A stretch of DNA of 64,000 nucleotides, taken from Octopus vulgaris (Eukaryota). Positions 1 through 64,000 of the stretch are shown in pieces. The position numbers and the translations under genes are program-made. A model generated the notes under the pieces. It was given only the letters and a program-made list of their open reading frames with translations. It was not told the origin of the DNA and did no database searches. Every line of letters begins with the position of its first letter. The first letter of the stretch is position 1. The stretch spans positions 21,452,001 through 21,516,000 of the forward strand of contig OX597837.1 in the NCBI GenBank assembly GCA_951406725.2. Direction: 5' to 3'.

Positions 1-59
1 AAACATGGGCAGGCTTCAGAATAATGATTTCTTTCTTCTTCTTCTTTTTTTTTTTCGTA

Positions 60-606
60 TGGCCAATACATTTATTGAGCCGATTTAAGTTTCTGTTGTA
101 GTGGAAATGTAACAACTCTTGAATGGTCTTCTGTTTTTTTACATATCTTCTGTTACTTTTCATTGTTTTGCATGGGTCCCCTTCGATGATGGCCTTCATT
201 TAATTTTTGTCAATTGCAGAAGGCCATTCACAATCTTCATCTTCAAACCCCTCATCTCCCCTATGAAATTTTGGAACCAATGTTGAACTGTCTTTCTATT
301 GGTAGTCCCTTGTCCAAATGTTTGGTTTGATATTGTGAGCATTTTTCTGCCAATGCCAGTTTACATTTTGTTTTAAAATTCAAACAATAAAATCACTAGA
401 ATTTTTTCCCCCTTATCTTTCACTTGACAGCCTAAAATAAAACAAGAATAAATAGTAAAAGCAAAAACCATTAGCATAAATCAATAGACTGAAGTCTGCA
501 CTTCAGAATGGTTATATTACATAAACACAGTTAAATAAAGGTTTATTTGAAAATACGCATCAAAATTTAAATAACAAAACCACAGTTATTTTTGCACCAA
601 TTATTA
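60..606 (-). mobile_element. Decayed mariner (Hsmar1/cecropia-like) 5' fragment: TIR plus transposase N-terminus
   Basis: Minus strand starts TAATAATTGGTGCAAAAATAACTGTGGTTTTG (mariner TIR-like). It encodes, with a frameshift and a stop, FGQGTTNRKTVQHWFQ/FHRGDEGFEDEDCEWPSAIDKN*MKAIIE, similar to the mariner HTH region. Confidence 0.8.
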
Positions 607-2557
607 TAAACGATCATGCTTAAAAGAAGCTTTTATGTAGATGTATGTGATGTGAATGCATGTGTGTGTATGTGAGAGAGAAGATAATTTATTGATATAT
701 AATAGGGAACTCTTTGAAGATACGGATTAAAATATTTATCAATGAGCTAGAGCAACCTGTTGTATGTTTTTGTATTTAGTTTTCTGTCAGATTTTTGATT
801 GAAGACATGCAAGTTTTGCTTTTAAATCTATCTCTGTGGTCCTCACTTGATATCCAACTACCAACCCCACCCATCAACATAATGGTTGCTTGGCCTGCTA
901 GAAACAGAAGTCAAATTAATTAGACTTTCATTTTAAAGTCTTGAAAAAAGAAGAGCACATTGGATAATATGTATACCTAGATGTACTATGCCTAGGGCAG
1001 GAGAAGAGAAATAGGCATGCCCGGAATTCTTTTGATCATAGGTCTTCTGCTCAATCAGAGTTGACCTGAGATTAAAGAACAGCGGAGAACACTTGCTGAC
1101 CAAAGATTTCATTGTTAAGCTATGATAAATTGAAAGAATATGTTTATAGTTTAAGGTAAATAAAGTAATTTCTTTTATCTATAAGTACCCAGTGCATTGT
1201 GGATTTACCACTGACTTTGAGCTATTTGATCACATTAGTCTATCATAGTGAAACTGGTTGTTTAATCCTAGGTCAGCCTCAATCATTGAGATCTATGATC
1301 AAGTTCATTCCACTTATGACCATCCAAGTTTTTTTTTCCTCCCCGGATATATGTGGCTGCATTATCTAAGGCAGCGGATCTTAAACTTTAGTGGTAACAT
1401 CTCCTTTGTCTTTTGTGAGCTCTCAGGGCTGTTGTAAATGTTAATGGAATAGTATGAAAGAGCCCTGGGTAGAGGTAGAAATAAAATTTTTAACCAAATA
1501 ATAATTAAAAATTAAATATTAGCAGTGGAGGTGATATTATTATCTGAAAAATGGGCAAAGGCTAGCAACAGGAAGTGCATTTGACCATAAAATCCCACTT
1601 TAGAATCAATCCCTTTCCTAGGCATGCTGACATGGTAAAATAGATAAAAGATTTATCATAGGGTCCACTAGTCCATGCACATAACTAAAATGAAGTTCAT
1701 GTAGGGTTGGATAGTATAAGGCAATGTGAATAATGAACCAGGTATGGCTGTGTGTGGTAAGAAGCTTGCTTCCCAACCACATGGTTCCAGCTTCAATCCC
1801 ACTTCGTGGCACCTTAAGTGAGTGTCTTTTATTATAGCCTTGGGCTGACCAAAGCCTTGTAAGTGGATTTGGTAGATGGAAACTGATAGAATAAGTACGA
1901 AACTTCAGAAAAAAGTACTGGGGTCAGTTTGTCCAACTAAAGATTCTTCAAGACGGTACCCCAAAATGGCCAGTCTAATGACTGAAACAAGTAAAAGATA
2001 AACGTTAAAAGAACGAACCATAAATGATAGTGTAGTAAAATAATTTGTTTTGTTTTTTCTTTTTCACTTCAAAACATGGAGAGGAGTGTGTTTGTAAAAG
2101 ACCATTCCATAAAAAAAGGGTACTTAGCCACAAAAAGCCGAGAACATGCTGGTGTGTTGTCATATCCTTCTTAAGATGCTAAATAAAATTTGACTGCTAT
2201 CTCTACCAAGTCACATGACCACGGAACTTTTGTAAATCTAGGGTTTTGTGTGATCTTTTGACTATTGTGTTCATAGTTTTTAATTTATGTATGTCTATGT
2301 GCCACTAAGTTGAAGATAACTCTGGGTCATGTTGTAGATAAAAGCATCTATTAATATTTATCTAGGCAAGGCCTATATTGGAGTGGTTTCCGGTTTTCAC
2401 CAGGTGGTCTACAAATGATCTGATAGCTACACCCAACAGTTAAAATGAAATAGATCCACGTATAGTTGTATGTCTTACCCAGAAACAAAAAGAACTGTGG
2501 AGATGTACTTGCATAGTAAGTGATTTGATCTGAGATCGTGTGCTGAAACGAAAACAA

Positions 2558-2798
2558 TTGCAGCGTTGAAGGTGTTTGTAAGCCATTTAAGAAACACACA
2601 AAAGCCGTTCGATTCACTTCAACATTTAAGTTTAATTTGTCAAAATATTTTCGTCGCTTTAAGACCGCGACCTGTTCACTGACGCGGTCTTAAAGCGACG
2701 AAAATATTTTGACAAATTAAACTTAAATGTTGAAGTGAAACGAACGGCTTTTGTGTGTGTGTTTCTTAAATGGTTTACAAACACCTTCCACGCTGCAA
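2558..2798. repeat. Near-perfect palindrome (~112-bp arms, 13-nt spacer); Penelope-like element end
   Basis: Arm 2558-2669 is the reverse complement of 2683-2798 apart from a few substitutions and a (TG) length difference. Confidence 0.9.
2639..2683 (-). ncRNA. Minimal type I hammerhead ribozyme variant (G3:C8)
   Basis: Minus strand reads GTCA-GTGAACA-G-GTCGC-GGTCTTAAA-GCGAC-GAAA-ATAT-TT-TGAC: stem I GTCA/TGAC, stem II GTCGC/GCGAC, palindromic stem III region. Confidence 0.6.
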
Positions 2799-2994
2799 AA
2801 AGAACTGTACATTTAATAAATCTGAACTCTTGATACCCCTAAGTAGGTACTACACTATCTTATCTGTTGATCCAACTCGACTATTTGCCTCTTCAATCAT
2901 TACTTTGCTGTGTGTGTGTGTGTGTGTCTTCATAGACTTAAGTCTGCATGTGAGTATGTATGCATTCTGGCTTGTGTGTCAATGTAAATATATA

Positions 2995-3216
2995 TAAAGG
3001 CAGCGGTTGATGTAAAGTTCCTGGTTTTAAGGGTTTATCGTGAAAGGCCTGGGTAGAGACCCAACCTTTCTGCATTCTTTTATGGGGCTTAAAAAAAACT
3101 GAAGGGCCCCTGCATTAAGTATGTGGATCTGAGAGGGGAATGTGTTGAATAAAATCATAATTAACCGATCTTCCTATGTTTTCACCCAAAGCCAGGAACT
3201 TTTCAGAACCCCCTTG
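2995..3216. mobile_element. Tc1/mariner-type MITE (degenerate)
   Basis: Inverted ends aaagttcctggttttaaggg / cccaaagccaggaactttt, with TA flanks. Confidence 0.55.
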
Positions 3217-4924
3217 TATAGGTGCAGACATGGCTATGTGGTTAAGAAGTTTGCTTCACAATCACTTGATTACAGGTTCAGTCTCACTGCGTGGCACTTT
3301 GGACTACTAGCCTTTTCTGCTACAGCCTCAAGCTTACCAAAGCTTTGTGAGTGAATTTAGTAGACGCAAACTGGAAGAAGCCTGGTGAGTGTGTCTGTGT
3401 CACCTTGCCAGTGTCATTCATTTGCAAACTTCGTGAAAGCATGTCCAGTCATTGTATTATTCTTATTTCAAAGGACTGCAAGAAATATTACTTTGCTTGG
3501 AAACACTTGAGCAGTGGCAATAGGAAGACCATCCAGTTGTCAAAAATCTGCTCCAACAAATTTTGTTTAACCTGTGCAAGCATGGAAAAGTGGATGTTGA
3601 AATAATTTTTATGAGGAATAAGGAGTAGCCATTATTATATCTATCTATGCTTCGTAGTTCCATCGGCTGTTTTCTTGTTTTGATTGTTGTTATTTAGAGC
3701 AGCGTTTGAATTCAGCTATCAATTATGAACCGCCATCCACCCCTTCCTCACACAGATGTGCTTTCTCTACTTATTTGAATACCGAAAGAAAACCACTTCA
3801 AAAGTGTAGCATGTTAATTTAATGATTTAAAAATTGGGCCTGCATCTTGTGATACGTAAAAATCTAGGTGCAACACATGAATACCACCCCCACACCCCAC
3901 CATCTTTGTTTCTATTAAAGACAGAATTGGAATAACATTTGGAAGCTTTTAAAGCCTCCCTATTTCAAGGGAAATATTCTCTCCCCAACCCCAGTTCTAC
4001 ACACTTATTTTTCAATAATTACATCCTTAGAAAGTTTAAGTGAAACACCCAAAATATGTGACCTTGTATAAATCCTAGAAATTATATTTTTAACCTGTTG
4101 AACTCTATGGTTCTGACAGCATATGCAATTGTTATTTATGCGCATATGCACATGTACCGCATGCACATCCTTTTAATTATCTTCTTAATGGCATAAAATA
4201 TATAAAATTCATAAACAACAGGTGCAGATGCGGCTGTGTGGTAAGAAGTTTTGCTTCCTGACCACATGGTTCTAGGTTCAATCCCAAAGCACACCTTGAA
4301 ATAAGCCCTGTGTGTTTTTGTTTCCCTCCACTGGTTGATAACCAGTGTTCATTATTTTACATCCTTGTAACTTAGCTCACCAAATTAAACTGATAATACA
4401 AGTACCAGGTTTTAAAAATTAGGCACCAGGGTCAATTCTTTTTGACTAAAACCCAAAGAAAAAAGACCACTTTTGTGGATATAGCTATTCTTCCAAAGTG
4501 TTTGCTGCTGTAGGTGGATATATCAGGTGCATATTTTATACTGCTTGCTCTGATCTTGAAGGGTTAAACAAATATATGTGTCTATTTTAGTATGTCAACT
4601 GTTACAAAATGAAATAATGCTCTTGACATTTGCACAATATAAATAAAATTGAACCACTGTAAATACATTTCAGTCATTAACATTTTTTCTCTGTCTCTTT
4701 GTTACCTTTTTTTTTTTAACCTGCTGTATTTTTTTAAGGCAGTTGGGGTGGCAGAATTGTTAGCACCTTGAACAAAATATTTTGTGGCATTTCTCCTTGG
4801 ATTTACAGCATGGCCACAGTCTAATGACCTGAAGCAAGTGGAAAAAAGGGGGGAAAAAGCACTTAATACAAATAAATTAAAGTATAATTAAACCCTGTAA
4901 ACAAGGACAATAAAAATGAGAATT

Positions 4925-5270
4925 AGGAGTGGCTATGTGGTAAGTAGCTTGCATGGCATCTTGGGCAAGTGTCTTCTACTATAGCCTTGGGCCAACCAAA
5001 GCCTTATGAGTGGATTTGGTAGACTGGAACTGTAAGAAGCCTGTCGTATATATGTGTGTGTGTGTATGCTTGTGTGTCTGTGTTTGTCCCCCTAGCATTG
5101 CTTGACAACTGATGCTGGTGTGCTTATGTCCCCATCACTTAGCAGTTCGGCAAAAGAAACCGATAGAATAAGTACTAGGCTTACAAAGAATAAGTCCTGG
5201 GGTCGATTTGCTTGACTAAAGATGGTGCTCCAGCATGGCCACAGTCAAATGACTAACACAAGTAAAAGAG
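4925..5270 (+). mobile_element. SINE family A, followed by a second tail fragment at 5300-5415
   Basis: Colinear with the reverse complement of 61229-61630. Confidence 0.85.
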
Positions 5271-5922
5271 TATTGAAAAACTTTTGTGTTCTCATCTCAT
5301 AGAATAAGTACTAGGTTTACAAAGAATAGGTCCTTAGTTCAATTTCTTAAACTAAAACCCTTTAAGGTGGTGCTCCAGTATGGCCACAGTCAAATGACTG
5401 AAACGAGTAAAAGAATATTTTTTTATAATTTTATTTTATTAGATATTGTATTTGAAAAATGTTTTAAATATTTTGTGTGTTGTGGATGTATAAGTAATTC
5501 GTTGCAGATAAGTTTAGACAACAAAATCTTACGTGGACCCCAGTTGGAACCACAGTGCTACACTGTATGGAAGTTGCCAATCTATTGCCAAGATCATGAT
5601 CATGCTGATGATGGTGACAATAGCAATGGCAGCATCAACACTTCTGATGATGATTACATATTACGCTGACCTTTATTGGCTGATCTCCTTCAATGTTTCC
5701 CTGTCTTCCTTAATGGATAAACATTATGAATAGTATTTTAATTGCTGATTTCATGTGTATATGTGTAATACTTTTTTTTTTCTTGTAGTTTTGTGTAATT
5801 TTATATCAAAAATGATATAGCTGAAGTTGTTTTTAATATAATTTATGTGTAATTATATATTACAAAAAAGTTAAAAAAAGTAATATAGCTAAAACTTGTT
5901 TTATTTTTCTTTTATTATTCAG

Positions 5923-5997
5923 ACCCATGTATGGCTACCACGAAAAGGAGGAGCAGTTTTTAAAAATCTATTTTTACAATCCAAATTTGATTAAAAA
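5923..5997 (+). CDS. REV3L: REV3L internal coding exon (N-terminal domain), 75 bp, phase 2-2
   Basis: ttattcAG acceptor and GTaagc donor. Translates PMYGYHEKEEQFLKIYFYNPNLIK, matching the REV3 N-terminal motif PFYGYHEKE..FMKIYLYNP. Confidence 0.95.
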
Positions 5998-8900
5998 GTA
6001 AGCTTTAATATACATTATATTTTCCTTCTACTCTTCTTGCTTCTGGTTTTGCTAGTTATTTTTGTTTATTTTCCTCAATGTTCTAATCGGTTTCGTTTGG
6101 GGTCCCTAGACAAGGGGTACATTTTACCATGAAGCAGTCGATCTTTTGATTAAAGTAGGGAAACTTACTGCTGCGTTTTTTTAAATATTTTTTAAAATTT
6201 GGTCACAGAAAAAACACTGTAAAATAGTTGACATTACGAAGAGTATCCAGTCACAGAAACCTTGTAAAAGCAGACACTGCAGACCAAAATAGCCCTCTGG
6301 CTAATCAGATTCTGTTGAATCATCTAACTCATTTAAAAGATAGTTAACTAAAGTGGCGCTGCAAAGCCAGAATGGATACTACTCTAACAAGTCTACCAAT
6401 CCACTGCTCTGCACAGCTGATTTTTTTTATTGGCCCCACAAAAGGAAGAAAGGCAAAGCTGAATTTGGGATTTGCACTAAGAGGGCAGACAGTTGGAACA
6501 AATACCAGCAGATAACCTATCAAACACTCTAATTGACATGAATGATTTGTTGTCTCAATTTTACCTATATCATCATCATTATCATTAAATGTCCATTCTC
6601 CATGCTTGCATGGGTCACACGGAATTTGTTGAGGCAAATTTCCTCAATTGGGCCGATGCCCTTCCTGTTGCTAACCCTCACCTGTTTCCAAGCAAGGTAA
6701 TATTTCTCCATAGCTGGACATGTTTTCCAAGGAACACTGGGAGCAAACAACCCTGCTTGTATGATGGGGAAAACCATCACATGATGTCTAGACAAGGGTA
6801 CACACATACACATCTATATCTGTGTGTGTATATGTATAAATGATGGGCTTCTTTCAGCTTCCATTTCCCAAATCCACTTACAAGGCCTTGAATGGCCTGG
6901 GACTATAGTAGAAGGCACGGAGAGGAGAGACTGGTATGCATTGCTGACTGCTGGGCTTCCATAAACAAAACTGTCCAGACTTGTGCCTCGGAGGGCAACT
7001 TTCTAGGTGCAATCCCATGGTCATCCATGACTGAAAGGGGTCCACCATGACATTTGACAAAATAAGTCTAAATGCTAAAGGGTTAAATATTTCTCTTTGC
7101 CAGTTTTATTATGATTAGAAGTTATTTTATGTCTTATTTCCATGTTTGTGTGGGTTGGATGGTTCAACAGGATCCAATAGGCTGGAGGATCATGTCTTGC
7201 TTCAACATCTCTGCTTTGGCTTGATTTTTTTTTTTTTTTTTTTTGTTAGATGCTTTTCCTAACATGAACAACTTTACAAATTACTGCATACATATTTTTC
7301 ATGGCACCAGCTCTAAAGAGGTTGTCTTGTGCTCAGCAAGACTAAAGAGTCCTGCCAAAATCTGTGTTGTCTCTGTTTGATTTCTCAATAACTTTATGGA
7401 ATGTATTGGAGGTGGTCTTTATGTGGCACCAGCACTAGATAGGTTGCCTTGTAACTAGCAAGGCAAAAGAGCCCACATGACTAAAAGAGAAAATGGAAAT
7501 GCAAACTCAAGTTACTTAAGAAAACAGATGGGTGGCGAAGGGTGAATTTACTTTCAAAATATTTCCCAAGAGTAAAATAGAATGAGGAAGTCTGGGAATC
7601 TTTAGTCTAATTTTAATCAACCCACCTGCTTTTAGTTTTGTTTTTGATAAGGGTTCTAAGTTAGCACAATTGCTAGAAACAGCAGAGAAAGGAACCTATG
7701 AATTATGGGTCCATTGAGGCTCATTGCACAAGAATTCAAAAGATATTTAAACGTCTTTTACGCTAACCTCATATTGACCAATACTTTGTGAGTGAAACTC
7801 TTATAACTCTGAGGAAGCTGGTTGTTGAAAAATCTGTTAACTCGTCATCATCATCATTATTTAACATTCATTTTTCATGCTGGCATGGGTTAGATGGTTT
7901 GACTGGAGCTGGTAAGCTGAAGAGCTGCATCAGGTTCCAGTCATCTGTTTTTACTTGGTTTCTACAGCTAGATGCTCTTCCTAATACTAATCACTTTACA
8001 CTGTGTGCTGGGTGCATTTTTATCTATAGCCAGATTCCTTCCTGTTGTCAAACCATACCATGGGGGAAATGTTACCACTGCTTGGTAACATTTCCCCATT
8101 GGCCAGACATGTTTTCACAGAATATTGGAAATGAACGACACTGCTTGTATGATAGTGATGCTCATTTACAACTAGCATGCAATGTCAAAACAAGGAGACA
8201 CAAACACACACATGCTTACATGTGTGTGTGTCTATATATGCATACATACATACAACAGACTTCTTTTTACCTTCTATCTACCAAATCTACTAAAAGGCTT
8301 TAGTCAGCCCAGGGCTATATCAAAAGGCACTTACCCAAGGTGTTCTGCAGTTAGACTGCATCCAGAACCATGTGATCAGAGAGCAAACTTCCTACCATAC
8401 AGTCATACCTGTGCCTTTCATGTTTTCTTATGATATTACTTTTGATAATATATCAGAAAATTGCCCAATGCTTCCAAGGTATAGTATGCAGTTGTCAGGC
8501 GTACTATGCCTGATAGTGATTCAGTACCCCTCATAGTATTTTACAGTTAGTTGGCTTGAAGCCAATGAGAATTGTCTTTGCTCTGAGCTGCGCATAGTGA
8601 CTAGAAGTTATAGGTTCTTTATCTGATAATTTGGCGAGCTCTACTTCTCAAATATAATGGTACCATTGCCAAAATTTTAAATAAAACTTTTAACAAAATC
8701 TGTATTGAATTTTTATGTATAGAATATACAGAAGAATGTTTATTGAGTTGAATGTAGGATTGGCTGTAATTTTGAAAGTTAAATTATTTTTTTTTCATTT
8801 AAAGTGAATTTCATCATTCTAAATTGCTGTGTTGTTAATCCATTGCCAGTTCTTGTAAATCACTGCCAATTCTTTGATGAATCATAATTGTAATGAGTGA

Positions 8901-9454
8901 TTTTACAATTAGCTCATTTACTGTCTTACATAGGCAGAAAGACTATGGTAGTTTGACTTTAGCAGATAGGTATGTCTGCCTTATATATTAATGCAATTAT
9001 CCATTCCTGTCTATATATTAATACAATTATCCATATATCCTGTCTATATATATTATTAATACAATCATCTAAACTATCATTTGTGCATTGCCAAGGGAGG
9101 TAACTCAAGTAGAATAATAAGTAAACTGTTATTAGCTATACTAGTACCTTGTAGTATTTTAGTCATATCCATCTCTGTTTAGAGTTAGAAGTACATTGTC
9201 ATCCTTGCGGGGTTGAAATCTTTTATCTTGTTTCAGTAATTAGACTGCAGCCATACTGTAGCATCACCATGAAGGGTTTTTGGTCAAATGAAATGACCCC
9301 AGTACTTATTTTATTTTACCTTTTTAAAGGCCTGCTACTAATTCTATCAGACACTTTTGCTGACCTGCTAAGTTACGGTGTCTTAAACACATCAATACCG
9401 ACTGTCAAGCAGCAATGAGAGACAAACACACACATACAGCTACCTATATTATAA

Positions 9455-9526
9455 TCCTCGGTAGCATAGTGGTAAGTATCCCCGCCTGTCACGCGGGAGA
9501 CCGGGTTTCGATTCCCTGCCGGGGAG
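9455..9526 (+). tRNA. tRNA-Asp(GTC)-like sequence; probably a pseudo-tRNA or SINE head
   Basis: 72 nt. Acceptor stem TCCTCGG/CCGGGGA, anticodon arm CCCGC-CTGTCAC-GCGGG, T-loop TTCGATT. The invariant G53 is T, and TTTT follows at 9537-9540. Confidence 0.8.
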
Positions 9527-10743
9527 ACATTTGTACTTTTGAATGGCGGTGCCCCAGCATGGCCATAGCACGTGAGCTGAAACTAAATGAAAATGAAAAA
9601 AAATGAATGATATATTATTAATATCTTATTGTATGTATGTATGTACCTTGGATCGTAGGGCGACCTGCTGTGCTTGAGGAGACCTACTGAGTCAAGTACA
9701 TCAACATCAAAATAAAAAAAATCAAATGGAAATTGTAATCATGATACCTGTGCTGGTGGCATGTAAAAAGCACCAACTGATTGTGGCCGCTGCCAGCTTC
9801 CCCTGGCACTTGCACCGATGGCACGTAAAAAGCACCCGCTACACTCACGGCGTGGTTGACGTTAGGAAGAAACTGTAGAAACATTGCCAGATCAGACTGG
9901 AGCCTGGTGCAACCTCCTGGCTTCCCAGACCCCAGTCAAACCATCCAACCCATGTTAGCATGGAAAACGGACGTTAAACGATGATGATGATATGTACATA
10001 TACACAATAGGTTTCTTTCAGTTTCCATCTGCCAAATCCACTCACAAGACTTTGGTTGACTCAAGGCTATAGTAGAAGACACTTGTTCAAGGTGTCACAC
10101 AGTAGAACTGAACTTGGAACATGTGGTTGGGAAGCAAGCTTCTTACCACACAACTATCCCTCCTACCTTCCAAAATTTATGCAATTCTGTGTCAGTGTTA
10201 GAAACCATAGAAGCTGAATAATTTTGCCTGGTAATTCATTCATCCTAAGAACTTCTTTCATAGTTGGCTAATGTGTTTTTTCTTCCCCTATGCCACAATA
10301 GTTTGTTTCTATTTATTTTCGATTATTTGTAATGGTTATTTTGCTATGAATAATTGTGCTGTCAATCATTTGTCTTTGAATAAATCAAATCACCTGCTCC
10401 ATGTCTTTCTTACATTTCCTGAGAATTAGTTTCTCATTGATTGTTGGAATTATCACAGCACTGAAGACTGGGTCTTAACCTGGCAATAAACGTTTCCTAA
10501 TTACTTCACTCTTGGACAGCAAGCTGGCAGAATTGTTGGGATATTGGGCAACATGCTTAGCAGCATTTCGTTTGTCCTTATGTTCTGAGTTCAAGTTCCA
10601 CTGAGGTCATCTTTGCCTTTCATCTTTTCAGGGTCAATAAAATAGTACTAGCTGAGTGCTGGGGGGTCAATGTAAGCAGCTTACCCAGAACTTGCTGCCT
10701 TTGTGCCGGAATTTTCAAACCAGTTCACTTTACTCTATCTTAA

Positions 10744-11191
10744 TCCTTTATCATTTAAATCAGCTTTATCCAGCCTAAACATTCTGCCTGTTTTTTGTGT
10801 TCATACTGACCAGGTCCAACCTCTCACACCTACCCTACATTATCATTCTAAAAATAAACAATCTCGTCATCAAAATTTTGAAGCTCTGAGATAATGCATA
10901 ATCGATTCAAAAATAATGTGAATATAAATGAACATCACATTTGACTGAGTAATCTGAATGTCAAAGGCTTAACCCTTAAGCATTGAAACCAGCCACATCA
11001 GGCCCAAATATTGTACTTGGTTTTATGTTCAAACTGGCCAGATTCAGCCTCTTGCACCTACCCTACAATGCATTTATGAAAATAAGCAATTGCATCATTG
11101 AAATTTCAAAGTTACAAGCTAATGCATGGTTAATTCGAAACAATTTGAATAAATAAGCATTGCATTTGATAGTAATCTGAATGATAAAGGC
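10744..11191. mobile_element. Head-to-tail tandem pair of piggyBac-type MITE family 2 (TIR ~CCCTTTAGCATT); other copies ~15100-15311, 38050-38466, 44668-44835, 60370-60583
   Basis: Two ~220-bp homologous units sharing a central TTAA (10969-10972), with TTAA at the outer ends. Confidence 0.75.
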
Positions 11192-14100
11192 TTAAACTTG
11201 GAAATTCCTCAGAGAGTACAAACACTTCTGCCAGCTTGCTACCTTGATGTTTGTAATATTAGTAGTTTTGGTGTCTTTTGCAGCTCTAAAATTTTCATCT
11301 GCCACATGTAACAATGCTACTGTAATTAATTTCTAACATTGGTTTTTTGAGATTATGTTTTATAATTTATCTCAGGTGAATTATGTTTCTCTTTGTCACT
11401 GAATAATTATTATGACTTGCATCATTTCATAGAGGTACAACATCAATTTTCTGGGACCTTTGATTCCTAAGTCTTTTTTTTCCAGATTCTTGATATTTCC
11501 AAACCAAGGATGATCACCTCTAAATTAAACAAATATTAAATTTAGATAAGACCATTCCCGAGTCATCTAGATTCATATAGCCAGTTTCCCAGTTTCTATG
11601 ACTTATGCATTCCCCACCTTGATGGGATTCTGGGTGCTGGCTGAGTAGACCAGAGCAAGGTGAAATGAATTGTTTTGCTCAAGAACATAGTATGTCACCT
11701 GGTCCAGGAATCTTTACAATAAATGAGTCCAACACTAATTACTAAGCCATGTGCCTTCACAATATTAAATTTACTTAAATAATAGGCACAGGCATGTCTT
11801 GTGTGGTACAAAGTTTGCCTCCCAACAACATGGTTCTGGGTTCAGTCCCACTGCGGGACACCTTGGGCAAGTGTCTTCTATTAAATGTTCGTTTATGTTC
11901 CAAATACCAACTTAGTATGATAGGTATTTTACTAAATTCTTCATTATTTTCTTAATTCATTCAAAATTAGTGTGTTTCAGCTGAAATGTGGTAAACAGTA
12001 GGGTTAATCTAGCACACTGGAGACTTTGGGGAGGGTCTGGAGTGTAAGTGTGACAGAAAAACTGGTGCTGTATCTGTGCTATTTTGGGCTATGCTAATGG
12101 CTCTTTCCTTGTATATTCTTCTATTTTTGGTTGGCTAAAACCTTGCTTGCTATGTCTTTCTCTCTTTTTATCACTGTAACTATGGTTTCTTCCTTTTTGC
12201 GAAAGACTACTTTTGATTCGGTGAATTTTATGTTGTAAATATGAATTTTTTGGTTGATGACAAGACCATGTAAGAAACCTATGTGTCAAATATCTTCATG
12301 GACTGGAATTTGTTTTATTGTTCTTTCTCTCTTTCTTTTATTTCTTCTTCTCCATATTTCCTAATGGTAGACAGTAATGTGGTTCTAAGATTCTACATGA
12401 ATGACAGGTTGTTAAGTTAATGGCTATCTAAATTTAGTATCACAAATAAACAGCCCAACAATTCCCATACAATAAGCTCTGTTAACCTATTTATTTTTAT
12501 AATTTGTTTCCCCATTCATAAACATAACACAGAATGCTATAAGCTGGATCACTCTTCACTAATATATCTGTTGAAGGTTCTTGTTACAATGTTGGTAGTG
12601 ATGGTCATGGTGTCTTTTATATCAGATTTCTTTTAGTCTTGTGTGGTGGTAGTGGGAGAAGAAATTCTTTTGTTTTGAAAAATATGTATTAATTTAACAA
12701 CTATTATTGTCATTTTGCCACATTGTTTCTGGTTTGGTATAATTCACCCTAATTACATTTCTAAGCTTGAATTTTGGGAAGTTGCTACCTCTGATGGCAA
12801 CAAAGGATTTCTCTCTATATCATAATATCATATGCATATATATGCAAAGCGGAAACAGCACAATGCTTGCAAGCATTGTAATGTTGCATGGTTGTAAGAT
12901 ATAAGCATTGCTTGCAAAAGATCTAAGGAGAATGATGATAAAAAATAAGTTGAATAATGCTTCATTGAATGTGTTAAAAATAGACTTGCAGGAAAGGCAA
13001 AGTCCAACCAATTTGAGGAAATGGTTTGTCGTCAATGGCATCAAGGGTTGGGTGCAGCAGGAACAGCTAAACTAATTGTATCAATTGTTGGGTGTAAAAT
13101 ATGCTGTGTGCTAACAGACAAACAGTAATAGTGATAGAGGAAATAGTGGGGAAGCTGGATTTGGAGGTCTTGGGCTCTCACATAGAAATGACAGGAGAAT
13201 TAGAATTAGAAGTGATATTACATACCACCCCAACTCGTACCATTTTGGGAATGGTGAGGATGAGAATGAGTTCCTGTGCCAACAATGTTTCTGTTTGACC
13301 GGTCACTTTCTGACAGATTTACAGTCAAGCCTGTGGCAGTGGAGTCCTCCAGTATTCTCAGGCCAATGGACCATATCCCTGCTCACCACTATCAGAGTAG
13401 AAATGACTATCCACAAGTGTGAGTCTGTGTGGCTGTTCCAGCACATCTCCCTCGCCATCCTCTGGGGCAGTGCCTTTTCAATTTAGTCTGAATTAGAGAA
13501 AATCAAGAGAATGTAAGAATTTTGTAGCTTACATCATCATCATTATCATGTATTATTATTTTACAGATTAAATGATTTAACTTGCGTCTATCATTTACTT
13601 ATCAATGTAAATAGCATCTCTCTATTTGTTGTTCATTGTTCACAAATGAAAGTGCTAACTGAATGACAGTTTATATGGGATCTAGGTTTATTAGTGTAGC
13701 AGTTGTAATTATTTTTGAGATTTAGTATCCTAAATCATGAAGGATACACCCCTTCTCAAGGGGCTTCCCTGTAATCTGAACAAAACAGGCAAAAATAAGT
13801 GGAATATATAGATAATAACTCTGCGATCAAAGAATTACCCTAATTAATTAAGTGATTAATTATGTTGGATATTTTTATAATGCGCTGATTTAAAGCAAAT
13901 AAAAATAGCTTAAGTATTGTTAACAAAGATTTTTTAGTTATTATGATTCAATCAAAGAAAATTAATTCTTTGTTTGAAATATAATTAATTATATATTTTA
14001 GTAATAAAAATTTCCAAATTAAACCAGATTATTTTCATAGAATTAATTATTTTGGGCAGTTAGTCTTCATCAGAGATGTTGTAAGCCTTTTTCATCTTCA

Positions 14101-16163
14101 ATAACGACGTTGTTTATGTTTTCACTTGCAACAGTCATTCCTGTTTACCAAACAACTACTTTATTAGCACACAAATATACCAAAGTTCGATGCATCATTT
14201 AATTTTCAAATCAAAATTACAAATCTGTTGTTGATTGTTAAAACATTGGAGCGATTTTTCTTCAATATTTTCTGTGGACCAATATCTTCAATTTACACCT
14301 ATACATTCACACAGTCTTCCTTTATTTTCCCTGTCACCTTCTTCACTTCACTGGAATTTCCTTAACTGTGTTACTATAAATAAAACAATTTACTTTTTCT
14401 TCTGGCTAAATATAGACTTGTTTGTATGTGTGTGTGTCTGCATATATGAGTACATTAAATTGTCGCAACACTCAGAAAAATAAGTAAATAAATCTGCACT
14501 TTAGAGAAATAATGAAAGAAGCCAAAATATTTCATCGTATTTCTAATGTTCTACTTGAGAATAAAAGAATCCTGTTTTTACAAGAATTAAATGACTTCAC
14601 TGTAACTGATGTCTCTCTGTCTGCGTGGCTCTGCATTTATTGATGCACTTGGTTTTCTTCTTCTAAATCTAATTGCCAACTATTTTAAATGTCACTGTTC
14701 ACTTTTTTGAATGAGTAAAATTAATCACAGACCACATGGCATTTAATTGATAAGCTTAGCTTGCTGAATTAGATACCCTTTGAAGATCTATTTTCTGAAA
14801 AACAGAGCATTTTACTTAAATCATAATTACATTTAACATCTGGGAAATCCTATACGAGTAAGATAGAATATATATCGCTGGAGTGCACAAATTTTGCTGT
14901 GAGTTTGGTACATAAGTTTTCTCTTGTGGGAATTGGTTTTTCTTTGTTCTGATTAAGGAGGCTTGCATTTACTGCTGTCACAAAGTAGCTGCATCATGAC
15001 CCCAAATCTTGATTTGTAAAAGTAAACTGCTTTGTTTCCTCTTGCTTTGAAAATATTGAAGAATTTAGTAAAATATGTCATTATTAAAGTAGTGTTTAAT
15101 CCTTTAGCATTTAATCTGGCCCAAATATGCTACCATTATTTGGGCCAAATATTCTAACCAGCCAAATCCAGCCTATCACGCCTGCCTTTCAAGGCTATTC
15201 TAAAAATATACGATCACATCATCAAAATTTCAAAGCTTTGAGATAATACACGATTAATTAAATGTGATTGAAAAGCATTACATTTGACAGAATAATCTTA
15301 ATGCTAAAGGGTTAAGGAAGCAAACTGGCAGAATCATTGGCACACTAGACAGAATGCCTAGCAGCATTTCATTGGTCTTTATGTTCTGAGCTCAGGTTCC
15401 ACCATCATCAACTTTGCCTTTCATCCTTTCGGGATCGATGAAATAAGTATCTTTTGAGCACTGGGGTCAATGTTATCAACTAGTCCCACCCCTAAAATAT
15501 CAGGCTTTGTGCTTATAGTAGAAAGGATTATTAAGATAGTGTTTGGAATATAGATTAACAAGGACAGTTTTAGGTGAGTTGGTATCAAAACTGACACAAC
15601 TGACACAAAAGTGTCACAACTGACCCCTACCCAATCCCCAAAAGTCAGCATCGCCAGTAAGAGTCATGTCTTAAGCACAAAGGAAATCATTGACATAAAT
15701 GTTCCTTCTTGCTAATCAGATGAGGTTATGATGGGAAGTTCATTCATGATGCACTTTTCCATTTCATGTTTGTCAATGCATGTTTTTATTTTCAATTGGT
15801 GAACCTGCCATAAATTTGGTTTTGAGCAACACTGGGCTACTTGCTGGCTTTGTTGTCATTCTGTTAAGTGGAATTCTGCTGATAGACACTGATGTTCAGA
15901 TTTTTTATTACTCCTCTTCTCTATCACTAATTCTGCAGCAATTAAGCTAATTAACTTTGCAAGAGTGTTTCTGGGCCTATTCTTTGTTTCTAATTGTGGC
16001 ACAAGGTTGGTAATTTTGAGAGGATGTGGAAACTTACTTTATCAACCATGAAAGAATGAAAGGCATATTCAACCTCAGCAGCATTTGAACTCAGAATGTA
16101 AAGGACTGGAAGAAATGTCACTAAGCATTTTGTCTGGCACTGTAATGATTCTGCCAGCTTGCC

Positions 16164-16202
<39 letters not shown>

Positions 16203-16901
16203 TAGGGTGGCTAATTTTCTTTGAAAGTGGCCCACACTTTCTTGGAGGTCAAGAGCTGAATGTTTTGTCTACTCCTGCATACTTCAGCTCTTATTTTATT
16301 TCGGATGTTATGGGGTGGAGGGGGAACTCTTCACCCCATTTTTTTATTTTATCACTTAGCAATTTTCTTATTATTTCTTCACTTCCTCCTTGATTCCCAT
16401 TCTACTTGTTATGGCATGGGACATTTCAATGACTGCTATAAAAATTTACTTCACATATTTGCATCGGGTTATAACTGCTGGGCTGACTCATTGTTTGCCA
16501 GTATGGGTTGGACCATTTGACAGAATCCAACAGGGCAGAGGGCTATGTTGAGCTTCGATGTCTGTTTTGGCATGGTTTTTATACAGCTGCATGCCTTTCC
16601 TAACCCTAACCACTTTACAGAATGTACTGGGTGTTTTTTTGTGTCACCAGCCGTAATGAGACTGCCCGATAACTTGCAAGACAAGACTCCTTGATTGAGA
16701 AGGGGCTGTTATATAGAGGGAAGTGGCATATGTTAGGTGTTGAGTGGCAAAGGGTATGAAAGAGGGATATGAGTGGAGGAAATGCACAGCTACCATAAAT
16801 GGAAAAGAAAAGATGGTGGTGTTGATGTCTTATGTAATTTCTTTCCATTGTTCAACTTCATTAGCAACCCTTAATGTCAGAGTAGAAAATAGCATGTAGA
16901 A

Positions 16902-17103
16902 TAGTGGTTCTCAACCATTTTTTGCCTTGTGGACCTCTTTGATTCCTATTTTACTCTACCAAACTCCCATGTTAAAAAATCCTACTATATTTTTATAATT
17001 AAACATTATTAGGGATTGTTTGAAAAATTAAAATATTTTATTTATTGTAGAAGTATAAACTTTAACAACAAAATCTTAGATGAACCCCGGTTGAAAACCA
17101 CTA
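16902..17103. mobile_element. hAT (Charlie-like) MITE
   Basis: TAGTGGTTCTCAACC ... GGTTGAAAACCACTA inverted termini. Confidence 0.7.
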
Positions 17104-17176
17104 AATTGTTAAATCTTACTTGAAACTTTACTTTTAAAGTTCTTTTATATCATCCATTTTTCAATAGTGTCATTAA

Positions 17177-17397
17177 CCCTTTTGATACCAACCCGACTGA
17201 AACCGCCTCTGCTCTGTAGTACAAATGTCTTGTTTTCATAAGTTTTGGATTAAAATCTAGCACCAAACCTTTGCCACAATTTATATTCCTAACACTAGCT
17301 TAATGATAACAAAGTTATTTTACTAAATTCTTTGTTATATTTAAAATTAATTGAAGGAATCACAGGATATCTCAAAATAAATACGGTAATGAAATGG
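17177..17397. mobile_element. piggyBac-type MITE family 1
   Basis: TTAA|CCCTTTTGATACC...; internal sequence nearly identical to 63541-63760. Confidence 0.8.
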
Positions 17398-17559
17398 TTA
17401 CGGCATTCATCCTCAGAGTTTTACACCTGTTTTCCCTTACTTGTATGAGTTGGAGGCTGTGTTTTAAGGTCAGGTGCCTCTCCCATTGCTAACTTTTACA
17501 ACATGCAGAGATGCAATGTATGTATTCTGAAACCAAGATAGACGTGGTGCTTGTATTAA

Positions 17560-17783
17560 CCCTTTTGCTACCATTTTCCTCTTGGTATACACTGCCCTTG
17601 TTTCAAGTAATTTCGAAGACGATAAAGAATTCAGTAAAATAATTCTGTCATCGTTAAGCTGGTGTTTGAAACATAAATCAACATGAAATTTTTTCATGGT
17701 AGGTTTTAATTTAAAACTCTTCAAGATTGGAAGTTTGTATCACAGAACTAGGGACAATTTCAGGTGGATTGGTATCAAAAGGG
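17560..17783. mobile_element. piggyBac-type MITE (family 1 related); further copies near 18445-18668 and 41775-41980
   Basis: TTAA|CCCTTTTGCTACC...GGTATCAAAAGGG|TTAA. Confidence 0.8.
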
Positions 17784-19524
17784 TTAAAGAATTGGCTTCA
17801 ACAGTTTACATTTTAGAGCTATCTGTTTTTATGGTCAGATCTAGAGTCACTTGAAGCATCTAAAAAAAAAAAGTAATTGTATTGATTCTATTCTGCAAAA
17901 TCATCTATATTGATTTGTTTTGGCTAAGTGTAAGGACAATTTATATAGTTAGGGGCCACAATTGTTTATTTCCAGTATATTACTAGCCTGTATTTTATTG
18001 TCTCTCTTGTATAGGCAAGATAATAGGGGAACCTCTATGGAGTTGCATGCCATGGTAGAAACAACAGTCAAATATCCCTCAAGCCATGCCCTACTATATT
18101 AAGAAGAGAGGTACATTTGGTTCTCTGTCTGAAGAATTTCTAATTGGAGACATCTTTCATGTTTCTCCTATGTGTATGATTTTGTAACTCATATTAGGGA
18201 ATGAAATATGCATAATGTTGAATAAATACTTCTAAAGTTTTTTTTCCAATCTCTTGTCTTGATATTGGATTAAAATATGTATTTCTGTTGATTGCATATC
18301 TTAATGAACAGCACCTATTTATTAATATGGGGTTGAAAGATAAACAAAAAATTCTTACATAAAGTTTTTGTGGAGGGGAGAGGGGAAGAATTGTTGTGGC
18401 ATGTCAGCAGGTACAGTATTTCGTATATCCCAAAATGTCATTAACCATTTTGTTACCATATTTCTATTGAAAGACTCTGCCCTTGTTTCAATTAATTTTG
18501 ATCATAATGAAAAATTTGGCAAAATAACTTTGCTATTATTAAGTTTGTGTTTGAAACATAAAATTAACATGGAATTTTAATGGAAGGTTTTAATTTAGAT
18601 CACTTTAAACAGACTGTTTGTGTTTTAGAATTAGGGGCAGTTTCTAATGGGGCTGATATCAAAAAAGGTTTAAAAAAGGGAAAACAATGTGGAAAGGAAC
18701 TTTTTTTCCTTTGGTTCATTATTGAATACATAAAGATTAAATTTTGGATATTTTAATAAAATGTGTACAGGACAAGTAAAAAAAAAAAAAAACTGTAGGG
18801 AGTCCAGACTGGTCTTTAGGCCCTCTTGCTATAAAATATTTAGTTACTCAACTATTTTTACCAAATCTTAATTCTTTAAATAATCCTATTCTCTGAATTG
18901 TGTACTTTTATGATACTACTATGTAGGGTGTACTTTTAGATAAGGGATTATACATTTTTGTACAAAATTATGAGATTTGAAGGGTTTCTTTTTCTTTCTT
19001 TTTTTTTAATTATTCCTTCCAAGCTAACTAGAGCAAGCTTATATTTATTAAAAGCTAACATTGCTTTGACATGAAAGCTTAGAAGTTTACTGAAGGTCAC
19101 ATTAATGTTCTGGTTGAGAAAGTTCTCCAGCTCTGTTACAGAGCAGATGTGATTCATTCTTGTTAGCTGACTGCAGAGATTTCAGCCTTAATCCCGCCTC
19201 ACTTTTAAACGACAGTTTGTGTGGGTGAGCTGAATTGCTATGAAAGCCTACCGATTACACCAGCCGGCTTAACCACAGACCTTTTGATTTTTGAAGTTGA
19301 TAAACATTGCAGAACTCTAAATAAATATTCTTTACTAATTTGAAACTAATTGAGAAAACTGCAAACGCATGCATGTGCACAGATGCACACACACACATAC
19401 ACACACACACCTGTAATCCACACCCTACATGCGTGTCGTTTATTTTTCTCCCTTTTTCCCTCTGGTTATTTTGTCTTATTTCCCTAAATGTCAGTAGTTT
19501 CATTATTCTGTGTTTCTCTTTCAG

Positions 19525-19606
19525 AGTTGCTGATTTACTGCTGGGAGGAGCTGTATTAAATAAGGTTTTCCAACCACATGAAGCTCATATACCATATTTA
19601 TTGCAG
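19525..19606 (+). CDS. REV3L: REV3L coding exon, 82 bp, phase 2-0
   Basis: ctctttcAG / GTaggt. Translates VADLLLGGAVLNKVFQPHEAHIPYLLQ, containing the hallmark REV3 QPHEAHIPYLLQ. Confidence 0.96.
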
Positions 19607-19697
19607 GTAGGTTTGTTCTTCTTATTTTCTGATTTAATCACTTATCATTTTTTTCTTATTCAATCACTGATTGTGTTTGTCTCCCTCATCAGTTTAA

Positions 19698-20005
19698 CCC
19701 CTTACCCGGCAGAAACGAATATATGCATTTTGACCGAAATCGTTTTTTTCTATCTCTGGCGAGTTAACTCGTCAAAAGATAGACTCGCCAAAATCGACAG
19801 CAAACGAGTTCCTTCGTCTAAAAACGGGTGAACTCGTTTCTGCCCAAAGCGGTAATTTAAAATCAATATTATTGAATTAAAATTCATAATAAATAAGGTT
19901 TGAAATATACCTCGAAATCACCATTCAAAACATAGTAAAATAAAACAATTAAAAAATATGTCTGAAAAAATACATTTATTTTCAAAATAATTGTTGGGTA
20001 AGGGG
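19698..20005. mobile_element. piggyBac-type MITE of a distinct family, CpG-retaining
   Basis: TTAA|CCCCTTACCC ... GGGTAAGGGG|TTAA. Confidence 0.85.
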
Positions 20006-23000
20006 TTAAAGCAAGATTAAAATATACAGACATAAGAATTGGTAGAACATCAGGCACAGTACCATGCAGTAATTTTATCTCATATGTTTGAAGCTCAAAC
20101 GTTGCGTCCTAGTGAGCTCATAGCCCAATAGACTAAAACCAATGAAAGACGAGGCAGGGTTGCCACAAAACAAATGAGTTTCCTTTCTGGTGTATGGATT
20201 TCTAGCTGTCAGCACATTGGAATCATCGTCATCACCATCACCACTTTAGCATTTACTTTTCCAGGCTTGCATGAGTCAGACAGAATTTGTTCAGGCAGAT
20301 TTTCTATGCATGGATGCTCTTCCTGTCACTAACCTCTTTTTTCGTAAAAGCCAGACATATTTTTATGGGAGATTGGAAATGAACAACATTGCTTGTATGA
20401 TGGAAACATTCATTTACAATTATTGTGTGATGTCAAGACAAGGAGACACGTGCACACTGACGTAATGGACTTCTTTCAGTTTCTACTTATCAAATCCACT
20501 CTCAAGGTGCTATGCAGTGGAATTGCAAGCTTTGTAGCCATATAGCCATGCCTGGAATCACTGCTGCTATTAGAGGACTTAGGTATGTGATGTATTGCTG
20601 ACCTCAAGAAGACCTGCCCACCACAACAGAATAGAGATCTTAAACCCAGCTTGAACATAAAATTTTGGTATCAAGCGATTGGGGGGGTAGGGGCAAATAC
20701 ACACACACATAGGGCCTCCGTCAGTCATGGCTGACCATGGATGATGTCATCCATTCATTGAGTTGTCTATTCCAAAAAAAAAAAAAAAGGGTGTTGGTGT
20801 CACGTAAAAAGCACTCAGTATACTCTGTGAAGTGGTTGGTGTTAGGAAGGGCACCCAACTGTAGAAACCAAGCCAAAACAAACTATGGCACCTGGTGTGG
20901 CTCCTGGACTTGCCAGTTCCTGTCAAGCCGTTCAACCCACGCCATTAAATGGACATTAAATTATGGTGGGGGGCTGGGGATGCTGCCACTGCTGTTGTTG
21001 TTGTATCATCATTATCATCTAATGTCCATGTTCCATTCTAACATGGGTTGCATCGTTTGACAGATTCAGATGGACCCCAACAGCTGCATCGTGCTCAAGT
21101 ATCTGCTTTGGCATGGTTTCCGCAGCTAGGTGCCCCTTCCTCACAACAAACACCTTAAAGTGTGCCCTGTGTGCTTTTTTTTTTTTGGTTGCTTTTTCTG
21201 TTTAGGTATCACCTGCACTATTAAGGCCATCACACATTTTACCAAGACTATAAACACTGAAAAAACAATCTTATGCTAGTGGGTTGGTTAAGGGGTAAAA
21301 GGTTTATAGCTGCAGAGGAATGACAAGACTACTCACATTTTAGTAGAGAGAGAGAGAGAGAGAGTGGGATTGATCAAGTGAACTGGGAAGTGATTAGGTA
21401 TGATGGTGATGAAGTGAGGCATGGGGACAAAATAGGGTGAGGTTGGGGGTAAAAGGTTTTATTTATCATAAAATTATGTATGAGATATCTTGGGTACACC
21501 AGCCTGAGTACATTGCAATGGTATCTTTTTTGTTTATGGCCATCACCACATAGCAGCAAATATAGTAATTTTGGTGGTGGCAGCAGCAGCAATGGTGGTG
21601 GCACAGAATGTGTGTGTGTGTCTGCATGCATGTGTGATATGCCATAGTGAGATAATCCACATTGGAATCCCTATGGGAAGGACACATTAAACAATGTACT
21701 ATACAGTGTATAAAGAAGCATGATGGCTACCTTTGGAATGCTTTTGGTTATAGGTCTAACTAGGGCCTTAAAAAAATACAGACCAAATCACTTACCTGTT
21801 AGTCTTATTTTAAACAGTATTAAAGTTTGATCAAAATGCATATATGAGGTGCTGTATGGTTAAGGACTGTATACACTAGAAGAGGTAAAAAGACCATATG
21901 ACTATATGTCTAGACTCTTGGTTCTTCAGTTCAGGTCTGTGACAAGTATTTGGGGAATTGTTTGGCATCCTAATCCAAGAGTGATTTAGCTCTTATTCCT
22001 ATTTACTGCAATGAAGTTAGGGTTGAGTCTTGGAACTTAAGAAGCATTTGTTGTTGCTTGGGAGAATTGTTGAAGCATTGGAAAAGTTGCTTTCCACTAT
22101 CTGTTCTGGTTCTTAACATTCTGAATTTAAGTTCTGACCAAGGCAGGACTTTCATCCTTACTGAATTGATAAAGTGTCAGTCAGCTTCCAGGTATATTTT
22201 CTTAACCACTCTCCACAAATTGCTGGTCTTGGGCCTATGTCAGAAAAAAATTACAAGAGCAACAGCTTAATAGAATCGTTGATGTGTTGGCCAAAATGCC
22301 TGTCTCGGTTTCTTTTGTCTTTTTATATTCTGAGTTAAAATCTCACTGAGGTGAACTTTAACTTTTATCACTCCAGGATCAATAAGTTATAGTACCAGCC
22401 AGCTAGTTTAGTTTAGTTGTCCTCTCAGACACTTCAATAATTTCACACAAGCACGCCATCCATCATGGTCCCCCATGCATGTTCTTAATTCATCCCCATT
22501 TGCCATTCCATTGTCCTGAAGCGTAGGATTAATGTAATTGACTGGTGTCATTTGCTTACATGCCTTCCAGGTCAATAAAATAAGATACTAGTGAAGTACT
22601 GGGGTCAGTGGTATTGACTTATTCCCTCCCTTTGAATTTGTTCACCTTTTGCTTAAATTGGATAAGTGAGAATAGAGAGGAATGTGTTGTCTCCCAGTAA
22701 ATTTATTGGAAGGGGATTACAGTGGAGAACATGGCCTGAATGAAGGGGCTTGTTCTAGGCATGCACCTGGAGGGACAATGTAGAGAAGGCACTTGCATTA
22801 GAGGTTAAAGTGACTGTGGTTGGATGGAGTTTCCATGGGTGACCCTTAAAGGGGGATTTTTTTTTTGGTGTTAATCTCTCCTTGCCTTGACATTGTCTGT
22901 TAGTTGTAAGCAAATATCTCCATAATGCAAGTCGTGTCCTTTGTTTTCAGTCTTCCATCATCATCGTTTAATGTCCACCTTCCATGCTGGCATGGGTTGG

Positions 23001-25400
23001 ATGGTTTAACAGAAGCCTGCACCAGACGTTTGTGTCTGTTTTGGCAAAGTTTTTATAGCTGTTCTCTCTTCCAGTCATGGGGAAATATTATTTTAGAAAC
23101 AGATGAGGGGTCAGTGATAGGGAGATCATCTAGCTGTTGAAAATTCACCTCAACAAACTCTGTTCAGCTCACTTGAGCATAGAAAAGTGGACATTGAACT
23201 TACAATAATCCTTTTTAGTGCAGGCACAAGGCCTGAAATTTGGAGGAGGGGATAGTAGATTACATCGACCCCAGTGCTCCACTGGAACATATTTTATCGA
23301 CCCTGAAAGGGGGAAAGGCAAAGTCAACCTCGATGGAATTTGAACTCAGAACATAAGGACAGACAAAATGTTACTAAGCATTTTTCCCGGTGTGCTAATG
23401 ATTTTGCCAGCTCACCACCTTAGTAGTAGTAGTAGTAGTAGTAGCAGTAGCAGTAGCAGCAGCAGCAGTTTCCAATTTTGGCACACAGCCTGCAATTTTT
23501 GAGGAGAAGTCAATTGCATTGATCCCAGTTTTCAACTAGTACTTATTTTATTGACCCTGAAAGGATGAAAGGCAGAGCTAACTTAAGCAGAATTTGAACT
23601 GAGAATGTAAATACCAACAAAATAGCATAATAATACTAATGATGGTGGTGGTGGTGATGGTTGCGGCGGCGGCCACCTCCTCCTCTTCTCCTTTCATCGA
23701 AGATGACATGAGTGTTCAGCTTTTGCCGAACAACCTGCACAACTGATTTGCTTCTAGTGATCAAACGTATATGCTGTACATTAGCTCACTCTCTGCATCA
23801 AATCAATGTTGTCTGAACAAGTGCACAGTGCATCATGCGTCAGGTGTTGAAGTGATTGCAGTGCAATGTGAGATGAAATGTTTTCCTCAAGAACACAACG
23901 TACCATCCAGTCTTAGAATTAAAATTACAACCATGAGCACACCATCCTAGCCGCTAGGTCATGTGTCCTAATAATGATGATGATGATTTCAAATTTTTAG
24001 GGGAGGGGATGAGTTGATTACATCGACCCCAGTGTTTAACTGGTACTTATTTTATCGACCCCCAAAAGGATGACATGCAAAGTTGACCTTGGAAGAATTT
24101 GAACTCAGGACATGTAAACGGACAAAATGCTGCTAAGCATTCCATGTGGCATACTAACGATTCTACCAACTCACTGCCCTTAATAATAATAATAATTCGT
24201 TCGTTTATTGACCACAAGGGCTAACAAAAATCAATTATAACATTTAGGGACAAAACACAGGACGAAAGTTACAAAGGGTTTTGTCTGTTTGAAAAAAGTT
24301 TGTGTACAAAAGCTGGATAACAACGAAAAGTAAGTAACAATTAAAACTCCCGTCCGTGGCCGTTTGCCAGCTCCGTCTGGCACCTGTGCAGGTGGCACGT
24401 AAAAAGCACCCACTACACTCATTGGAGTGGTTGGCGTTAGGAAGGGCATCCAGCTGTAGAAACACTGCCAGATCAGACTGGGCCTGATGCAGCCTTCTGG
24501 CTTCACAGACCCCAGTTGAACCGTCCAACCCATGCTAGCATGGAAAGCGGACGCTAAATGCTGCTGCTGCTGATGATGATAAATAGGGGGGAGGCACTTC
24601 GAAAGGTGACTTGTGGAAAAACCCATAAAAGCCACGGGAGCCTGGTCAAAAGTAATAATAATTTTTTCTGCTATAGGCACAATGCCTGAAGTTTGTGGGA
24701 AATGGGTAAGTTGATCATATGAAACCCCAGTACTTGACTGTACGCAATTTCTATAGCAGAAATAGTAATGAAGTGGCCAGAATGCTTTTGCAGTATGATG
24801 CTTTGTGCCCTAGCTTCTTTCAGCTCCCACAAGCAGATGATAAAATAAAGTACCAGCCTAATTAAGACTGAGTGGAAGCAGGGTCGGTTTTAATTGACTC
24901 CATCTTGTCCTCAAAACTTGTGGCCTTGCTATACAAATCATTATCATAATCGTTATGATTTCTGTTCTGATTTCAAGTTCTGCTAGGATTGACTGCTTTT
25001 TTACTCTTCTGGGATTAATAAAACAAAGCAAGTATTCAACTACAACATTTGATTCAGTACTATTAGAACTGCTAATACATGTCTCCTGTAGAGATCTATA
25101 TGATCTCAGTGTGTATTAATGATTTTCTACTGGTCTTGTGTACCAAGCTGATGTTTTATTATTCGTGTTGTATTATACTTCTGGTGAAAACACAGAGACT
25201 GTTTTTATTCATAATCTGGATTCTGTATTGGATGAGAGGTGAGTTGGTGTGATGCCACAGATATTTTGAGGTGTGTGTATGTGTTATACAAGAAGGTTGT
25301 TGACAGTGACTTCCAAGTTTCAGCCAGCTAAGCTATTGTTGGGCTGCCTTTGAAATCACTGTCAACAACATTATTGTGAAAGAATAATAAGTTTATACTC

Positions 25401-25447
<47 letters not shown>

Positions 25448-25721
25448 CTGTGGTTTTTCATGTAACCAACAATTATTTACCAGTAAAATTCGGTATGTAA
25501 ATACGACAAATTTATCGTCAGGAACTTTGTAAGGTTCAGTATATAGTAAAGTAAATAAGAGGGCTAACAGCAGGCTGTTTCGCCTCATACCGAAGGAATT
25601 AGAAATGGCAGTCAGACTATTTTTTCCATTTTCTATAAGTGAAGATTCCAAAAACGAAGGCCCGTGCGGCTCACATACACAAAACTGGTTATTGCATTAC
25701 CATGTGGATTCCTTTTATTGC

Positions 25722-25764
<43 letters not shown>

Positions 25765-25860
25765 GTGGGGTGGCGTCATTTGAAGGCTAATACAATGCGA
25801 AGTGCATTATGACCAGCGATGTGTAGCAACATCTGATAGCCTGGTCGGTCACGGTGATTA

Positions 25861-25900
<40 letters not shown>

Positions 25901-26861
25901 AGTGTGTGCGTGTGTGACAGCACATGGCTCAGTGGTTAGAGCATCAGGCTCACAATAATGAGGCACTGAGTTCGATTCCCAGACTGGGCTGTGTGCTGTG
26001 TTCTTGAGCAAGACCCTTCATTAAGAGTTGCAACATCACTAGGGCCAAGTTGTATCAGCCTTTGCCTTTCCTTTGAATAACTACCATGGTGCAGAAAGGT
26101 GGGAGCTGGTATGCATGGGCAAATGCTGGTCTTCCATAAACAACCTCATATATACCAGTTATAGTCTTTTTTTTTTTTAAATATTGTTTAAGCACAGGCG
26201 TGGTTGTGTAGTTAAGAAGTTTGCTTGAAAACCACTTGGTTTCAGGTTCAGTCCCACTGCATTACACCTTGGACAAGTGTCTTCTACTATATCTCTGGGT
26301 TGACCAAAGCCTTGTGAGTGAATTTGGTGTGTGGAAACTGTAGTGTATGTGTGTTTGTGTTTTATTGTAAATAAACGTCATTCATTCTGTGCAAACATGT
26401 TTGGCCATGGGGAAATATTAACTTACTTGGAAACAGTTATGGCAACAGGAATGGTATTTGACTGTAGAAAATCTGCCTCAACGAACGTTGTTCAACCCAT
26501 GCAAGCTTGGAAAAGTAGACATTAAAATGGTGATGATGTAATTTTTTATCTTTCCATCAGTTTTTCTATTCTTGCATAAGTAAGTTACATGTTGAGTCTG
26601 TTGCCTTTACAGCTACCATGCTCTTTCTACTATCAACCCACTCAGCTTTTAAAGTAGGTATCGACAGGAATTTTTTATGTTTCAGGCCAATCCATTCGTC
26701 AAAGATAGAAAACAATTTTTTTTTTCCCCTGCTTCAGCTACCCATGTCTGTCTGTCAATATTATTGTAACTGATAAAGAAATTTTCTATTCCCATGACTT
26801 GTCTATAATGATTTTATTTATGCCTCTCTTTCAACAAGCGTTCATAAATTTTATTTTTCAG

Positions 26862-26940
26862 ATGTTTATCGATTACAATCTTTATGGTATGAATTTGCTG
26901 AATGTTAACCATGTCAAATTTCGGCGGCGCCAAACTAAAG
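26862..26940 (+). CDS. REV3L: REV3L coding exon, 79 bp, phase 0-1
   Basis: tttttcAG / GTaagc. Translates MFIDYNLYGMNLLNVNHVKFRRRQTK, containing the hallmark FIDYNLYGMN. Confidence 0.96.
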
Positions 26941-27112
26941 GTAAGCTTAAACTTCATGCTCTGGTTTCAGAGTATAAACTTACATTGCAGGAAAGCTTCA
27001 GGACCTTTTGAACTCACATTAACCACCACAACCTGGTACTGGAAATTACTAGTGATGCCTCCTATTTCATGCACTATTGCTCTCAGTGCAATATTTACAA
27101 TATTTCATAATT

Positions 27113-27410
27113 CATCATCATCATCATCATCGTTTAGCGTCCGCTTTCCATGCTAGCATGGGTTGGACGGTTCAACTGGGGTCTGAGAAGCCAGAAGGCT
27201 GCGCCAGGCCCAGTTTGATCTAGCAATGTTTCAACGGCTGGATGCCCTACCTAACGCCAACCACTCCGTGAGTGTAGTGGGTGCTTTATATGTGCCACCG
27301 GCACAGGTGCCAGACGAGGCTGGCAAACGGCCACGATCGGATGGTGCTTTTTACGTGCCACTGGCTCGAGGCCAGTCGGGGCGGCACTGGCAACGGCCAC
27401 GTTTGGATGG
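27113..27410 (-). mobile_element. Retroposon family B
   Basis: Reverse complement of the 59300-59584 segment; begins with (TCA)n. Confidence 0.85.
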
Positions 27411-28487
27411 TTTAAACTTTAATATTTAGCACCATGTAATTTGATATTTAATATTTGTTAGTACTCATGTTATTTAAATATCCTTGAAACCATATCAAAG
27501 ACACAGAATGAAATATTTTCTCAAATTATGAAAAATGTGTGCTGATGTCATGTAAAAGGCACCCAGTACACTACATAATGTGGTTGGTATTAGGAAGAGC
27601 ATCCAGCCTGTAAAAACCAAGCCATAACATGACTGGAATCTGGTACTGCTTGCCAGCTCTAACTAAACTGTCCAACCCATGCTAGCATGGAAAATGGACA
27701 TTAAACGATGATGATGGTAGCAGTAATGGGCCCCCTCCCCTGCTTGAAAAACAAGTGAGAGTTGGAAACAGCAGTAAAATCCTGTTGCAGATATATCCCA
27801 GTCCAGTGCTGGCATCATTGAAGAATATTTAGGCAACAGAACTCAGCTGTGCAGTGTATGTATGCTGTATCAATAAGATGACAGGAACAACAACAATAAT
27901 AATAATGGTTTCAGATTTTTGCATAAGGCCAGCGATTTAGTGGGAGGGAGCTAATTGATTACGTCAACCCCAGTGTTCAACTGGTATTTTATCAACCCCA
28001 AATGGATGAAAGACAAAGTCAACTCTGGCAGTATTTGAACTCAGAATATAAAGATGGACGAAATGTTGCTAAGCATTTTGCCCAGTGTGCTAACGATTCT
28101 GCCAGCTCACTGCCTTAATAATAATAATAATAATTATCCTATGTACTATAGGTACAAGACCTGAAATTTTGTGGGTGGGGCAAATTCAGTGACACTGACC
28201 CTAAAATAATGAAAGGTAAAGTAGACAGTAGAATTTGAACTCAGAATGTAAAGACATGAAATACCACTAAATATTTTGCTCAGCATGCTAACAATTCTAC
28301 CAGTTCATCACCTTAATAATAATAATAATAATAATAATAAACATTAATGGGAAAACTGAAAAATAAGTATCAACTCTTTTGGGAATATGGTTGTATTTGT
28401 TTATGATTACAATATAGTTTGTTCATAATCTGGTTTTTTTTAAAAATTTCTCTTTCCTTATTTTATTTGTCCTTTCAATATTTTCAG

Positions 28488-28626
28488 ACAAATCAAATGT
28501 GGAATTGATCAATAAGCATAATAAAACACCATCTGCTGATCAGAAATCCCCTGATGTACCCAATTCTCAATCCTGGCTCAACAATGACATTAATCATTTC
28601 AGGTGGAATGATTCAACTGTGTCAAG
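28488..28626 (+). CDS. REV3L: REV3L coding exon, 139 bp, phase 1-2
   Basis: attttcAG / GTaaat. Open frame DKSNVELINKHNKTPSADQKSPDVPNSQSWLNNDINHFRWNDSTVS whose phases join both neighbours. Confidence 0.85.
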
Positions 28627-29358
28627 GTAAATGGATTTTTTTTTTTGTCCCTTCCTTTCACTCTCTTTCATATTAACCTTATCTACCCCTACCACCACCA
28701 CATACACTTGTTATCTTCCTATCTGTGTTTCATTCTCATATTAAACTCCTGTTACTCTCATGCTTTACATAAGGACATTCTTTCTGAGCTATTCGGGTTT
28801 TGTTTTCATAGCTTATAAGGAAGTATGATAATAGTGCAGTAAGAGCATTGCTGTCTTCTGCTTACATTTGGGTAGCAGAAGTCAGCATATTGGGTGGAAC
28901 AGAAACTGTTGTGGCTCTTAGGAGGGAGGAGAGAGAGACAGAAGGGGCAGGAGGGGAAGTATATAGCCAAACGATGAGTTAGTCATGTAAGGGTGCATGG
29001 CTTAGTGTTTAGGGTGCTCAACTCACGATTGTAAGATTGTGAGTTTGATCCCTGGCAGCACGTTGTGTCCTTGAGCAAGACACTTTACTTCACGTTGCTC
29101 CAGTCCACTCATCTGACAAAAATGAATTGTACTTTGTCACGTTTGGTGTGTCCTGCTGAATCTTCCTGAGAACCACATTAAGGGTATGTGTGTCTGTGGA
29201 GTGTTCAGCCACTTCCACATTAATTTCATGGATCAACTGAAACACTCATTGTCACAACTGACAGAGTAAAAGTTCATCTCATCTGCACATGCCATAACTA
29301 CAGATGGTAACAGTTGTCTGCTGACAGAACTCAGTGCTGGCCATTGACAGTTCGTTTT

Positions 29359-29553
29359 CTCTCTTTACTCTTTCTTACTTGTTTCAGTCATTTGACTGTG
29401 GCCATGCTGGAGCACCGCCTTTAGTCAAGCAAATTGACCCCAGGACTTATTCTTTGTAAGCCTAGTACTTATTCTATCGGTCTCTTTTGCTGAACTGCTA
29501 ACTTATGGGGATGTAAATACACCAGCATTGGTTGTCAAGTGATGTTGGTGGGG

Positions 29554-29584
<31 letters not shown>

Positions 29585-29727
29585 CACATATATACGACGG
29601 GCTTCTTTTAGTTTCCGTCTACCAAATCCACTCACAAGGCTTTGCCCTGGGTGCCACACAGTGGGACTGAACCCGGAACCATGTGGTTGGTAAGTAAGCT
29701 ACTTATCACACAGCCACTCCTACGCCT
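29359..29727 (-). mobile_element. SINE family A
   Basis: Colinear with 61229-61630. Confidence 0.88.
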
Positions 29728-30235
29728 ATTCATCTACTGTTCATCTGCTCAGTATCAAAATGATATTTGCCATTGATTCAATAAGTTCATCTGTTGAAAT
29801 TGTTCAGGTCCCCCATGCTGCATCCTATGATTTCAGTGTACCTTGACTTAGCTGGTTACATGCTATTGAAACCATAGCTGGGATCCTGACAAGTACTACT
29901 ACTGCAGGTGAGAATAGAACTGGGATCAATAGTAGCAAATACGTGGTTCCACACTCCTCAAACACTAGATCTCCTAAACCAGGGCCACACTACCTAATAT
30001 AGTTTAAAATCATACCTAATATTACATGGGTATTTTCCCCCTCTTTATCGTATTATTGGTATGGTAATGTTTTTAATTATTACTTTCCATAATTTTTTTT
30101 TTTTACTCACTAAATAAAAAGAAAGCTAATACTAAAACGGTAAAATTGTTATGCTCTTGTGATTTATGTATTTTGTACTTATTGAATTATTAACCCTTTT
30201 TTTTCCTTCATGAACTGCCCTTTGTTATTTTCCAG

Positions 30236-30333
30236 TGAAATGTTATTAGATGAAGATATTGAGAGAATGAGTACTTGTGAACTAGAGGTGGATATCGTAG
30301 CTGCTGATATATTGAATAGACTTGATGTTAATG
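30236..30333 (+). CDS. REV3L: REV3L coding exon, 98 bp, phase 2-1
   Basis: ttttccAG / GTaagt. Translates EMLLDEDIERMSTCELEVDIVAADILNRLDVN (REV3 motif STCELEVD..AADILNR). Confidence 0.96.
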
Positions 30334-30914
30334 GTAAGTCAGATCAGTTTGCAGTTTACTACTACTTATCTGGAAATATTGTTGGTCTCTGTTGGTCAAG
30401 CAAGCATATGATCAAAGCTGTTTCAACCATGGCCATCCTGTCTTATATTTTTAAGACATGATTTAGAACAATATTTATCCAATAAGACTGCTCAGTATAA
30501 TTTGAGAGAGATTCAGCTGCTATTTCTAGCCTGCTGTAGCAACTTCATAGATGTTCCTTTGTTGGTTTCATCTGAAAAATTAATCAGATGTTTTGTTTGT
30601 TTGTTTGTTTTTTGATATCTTGAAGTTAGATCATTATTGCATGATTAATTCAAAGCAATGTGAATAAATAAGGATTACATTTGACAAAGTAAACTGAATG
30701 CTAAAGGGTTAAGCTGAAATGTCTGCTGGATTATTGTTGACCTGGGGCCAAGCAATATCTTTCATCACTATTTAGGGCTGATTACATGTGTACTGTTATT
30801 AGGATTATAACGAATAGATTGTTTAGTGTTAATTACATAACAATGAGGGAAAGGTTGGGAATTGGTATTTTTTATTTATTTATTTATTCATATATTGAAA
30901 TATATATATTTCAG

Positions 30915-31019
30915 ATAACATTGGTGTTAATCCAGGTTTAACTGCGCTGTGGAACGATGAAAAAGAGCGACGGCGACTGAAAGGTTTATCTTCTCAGTGT
31001 GGGCTAAGTCAGTCCCAAG
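30915..31019 (+). CDS. REV3L: REV3L coding exon, 105 bp, phase 1-1
   Basis: atttcAG / GTaaga. Translates NIGVNPGLTALWNDEKERRRLKGLSSQCGLSQSQ (REV3 motif NPGL.A.W.DEK.RR). Confidence 0.96.
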
Positions 31020-31241
31020 GTAAGAAACAGAAAAAAGTTGAATATATATATATATACATACATGCATACCCGAGTAAGCATGTAAATGTGAAACAAGGTG
31101 CAAAAAAATAGTACTCGAATACTGGAGATTGTTAAAGCTGCAAGAACACCACAAAAAACTGCTACTCAAAGCTTCATGTTCCCATTCATTGGGCAGTTGT
31201 GATGAAGAATGGAATAAAAATTGAGGTTGTACATATAATAA

Positions 31242-31280
<39 letters not shown>

Positions 31281-31285
31281 TTTTA

Positions 31286-31484
31286 AAAAAATACAAAATT
31301 AGACAAGAACGCAAAGCATCCAGACAACTAGGTGATACAAAAAGGGACAACAAAACGTCCAGATAGACGATACAAAGAAAGACGAACCTGTCCTTGTTTT
31401 CTTTGTATCATCTATCTGGATGTTTTGTTGTCCCTTTTTGTATCACCTAGTTGTCTGGATGTTTTGCGTTCTTGTCGCATTTTG

Positions 31485-31491
<7 letters not shown>
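31286..31491. repeat. Palindrome (~95-bp arms, 17-nt spacer) flanked by (TA)n on both sides
   Basis: aaatacaaaa...caaagaaa (to 31380) is reverse-complementary to tttctttg...ttttgtattttt (31398-31491). Confidence 0.9.
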
Positions 31492-31538
<47 letters not shown>

Positions 31539-31681
31539 TACATATATATAGTTCAGCAAAATTTAGATTCAAATGAATATGGTACTTAAGTTAGATGCAC
31601 CAGAATTCTGTATGGTGTTATCCATATAAATCCATGGGGTGATTATAATCAAAATAAGCAACAAGGATAACTCCGGTAATT

Positions 31682-31765
31682 TGGTATGATCGTTTCGCAC
31701 TACATCATTTTATTAAATGTTGTAAGTATTACAACAGTTTTAAAATGCTGAGCACTCATCAGCCA
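31682..31765 (-). ncRNA. Type I hammerhead ribozyme motif with extended stem II (Penelope-type)
   Basis: Minus strand reads TGG-CTGATGA-GTGC...(hairpin TGTTGTAA/TTACAACA)...GTGC-GAAA-CGATCA-TA-CCA. Confidence 0.65.
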
Positions 31766-32214
31766 TTAATAGAGGTTTTCCATTAATACATAATTTTCAT
31801 ATCAAGTGGTAACATTATAGAGAAGGTAGATATATAGACAAAGATGTGGATTTAAATTTTAAGAACATTTGAGGTTGTGGAGCTTATCAACTGACTGACT
31901 AAAATTCAGTTGCTCCAAACTTCTGTAAGGTTCTGAGAGGAAAGGAAAAATGAAAGGAGACAACAAAGATTTTCTATTTATAGAAATAGGGGTGAGAGAG
32001 ATGTCAGAGTTCCATATGAAAAAATTAATGTAGAGAAAAGGATTGTCACACTACAATGCCAATTACTACTATTTGGTAAACAGATTTGGCATTAGGAAAA
32101 CTAGGTTAATGTCAAATGGTTACAATGACCACTCATAGAGAATGCAGAGATTTTATAAAACTAATATACATCAACATTGTAATCAGCTTTTAGGTTCATT
32201 ATAGCTTATAATGA

Positions 32215-32812
32215 GCACTAGCATGAGCATTTTTATGTAGCACCAATACAGGTGCTTTTACATGGTTGTGGCTCTCTGAACTTAGCCCAGCCTTTTCTTA
32301 TTCTAGCAGCTATACATACTCACAAAACTTCCTTCACTGCTCATTTGGTTACCTTGGTGTCAGAAGCTGTCTACTACCTGTAGGATCTCCACTGGACATT
32401 TGGGAAAGTCTATTCATTATACATTCTCAGTGTTTATTCTACCTACACATCTGCTACACACAGAAACTCTGTCAACTTTCCTATGACATCACTGCATCTC
32501 TTATGTGTCCATAGCTTGTACTGGGTACAGTGTATAGAGTTTCTACCAACACTTATTCTACATACTGAACAAGGTCATCTCCTGAAAACAGTTGAGATTT
32601 GTCAGTTTTCCTACTTTAGTCTTCACTAAATTAACCTATGGCCCTAAATTCTGGACCTTGCTTCCACACCTGAAATTTCCTCCCTAGTTCAGGTAGTGAT
32701 CCATCTATAACAAGGTCAGCAGCATAGAGGAGCTCCCAACGGTAGCCAGTCTTTAAAGTTTCTCTGTTGTGGTTTGGTGGTCTAAGATAAACAAGAGAGG
32801 GCTAAGAACCGA
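32215..32812 (-). mobile_element. Decayed RTE-clade LINE reverse-transcriptase fragment
   Basis: Minus strand encodes SVLSPLLFI...KTGYRWELLYAADLVI (YADD-like), then VNLVKTK, a Cys-rich CSVCRISVGRNSIHCTQYKLWTHKRCS, and ARIRKGWAKFRE; frameshifted. Confidence 0.85.
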
Positions 32813-33701
32813 TGACGAATTTATCACTCCTGTTGAATTAACAGATATATAAGCAAAGAATGGAGAATTATATTTTTACTTAACTTTATTCAATGTTACA
32901 AACATTTCAAGTGGCCTTAAGAATTGTTTCCTTGCTATAGAATGGCTTCAATACAAAATCAGTTAATTAATGGAAGAGTTAACCCCTCCACCATTCTCTT
33001 CAGATCCTCAAGTTCTATTGCAATGAAATGCTGACTGAGGCGTTCACTAGAATTTCTTCAGTCCCTTCACTATATTCTTGTTTATCTTTTAGCTTTTACT
33101 TGTTTTAGTCATTAGGGAGCTGGGTCTTGCCTTCAATAGGAATCAACTCAAGTACTGATTTTAAAGCCTGGTACTTATTCTATCAAAGTCTTTTTGCTGA
33201 ACTGCTTAGTAATGGGGATATAAACAAACAATCATTGGTTGTCAAGCAGCAGTGGGAGACAAACACACACACAAAATGGGCTTCTTTCAGTTTCTGCTTA
33301 CCAGATCCACTCGCAAGGCTTTTGTCAGCTCACGGTTATAGTAGAAGACACTTGCCTGAGATGCCATCTTGTGTAAGTGAACCTGGAACCATGTGGTTGA
33401 GAAGCAAACTTCTTACCGCACAGCCATGCTTACACCTGTCTTTTTTTTTTTTTTTTTTTCCTGTTCCCGTGCTGGCAGGGGTTGGACTGAAGCATGAAAC
33501 AGCGTAACACTATTTTGCTCAGATAGTATCATACAAAGACAGACAATGTTTATAGCTTTACTATAAATAACATAAAATCCTACCTTTATTTATTCAATGA
33601 GTGTGTGCATATTAAATAATTATGTCACTGAATTAGTCATTTATTCATACATTAATAATTCATGGTTTTTTATTTTTATTTATTTATTTATTTTTTGACA
33701 G

Positions 33702-33786
33702 AAAGGGAAAATCTCATCTTCTCACCAAGTGAAGAAACACTCAAGAACCGTTTACAGAAAATTATACAATTCCATCAAATGTATGG
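33702..33786 (+). CDS. REV3L: REV3L coding exon, 85 bp, phase 1-2
   Basis: ttttgacAG / GTaagt. Translates RENLIFSPSEETLKNRLQKIIQFHQMY, resembling the REV3L SE..F.KRLQ.I helix. Confidence 0.88.
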
Positions 33787-34996
33787 GTAAGTTTGTTTGT
33801 TGCTATACATCCTGCTTGTTTACTTGTACATCCTGACTTAGAGGAGGAAAGGCTATACCTATGACCCTTTTTTAGGGCTTCTGAAACAATTTGCTGGGAA
33901 GATGAGAGTTATCCTCAAGTGCAGGCATGGCTGTGTGGTAAGAAGCTTGCTTCCCAACTACATGGTTCCAGGTTCACTCTCATTGCATGCCACCTTGGGC
34001 AAGTGTCTTCTATAGCCTTGGGCTGACTAAAACCTTGTAAGTGGATTTGGTTGACAGAAACTGAAAGAAGACCATTGTGTATATATATATATATAATGTG
34101 TGTGTGTGTGTGTTTGGGTCCTCGTAACTTAGAAGTTCGACCAAAGAGACTGATAGAATAAGTACGTGGCTTAAAAAATAAGTCCTGGGGCCGATTCATT
34201 TGGCTAAAACTTTGAGGCAGTACCCCAGTGTGGTTGCATTCTAATGACTGAAACAAATAAAAGATTAAAGAGTGGTCTGAATGTTCACAGTGGAGTGGCC
34301 TTTGCAAAAGGCACCCAAGGACCAGATGGTGGTGTCAAGCCAAGTGGCTGATTATATTTACTTCTCAGGAACAGCCCTTCAGACTGGCTTCAAATTTCAC
34401 CAATCAAATTTTAACTCGTGATTTTGGCTAACACAAGGCAATGGAAGATAGCTGCCCAGGGTGCCGGGCAATGGGATTGAACTGAAAATTGTGTGGTTGT
34501 GAAGCAAACTTCTTACCCCCTGCAGCATCAATGTCTGCTTATTTAAGCGTATACCTTTTACCATTTACACTTTACTTGTTTCAGTCGTTAAGCTGTAGCC
34601 ATACTGGGGCACCACCTGGAATTTTTTTTTTGTAATCAAATGAATCAGCCCCAGTACTTACTTAAATCTGGTACTTATTATATCAGTCTCTTTTGCCAAA
34701 CCACTTAGTTACAGGGATGTAAATGTACCAATAACGTTTATCAAGCAATAGTGGGGACAAACAATGGGTTTCTTCCAGTTTCCATCTACCAAATCTGTTA
34801 AAGGCTTTGGTTAGCCTGAGGCTATAGTAGAAGACACCTGCCTAATGTGCCACATGGTGGACTGAACCCAGAACCATGTGGTTGAGAAGCAAGCTTCTTA
34901 CCACACAGCCATGCATGTGCCTATATACACAGTAATTTTTTCCATCAGTGTTGTTTTATTTATTTATTTATACGTATTTCTGTTTTATTCCCGCAG

Positions 34997-35091
34997 TCAA
35001 CAGACGACACATTCTCAGGATGGAGCCAAATCTAGTCTAGACTCTGTGTATCCAGCTTCTCTTGTGGAGTCTCATTCTTTCACTGATGACA
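34997..35091 (+). CDS. REV3L: REV3L coding exon, 95 bp, phase 2-1
   Basis: ttcccgcAG / GTaagt. Translates QQTTHSQDGAKSSLDSVYPASLVESHSFTDD; phase-compatible with neighbours. Confidence 0.82.
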
Positions 35092-35206
35092 GTAAGTTTT
35101 TGTTTTCTTTTCAACCATTATTTTCTTCTTTGCAAGAATTACTTAGTTTTATTGACAGTTTTGTGAGCTACACATTTGGTAGAATGGTGAGCAGTTCCAA
35201 CTTTAA

Positions 35207-35429
35207 CCCTTTTGTTACCGTATTTATTTTGAGATGCTCTGTGTTTCTTTCAATTAGTTTGAAATATAACAAAAAGAATTTAGTAAAATAACTTGGTTAT
35301 CATTCAAGTAGTGTTAGGAACATAAATTGTGACTAAGGTTTGGTAGAAGATTTTAATTCAGAACTTATGAAAACAAGACATTTGTACTCAGAACCGGAGG
35401 CGGTTTCAGCCGGATTGATAATGAAAGGG
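35207..35429. mobile_element. piggyBac-type MITE family 1
   Basis: TTAA|CCCTTTTGTTAC...ATAATGAAAGGG|TTAA; reverse-orientation homolog of 63541-63760. Confidence 0.85.
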
Positions 35430-38400
35430 TTAATACCAGTATTGTATAAAGTCTTACTGAAATGAAACACAAATAGATACCATGTCCACTTCAAAGCTAG
35501 TTGATAACTATTTGGAAGTACAAGGTACTTGATTCAGCTTGCATTCTCTGGCACTTTGTCTTAACGCACAACTCATTTCTTATCAGAATATTGCATCTCG
35601 ACCACATCCATTCCTTCTCTATACATATTATCTTTTACGTGTTTCAGTCATCCAACTGCAGCCATGCTGGGGCACCACCTTGAAAAACTTTTAATTGAAT
35701 GAATCATCCTCAGTACTTGACTGTTTTTCTGGGGGGTTTTTAAGCCCTGTACTTATTCTATCAGTCTCTTTTTGCCAAAGTGCTAAGTTACAGGGATGTA
35801 AATAAACCAACACCTATTGTTAAGTGTTGGTGGTGGGCAAACAGAGACACGAAGGCCCACACACACATATGATGAGTTTCTTTCAGTTTCCTGTCTACCA
35901 AATCCACTCACAAATCTTTGGTCAGCCCGAGGCTGTAGTAGAAAACACCTGCCCACGATGCCATACTGTGGAACTGAACCTGAAAACGTTGTTGGGAAGC
36001 AAGCTTCTTACCACATGCCCCCCCTCCACACACACACATAATTAGCTTCTTTCAGTTTCCATCTACCATATTCACTCACAAGGTTTTGGTTAGCCGGAAG
36101 GTATAGTAGAAGACACTTGTTCAGGGTGCCTCACTGTGGGACTGAACCGAAAACCATGTAGTTGGGAAGCAAACTTCTTCACCACACAACCACACCTGTG
36201 CCCTTATGATGATAATAAATACCATGCAGAAACCTATCACACCGTTTTAATGTTCTCATCAGTTATGATCAGAACATGTTCTGAAAATGTAATATCCATT
36301 AGAAATTTTTTTCTGTACCAACACCTGTAATCATTTATATCTTTGAAACTTTGAGGGCAAAATTATTGCCCTTAGCATCAACAATACCTTTACCAAGAAT
36401 GTGGAGCACAGCTTGGTGGTTAGGGTATTAGGCTCATGATCGTACGGTCGTGATTTTGATTCCCGGCATTGCATTTTGTCCTTGAGCAAGTCACTTTGCT
36501 TTATGTTGTTCTAGTCCACTCAGCTGTCAAAAATGTGTAGTACTTATATTTCAAAGGGCCAGCCTTGTAACACTCAGTGTGACGCTGAATCTCCTTGAGA
36601 ACTACTTTAAGGGTAAACATGTCTTTAGAGTGCTCAGACACTTGCACGTTAATTTTACAAGTGGGCTGTTCCGTTGATCGGATCAGCCAGAACCCTTGTC
36701 ATCATAAGCAAAAGAATGCCAGAATTTTTTACAAACTTACTACTTAAACAAAAGGCATTCTTGCATTTAGTTTCATTATATGTTAATGATGATCTTATTA
36801 GTATCTCTTCCACTCGAAGTGGACATGGTATCTATTTGTGTTTCATTTCAGTAAGACTTTATACAATACTGGTATTAACCCTTTCATTACCAACCTGGCT
36901 GAAACCGCCTCTGTAGCTAGCTATCATGCTGACTTTCATCGTCCACTACATTAGCAACTTTTAATGATAGTCAACTAACAACATGCATGTCCTCTTCCCT
37001 CGTGCACATAACTCACATCACATCACTTGTGTGATGGCAATCAGTTTACATTAATTCATTTCAGCATACAGCTTTTTGTCAATCTGCGACACCTGCACTT
37101 GTTGTCGTGTCTATAACTGCTTGAATGATGTGATTGAGTGTGACTGTTTGGATGCTGTCAATCTGGCACAGGAGAGAAATACATACACAAACATGTCTGG
37201 TATGAAGCTTGTTTCCTAACCACATGGTTCAGCATACAATTCCATTGCATGGCACTTTGGTCAAGTGGATTTGCTTGACAGAAACTGAAGGAAGCCCATC
37301 ATGGCTAGAGCATCGAGCTTATGATCGTGAGGTTGTGAGTTCAAATCCCAGACCAGGCTGCATGTTGTGTTTTTGTGCAAGACACTTTATTTCACGTTGC
37401 TCCAGTTCACTCAGCTGTAGAAATGAGTTACGACGTCACAGGTGCCATGCTGTATTGGCCTTACCCTTGGATTACATTGGTGGCATAGAGAGGGGAGGCT
37501 GGTATGCATGGGCGACTGCTGGTCTTCCATAAACAACCTTGCCTTGGAGGGTAAGTTTCTAGGTGCAATCCCATGGTTTGTGTCGTGACCAAAGGGAGGG
37601 GGTCTCTAAATGTCCCTTACCACCACTTGAAAACTGGTGCTTGTTTGTTATGTCCCTGTAACTTAGCAATTCAGCTAAAGAGAGTGATACAGGCTTTTAA
37701 AAATAAGTCCTGCAGTTGATTTGTCTGACTGAAAATTCTTCAAGGTGGCGCCACAGCATGGCTGTAGTGTAATGACTGAAACATGTAAAAGAATAAAAGA
37801 ATACAGAGAGAGAGAGACATCACAATTTATTAATCAAACATTATTGATATGAACATGTTCCCTCTTCTCAAACAAATAAACAGAGAGGGGAGTTGAGAAT
37901 GAAGGAAACATTAAAAGTTCTGATGTCAAACAAGTCGGTATTGAATCAGTAATGCCAGAATGGCTGTGCCAAAACATTTCATACCTCTGTACTGCATCAT
38001 TGAACAGATCCTTAGGAAACCTTCAACCACACACATTCTGTTGCATTAAACCTTTAGCATTCATATTTCTTTGTCAAATGTAATGCTTGTTTATTCACAG
38101 TTTTGAATTAATCATGCAATACATTGTAGCTTTGAGATTTTGATGATGTGGTTCCTTTAATTTTGGAATAATATTGTCGGGTAGATGTGAGAGGCCAGAT
38201 GTGGCCTGTGTTAACATAAAACCAGTAGAATATTTGAGCCAGACAGAGCCAGTTTAAATGATAAAAGGTTAAACTACAGACCCAATATTAATTAACCCAT
38301 TTGAATTAATCATGCATTATCCTGTAGCTTTGTAATTTTGATGAGGTAGCTATTAATTTTTTAGAATGATATTGTAGTGTTGGTGTGAGAGGCTAGACCT

Positions 38401-39180
38401 GACCAGTTTCAACATAAAGCAGGTAGAATATTTTGGCCGTATATGGCCAGTTTAAATGGTAAAGGATTAAACCTGTATTGTTACTACATCCATTTTACTC
38501 ATGATCATCACTCAGAACCCAAACTATCATATTTCCTGAAGCAGTGGTTCAATCCGCTAGAAAGAGTAGCTAATCAAATCAATCATCTTAAAATTTAAAG
38601 GATACATGTGATAGTGAAGTCTTAGAAATACTGCTTGAAAATAGAGACAGTCGTGGTTGGAATGCTTTTGATTATTGATCTGCTTGACTGGAGACAGTCA
38701 GGGCTAAGCAACAACAACCATATTTCCTAAATGGTCCATCCTTATCTTTTATGGCAATCTCATATTCTTCGCACAAACCAAAGATGCATTTCAAAAGCTG
38801 GATTTCTATTTCAGTTACATAATAATTACGTTAACCCTGAGCGACTGATCGTTTTTTTACCAATCAATAAATCAATAAGTAAACAGTGAAACATTCATCT
38901 CCACCTATTTCTATTATCACCCGTTTCAGTCATAGGTCTGAGTCACATTGGGAGGCAATGGATGTGATACCTAAAACTATAGTCATCCTTGTAACACTGT
39001 TCAGGGAGTTTTCTGGGGTTTTCTTTCTTTTTTCTCCCCCTGCATAGTTGATTGTATCAGCCTCAACGCATATTTCAATTTGGTGCTTATTGTATCATTT
39101 TCTATTTGCCAAACAGCTAAGTTACTGGATGTAAGGGAAGAAAATGTATACGGCACCATTTGTATGCCTGAAACTACAAT

Positions 39181-39247
<67 letters not shown>

Positions 39248-39423
39248 TTTATTATTTATGGAACAGTTCCATTCTAAACAAAATTGTATGATGAACGGGA
39301 ACATGAAACTCTGAGTAACAGTTTTTGTGATAGTTTTGCTGCTTTTTAATAAAGCATATTACTCTACCTCTGGTATTCGAGTACTAATTTTTCTGTTTTG
39401 CTTCGCATTTATGTGCTTATTCT

Positions 39424-39425
<2 letters not shown>

Positions 39426-39492
<67 letters not shown>
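39426..39492. repeat. (TA)n(TG)n microsatellite, representative of many (TA)n, (CA)n, (CT)n, (AAT)n and (AGT/AGC)n tracts
   Basis: Read directly from the sequence. Confidence 0.95.
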
Positions 39493-39584
39493 ATAAATAT
39501 ATCTAATTTGATTTTTTTTTTTCTGCTTCAAAAACATTCCCGTGTGCAATGGTTGGATTTTATTTTTATTTTTATTATTTTCAG

Positions 39585-39725
39585 CTGATGATTCCCAGAA
39601 AACTGTTGTGTATGATGAGGATGAAATGAATGATGAAGTTGCAGCTGTTGTTAATGTTGAATGTGTTAATCAAGTATTGGAATCTAGTCAGAGTTTCCAA
39701 GAAGATAATTCTTCTCAACTTACTG
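39585..39725 (+). CDS. REV3L: REV3L coding exon, 141 bp, phase 1-1
   Basis: ttattttcAG / GTaagt. Translates DDSQKTVVYDEDEMNDEVAAVVNVECVNQVLESSQSFQEDNSSQLT. Confidence 0.88.
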
Positions 39726-40178
39726 GTAAGTTAATTTATTTATTTTTTAATCAGGTATCTCTTTCCCTCTCTCTTCCTCTGTCTCTGCTTTTCTCTCTCT
39801 CTCTCTCTCTCACTCTCTGCCTCTTTCTCTCCTCTCCCAGGTAACTATGTACTTTCTCTATTGTAAGACCCTCCTCTCTCAAAATTCCTTGTCTTGCAAG
39901 TTACTTGGCGACCCTGCCAGTGCTGATGCCATGTAAAAGGCATCCACTCCACACTGTGAATTGGTTGGCATTTGGAAGGGCATCCAGCTGTAAAAAGCAT
40001 GCCAAAATTGACCTAGCCTATGCTATTGCCACATAAAAAACACTGAGTCTTCCCTGTAGAATGGTTGGTGTTAGGAAGGGCATCCAGCTGTAAAAAGCAT
40101 GCCAAAACACACAGCTTGGTGTAATCTTGTCAAACCGTCCAACTCATGCATGCATGGAAGACAAACGTTTGATGATGA

Positions 40179-40221
<43 letters not shown>

Positions 40222-41363
40222 CACATGTACACACACACTACTGAAAGGCTTCACTTTTCAGAATTTGGTTATTGATTTCCAAAGGTGCCAGTTGAGACTA
40301 CCAGGGTTCTTGACTCCACCGGACCGTATCCCTGTTTACTGCTATTGAGGCAGAAATTGCTGTCTGCAAGTGCAAGCCATGTGAGTCGAGAGTGGTAGTT
40401 CTAGCTCATCTCCCTTGCTATCTTTTAGGGCAACAACATTTTTCCATTTTGTCTGCTGGTGCCATGAGAAATGTTTCTATATTGTGAAAGGCAAGATTCT
40501 CCATATTCATGTAATCATTGCTATTGGATGGAGCTCACCAATTGAGTTATTCTCATCATTTGGTAAACTAAGCCTGCTCAAATGGGATGCTTATATATTC
40601 ACGTTGTTTTTAATTACTCATGCATTATCTTGTAGCTTTGAAACTACAAAGAGAGAGAGAGAGAAGCAGAGATGTGATTGTTTATTTTTAGAGTCTGGCT
40701 GGAAATACTTAAAATGGGTAGAATATTTGAGCCTGATACGGCCAGTTTAAATGCTGAAGGGTTAAAAGGATTTGTGGAAGCATATAAAACTTTTTCTGTG
40801 TTTCTTAGAAAATCTTGATTAGGACACCTGAAAAGCTAATCCAGTTTTATATATGTATATATATATAAATTTTAACAGGTTCATAGGTAGAATTAGTTTT
40901 TATTTTACAATATCTACACTTGTTACATGCATATCATCTTCATCATCCTCATTTTCCATTTGTTTTTCCATGCTGGCATGGGTAGGATGAGTTTCAATGT
41001 CTAAACTGCTCTGCTATGAGTCTCACTTTCGCACCTGCCACAGTCCTTCCCTTGACCACATGTTGTGTGGCCTTTTGTTTTGTTATCCACTGTGACTGTC
41101 TATCATCTGACTCACACAACAACAGAATAGACTGGCTGACTCCATTATGTCTAGCATGATTTTTGGTCTGGATTTTTTTAGAATTGGATGTTTTTCCTAA
41201 TATGGACCAGTTAACAGCATATATATGTATGTACATATTTATAGAATGTATGAAGGTCATGTTTTGCAATCCTTATAAGTTGCCAGTTTCTCAGACACAG
41301 AGGATATAAAAACCTTACTGTCTGTCTTTTATTTTTGTATAATTTCCTCTCCTGTCTATTTTA

Positions 41364-41394
41364 CCCTGAAGAAGGACTTTGTCCAAAACGTTGG
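41364..41394 (+). ncRNA. Minimal hammerhead relic (GAAA changed to AAAA)
   Basis: CC-CTGAAGA-A-GGAC-TTT-GTCC-AAAA-CGTT-GG, with palindromic AACGTT. Confidence 0.55.
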
Positions 41395-42017
41395 CTTTTC
41401 CATGCTCACCAGCAATTTTGCTGCACCCTTTCTCTTGATCTCTCACACACACTGATGTGTATGTTTGTAAGGAGCTTTAGTACTAGGTAACAAAGCCAGG
41501 AAATGACTCAGTGCAAGTATAAAGTGTAAATATTTTATTTGTTTGAATATATGTATATATATTAATGTAAAGATTAATGTAAAAAATAAATAACACTGAA
41601 GCAAAATAACACCAAATATATAGTGCGTGTGTTTTTATTGGCTAAACTGGCAAAATGACCATTCTGAAATATAACAATATCTGTTTCAACACACGACTTC
41701 ACATAAAAAATCTTGCACAACAAATATATAAATGTATGTATATGATTCTTATACAAGAATGTTGTTGACAATGACTTTTGATACCAGCCCACCTGAAACC
41801 TACCCTAGTTTTATGACGTGAATTCTCAATTTTAAAGTGATCTAAATTCAAAACTTTCAAAGTTTATGTTTCAAATGCCAGCTTAAAAAATGATTGGTAT
41901 TTTAATAAATTCTTCATTATTTCTAAAATTAATCAAGACAAAGGTTGTGTATTTCAACAGAAATATGATAACGAAAGGGTTAATGTATATATAATTGATA
42001 TTTCTTTCCATTTTTAG

Positions 42018-42219
42018 GTACTGATTTGACAAAATTACTAGCATCTATGTTGGCTAGTCAAGGAGAAAAGCCATCTCAAGAGAGAACTGTAAATGACAGT
42101 GACAGCATCCTTTCAAGTCAGCCTTTAGAAGATCCAGAAGAAGATGAACGTGAAAGTGTAACAATGTCCCAAGTTTTTAAGGACGAAGATTTTCCTTTGG
42201 AGTCTGATGCAGAAAGGCA
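42018..42219 (+). CDS. REV3L: REV3L coding exon, 202 bp, phase 1-2
   Basis: catttttAG / GTaagt. Translates TDLTKLLASMLASQGEKPSQERTVNDSDSILSSQPLEDPEEDERESVTMSQVFKDEDFPLESDAER. Confidence 0.88.
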
Positions 42220-43837
42220 GTAAGTTGTGATGCAAAGGAATCCTTTTTTTGTTCATGCTGCTTTGTTTTGTTTGAAATGGGGGAGGCGTTTGCTGGTAGA
42301 TCAAACAAATTATGGAATGTATTTTAGGGCAAGGCCGCCTCTGATATTAAAACCTAGATTATATAAAGTATGTGTATTTAAGATGCTGCTACCAACGAAA
42401 GGCGTGACAACTATGCTGAGATGAATGGGTGATGTATGTGATGTATGAGGTAAACGACTTATGTTTGGCTAGATATTAATTAAGATTGATGATTTGCTGT
42501 AGAGCCATCCAGCAACTAACATTAGCAAAAAAAATAATAAATAAAGCCTTTTAAAAAGGATACATTTATTAGATTTGCTTTTTAGTTATTGTGTTGGGTG
42601 TGTTGGTTTGAAATTTTGGTACAAGGCCAGTAAGTTTGGAGGTGGGGTTAAGTCATTTACATCAACCTCGGAGCTCAACTGGTATTTGTTTTATCAACCT
42701 TGAAAGGGTGAAAGGCAAATTTGAACTCTGAATATAAAGACAGACAAAATCTTTAATTTAATTAATAACTGTTAAAAAATGTTTCCAGTCTCATGGTTTA
42801 TGATGCAAAGTATTGTTTATGTTACTTCACAAATAACTATAATTTCTACCAATTGTTCAACAAAAACAAAATATAAGAGTGAGCTTCGGCAGCTGTCCCC
42901 CAAATGTCTGGCATCCCTTAAAAGTCCCAATACAAGGTATATTAAGAACAGACCAAGAAACTAATGATCCTTGAACTAACTTGACAGGTGCATATCTATT
43001 GTGTTGAGGTCTCAGAAAAGGTCTGTTCTAAAATAGTCTGCCTCAATGCAACTTATTCAATCGTGGTCATCTAGAGAACAGGGTACAGGGGAATTAAATT
43101 TTAGAAATTAAAAAACAATGGGGAAATACAAAGATGACCACTTATGAACAGAGTAGAAATTTAGGCACCGTGTCTGCTGTCTCACAGAAATATTCTATTT
43201 TATCTATTACCCTGCCTTTACTCTTTAGCATTCAGATTATTCTATCAAATGTTTTTTTTACTTTGGGTATGGAAAAGCAAATAGGGAGTCATAGTGTCTA
43301 CGACTTTCCCCTTCACATGACTGAGATAGACCAGTCAAGCTAAGAACTGATTTAGACTTATGGACTTAATGTCAGAATATTTCATAAACTTCATGACAAT
43401 GCTGGCATGGCTGTATGATAAACTTGCTTCTCGACCACATGGTACCAGGTTCAGTCTCACTACATGTCACCTTGGACATGTTTTCTACTGTAACCTCAGG
43501 TCAACCAAGGTTTTGTGAATGGATTTGGGAGACCGAAACTGAAAGAAGCCCATTGTATATGTGTGTGTGTGTGTTTGTTTGTCCCCACTACCGCTTGACA
43601 ACTGGTGTTGGTCTGTTTACATCCCTGTAAATTAGTGCTTCAGCAAACGAGGCTAATAGAATAAGTACTAGACTTTAAAAAAAAAAAGCTCCTGAGGTCA
43701 ATTCGTTCAACTAAAACCCTTCAAAGCAGTGCCCCAGCATGGCCACAGTCAAATGACTGAAACCGGTATACGATACAATCTCCTAATGCACTGAAAAATT
43801 ATTTTCTGCACATTATCGATTTGTTTTATCTTTGCAG

Positions 43838-43968
43838 CAATTACATCAAATCAGATGATTTTTCTCAATCATTGGATGAAGAAATGGTTAGTGATGAAAT
43901 TTTGGATGTTGAATCTGATGAAGAAACTATCCCTCAGTTTGATGGGCCAATTGATGAAAAACCTGCTG
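43838..43968 (+). CDS. REV3L: REV3L coding exon, 131 bp, phase 2-1
   Basis: atctttgcAG / GTaatt. Translates NYIKSDDFSQSLDEEMVSDEILDVESDEETIPQFDGPIDEKPA, containing the REV3L IPQxDG motif. Confidence 0.9.
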
Positions 43969-45481
43969 GTAATTAATTAGATTTTAACCTTTTCATTATT
44001 GTAATTCTGTTTTGATTAAATTCTAAAACCAATATGAATACAGACTGGTTTAACAACTGTGACTTTTTAAATGTATTTTAGGAATTGGGTGCAAGGTGCA
44101 GGCATAGCTCTGTGGTTGAGAAGTTTGCTTGTCAATCATATCGTCTTTGGTTCAGTCCTACTTTGAGGCACTTGGGGCATGTGTCTTCTACTATAGCCCT
44201 GGGGCAACCAAAATCTTGTGTGTGAATTCGGTAGACAGAAACTGAAAGAAGCCTGTCATGTGTGTCTTATTGCCCCTCTCTCTCTCTCTCCCTCTCTCTC
44301 TCCCTCCCTCCCTCTCTCTCTCTCTCTACCCCCCCCACCCGCCACACATAGGCTTAACAACCAGTTAGAGTTAGTGTGTTTACGCCCCTGTAACGTAGCA
44401 TGGCCACAGTCTAATGGCTGAAATGAGAACGTTTTAGATAAAGGAAAGTAAAAGATTTGAATTCAATTGCAAAAAAAATTTTAAGATCACAGAACTCGTG
44501 CTATAATGATGCTGAATGGTTGTTGATGTTTAGCACCAGGTCAACCCGATGGAGCTTTGACTAAAGGCATTCCAGCAGTGACCATTTCTGTCTTATTACT
44601 ATTCATTGTGAACCTAAAACTACATTATCTAATGTGTCTTTTTGTAAGATGGAGAAGTGTGACTTAACCCCTTAGCATTCAGACTGATCTGTCAAATCTA
44701 ATGCTTATTTATTCCCATTATTTTGAAGTAATCATGCATTATCTCATTGCTTCAAAGATGTCATTGTTTTTTTTTTTTTTAGAATGACATTGTAGGTTAA
44801 AAGTGAGAGGCCAGATATGGCTGGTTTAGATGCTTTTACTGGTTTCAGTCATTAGACTGGCCATGCTGGGGCACTACCTTGAAGAATTTTTAGTCAAATA
44901 TACCAACCCCAGTACTTATTTTTTAAAGCCTGGTACTTATTCTATCAATCTCTCTTACTGAACCACTAAGTTATGGAGGCATAAATACCACCAGTGCTAG
45001 TTGTCAAGCAGTGTGGCAGGGAACAAACAAAGACACACATGCATAGATATATATACAACGAGCTTCTTTCAGTTTCTATCTGCCAAATTCACTCTCAATG
45101 CTTTGATCAGCCCAAGACTATAGTAGAAGACACGTTCCCAAGGTGTCACATAGTGGGACTGAACCCAGAACCATGTGGTTGGAAAGCAAGTTTCATACCA
45201 CACAGCCAGGGAGATTGAGTTACTTTTCCTTCCCTATTTGGTTACTGTTTCTTACATAAAGGCTCCTTTGTTGGCTCAGAGTACGAGTGATTATCACTAA
45301 CTTTGCAACATGATTTCCATTGTAATTTTGATTTAAATATGAATAAGTAAATCCAACTAGCTTTGAGATGCCCTGCTTTCAAAAGGGTTTTAAACTACAA
45401 GTATATCCATTGCTGGTATTTTGTTCTTTAATTATGCACATGTATACATCTTTATATATAAAATATCTCTTATCTTTACAG

Positions 45482-48400
45482 ATGAACAACCAAAGATTCG
45501 CAAACGAATGGGTCCTCGTGGCCCTGTAATCAGCTCTGCCAACAATCCCTCCCCTGTAAGTTCCGAGGGACAGGCTTCAAGTTTTTCAAATTATGGCCCT
45601 ATTTTCCAAAATGACCCTGGATTCCTTGGCTCCGGTTCCAATATGCAGGCCTACCAAAGTCCAACAAATTATCAGGATTATGATCGCCGATGGGATACTC
45701 ATGCATTTCGTGAGGATATGTCTAGCGGTGTTCCTAACGTCGATCAGCAATCATCTCACTGGAACCCTGCATGGTCACGCTCTTTACACTCAGCACGTGC
45801 TGATCCTTCCAGTTACGCTGGGGCCGGTAATGTGCATGGTAACAATGGCAGCTACATGACAGAAGGCTTCTCCCGTCCATATGCCAATCAGCAACCCCAA
45901 AATCATCCCTCACAAGCTGCTACATTAAGTGAATCCAGCACTGATCAATATCCTGCTTCATTTCCTTATGACATGACGAACATATATAGTCCGGACTCCT
46001 ATTCACGCTCACGAACATCTGACAGTGGGCACACTTCAGATCCACACAACAGCCCCTTCGCTGGCCATTTATCCCCGTCCCCCGGTTATTCTCGTGATGG
46101 ATTCGAATCAAGCCGATCTCCTGTTCCACTCTCTGGAAATGTTGGAATACAAGGATCAGGTAGTTCTATGTATAATCAGACCCCTTCGTTGCCTCCTCCT
46201 GAGGAAAGCCAAGGTAGTTTCCACAAATTATTAACTTGTAACGACAGCCCAAAGCAAACCATTCCAGCCGATCTTTCAACCCATCAGTCATTGCAGCGAA
46301 GTATCAGCCGATGCTCCACACATTCTAGTGAATCAATAAGTATGGGTGCCAGTACTACACCTGACCCTTTTAAGAGTCTTCCAAAACCTGTTTCTTCAGA
46401 AGATACTACTATGGAGACTTTTGAAAAGATGTCAAGCATAGAAAAGTTAGATGAAACAGCCGAAGGTCGTTCAAGTGTTGATTCTTCAAATCATCCCCCA
46501 TCGGAAACTGGAAATGCTTCACTGACTCCATTAGATGGTAGTAACTCACAAAAGAAACATATGTCCTCAATTAACATAAGCCATGAAGATTTATTTGGAA
46601 CCCCTTCTCTTAATTCTTGTGCTGATCTTTCCTCTGATTCTTTCACCTCTGCTGAAGGTAGCCGACACCAGAGTGTTGTTGACCAATCAAATCAAGGCTC
46701 CTTCATTTCTTCAGGATATTCAAACAAGAATACGTCACACCCACAACGTTGTAGTTCTGTCACAAGCGAAGAAGAGGCACCCAGTTACCAGTCGCTGACT
46801 ATGTCGTTCCCCGGTAACCAAACCGGTAACCGCAGTCACTCGGCGATAGCCAGCCTGGAACAGATGGTGTCTAGTGTCGGAGGCTATGATATTGGTTATG
46901 ACTATGCAGCTTTTCCGAACAGAGCATGGCAATGTGCTGGTACTCAACCATCTCACAATGTTACCCCTCTGCACAACATATCTGCTGGTCCAACTATGCC
47001 CCCAGGTGGGAATTTGCCGGCCAACACCAGTATGCCATCTGGTACAAGTATGTCAACTGGTTCAAATATGCCTTCTGCTCCAAGCATATCATCTGGCCCA
47101 AACATGCCCCCCAATCAAACGTTGACGTCTGGACAGAATATGACGAGATCAAATATGCCTCCTGTTTCAAACATGACATTAGGTTCAGGTATGCCCACTG
47201 GATCAAACATGCACTCCGCTCCTAACATGACACCTGGACATAATATACAAAACCGTAACCTGTCATCTTCTGGACACAATATGCCAGCAATGTCACCTGG
47301 TCCTTCTCTCACTCCTACGAATATGCCCCCACATAGCATCCCTACTAACCACAATATGCCATCAAGGCCGAATGTCGCTCCTGTGAACATGTCTCAAAGC
47401 CAGCACGTGACTCAAGTGCGTGCTTTGACACCAAGTATGTCAACGAGCCTTCATGGAGGTCATACTATGGGCCGAAGTGTCACTCCTCATGGGCATGGCC
47501 ATGCAATGCACCCACAAGTCCACAACATATCTCAGGGTCACTCTGTTCATCCCTCTCACAACTTAGCCGCTGCACCTCAACTTCCGCCACCAGGTCACAG
47601 TCCAGCTACTTCTCCTCCCAGTGCCCATGGTCACAATATGTCCGGTCATAGCATATCTTCTGGTCATAACATGATGCAAACTCACAATCTTCCTCAGGGC
47701 CATCATGTTTCACAGGGGCATGACAGGTCCCACTCATACAACATATCTGAACCGAATTATACCACACAGGATGTCATGATGCCTAAACAGGGTCGTATGG
47801 CTTTAAAAAAGAAACGAGGTGAAACGGATAACTGGTCATATGGTAAATCATATTATCAACAAGGTAGATCTTGGAATCAGCACCCTGGACCTCCAGGTCA
47901 AAATTATAGGAACACCACTTATTGGAGGTATATGGATACTTACCAAACTTACCAAGGCTATGTTCAGAATCCCAAGGTGGAACCAGGAACTATTTCACAA
48001 ACTCCAAAACTACAGCCTGTTCTGCCTCCTGGAACACCACCTGAAAAGAGCAAGCGTGGAAGGAAAAGGTCTTCTTTTACTATGGCTAAATCTATGTCAG
48101 CTATGCCTGTGGATTCCCAACTATCGCAGTATACTTACACTTTCCATGTGCCAACCCCGATCTACAAACGGCTTAAACTTCTCCAAAAATCAATGATTCC
48201 TGAAGAGAATGCTGTTTGCATTGTTCGCATGCACCCAATGGACGCTCGCCGCTATAGTTTGCTTAAAATTGGTCGAGAGCTGGTAAAGATTCCAAAGCTG
48301 GAGGAACGAGATATCAAAAGAATTCAGAAGGAAATTAAAGAGACAGGTTATTATCCTGGAGCGTGTTCACGTTTTGGTTATATGGTTCCATCTGATCAGC

Positions 48401-51400
48401 CAAGTATATCGACTAAAATTGGTTTATTGCCAGGTTTGTTGAATGAGCCAAAACCAGTTTCTTCTTATGAACCTGGTATTAAGTATGTTACAGTGGATAG
48501 GAAATTGCTTCCTATGAGTGCTAAAGGAATGGGTAAAAATGCTCCATCGGGATTTCAATTAGAATATGAACGAATGTTATCCCAGAATCCTCGAAACCGT
48601 GCAAGGTCTAATGTCAAGATTAAATTGACTAAAGCAAAAGAAAAACGTCGGCGAAAGAAAGTACGTGTGACTAACAGGAGAAAGGGCTCTTGTGATTTGC
48701 TGTCCGACTCTTCGTTATACACAGACTGCTCCCTTGTTTCTCAGTTACCTTACAACAAGAATTTACCCAGCACCAATCCTCATAACCAGTATTTACTCCC
48801 ATCCTCTGCATCAGAAATAACAAGTCATAGCAAGACTCCTGTGTTAATAGAAACTCTGCATTCGCCGCCTATAGCCAATATCCAGTCTTCCAATGCAACT
48901 GAAAACACGTTACCGCCTGTGAAAACCACGCATGTTAGGCGTTCAACTCGCCCTTTTCCCAAACACAATGTTGTGCCACCCCTCCCAGGAGCAAGACCTC
49001 GCATCATCACTGACAACAAGTACCGTAGTAGTAACAATAATAATTTTAATACACAAAATAGCCAGCTCCCTACCTCACATGCAACAAATATCACTCCTCC
49101 AGTCAAACTGTGTCCAGGTCAATGCCCTGAGCAACCCACTAATCTTACTATGAGTCTCCCTCAACAAACTGCTGATACTACTTTTGACGCTCACCCCAAA
49201 ATCGATAACATAACAGAACCTGAAGTCGGGCCAAATTCCTCCAACAATTCTTCACCTAGTCCATTGAGTTCCTGTAAAGATAATCAGTCTCCTTTTCCAA
49301 CTAACATTGGTTCACCTCATGACCCCCCACCAACATCTGGTTCATCCCTGTGGCAACCCAGTAATACACCAACTGGACAAAGTTTCACCGTTAACTCTTC
49401 TATTCAATCCTCTTCAAACAGCCAAGATTCCCAGCAGGTGCGCAAGCGAAAACTGGGTTCTGATAATGGAAGCCAAGATGGTTCAAAACGCACCATGAAC
49501 TTTTCCACAATGGATTTCACAGATATCTATGATCCTCACTTAGAGGGCTATGATGATGATGATGTTGACGCAGATGACGATGACGATGATGACGATGACG
49601 ACGACGACGATGACAGCCACGATAACTTTGATCATAAAGCCTCTTCCGGAAATGTTTGTTGTCTTGTTGTCAACAAAAGAGCACACCAGAGGTCTCTAGT
49701 GGTGAAGTTGGAGAAGTTAAAGCTGCCAAGTAAAACGGTGAAGGCCAGTGAATTTCTTGCTACACGTGATGCCATTCCACATCGTAGTTGTGTTGGTAAC
49801 AAAATACCTGGCCGTATTGAGAATATTGGATGGGAAAGAATTAAACTAGCTGATAAAAATAAATATCGTGGTGGAGTACCTCTAATGAGTTATTCAAGTC
49901 CAATAAGTGATGATAATGGACGTCTTTCCCTGTTCACTCAGCATTCTGGTAGCATGTTCTATGACCGACCAGCTAGTGACTATTTTCAAGATGAATATTT
50001 GGGAGTGGCTATTGCAGGAACTCTTGATGAGCCCAATGATACTGGTTTGCTAATGTCACTTGACGACGATGGCTACTCCCAAATGATAAATACAGATTCT
50101 AGTTCAGGGGAAGATGCAACCATAAGCTACGAAGAAGAATTCGAAATAAAGTCCCGAGGCAAGAACAAACGTAAAAGAAACCTCACTCCTAACCAACGTC
50201 TAGGTGTTGCTTTCTTGACTACGAGGCATCGCAGAAAACGTGCAGTTGCAATAAACCATGGAAAACTGATGAACAGTTTGTCTTTGTTGCATCAAGCAAC
50301 ATTGGCTAAATTATCAACACTCTCCACATACACAGATTCTTCTGATGATTTTAAGAAAACCTACAATGATGTTATGTCAAAGTTAGCATTATTTTCTCCT
50401 CCTGTTTCTGAAAAAGGTGATACCTCTCCGCCCCAGCCACTATCCCCTGAAGAAAATGCACCTCTGCCAGTAGTTGACGGGAATCCTGACGACGTCTCGC
50501 TTGATTCGACCGATGGCGTTTTGTCTCAGCCTAACTTCCTGTCTCAAACTTCCTTAGATTCGATCTACGAGACCCCTTTGTCTAGTGTAGAGACACAGCG
50601 CTCCTGTGAATCAGCCAAATCCCCTAGTCTTACATCGTTGGGTGGATCTGAAACAGAGCCAACCAGTGATATAATAGTACCAGTTGTGAAGCAAGATGAA
50701 GCTGCAGAAAACAAGTCTCCGCCCATTCCAACATTGTTGTCTTGGAAAAATGACGCTCCTACCGATAAATCACCCTATGCTGTAAAGACGGCTGTTGTGA
50801 AGCTCATTCCACGTGCAAGATCTGGTAGTAAATCTAAAGTTGATTGCAAACCTGAGTATAATGATTTGGAAGCTACTTTTTCTCTTAACCCCGCTACTCG
50901 AAATTTCTCCCTCGTTAATTCCAACCAACAAAAAGAATCGAGTGAACTTGAAGGTTTCCCTAATGTACAGTTTCGTATAGAAACTTCTCAAGCTAATAGT
51001 AGGCTTGTAGGGAGCAATCAGTCATCAAATTGCACTGAAGACGAAATTAGTCGAGCTGAAGAACAAACTAATACTTCCCCTCGTCCCTACCAGATGGGCA
51101 ATTATTCATTTAATTGCCCAGCAGAAACCAGTAGTGACAGATTAAATAGTTATTCTAATTGTGATGCAGCTGATATGGATGTAGGATATCTCATGGATAA
51201 AATAGACAACGAAGAAACACAAAATACTTTGATTGAAGAGAGAGAAACAGTATCAGAGGTTTGTCACAAAGACTCAACTGAGTCGTCAGAAGTTGAGTTT
51301 AAAAATATTGCGAATAAGCTACCAGCTAGTCCTGGAATTGAGTCAGGTGAGAATTTAGAGGAGACAGAGAAATCAACTGAACATCAAGTTTTGCAGACTA

Positions 51401-52154
51401 CACAATTGATCTGTGAATTGAACAAAGAAACGGAAGAAGCTACTGCAAAGCAGACAGGTGTTACGTGTAACAGTGAAATGGTAGAATCTGCACAACGAAA
51501 GGAAACTGTGAAGAAAATATCAGAAACTGCAGATCAGGAAAATGGGGTTTCTAAAGCAGCTTCAGAATCAATTAAGAACACAACTGAGTCTCATTTGCAT
51601 ATTGGATCTCAAAATACCATTAGTGAAGAAGGTCCACTCAATGATGTTAGTTCGCAAAGAGAGGTGAATGGTGGGCAGTGTATCACCACTTCTAAGCAAG
51701 GAGAAATCAGTAGATCTGGCGAAGAAGTAGAACAGGGTAAGAAAGCATTAGCAGCTGAAGATGATGTCTTTAACTCCGACATAACAACATTGGATTTGTC
51801 CGTAAGCCATAAAACAGGTGTTTTACAATCAAGCAAATCTTCTGGTAATTCATCAAAAGAGAAGGAGTCGGCTGACACTAGTGAACCCAACCAGACTAAT
51901 CAAGCAGCTACAAAGGAATCTCAAAAAGTTAATGTGGGTAGCAATGAAAGTATAGGCTCTGAGAGACAGGACGATCACTTTAAAAATGCCAGTCCTCAGC
52001 CAGTCGCTGGCAAAGAGTCTCTGGTATTAACACCACGCGATCGTCCACCTAGCAAAGACTTAATCTGTCATACAGCAACAAAATATGGTCTCAGTATACC
52101 TAAGGTCACTGAACCTTTCTGTGGCAAACCTGAAGACATCACAGAAACACCCAG
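45482..52154 (+). CDS. REV3L: REV3L giant exon, 6673 bp, phase 1-2; largely disordered linker ending in a REV7-binding motif and EPFC motif
   Basis: Core of the 2251-aa ORF. Acceptor tatctttacAG is in phase with the previous exon. Ends LVLTPRDRPPSKD...VTEPFCGKPEDITETP-ag|GTatta, like the end of the vertebrate REV3L large exon (ILKPLMSPPSRE...QEPFCSNPSDVPEKPR). Confidence 0.93.
46954..47745 (+). repeat. Degenerate 18-bp / hexapeptide coding repeat, Met-rich then His-rich
   Basis: Units TMPPGG NLPANT SMPSGT SMSTGS NMPSAP SISSGP NMPPNQ ... HNISQG HSVHPS HSISSG HNMMQT HNLPQG HHVSQG. Confidence 0.8.
49552..49614 (+). repeat. Poly-Asp coding tract with mixed GAT/GAC codons
   Basis: DDDDVDA followed by a run of Asp, in frame. 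Confidence 0.9.
52021..52053 (+). other. REV7 (MAD2L2)-binding motif, RBM1-like
   Basis: LVLTPRDRPPS fits the hydrophobic-hydrophobic-x-P-xxx-PP consensus at the position equivalent to human RBM1. Confidence 0.8.
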
Positions 52155-55114
52155 GTATTACAAACTATTGTTTTGATATCATCTTGATCTTCTTTTAAAA
52201 CTTTTTATCATTTTTTTTCTGCCATTTCTGATCAATCAGCATTCGGGTGACTGGTGGAGAAAAATTTTGATTGGGATGTGAAAGCAGTTTATTTTATTTT
52301 ATTTAAAACTTTTTTTTTTAAAACTCCTTTTCTTTCCAAAATTCTCTGACCAAGAAAAGAGCAGAAACACCCTTCTATAGTCCATGCCAGCTATTTTCTT
52401 TTAAATTGGTCCCTACACTTGGCACCAACAAACCAAATGTGTATACTCTCTTTTGGGGCTTAACTGACATTGCTCATTGAAAGAAAGTCTGCCAGCTGAT
52501 TCTAGAAGCTGATTGGATATTAGACAATCCCTCCAGATCCCTTGGAGATATTCACACTTTATTGTCCAACCCATAACACACCACCCTCAGGCATCACAAC
52601 TTATAATATTGCTACCCTCAGGCATCACAAACAGTTTATGATAATAGGTTTAGTTCAATTTCAAATAATTTTTTTAAAAAAAGAGGAGACCCTTACACAC
52701 CCATATGAAGCATTAATTATTACTCATACATACATCATACACACATAACATTTTTACTCCATACATACAGATGCATACCTCAAGCAATATAAAGTACAGT
52801 TTAGACAATACCTGGCAGACAGTCGGATACTTCTAACACTTTGTATTGTAATCATTGCATATTTTGTAGAAATGGTTCGCTTTTGATTCCCGTTTGCGAA
52901 CCATTTCATTTATGTCACCTATGCCTCGGGGAAAGGCATGAATATCACAAATTTCCCTTCCTCTATAAAATGAGGCTCCATGCCAGTGTCAAAGTTATTA
53001 TTATGATTTCATTTAAAAAGGATTTTGTTTTGTCATTTTTCTCTGTTAGATCCTTCCAGAGATGTTTTTGTTCACTTTGGAAGTCATCTATTTTGCTTGA
53101 CCCTTACTTAATGGCTAGCTGCTTTCTTTGTCCCTTTGGAGAGGGTTTTGCTGTGTTGTTGTTTGCCCACCAGAAACAATGGATTCAGTTGACTTGTCTG
53201 TTAAGCAGACTGCTGTTGTAGAAAGAAGGATCACCTTTGTAGAAATAGTAGTTTAGGGGTGTGGCGCATGTCCTCCAGTCAGCTCAAAGTTGGTCGATAA
53301 TGTACACTTTTGGGATATCTAGTATCTTTTTGCCTGCAAATATTGTGTATGTATGTATGTGTGTGTGTGTATGCATGTATGTATCCCTCTGTCTATCCAT
53401 CTGTGTGTGTATATATATATATATATTATCTATATATATATGTGTGTGTGTGTAGGAGAAATTACAATAAACACAAGTTTATATCATTTGTTCCCCTGTA
53501 CATTTTACAATTGTGGTTGTTTGGAACTCCTGCATTTGATGTTCCAATTGCAGTTGAATGCTTAACCACTACAGCTCATCGAGGGAGCACTTTATTGCAT
53601 TATGTATCAGAGAGCTAAAGTCACGCGCGCGTGTGTGTATATGCATATATATTATATATATGTATATATAAAATGTCTGATGTTTGGCACGATTTAGATA
53701 GCTATCTTATGTATGTATATATAATATGTATATAATCTGGCCATACCGTGACTGTGAGTGGTGAAGAATATATATATATATATAGTATTTTGAAGACTCA
53801 GTTGTTTCATAGGTATGTGGTTGTGTTCCTGTTTTTCTTTCTCTGTAAAAGACAGATACTTTGTTATAAAAACAAGCCTTTGCTATAAGGGTCAAGTTGA
53901 AAATTTCTCTCTCTCTCTCTCTTCGCGTACTACATGCTAGTTGATTATGGGATTAGTTGTGACTCAATCGAATGGATTATTTTTCATGGATATCTCTTAG
54001 CTTGTTTGTTATGTATGTGCGAGTATTTTTTTGGTTTGCTTGATGTGAACATGCCTCATTCTGTAAAAGTATTTCTCACCATCTCTCACAATCTTTTTGA
54101 TTTAAAAAAAAAATTTTTTTTTTTTTTCCTTTCCTTCCTATCGCTATCTTCATTATTCTTCTGCCTCATTGAAAATGGCCAAAGTGTTCTGTGAAACTAG
54201 GAAAAAAAAAACAAAAAGCCAAAAAAGAAAAAAAACAACAAAAAACAAACGAACAAACAAAAATATGGAAAGAAATAAAAGCAAGAAAAACAAAAAAAAA
54301 AAGATAACGAAACAAACAAACAAATAAATAATTCCTCATCACAAAGACGAAAAGAAAATGAATTGAAAGAACAAAATAAACAAAGAAACCAAGCAACATT
54401 GAAACTTCCAAACTGTATCCATTGTTTTTCATCCGATAGATTGGCCTATTTATTTGTTTACCAGTCACTCTCCTTGACTCAAATTTCAAAAAAACTAAAC
54501 CCTCAGCCCTGAAACCTTTTTTTTTTTTTTTCCCCACCCTAAATCCCCCCCCCCCCCAATTTCTGTTGAAAATTTGTCTGTCGTTATGTACTTGTCTTGT
54601 CAATCTCTCTTTGGTCATTAAACTTGTTTTCCCCCTCCCCGCCTCCACCACCACTCCTCTACCTATTTGGACAAATTATTAACTGGTCTGTTCCTTCTTG
54701 TCCCATCCCACACTCTGACCCACCCCCCACACCCTACATCACAGATAATCAGGTTGCACAACTATTCGATATATCAATACAACATTAAGCTTCTTTTTTT
54801 TTTTTCTTTCTTCCCCTATTGGCAAGAGGATAAAAAAAAAAAAAATGAAAACTAAACAAATAAAGAGACATTTCAAAAGACAAAATTCAAACAAGGACCC
54901 TTTCTGAAGAAGCCCATAGCGCCATGGATTACGTCTTCATCAATATGGTATAACATATATATATATGAATATATATATAGTTCCTTCTTTCCCATCCTCA
55001 TCATTATCACTACAATAATTGAGCTCTGTCCCTCCTTTCCTCGACCCCCTAATCTTTCTTTCTGTGTCACTATAATTCTCTGCATTACCCATTCCTAACA
55101 ATGCACAACATTTT

Positions 55115-55160
<46 letters not shown>

Positions 55161-56904
55161 AGGCTTAAACATAGATACATACACATGCATGCGCACACGC
55201 ACGCACACACACACACACAAGTGTTGTGAAGAGAGCTAAGGTGTCTGTGTGTGTGTGTGTATGTGTTAAAGGAACACCCCACCCCCCCAACAAGAACCAT
55301 ATTTCATGTGTCAATGCATTGTGAAAGTTGGACTATAAACATCTGTATTTGAAGATGTCGGATTTTTTTCTCTCTCTCTCTCTCCCTTTCCCCTCCTCCC
55401 CCTTCCCCCCTCGATCTTGAAACACTTTACAAAAGCATTGAAGGAGAAAGAAAAAAAAGTCATAATTAAAACGTTTAAATAAAAACCAAACATCATCTTA
55501 TTTTTTGTGCGTATGTTATTATGTCAGAGTGCATGTGTGTGTATGTGCATATATATATATGTGTGTATATATATATTTTCAAACACACATGCACGCATAT
55601 GTGTGCATATTTTTGTGTGTGTCTATTTGCAATGTGTAGTTGTAGTCCATTGATTTGTTAACATACCTCTTATCTTTATACATTTCAGATTCGTGGATTT
55701 TTCATTTAATGTTGATATAAGATTTTAAAGTCTGTGTGTGTGTGTATGTGTGTTTTTATTTCTGCGGTCATTCATTGTTTCGTTTGGGACTTGTTTCCTT
55801 TCTTTAACTTCTACCTCCATAAGAAAATGTTTTGCTTTTTCTGTATACACCCTCCCCTGTACTTTCTCAGCACTAGGCATTTTACTGGCAACATGTTTAG
55901 ACACAACTCATCTTTAGTAGAGCAGACCTGCATTCCAGTTGTGACTCTCACATCTTTTTAGAGGTATCTAGGACTACATCATCTCGTATGTCCTTTCCTT
56001 GTTTTATTAAAGTAATAAGGATGACTTTGAGGGAGGTTTGACTGCTATGTTAGCCAGTTTGAGGACAACTGTGTTGAGGCTCCCTCATTGCTTTTAGATT
56101 TATCAGGTAAGGAAACTCGGTCACTTATTCTGTGAAATGGTTCCCTTTCTGTAAAGTAAAGCTTAGCAACTAGTAGTTGTACATTAATTTATCTTCTTCT
56201 AAAGAGTATTGGAGCCAAAGAAGTCACCTTGCTAAAATAAGCAGTAAGTTCTCATAAATCATAGCCTGCCATCTTTGATATAAAAAAAGTAACACATTTG
56301 ATTAGTCATTTATACTCTTAAAAAGATGATGTAACAGTTACAATTAGCATGTTATTGATCATAGACCTGTTTGTTCCAAATTGACCGGGGGTTAAATAAC
56401 ACCAAAATACATTATCCTTTGCATTGTAATGATAATCTTAAAAAATATGGTTGGTTATATTTAAAGGGAAAATATCCATAAGCTGTTCTGTGCTGCACCA
56501 CATACCAAACTCTCCCATATCCACCTTGTCTGCCTCTGGACTACAAAAGTTTCTTTGGTTTGAATTTTTTGGGTGGTTTCTGAAGAAAGCTAGTTTCATG
56601 GCAGGAAGTTGCCAGCTCTGGCTTAAGCCTTCTCTTTTACTGGGTGTGGAAACTAACTGACATTCTCATTTAAATGATAATAACCAAAGAGAGAACAATC
56701 AATATTGAGAGGGAGAATTGATGTTGGTACTTTTAGTTTATTGACCTTAGAAAGATAAAAGGCACAGTGTGACCTTGGCCGTAATTGAACTCAGATCACA
56801 GACCCAGAACCAGTGTCACATGGTATTTGTCCAGTGTTCTAATTATTCTGCTAGTTCACCAGGCAAGTTCTTGGCAGAAGCAGTGTCTTCACCATCATAA
56901 TTTC

Positions 56905-57127
56905 TTATTTCTGTATTGCCCACAAGGGGCTAAACATAGAGAGGACAAACAAAAGTATTAAGTCGATTACATGGACTCAGTGCGTAACTGGTACTTAATT
57001 TATCGACCCCGAAAGGATGAAAGGCAAAGTCGACCATGGCAGAATTTGAACTCAGAACATAAGGGCAGACGAAATACCGCTAAGCATTTCGCCCGGCGTG
57101 CTAACGTTTCTGCCAGCTCACCGCCTT
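56905..57127 (-). mobile_element. SINE family C with a Meta-domain-like core
   Basis: Minus strand has GGTCGACTTTGCCTTTCATCCTTTCGGGGTCGATAAATTAAGTACCAG, resembling the MetaSINE central domain, and a B-box GAGTTCAAATTC. Copies at 10515-10720, 15318-15530, 23215-24180 (x3), 27905-28315 (x2), 62564-62783. Confidence 0.8.
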
Positions 57128-58119
57128 ATAATTTCTATGTTTGTGTTTTCCATGCTGGTGTGTGTTGGACGAATCTCATTGAGGTAGTATTTTATGATCA
57201 AATACCCTTCCTGATGCCAACTTTTGTTTTCAGGTAAGGTGCTTTTTATTTCACATCTTTGCAATGCTGATGAAGGGATTAAAATCCCTATTAGTTGAAA
57301 AACCGGTAAGGGTTAGCAAACAGAAAGGGCATCCAGATTGTAAACATATTTCAATATGTATTCACTGTTCCATGTAAAATGTATCCATCCAGTCCACACT
57401 GTAAAAGGCGTCCAGCTGTAAAAACCATGCCAAAACTGACCTTGCCTGTGCTGGTCCCACATAAAGAGCACTCAGTCCACTGTGGAGTGGTTGATGTTAG
57501 GAAGAGCATCCAGCCGTAAATACCCTGCCAAAACAGACACAGTAGCCTGGGGTAGTCTTCTACCTGGGTAGCTCTTGTCAAATCGTCCATCCCATGCCTG
57601 CATGGATAGCAGACATTAAACAGTGATAACGATGATGATGATTCAGCTAACCCATGCTGGTAAGGGAAACTCAATGTCAACCAAATGAGTATGTCTGCGT
57701 TTCTGCATGTCTGTAGTGGAACTGTTCAGTTATACAAAATGATGTTTGTGTCTCACCTGAAGGAAAAGTCTGGCAAATCATCAGCAGTTGTGGAATCATA
57801 GAATTCTAGGTACACAAATGCCTAAGAAAAAAAATAGGTTAGTCAGGGCTGGCTGCCACCATGTGCTTTGGCCTGAATTACATCAAAATGCTTTCAGTGA
57901 ATTTCATCTCAATGAACAATCAAGTTGGCATCATCATCATCATCACTTTTACTGTCTCCTTTTTTATGCTTGCATGGGTCAGATGAGTCTTTTTAAGGCA
58001 GATTTTCCTATGGTTAGTTGCTCTTCTTCATGAGCAACCCTCACCTTGTTTCCAAATAGTTGTGATAATTACCCCACATGCTTTCATGAATGTCTATTAA
58101 CAAGGGACACTGTTTACAT

Positions 58120-58457
58120 CAGTGGTTCTCAACTGAAGTCCATAAGGGCCCTGAAGGTCCATATAAGATTTCTGGAGGTCCACACAACAAAATAGCAAAT
58201 TGGAGATCCACAATAGTACTTTAAGGGCCCCTGAAAAAATGTTGCCTTTCATGTATGTATTGTAAGAAAACAGCTTGGTTTCTTTCCTTAATGTTTTACA
58301 TAAGTGCCTACACAAGTGAATGTGTGAAAATCAAAATAGCCATTTGATGTTTAAAAACTAGTTTTATAGGAACTTCTTTCACAATTCCCATGGGGGTCCA
58401 CTAGAATAAAGCAGTAATCAAAAGGATCCATAGGTAAAAAAAGGTTGAGAACCTCTC
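58120..58457. mobile_element. hAT (Charlie-like) MITE
   Basis: CAGTGGTTCTCAAC ... GTTGAGAACCTCTC, with 8-bp flanks gtttacat/gtttatat (TSD with one mismatch). Confidence 0.8.
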
Positions 58458-59194
58458 GTTTATATGAATGCCAACATATTTACAATTAGTACACACGTGA
58501 ATGCAGGTGGTTTAGTGGTTAGGGTACTTGGCTTGCGATTGTAAGGTCATGAGTTTGATTCCTGGCAGCATGTTGGTGCTTGAGCAAGACACTTCATTTC
58601 ACTTTTCTCCAGTCCACTCAGCTGGCAAAAAATAGTTGTATCTTTATTTCAAAGAGCCAACCTTGTCACATTCTATGTATCACCTAGTCTCCCTGAGAAC
58701 TATGTTAAGGATACGCATGTCAGTGGAGTGCTCATCCAGTTGCATGTTGATTTCATGAGCAGGCTGTTCTTCTGTTGGTCAAATCAACTGGAACTTTTGT
58801 CGTCGTAACCAACAAAATACCGGGATCATACTTCTCAACACTACCTAAACTCACCACCCTCTTAATTGTGGGGTCTCTTTACTCCAGCAAGTTACAAGGT
58901 GACCTCACTAAAGTTAATGTCATAAAAAGATGCAACATCCAGTACACTGTGTGAAATAGCTGGCATTGGGAAGGGCATCTAGCCATAGAAACCATGCCAG
59001 AACTGAGAAATTAAAGCAAATTGGGGGTACTCTGAGCTGCTAGATCCTGTTGAACTGTACAACCTATATTTGTATGGAGGGAATGTGTAAAATGACGATA
59101 TCTTTTGGACTGGTGCAATTCATTTATTACATGGTACCATTTTCAGGAAAATGAATATTATTTCATGTCTTAATTGATACATATGACACAAAAC

Positions 59195-59584
59195 TCTGCT
59201 TGCGAAGACCTTTTGAGGCAAGTGAAACCGAAATCAATCAAAATCAATGGAAATTGTAGTTGTGATACCAATGCCAGTGACACGTAAAAGGACCATCCGA
59301 ACGTGGCCATTGCCAGTGTCGCCCTGACTGGCCTCCGTGCCAGTGGCACATAAAAAGCACCAACCGATCGTGGCCATTGCCAGCCTCGTCTGGCACCTGC
59401 ACCGGTGGCACGTAAACAGCACCCACTACACTCATGGAGTGGTTGGCGTTAGGAAGGGCATCCAGCTGTAGAAACACTGCCAGGTCAGACTGGGTCTGCT
59501 GCAGCCTCCTGGCTTCCCAGAACCTGGTCAAACTGTCCAACCCATGCTAGCATGGAAAGCAGACGTTAAACGATGATGATGATG
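59195..59584 (+). mobile_element. Retroposon family B with internal GTGGCACGTAAAAAGCACC sub-repeats and a (GAT)n tail
   Basis: Shared GGCGTTAGGAAGGGCATCCAGCTGTAGAAAC motif and 3' end CCAACCCATGCTAGCATGGAAAGC.GACGTTAAACGATGATGAT. Copies at 9660-9990, 24350-24580, 27113-27410 (-), 39890-40160, 57400-57640. Confidence 0.85.
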
Positions 59585-61228
59585 AATTGATACATGTGTG
59601 TGTGTGTGTGTGTTTATTTCACACACATACACATATATGGCTATAGACACAAGCAAGGCTTTGTGGTAAGAAGTTTGCTGCCCATTTGGATGGTTCAAAG
59701 TTCCGCCCCACTGTGTGGTACCTTGGATGGGTGTCTTCTACTATAGCCCCAGGCCAACCAAAGTCTTGTGAATGGATTTGGTAGACAGATACTGAAAGAA
59801 AGCTGTTCGTTTATGTATGTATATTCTTTTATTTGTTTCAGTCATTTGACTGTGGCCATGCTGAAGCACTGGCTTTAGTCAAACAAATCAACCCCAGGAC
59901 TTTGTAAGCCTAGTACTTATTCTATCGGTCTCTTGCTGAACCGCTAAGTTACCGGGACAAACATACACATACACACACACACATATATACAATGGGCTTT
60001 TTTCAGTTTCCGTCTACCAAATCCACTCACTAGGCTTTGGTGTTCCCGAGGCTATAGTAGAAGACACAGGCACAAAGTGCCATGCAGTGAGACTGAACCT
60101 GGAATCATGTGGTTCCAAGCTACTTACCACACAGCCATTCCTTTGTAGGTGAGTGTGTGTATGATTGTCACTGTTATACTAGCAGTGTCATTCATTTCCA
60201 ATATTCTGTGAGGCCATGTCTGGCCATGGGGAAGCATCCTTGTTTGGACACAGATGAGGGAGAGCAACAGGAAGGGCAACTAGCAGTAGGAAGTCTGCCT
60301 CAGTAAACTCCACCTGTCCCATGAAAGCATGGAAAAGGAGATATTAAAACGATGGTGATATATATAAATCTATTTAAACCGGCTATATCTGGTCAAAAGT
60401 ATTTTGCCTGTTTTATGTTCAAACTGGCCATATCTGGTCTCTCACACCAACCCTACAATATCGTTTTAAAAATTTACAGCTGCCTCATCAAATTCTCACA
60501 GTTACAAGATAATGCATGATTAATTCAAAACAAAGTGGATGAAAAAGCATTAATTTTGGTAGAATAATGCAAACACTAAAGGGTTAAAATTATGAAAACC
60601 AGAATAAGATTCTTATCACTGGGATGGCTGTGTGGTAGGAAGATTGCTTCCCTGCTACATTATTCCAGGTTCAGTTCCACTGCATGGCACCTTGGGCAAG
60701 TGTCTTCCACTACAGCCCTGGGCTGACCAAGGTCTTTTGAGTGGATTTGGTAGATGGAAACTGAAAGAAGCCTGTCCTTTATCACTGCATCACGACTGGT
60801 GTTGGTTTGTTTATATCACTAACTTGCCAATTAGACAAGAAAAAGAGAGAGTAATTACTAGAGTCAATTCATTTGACTAAAAAGCCTTCAAGGTGGTGCT
60901 CCAGCATGGCCACCATGCAGTGATTGAAATGAATAAAAGTATAATAGATATCGTCCGAATGTTGAAGGGACTTCTGAATTGTCCTGTATTTTGACATAAG
61001 TGTCATTTATATCTGGTTGAATTTCAACTTTCACAAGTGACACACACGCAACTTGGAAAAAACAAAAAAAGATAAATGAAATGAAACAAAATAAACATGA
61101 ATGCCAAAACTCAAGCTTGGCAATTTGGTTTATTGCATTTAATTTTCTGCTGTTTGTAATTCCAGTATCTGTCAACACACTGTCAAGGCTACAGCAACAA
61201 AATTATCTGCTGAAATTTATATTTATAT

Positions 61229-61630
61229 CTCTTTCTCTTTCTCTTGTTTCAGTCATTTGACTGCGGCCATGCTGGAGCACCGCCTTTAATCGAGCAACTC
61301 GACTCCGGGACTTATTCTTTGTAAGCCCAGTACTTATTCTATCGGTCTCTTTTTTGCCGAACCGCTAAGTGACGGGGACGTAAACACACCAACATCGGTT
61401 GTCAAGCAATGCTAGGGGAACAAACACAGACACACAAACAAACACACATATATATATACATATATACCACAGGCTTCTTTCAGTTTCCGTCTACCAAATC
61501 CACTCACAAGGCATTGGTCGGCCCGGGGCTATAGTAGAAGACACTTGCCCAAGATGCCACGCAGTGGGACTGAACCCGGAACCATGTGGTTGGTTAGCAA
61601 GCTACTTACCACACAGCCACTCCTGCGCCT
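61229..61630 (-). mobile_element. tRNA-derived SINE family A, best-preserved copy
   Basis: Head with A/B-box-like GTGGCTGTGTGGTAAG / GGGTTCAGTCCC, core TTGGGCAAGTGTCTTC, central (TG)n, tail GGTGCTCCAGCATGGCCGCAGTCAAATGACTGAAAC. More than 15 homologous copies, e.g. 1740-2000, 4225-4450, 33090-33435, 33920-34265, 34565-34920, 35630-36015, 43400-43765, 44830-45210, 59825-60140, 60620-60940, 62070-62430. Confidence 0.9.
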
Positions 61631-62454
61631 GATATATATTTATATATATATATTTACTCATCAAGCGTTTGCAGATTTTTCCCATTTCATATCTAAATTT
61701 AAGCTGCAAATCGGCCCTGATCAAGCAGACACATGATCAAAGGCATTCCAAGCATGACTATCCTGGCAGTTTTCCCAGGCACATCTCACTCAAGCCTTCA
61801 TTTATTTATTTATTTTTTTTTTATTTCTAAGTGTTTTTTTATATGATGGTGGAATTTGAGGCAGATTTAGCTGCAATTTATTTGTAGACCATCTTCCATT
61901 TATCACTTGTTTCGGTCATTGGTCTGGAGCGCTGCCTTGAAGGCTTTTTAGTTAGACATATAAATTTCAGTACTTATTCTATAGTTTCTTTTGTTGAACT
62001 GCTAAGCAATGGGAGGACAACCACAAAGATATGCACACTCTGCTTGTGTGTATATGTATGTCTTTTTTCTTTTACTTGTTTCTGTCATTGGACTGCGGCC
62101 ATGCTTGAGCACCACCTTGAAGAGTCTTTAGTCCTACAAATTGACCCCAGATATTTTTTTCATTTTAAGCCTTACTCTTTTGGTCTCTTTTGCCGAACTG
62201 CTAGGTTACAGGGACATAAACGGACAGCAGTTGTCAAGCAGTGGTGGTGGACAAACAAAGACACACAAATAAATAGATGTGTGTGACATGCTTCTTTCAG
62301 TTTCCGTTTACCAAATCCACCCATAAAGCTTTTGTTGACCTGAGGCTATAGCAGAAGACACTTTTCCATAGTGCCACACAATGGGACTGAACCCAGAACC
62401 ATATGGTTGGAAAACAAACTTCTTACCACTCAACCAATGGGATAGAAATCGGAG

Positions 62455-63015
62455 ACCCCTTTCAGTCATGAATGACCATGAGATTGCACCTAGAAAGTTA
62501 CCCTCCGAGACACAAGTCCAGGCAAGGTTGTTTATGGAAGACCAGCAGTCACCCATGCATACCTATTTCTTTACTACCCACAAGGGGCTAGACACAGAGA
62601 GGACAAACGGATTAAACTGATTATATCGACCCCAGTGCGTAACTGGTATTTATTTAATCGACCCCAAAAGGATGAAAGGCAAAGTCAACCTCAGCAGAAT
62701 TTGAACTCAGAACATGGCGGCAGACGAAATACTATTGAGCATTTCGCCCGGCGTGCTAGCGTTTCTGCCAGCTCACTGCCTTATGTATGCAGTCACCCAT
62801 GCGTACCGGCCTCCCCTCTCCACGCCACCAGTGTTATCCAAGGGAAAGGCAAAGGCCGATACAGCATCGCAACTCAATTCTACAGCTGAGTGAATTGGAG
62901 CAACGTGAAATAAAGTGTTTTGCTCAAGAACACAACATGCAGCCCGGTCCGGGATTCAAACTCACAACATGATGGTCGTAAGTTCGATGCTCTAACCACT
63001 GAGCCATGCACCTTC
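62455..63015 (-). mobile_element. tRNA-derived SINE family D interrupted by a family C SINE
   Basis: Head GGCTCAGTGGTTAGAGCATCG..GAGTTTGAATCCC and core TTGAGCAAAACACTTTATTTCACGTTGCTCC. Related copies at 25918-26145, 28990-29265, 36410-36720, 37300-37605, 58500-58820. Confidence 0.8.
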
Positions 63016-63540
63016 ACAGGATAGAAATACCTTATTTGAAAAACAGGTAAGAGTTGGCAGCAAGTAGGGTATCTAGGTTTAGAACAGTGCTTCAATAAGT
63101 CTCATCCAAATCATCTTAGCATGGCAAATACTGGCTTAGAAACAATGATGAGGGTACTTTACTTTAACTATTCATACATTTATCTATAAATTTATTCTGC
63201 TACTTACACATCTGCAATTGTGACAGAGACAAATTGTTACTAATTAATTCTTTTACATTGACATTACTGTGTCAAATACAATGCTTATTCGCATTGCTTT
63301 GAAGTGATCATGTATTATCTTATAGCTTTGGGATTTCAATGATATGATTGTTTATTTTTAAAATAACATTGTAGAGTAGGTGTGAGAGTCTTGATCTGGC
63401 TGGTAGAATATTTGGACCAGATGACTGACACTCTGTCGATTATAACATTGATGGTTCCAGTTGACCCAGTCAACAGAACAGCCTGTTCGTTAAATTAACA
63501 TGCAAATGGCTGAGCACTTAACAGATACTCATACCCTTAA

Positions 63541-63760
63541 CCCTTTCGTTACCAACCTGGCTGAAACCGCCTCTGGCTCTGAGTACAAATGTCTTGTTTT
63601 CATAAGGTTTGAATTAAAATCTTCCACCAAACCTTAGTCACACTTTATGTTCCTAACACCAGCTTAACGATAACGAAGTTATTTTACAAAATTCTTTGTT
63701 ATATCTAAAATAATTGAGAGAACCACAGAGCATCCCAAAATAAATACAGTAACGAAAGGG
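63541..63760. mobile_element. piggyBac-type MITE family 1, nested in a SINE
   Basis: TTAA|CCCTTTCGTTAC ... GTAACGAAAGGG|TTAA: perfect 12-bp TIR and TTAA target duplication. Confidence 0.9.
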
Positions 63761-64000
63761 TTAACATAGTTTTCAGGGAGATTAAGCATGGCACAGAACG
63801 TGACAAGGCCAGCTCTTTGAATAGCAGAATTGTTTCTATGCTGTTTTTATGTTCTAAATTCAGATTCTGCCAGGGTCAATATAATGAGTACGAGTTGAGC
63901 ACCGAGGTCAATGTAATCAACTTAGCCCCTTCCCCAAAATTGCTGACTTTGTTCCAAAATTTCAGCCATTATTTCTATATATATAAACGGCAAAATGTCT

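Follow-up and report, generated by a model that had tools for sequence, protein, structure and literature searches.

A probable composite terminal exon in octopus REV3L and the polymerase-less protein that it would encode

Composite internal/terminal exons that operate together with intronic polyadenylation are well known, an example being the switch between secreted and membrane IgM. The large exon of REV3L, DNA polymerase zeta's catalytic subunit, shares the DUF4683 domain with NEXMIF (KIAA2022) and AHDC1, according to the accessible portions of PMC4699697, PMC6895278 and PMC12476444. Control of mammalian REV3L is described, in the parts of the literature available to us, as involving a non-productive 5′ isoform, a cryptic acceptor within the large exon that is repressed by RBMX, and cleavage by Taspase-1. 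According to the available text of the RBMX preprint, the human large exon contains the cryptic acceptor and other long exons undergo premature polyadenylation; no REV3L form of the kind proposed below is described there. The human Taspase-1 site is QLDGTAD, with Q523, L524, D525, G526 and D529 being required (PMC7144948, accessible portion), and the cleaved REV3L halves rejoin via the exonuclease-like domain (PMC13408197, accessible portion). Our literature search, which lay largely outside subscription journals, returned no report of a polymerase-less REV3L form produced by intronic polyadenylation and no mention of identifiers of the locus studied here.

REV3L locus and its giant exon

We analyzed a 64,000-nucleotide stretch of Octopus vulgaris DNA (contig OX597837.1, positions 21,452,001 to 21,516,000, forward strand), called the window below, to which all coordinates refer. 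The locus encodes REV3L, the DNA polymerase zeta catalytic subunit. The homologous protein P0011 contains the REV3_N, POL3_N, exonuclease-like, PolB and C4 zinc-finger domains in this order, all five above the Pfam cut-offs, and its exons map along the locus in the same order. Extra flanking DNA (140 kb downstream and 40 kb upstream) was used for the mapping; within the 40 kb fetched upstream, the initial coding exon could not be located.

The long open reading frame at 45394-52176 corresponds to a giant exon (45482..52154, plus strand, 6,673 nt) coding for ca. 2,224 largely low-complexity residues, which is 99.9% identical across 2,225 residues to Octopus sinensis XP_029650343.2, a protein with the full set of five polymerase zeta domains. 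The exon directly before it (43838..43968, plus strand) encodes a Taspase-1-type motif, QFDGPID (43935-43955). Downstream of the giant exon there are a 23,008-bp intron, a 40-nt exon and a 26,067-bp intron, followed by the polymerase exons. The exonuclease and polymerase exons start ca. 49 kb downstream of a stop codon at 52176 that is reached when the giant exon is read through. Since this stop precedes all of them, the short form has no PolB catalytic domain.

Donor, read-through tail and RNA contigs

The giant exon ends at a 5′ splice site CAG/GTATTA (52152..52160, plus strand), which part of the transcripts use for splicing while others continue past it. Reading on across the donor yields R-YYKLLF-stop, with the six codons and the TGA occupying 52156..52176 on the plus strand and the in-frame TGA itself 52174-52176; sequence and translation agree with what the sequence-only reading had stated about the AG/GTATTA site, the RYYKLLF read-through and the stop at 52176. 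The same reading had called the donor weak, which holds for one half of it. At positions +3 to +6, only one of four bases matches the consensus, tied for the lowest value among 30 reliably placed donors out of 32 in the gene (two were left out as misplaced), and all 10 reliably placed donors upstream inside the window score 3 or 4. On the other hand, the exonic half, CAG, is a perfect consensus, and by U1 duplex energy the donor comes 14th among 30, i.e., in the middle. The donor is weak in its intronic half only.

A protein search with the last 861 residues of the exon retrieved eight proteins. One of them, P0003, has the C-terminus ...DITDTPRYYKLLF and ends in YYKLLF, so that its tail is identical to that of the octopus read-through form; the protein end was taken to be a stop, P0003 being known as protein and not as DNA. 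Overall identity of P0003 to octopus is 46% (668/1,451 columns), falling to 15–23% over the 400 columns before the REV7-binding motif described below. Compared with 96.7% identity for O. bimaculoides, this makes P0003 a deep relative, which likely comes from another coleoid. With intron triplet frequencies, and assuming that the introns are unrelated, the chance of five residues and a stop agreeing past the donor-constrained first Y is ca. 9e-8. Deep conservation of the tail, as seen in this one protein and at the protein level, is compatible with selection on either the peptide or an RNA element.

Four further homologues, gastropod ones among them (P0006, P0008, P0009 and P0021), terminate precisely at this junction, in KPR or NPR, as GTAA, GTAG or GTGA donors would cause. 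Because these proteins stop at the junction, the YYKLLF tail seems to be a cephalopod peculiarity. YYKLLF is also the end of an older O. bimaculoides model, XP_014783418.1; the newer model of that locus ends in read-through at a different donor, and since its end looks like an assembly break, we give the older tail little weight. Searches for further YYKLLF tails added none: one gave 1 of 2 candidates, another three matches, of which all but P0022 were examined, and a third none among 4,984 shorter candidates. A metagenome scan for coding DNA of P0003 produced 110 pattern matches, none of which was confirmed.

At least half of the words of region 51200-56200 are contained in 20 sequencing runs from nine studies, all in the form of assembled contigs. 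Fourteen of the 20 (six studies) were guessed to be RNA, with 31–199 million contig letters. Four runs, X1, X7, X14 and X17, were placed on 49700-53330; their contigs carry neither strand nor 3′ end, and depth is a crude measure. In X1, the contigs fork exactly at 52155: a branch into the tract, followed to 53330, has a depth of 14.5, and a spliced branch, which at its loose end carries the next exon from 23 kb downstream, has a depth of 4.82, the exon contig itself standing at 24. The junction means that X1 contains spliced RNA and that this donor is really used, and read-through there is three times as deep as splicing. In X7, a single 9,963-nt contig with a depth of 81 crosses the donor, and in X14, which has another organism code, a 4,388-nt contig does so; no spliced branch is listed for either run. 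The RNA nature of X7 and X14 is a guess, and they may hold DNA; they are near-identical to, and possibly from the same source as, the DNA studied here. Of the runs placed, X1 alone shows by a splice junction that it contains RNA. X17 has no unique piece at 50944-53330 and, because the filter drops records, is uninformative. The X7 contig extends ca. 2,070 letters, and the X1 exon contig ca. 1,650 letters, beyond exon and tract; judged by length, this surplus fits a leader together with the coding exons upstream, which add up to ca. 1,540 nt.

As can be seen from X1, the same donor is both spliced and read through, and the read-through frame contains a stop, two of the features by which a composite terminal exon is recognized. 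The same region might instead be a poison extension, in which the exon runs to a donor beyond 53330, is spliced on and, having a premature stop, becomes a decay substrate. Poison-extension switches typically have conserved sequence beside a regulated donor, together with an in-frame stop, and contig placement reached 53330 and no further. However, the contigs of the runs placed on 49700-53330 contain no joint and no other donor, which leaves the tract without a joint over its first 1.2 kb, and the read-through form is abundant, as would be unusual for a decay substrate. We consider this explanation very improbable.

The sequence-only reading had also offered a nested antisense transcript with the tract as its 3′ UTR; such a minus-strand RNA would overlap the exon end. 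The contigs carry no strand, and minus-strand AATAAA hexamers are present at 52288 and 52298, as such a transcript would have it. However, the contigs of X1, X7 and X14 continue unbroken past 52290 into the exon, none of 12 minus-strand intron frames matches Pfam (12 of the 23 listed, a weak test), and the plus-strand tail YYKLLF-stop in P0003 is left unexplained. The antisense alternative found no support, and we give it hardly any credence.

Repeat-poor tract and candidate poly(A) signals

A composite terminal exon would continue into the sequence after the stop at 52176, of which ca. 3.75 kb are free of high-copy dispersed repeats. The gene has 253 stretches without locally repeated DNA, among which region 52155-56885 (4,731 bp) is the longest, the next one measuring 2,985 bp and the mean 322 bp. 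In the 2.8-Gb genome, the tract matches microsatellite mixtures and one 220-bp low-copy segment, and nothing else. The segment (52799..53018) is a relic with a hairpin, 80% identical to one site on another contig, C2, and 85% identical over 55 bp to another site. The first multi-copy dispersed repeat, closing the repeat-poor tract, lies at 55926..56060. The earlier claim that ca. 3.7 kb are free of transposable elements is therefore correct for high-copy repeats and for the length of the stretch, but has to be amended by the low-copy relic. Homopolymers of at least 8 nt number 12 in the tract versus at most six in each of 28 control windows; dinucleotide runs (15, versus up to 21 in control windows) are not unusual. 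Of the homopolymer and dinucleotide tracts pointed out previously, only the former are thus enriched.

A 138-amino-acid plus-strand frame and a 51-amino-acid minus-strand frame in the tract matched no Pfam family; the two other copies of the latter contain stops. An Rfam search gave 18 matches, all below the gathering score and mostly on microsatellites, and the single weak match of a PDB search, to SUMO2, was rejected.

One can ask whether the read-through merely reflects leaky processing without function, next to a tract that is poor in repeats by chance. Local freedom from repeats can mislead, as an 8-kb locally repeat-free stretch past the end of the gene holds retroelement-like frames. 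However, the tract is free of high-copy repeats genome-wide as well, and an identical tail is found in a protein with 46% identity. A neutral leak is therefore highly unlikely in our view.

AATAAA hexamers occur in the tract at 53466, 54274, 54323, 54375, 54859 and 55478. The three reported previously at about 54274, 54858 and 55478 are all among them, and since the window has many such hexamers (67 on the plus strand), their presence alone means little. Ranking by downstream bases favors a candidate signal at 55465..55545 (plus strand) composed of ATTAAA at 55465 and AATAAA at 55478, followed by a U/GU-rich stretch. Among 37 intron hexamers, AATAAA 55478 is tied for first in downstream T+G and has the most GU dinucleotides, which are partly due to a TG repeat. 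The hexamers at 54274, 54323 and 54859 lie within A-rich ground and have no U/G-rich stretch downstream; three A-rich runs (54198-54250, 54277-54312 and 54824-54856, plus strand) have the proximal AATAAA sequences in them or beside them. Exclusion of repeats stops ca. 430 bp past the best signal.

The 14 runs guessed to be RNA contain 0.72–0.82 of the words of 51200-56200. The expected share is at most 0.64 if the RNA ends at 54400, 0.70–0.86 if it ends at 55497 and at least 0.83 if the transcript continues through the whole stretch; low-complexity words make up 7.6%, so that simple repeats elsewhere can raise the shares. The values fit an RNA end near 55500, and, with 0.82 barely below the no-end floor of 0.83, they amount to a weak hint. 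The short-form RNA is likely polyadenylated near 55500, to judge from these sequence features, and 52177..55500 (plus strand) is its likely 3′ UTR, which the contigs cover as far as 53330 and, to judge by the word shares, probably further on.

The main alternative is that the read-through contigs stem from pre-mRNA, unspliced or detained, whose long intron is taken out late, that the conserved bases past the donor form a splicing control that throttles polymerase zeta, and that little protein ending in YYKLLF is made. The three A-rich runs at 54198-54856 could let oligo-dT capture unspliced RNA; the donor is followed by a 23-kb intron and then a 40-nt exon; the word share of 0.82 nearly matches that expected for cover of the whole stretch; and conservation is known at the protein level only. 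Against this, read-through in X1 is three times deeper than splicing, and X7, at a depth of 81, comes with no listed spliced branch. A short control element also leaves unexplained why repeats are excluded over 3.75 kb, up to a point just past a good poly(A) signal. We regard the pre-mRNA explanation as rather unlikely.

The fork observed in X1, the stop in frame, the tail shared with P0003 and the scarcity of repeats in the tract are, with fair confidence, best explained if the giant exon is a conserved composite terminal exon whose read-through mRNA, likely polyadenylated ca. 3.3 kb into the intron, would code for a polymerase-less protein ending in YYKLLF. Splicing at the giant-exon donor would be slow, given its weak intronic half, the 23-kb intron, the 40-nt exon and the 26-kb intron beyond; if splicing is slow, 3′-end formation near 55500 would often win. 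Because the stop of the short form lies in the last exon, its mRNA would escape junction-dependent decay. As to the polymerase-less isoform proposed by the sequence-only reading, which suggested that it could serve as a chromatin factor or a sink for REV7, read-through was found in three of the four placed runs, the tail was found in P0003, and the protein would keep one REV7-binding motif and lose the second; we infer intronic polyadenylation, plus-strand origin and translation.

Predicted short protein and known systems

In the numbering of P0011 from MFSVRIV, the predicted short protein has ca. 2,745 residues; it would consist of the N-terminal domains and the giant-exon part, including the first of the REV7-type motifs. 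This motif, VLTPRDRPPSK (52024..52056, plus strand), fits the REV7 consensus given in the accessible portion of PMC6895278 except for K in place of R. The second REV7 motif is encoded by an exon 49 kb downstream and is lost from the short form.

The Taspase-1-type motif QFDGPID before the giant exon is located at residue ca. 504 (human site, 523) and conforms to the pattern Q-[L/F]-D-G-x-x-D. Matching motifs were found in gastropods, QFDGASD in Patella and QLDGASD in Gigantopelta and Pomacea, and both large exon and cleavage motif are present in octopus and in these three genera. The molluscan findings conflict with the 2026 statement, in the accessible portion of PMC13408197, that the large exon and the cleavage motif are vertebrate-specific; Supplementary Fig. 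1d of that paper, a phylogeny of the motif, may bear on the point.

A block at 50215..50448 (plus strand) weakly matches DUF4683, the NEXMIF/AHDC1/REV3L domain (16.3 bits, E 0.0085; cut-off, 27). Among the homologues, P0006 passes the cut-off with 43.6 bits and P0008 reaches 21; Pfam detected no DUF4683 in P0003, P0004, P0007, P0009, P0011 or P0013. The nearest Atlas clusters of the conserved block are NEXMIF (0.87), which we treat as a lead only. The kinship of the exon with NEXMIF and AHDC1 proposed at the outset is supported by P0006, with the Atlas clusters as a lead. The exon is part of REV3L and not a stand-alone DUF4683 gene, and the conserved block has a single match in the whole genome, with no second copy. 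A separate genome search for DUF4683 gave 0 matches, as did its controls, and is uninformative.

Cleavage by Taspase-1 between D and G of QFDGPID is predicted to divide the short form into pieces of ca. 506 and ca. 2,239 residues. Since the short form has no exonuclease-like domain, cleavage would set the large piece free as an exon-only protein, built like NEXMIF/AHDC1 and containing one REV7 motif besides the DUF4683-like block. Less active polymerase zeta would be produced through this switch, and any excess of the N-terminal piece might have a further damping effect on the enzyme; a section heading in the accessible portion of PMC11364643 reads 'N70 negatively modulates REV3L activity'. 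A more tentative proposal, which we hold possible but doubtful, is that coleoids make their NEXMIF/AHDC1 counterpart from REV3L itself, with intronic polyadenylation and Taspase-1 freeing a 2,200-residue nuclear exon-only protein, conserved in its YYKLLF end, as the main product of the gene. If this is true, RNA processing gave cephalopods what vertebrates obtained through copies of the exon in separate neurodevelopmental genes. A natural, conserved, possibly dominant transcript with the insert and no polymerase would indicate that the REV3L insert has a job of its own, and the short form would in addition offer an uncomplicated way of regulating how much of a mutagenic polymerase is supplied.

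The octopus exon resembles the IgM-type switch in that the donor is read through into a short intron-encoded tail and a stop, and an intronic signal would drop the downstream domains. It differs in dropping a whole B-family polymerase while keeping a 6.7-kb exon, and its poly(A) site is a candidate. As in mammalian REV3L, for which the accessible literature describes both levels of control, polymerase zeta output would be held down both by the way the RNA is processed near the large exon and by a cut immediately ahead of that exon; in contrast, a transcript ending after the large exon is not described in those sources. The predicted product is, like vertebrate NEXMIF and AHDC1, large, dominated by a single exon and non-catalytic. 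Unlike them, it would not come from a separate gene: the octopus form, known here from its sequence, is a REV3L isoform whose DUF4683 block falls below the cut-off and which keeps a REV7 motif.

Architecture of REV3L

A Taspase-1-type motif lies directly 5′ of the giant exon in REV3L of octopus (window positions 43935-43955), Patella, Gigantopelta and Pomacea; the proteins concerned are P0004, P0005, P0007 and P0015. Motif and giant exon occur in octopus and three gastropod genera, although both are termed vertebrate-specific in PMC13408197. Downstream of the giant exon, a 40-nt exon (L012:1163-1202, window-equivalent 75163-75202) separates a 23-kb intron from one of 26 kb. No other mapped REV3L intron is as long as either, and later introns are mostly 0.7-4 kb. 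The second-longest locally repeat-free stretch in REV3L (2,985 bp) is found in an upstream intron, from L026:9227 to L025:2211.

Repeated and retroelement-like sequences

The repeat-poor tract following the giant-exon donor contains a low-copy 220-bp element (window 52799-53018), other copies of which are located at L002:1501-1709 and L030:1501-1555. The element contains a hairpin (z = -3.3 versus shuffles). Its minus strand resembles decayed coding sequence, and stops are present in both other copies. Long minus-strand frames of up to 899 aa, located 3′ of the REV3L end (L018:7001 to L019:5300 and L021:8389 to L022:4518), look like retroelement reverse transcriptase, with motifs that suggest the Penelope type.

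Protein ends and AT-hook-like motifs

The O. bimaculoides annotation divides REV3L into two loci, and its model P0002 (XP_052832126.1) ends in SNYSFKCLNVWDDIL, a read-through of a later donor. The candidate C-terminus encoded at window 52156-52173 is hydrophobic (LLF) and, speculatively, may be likened to the consensus of a class II PDZ-binding end. AHDC1 is described as having a C-terminal PDZ target.

The giant-exon homologue P0006 passes the DUF4683 cut-off. It carries two RGRP motifs of AT-hook-like appearance. AHDC1 has AT-hooks and P0006 the two RGRP motifs, whereas the octopus giant exon has only KRGRKR.
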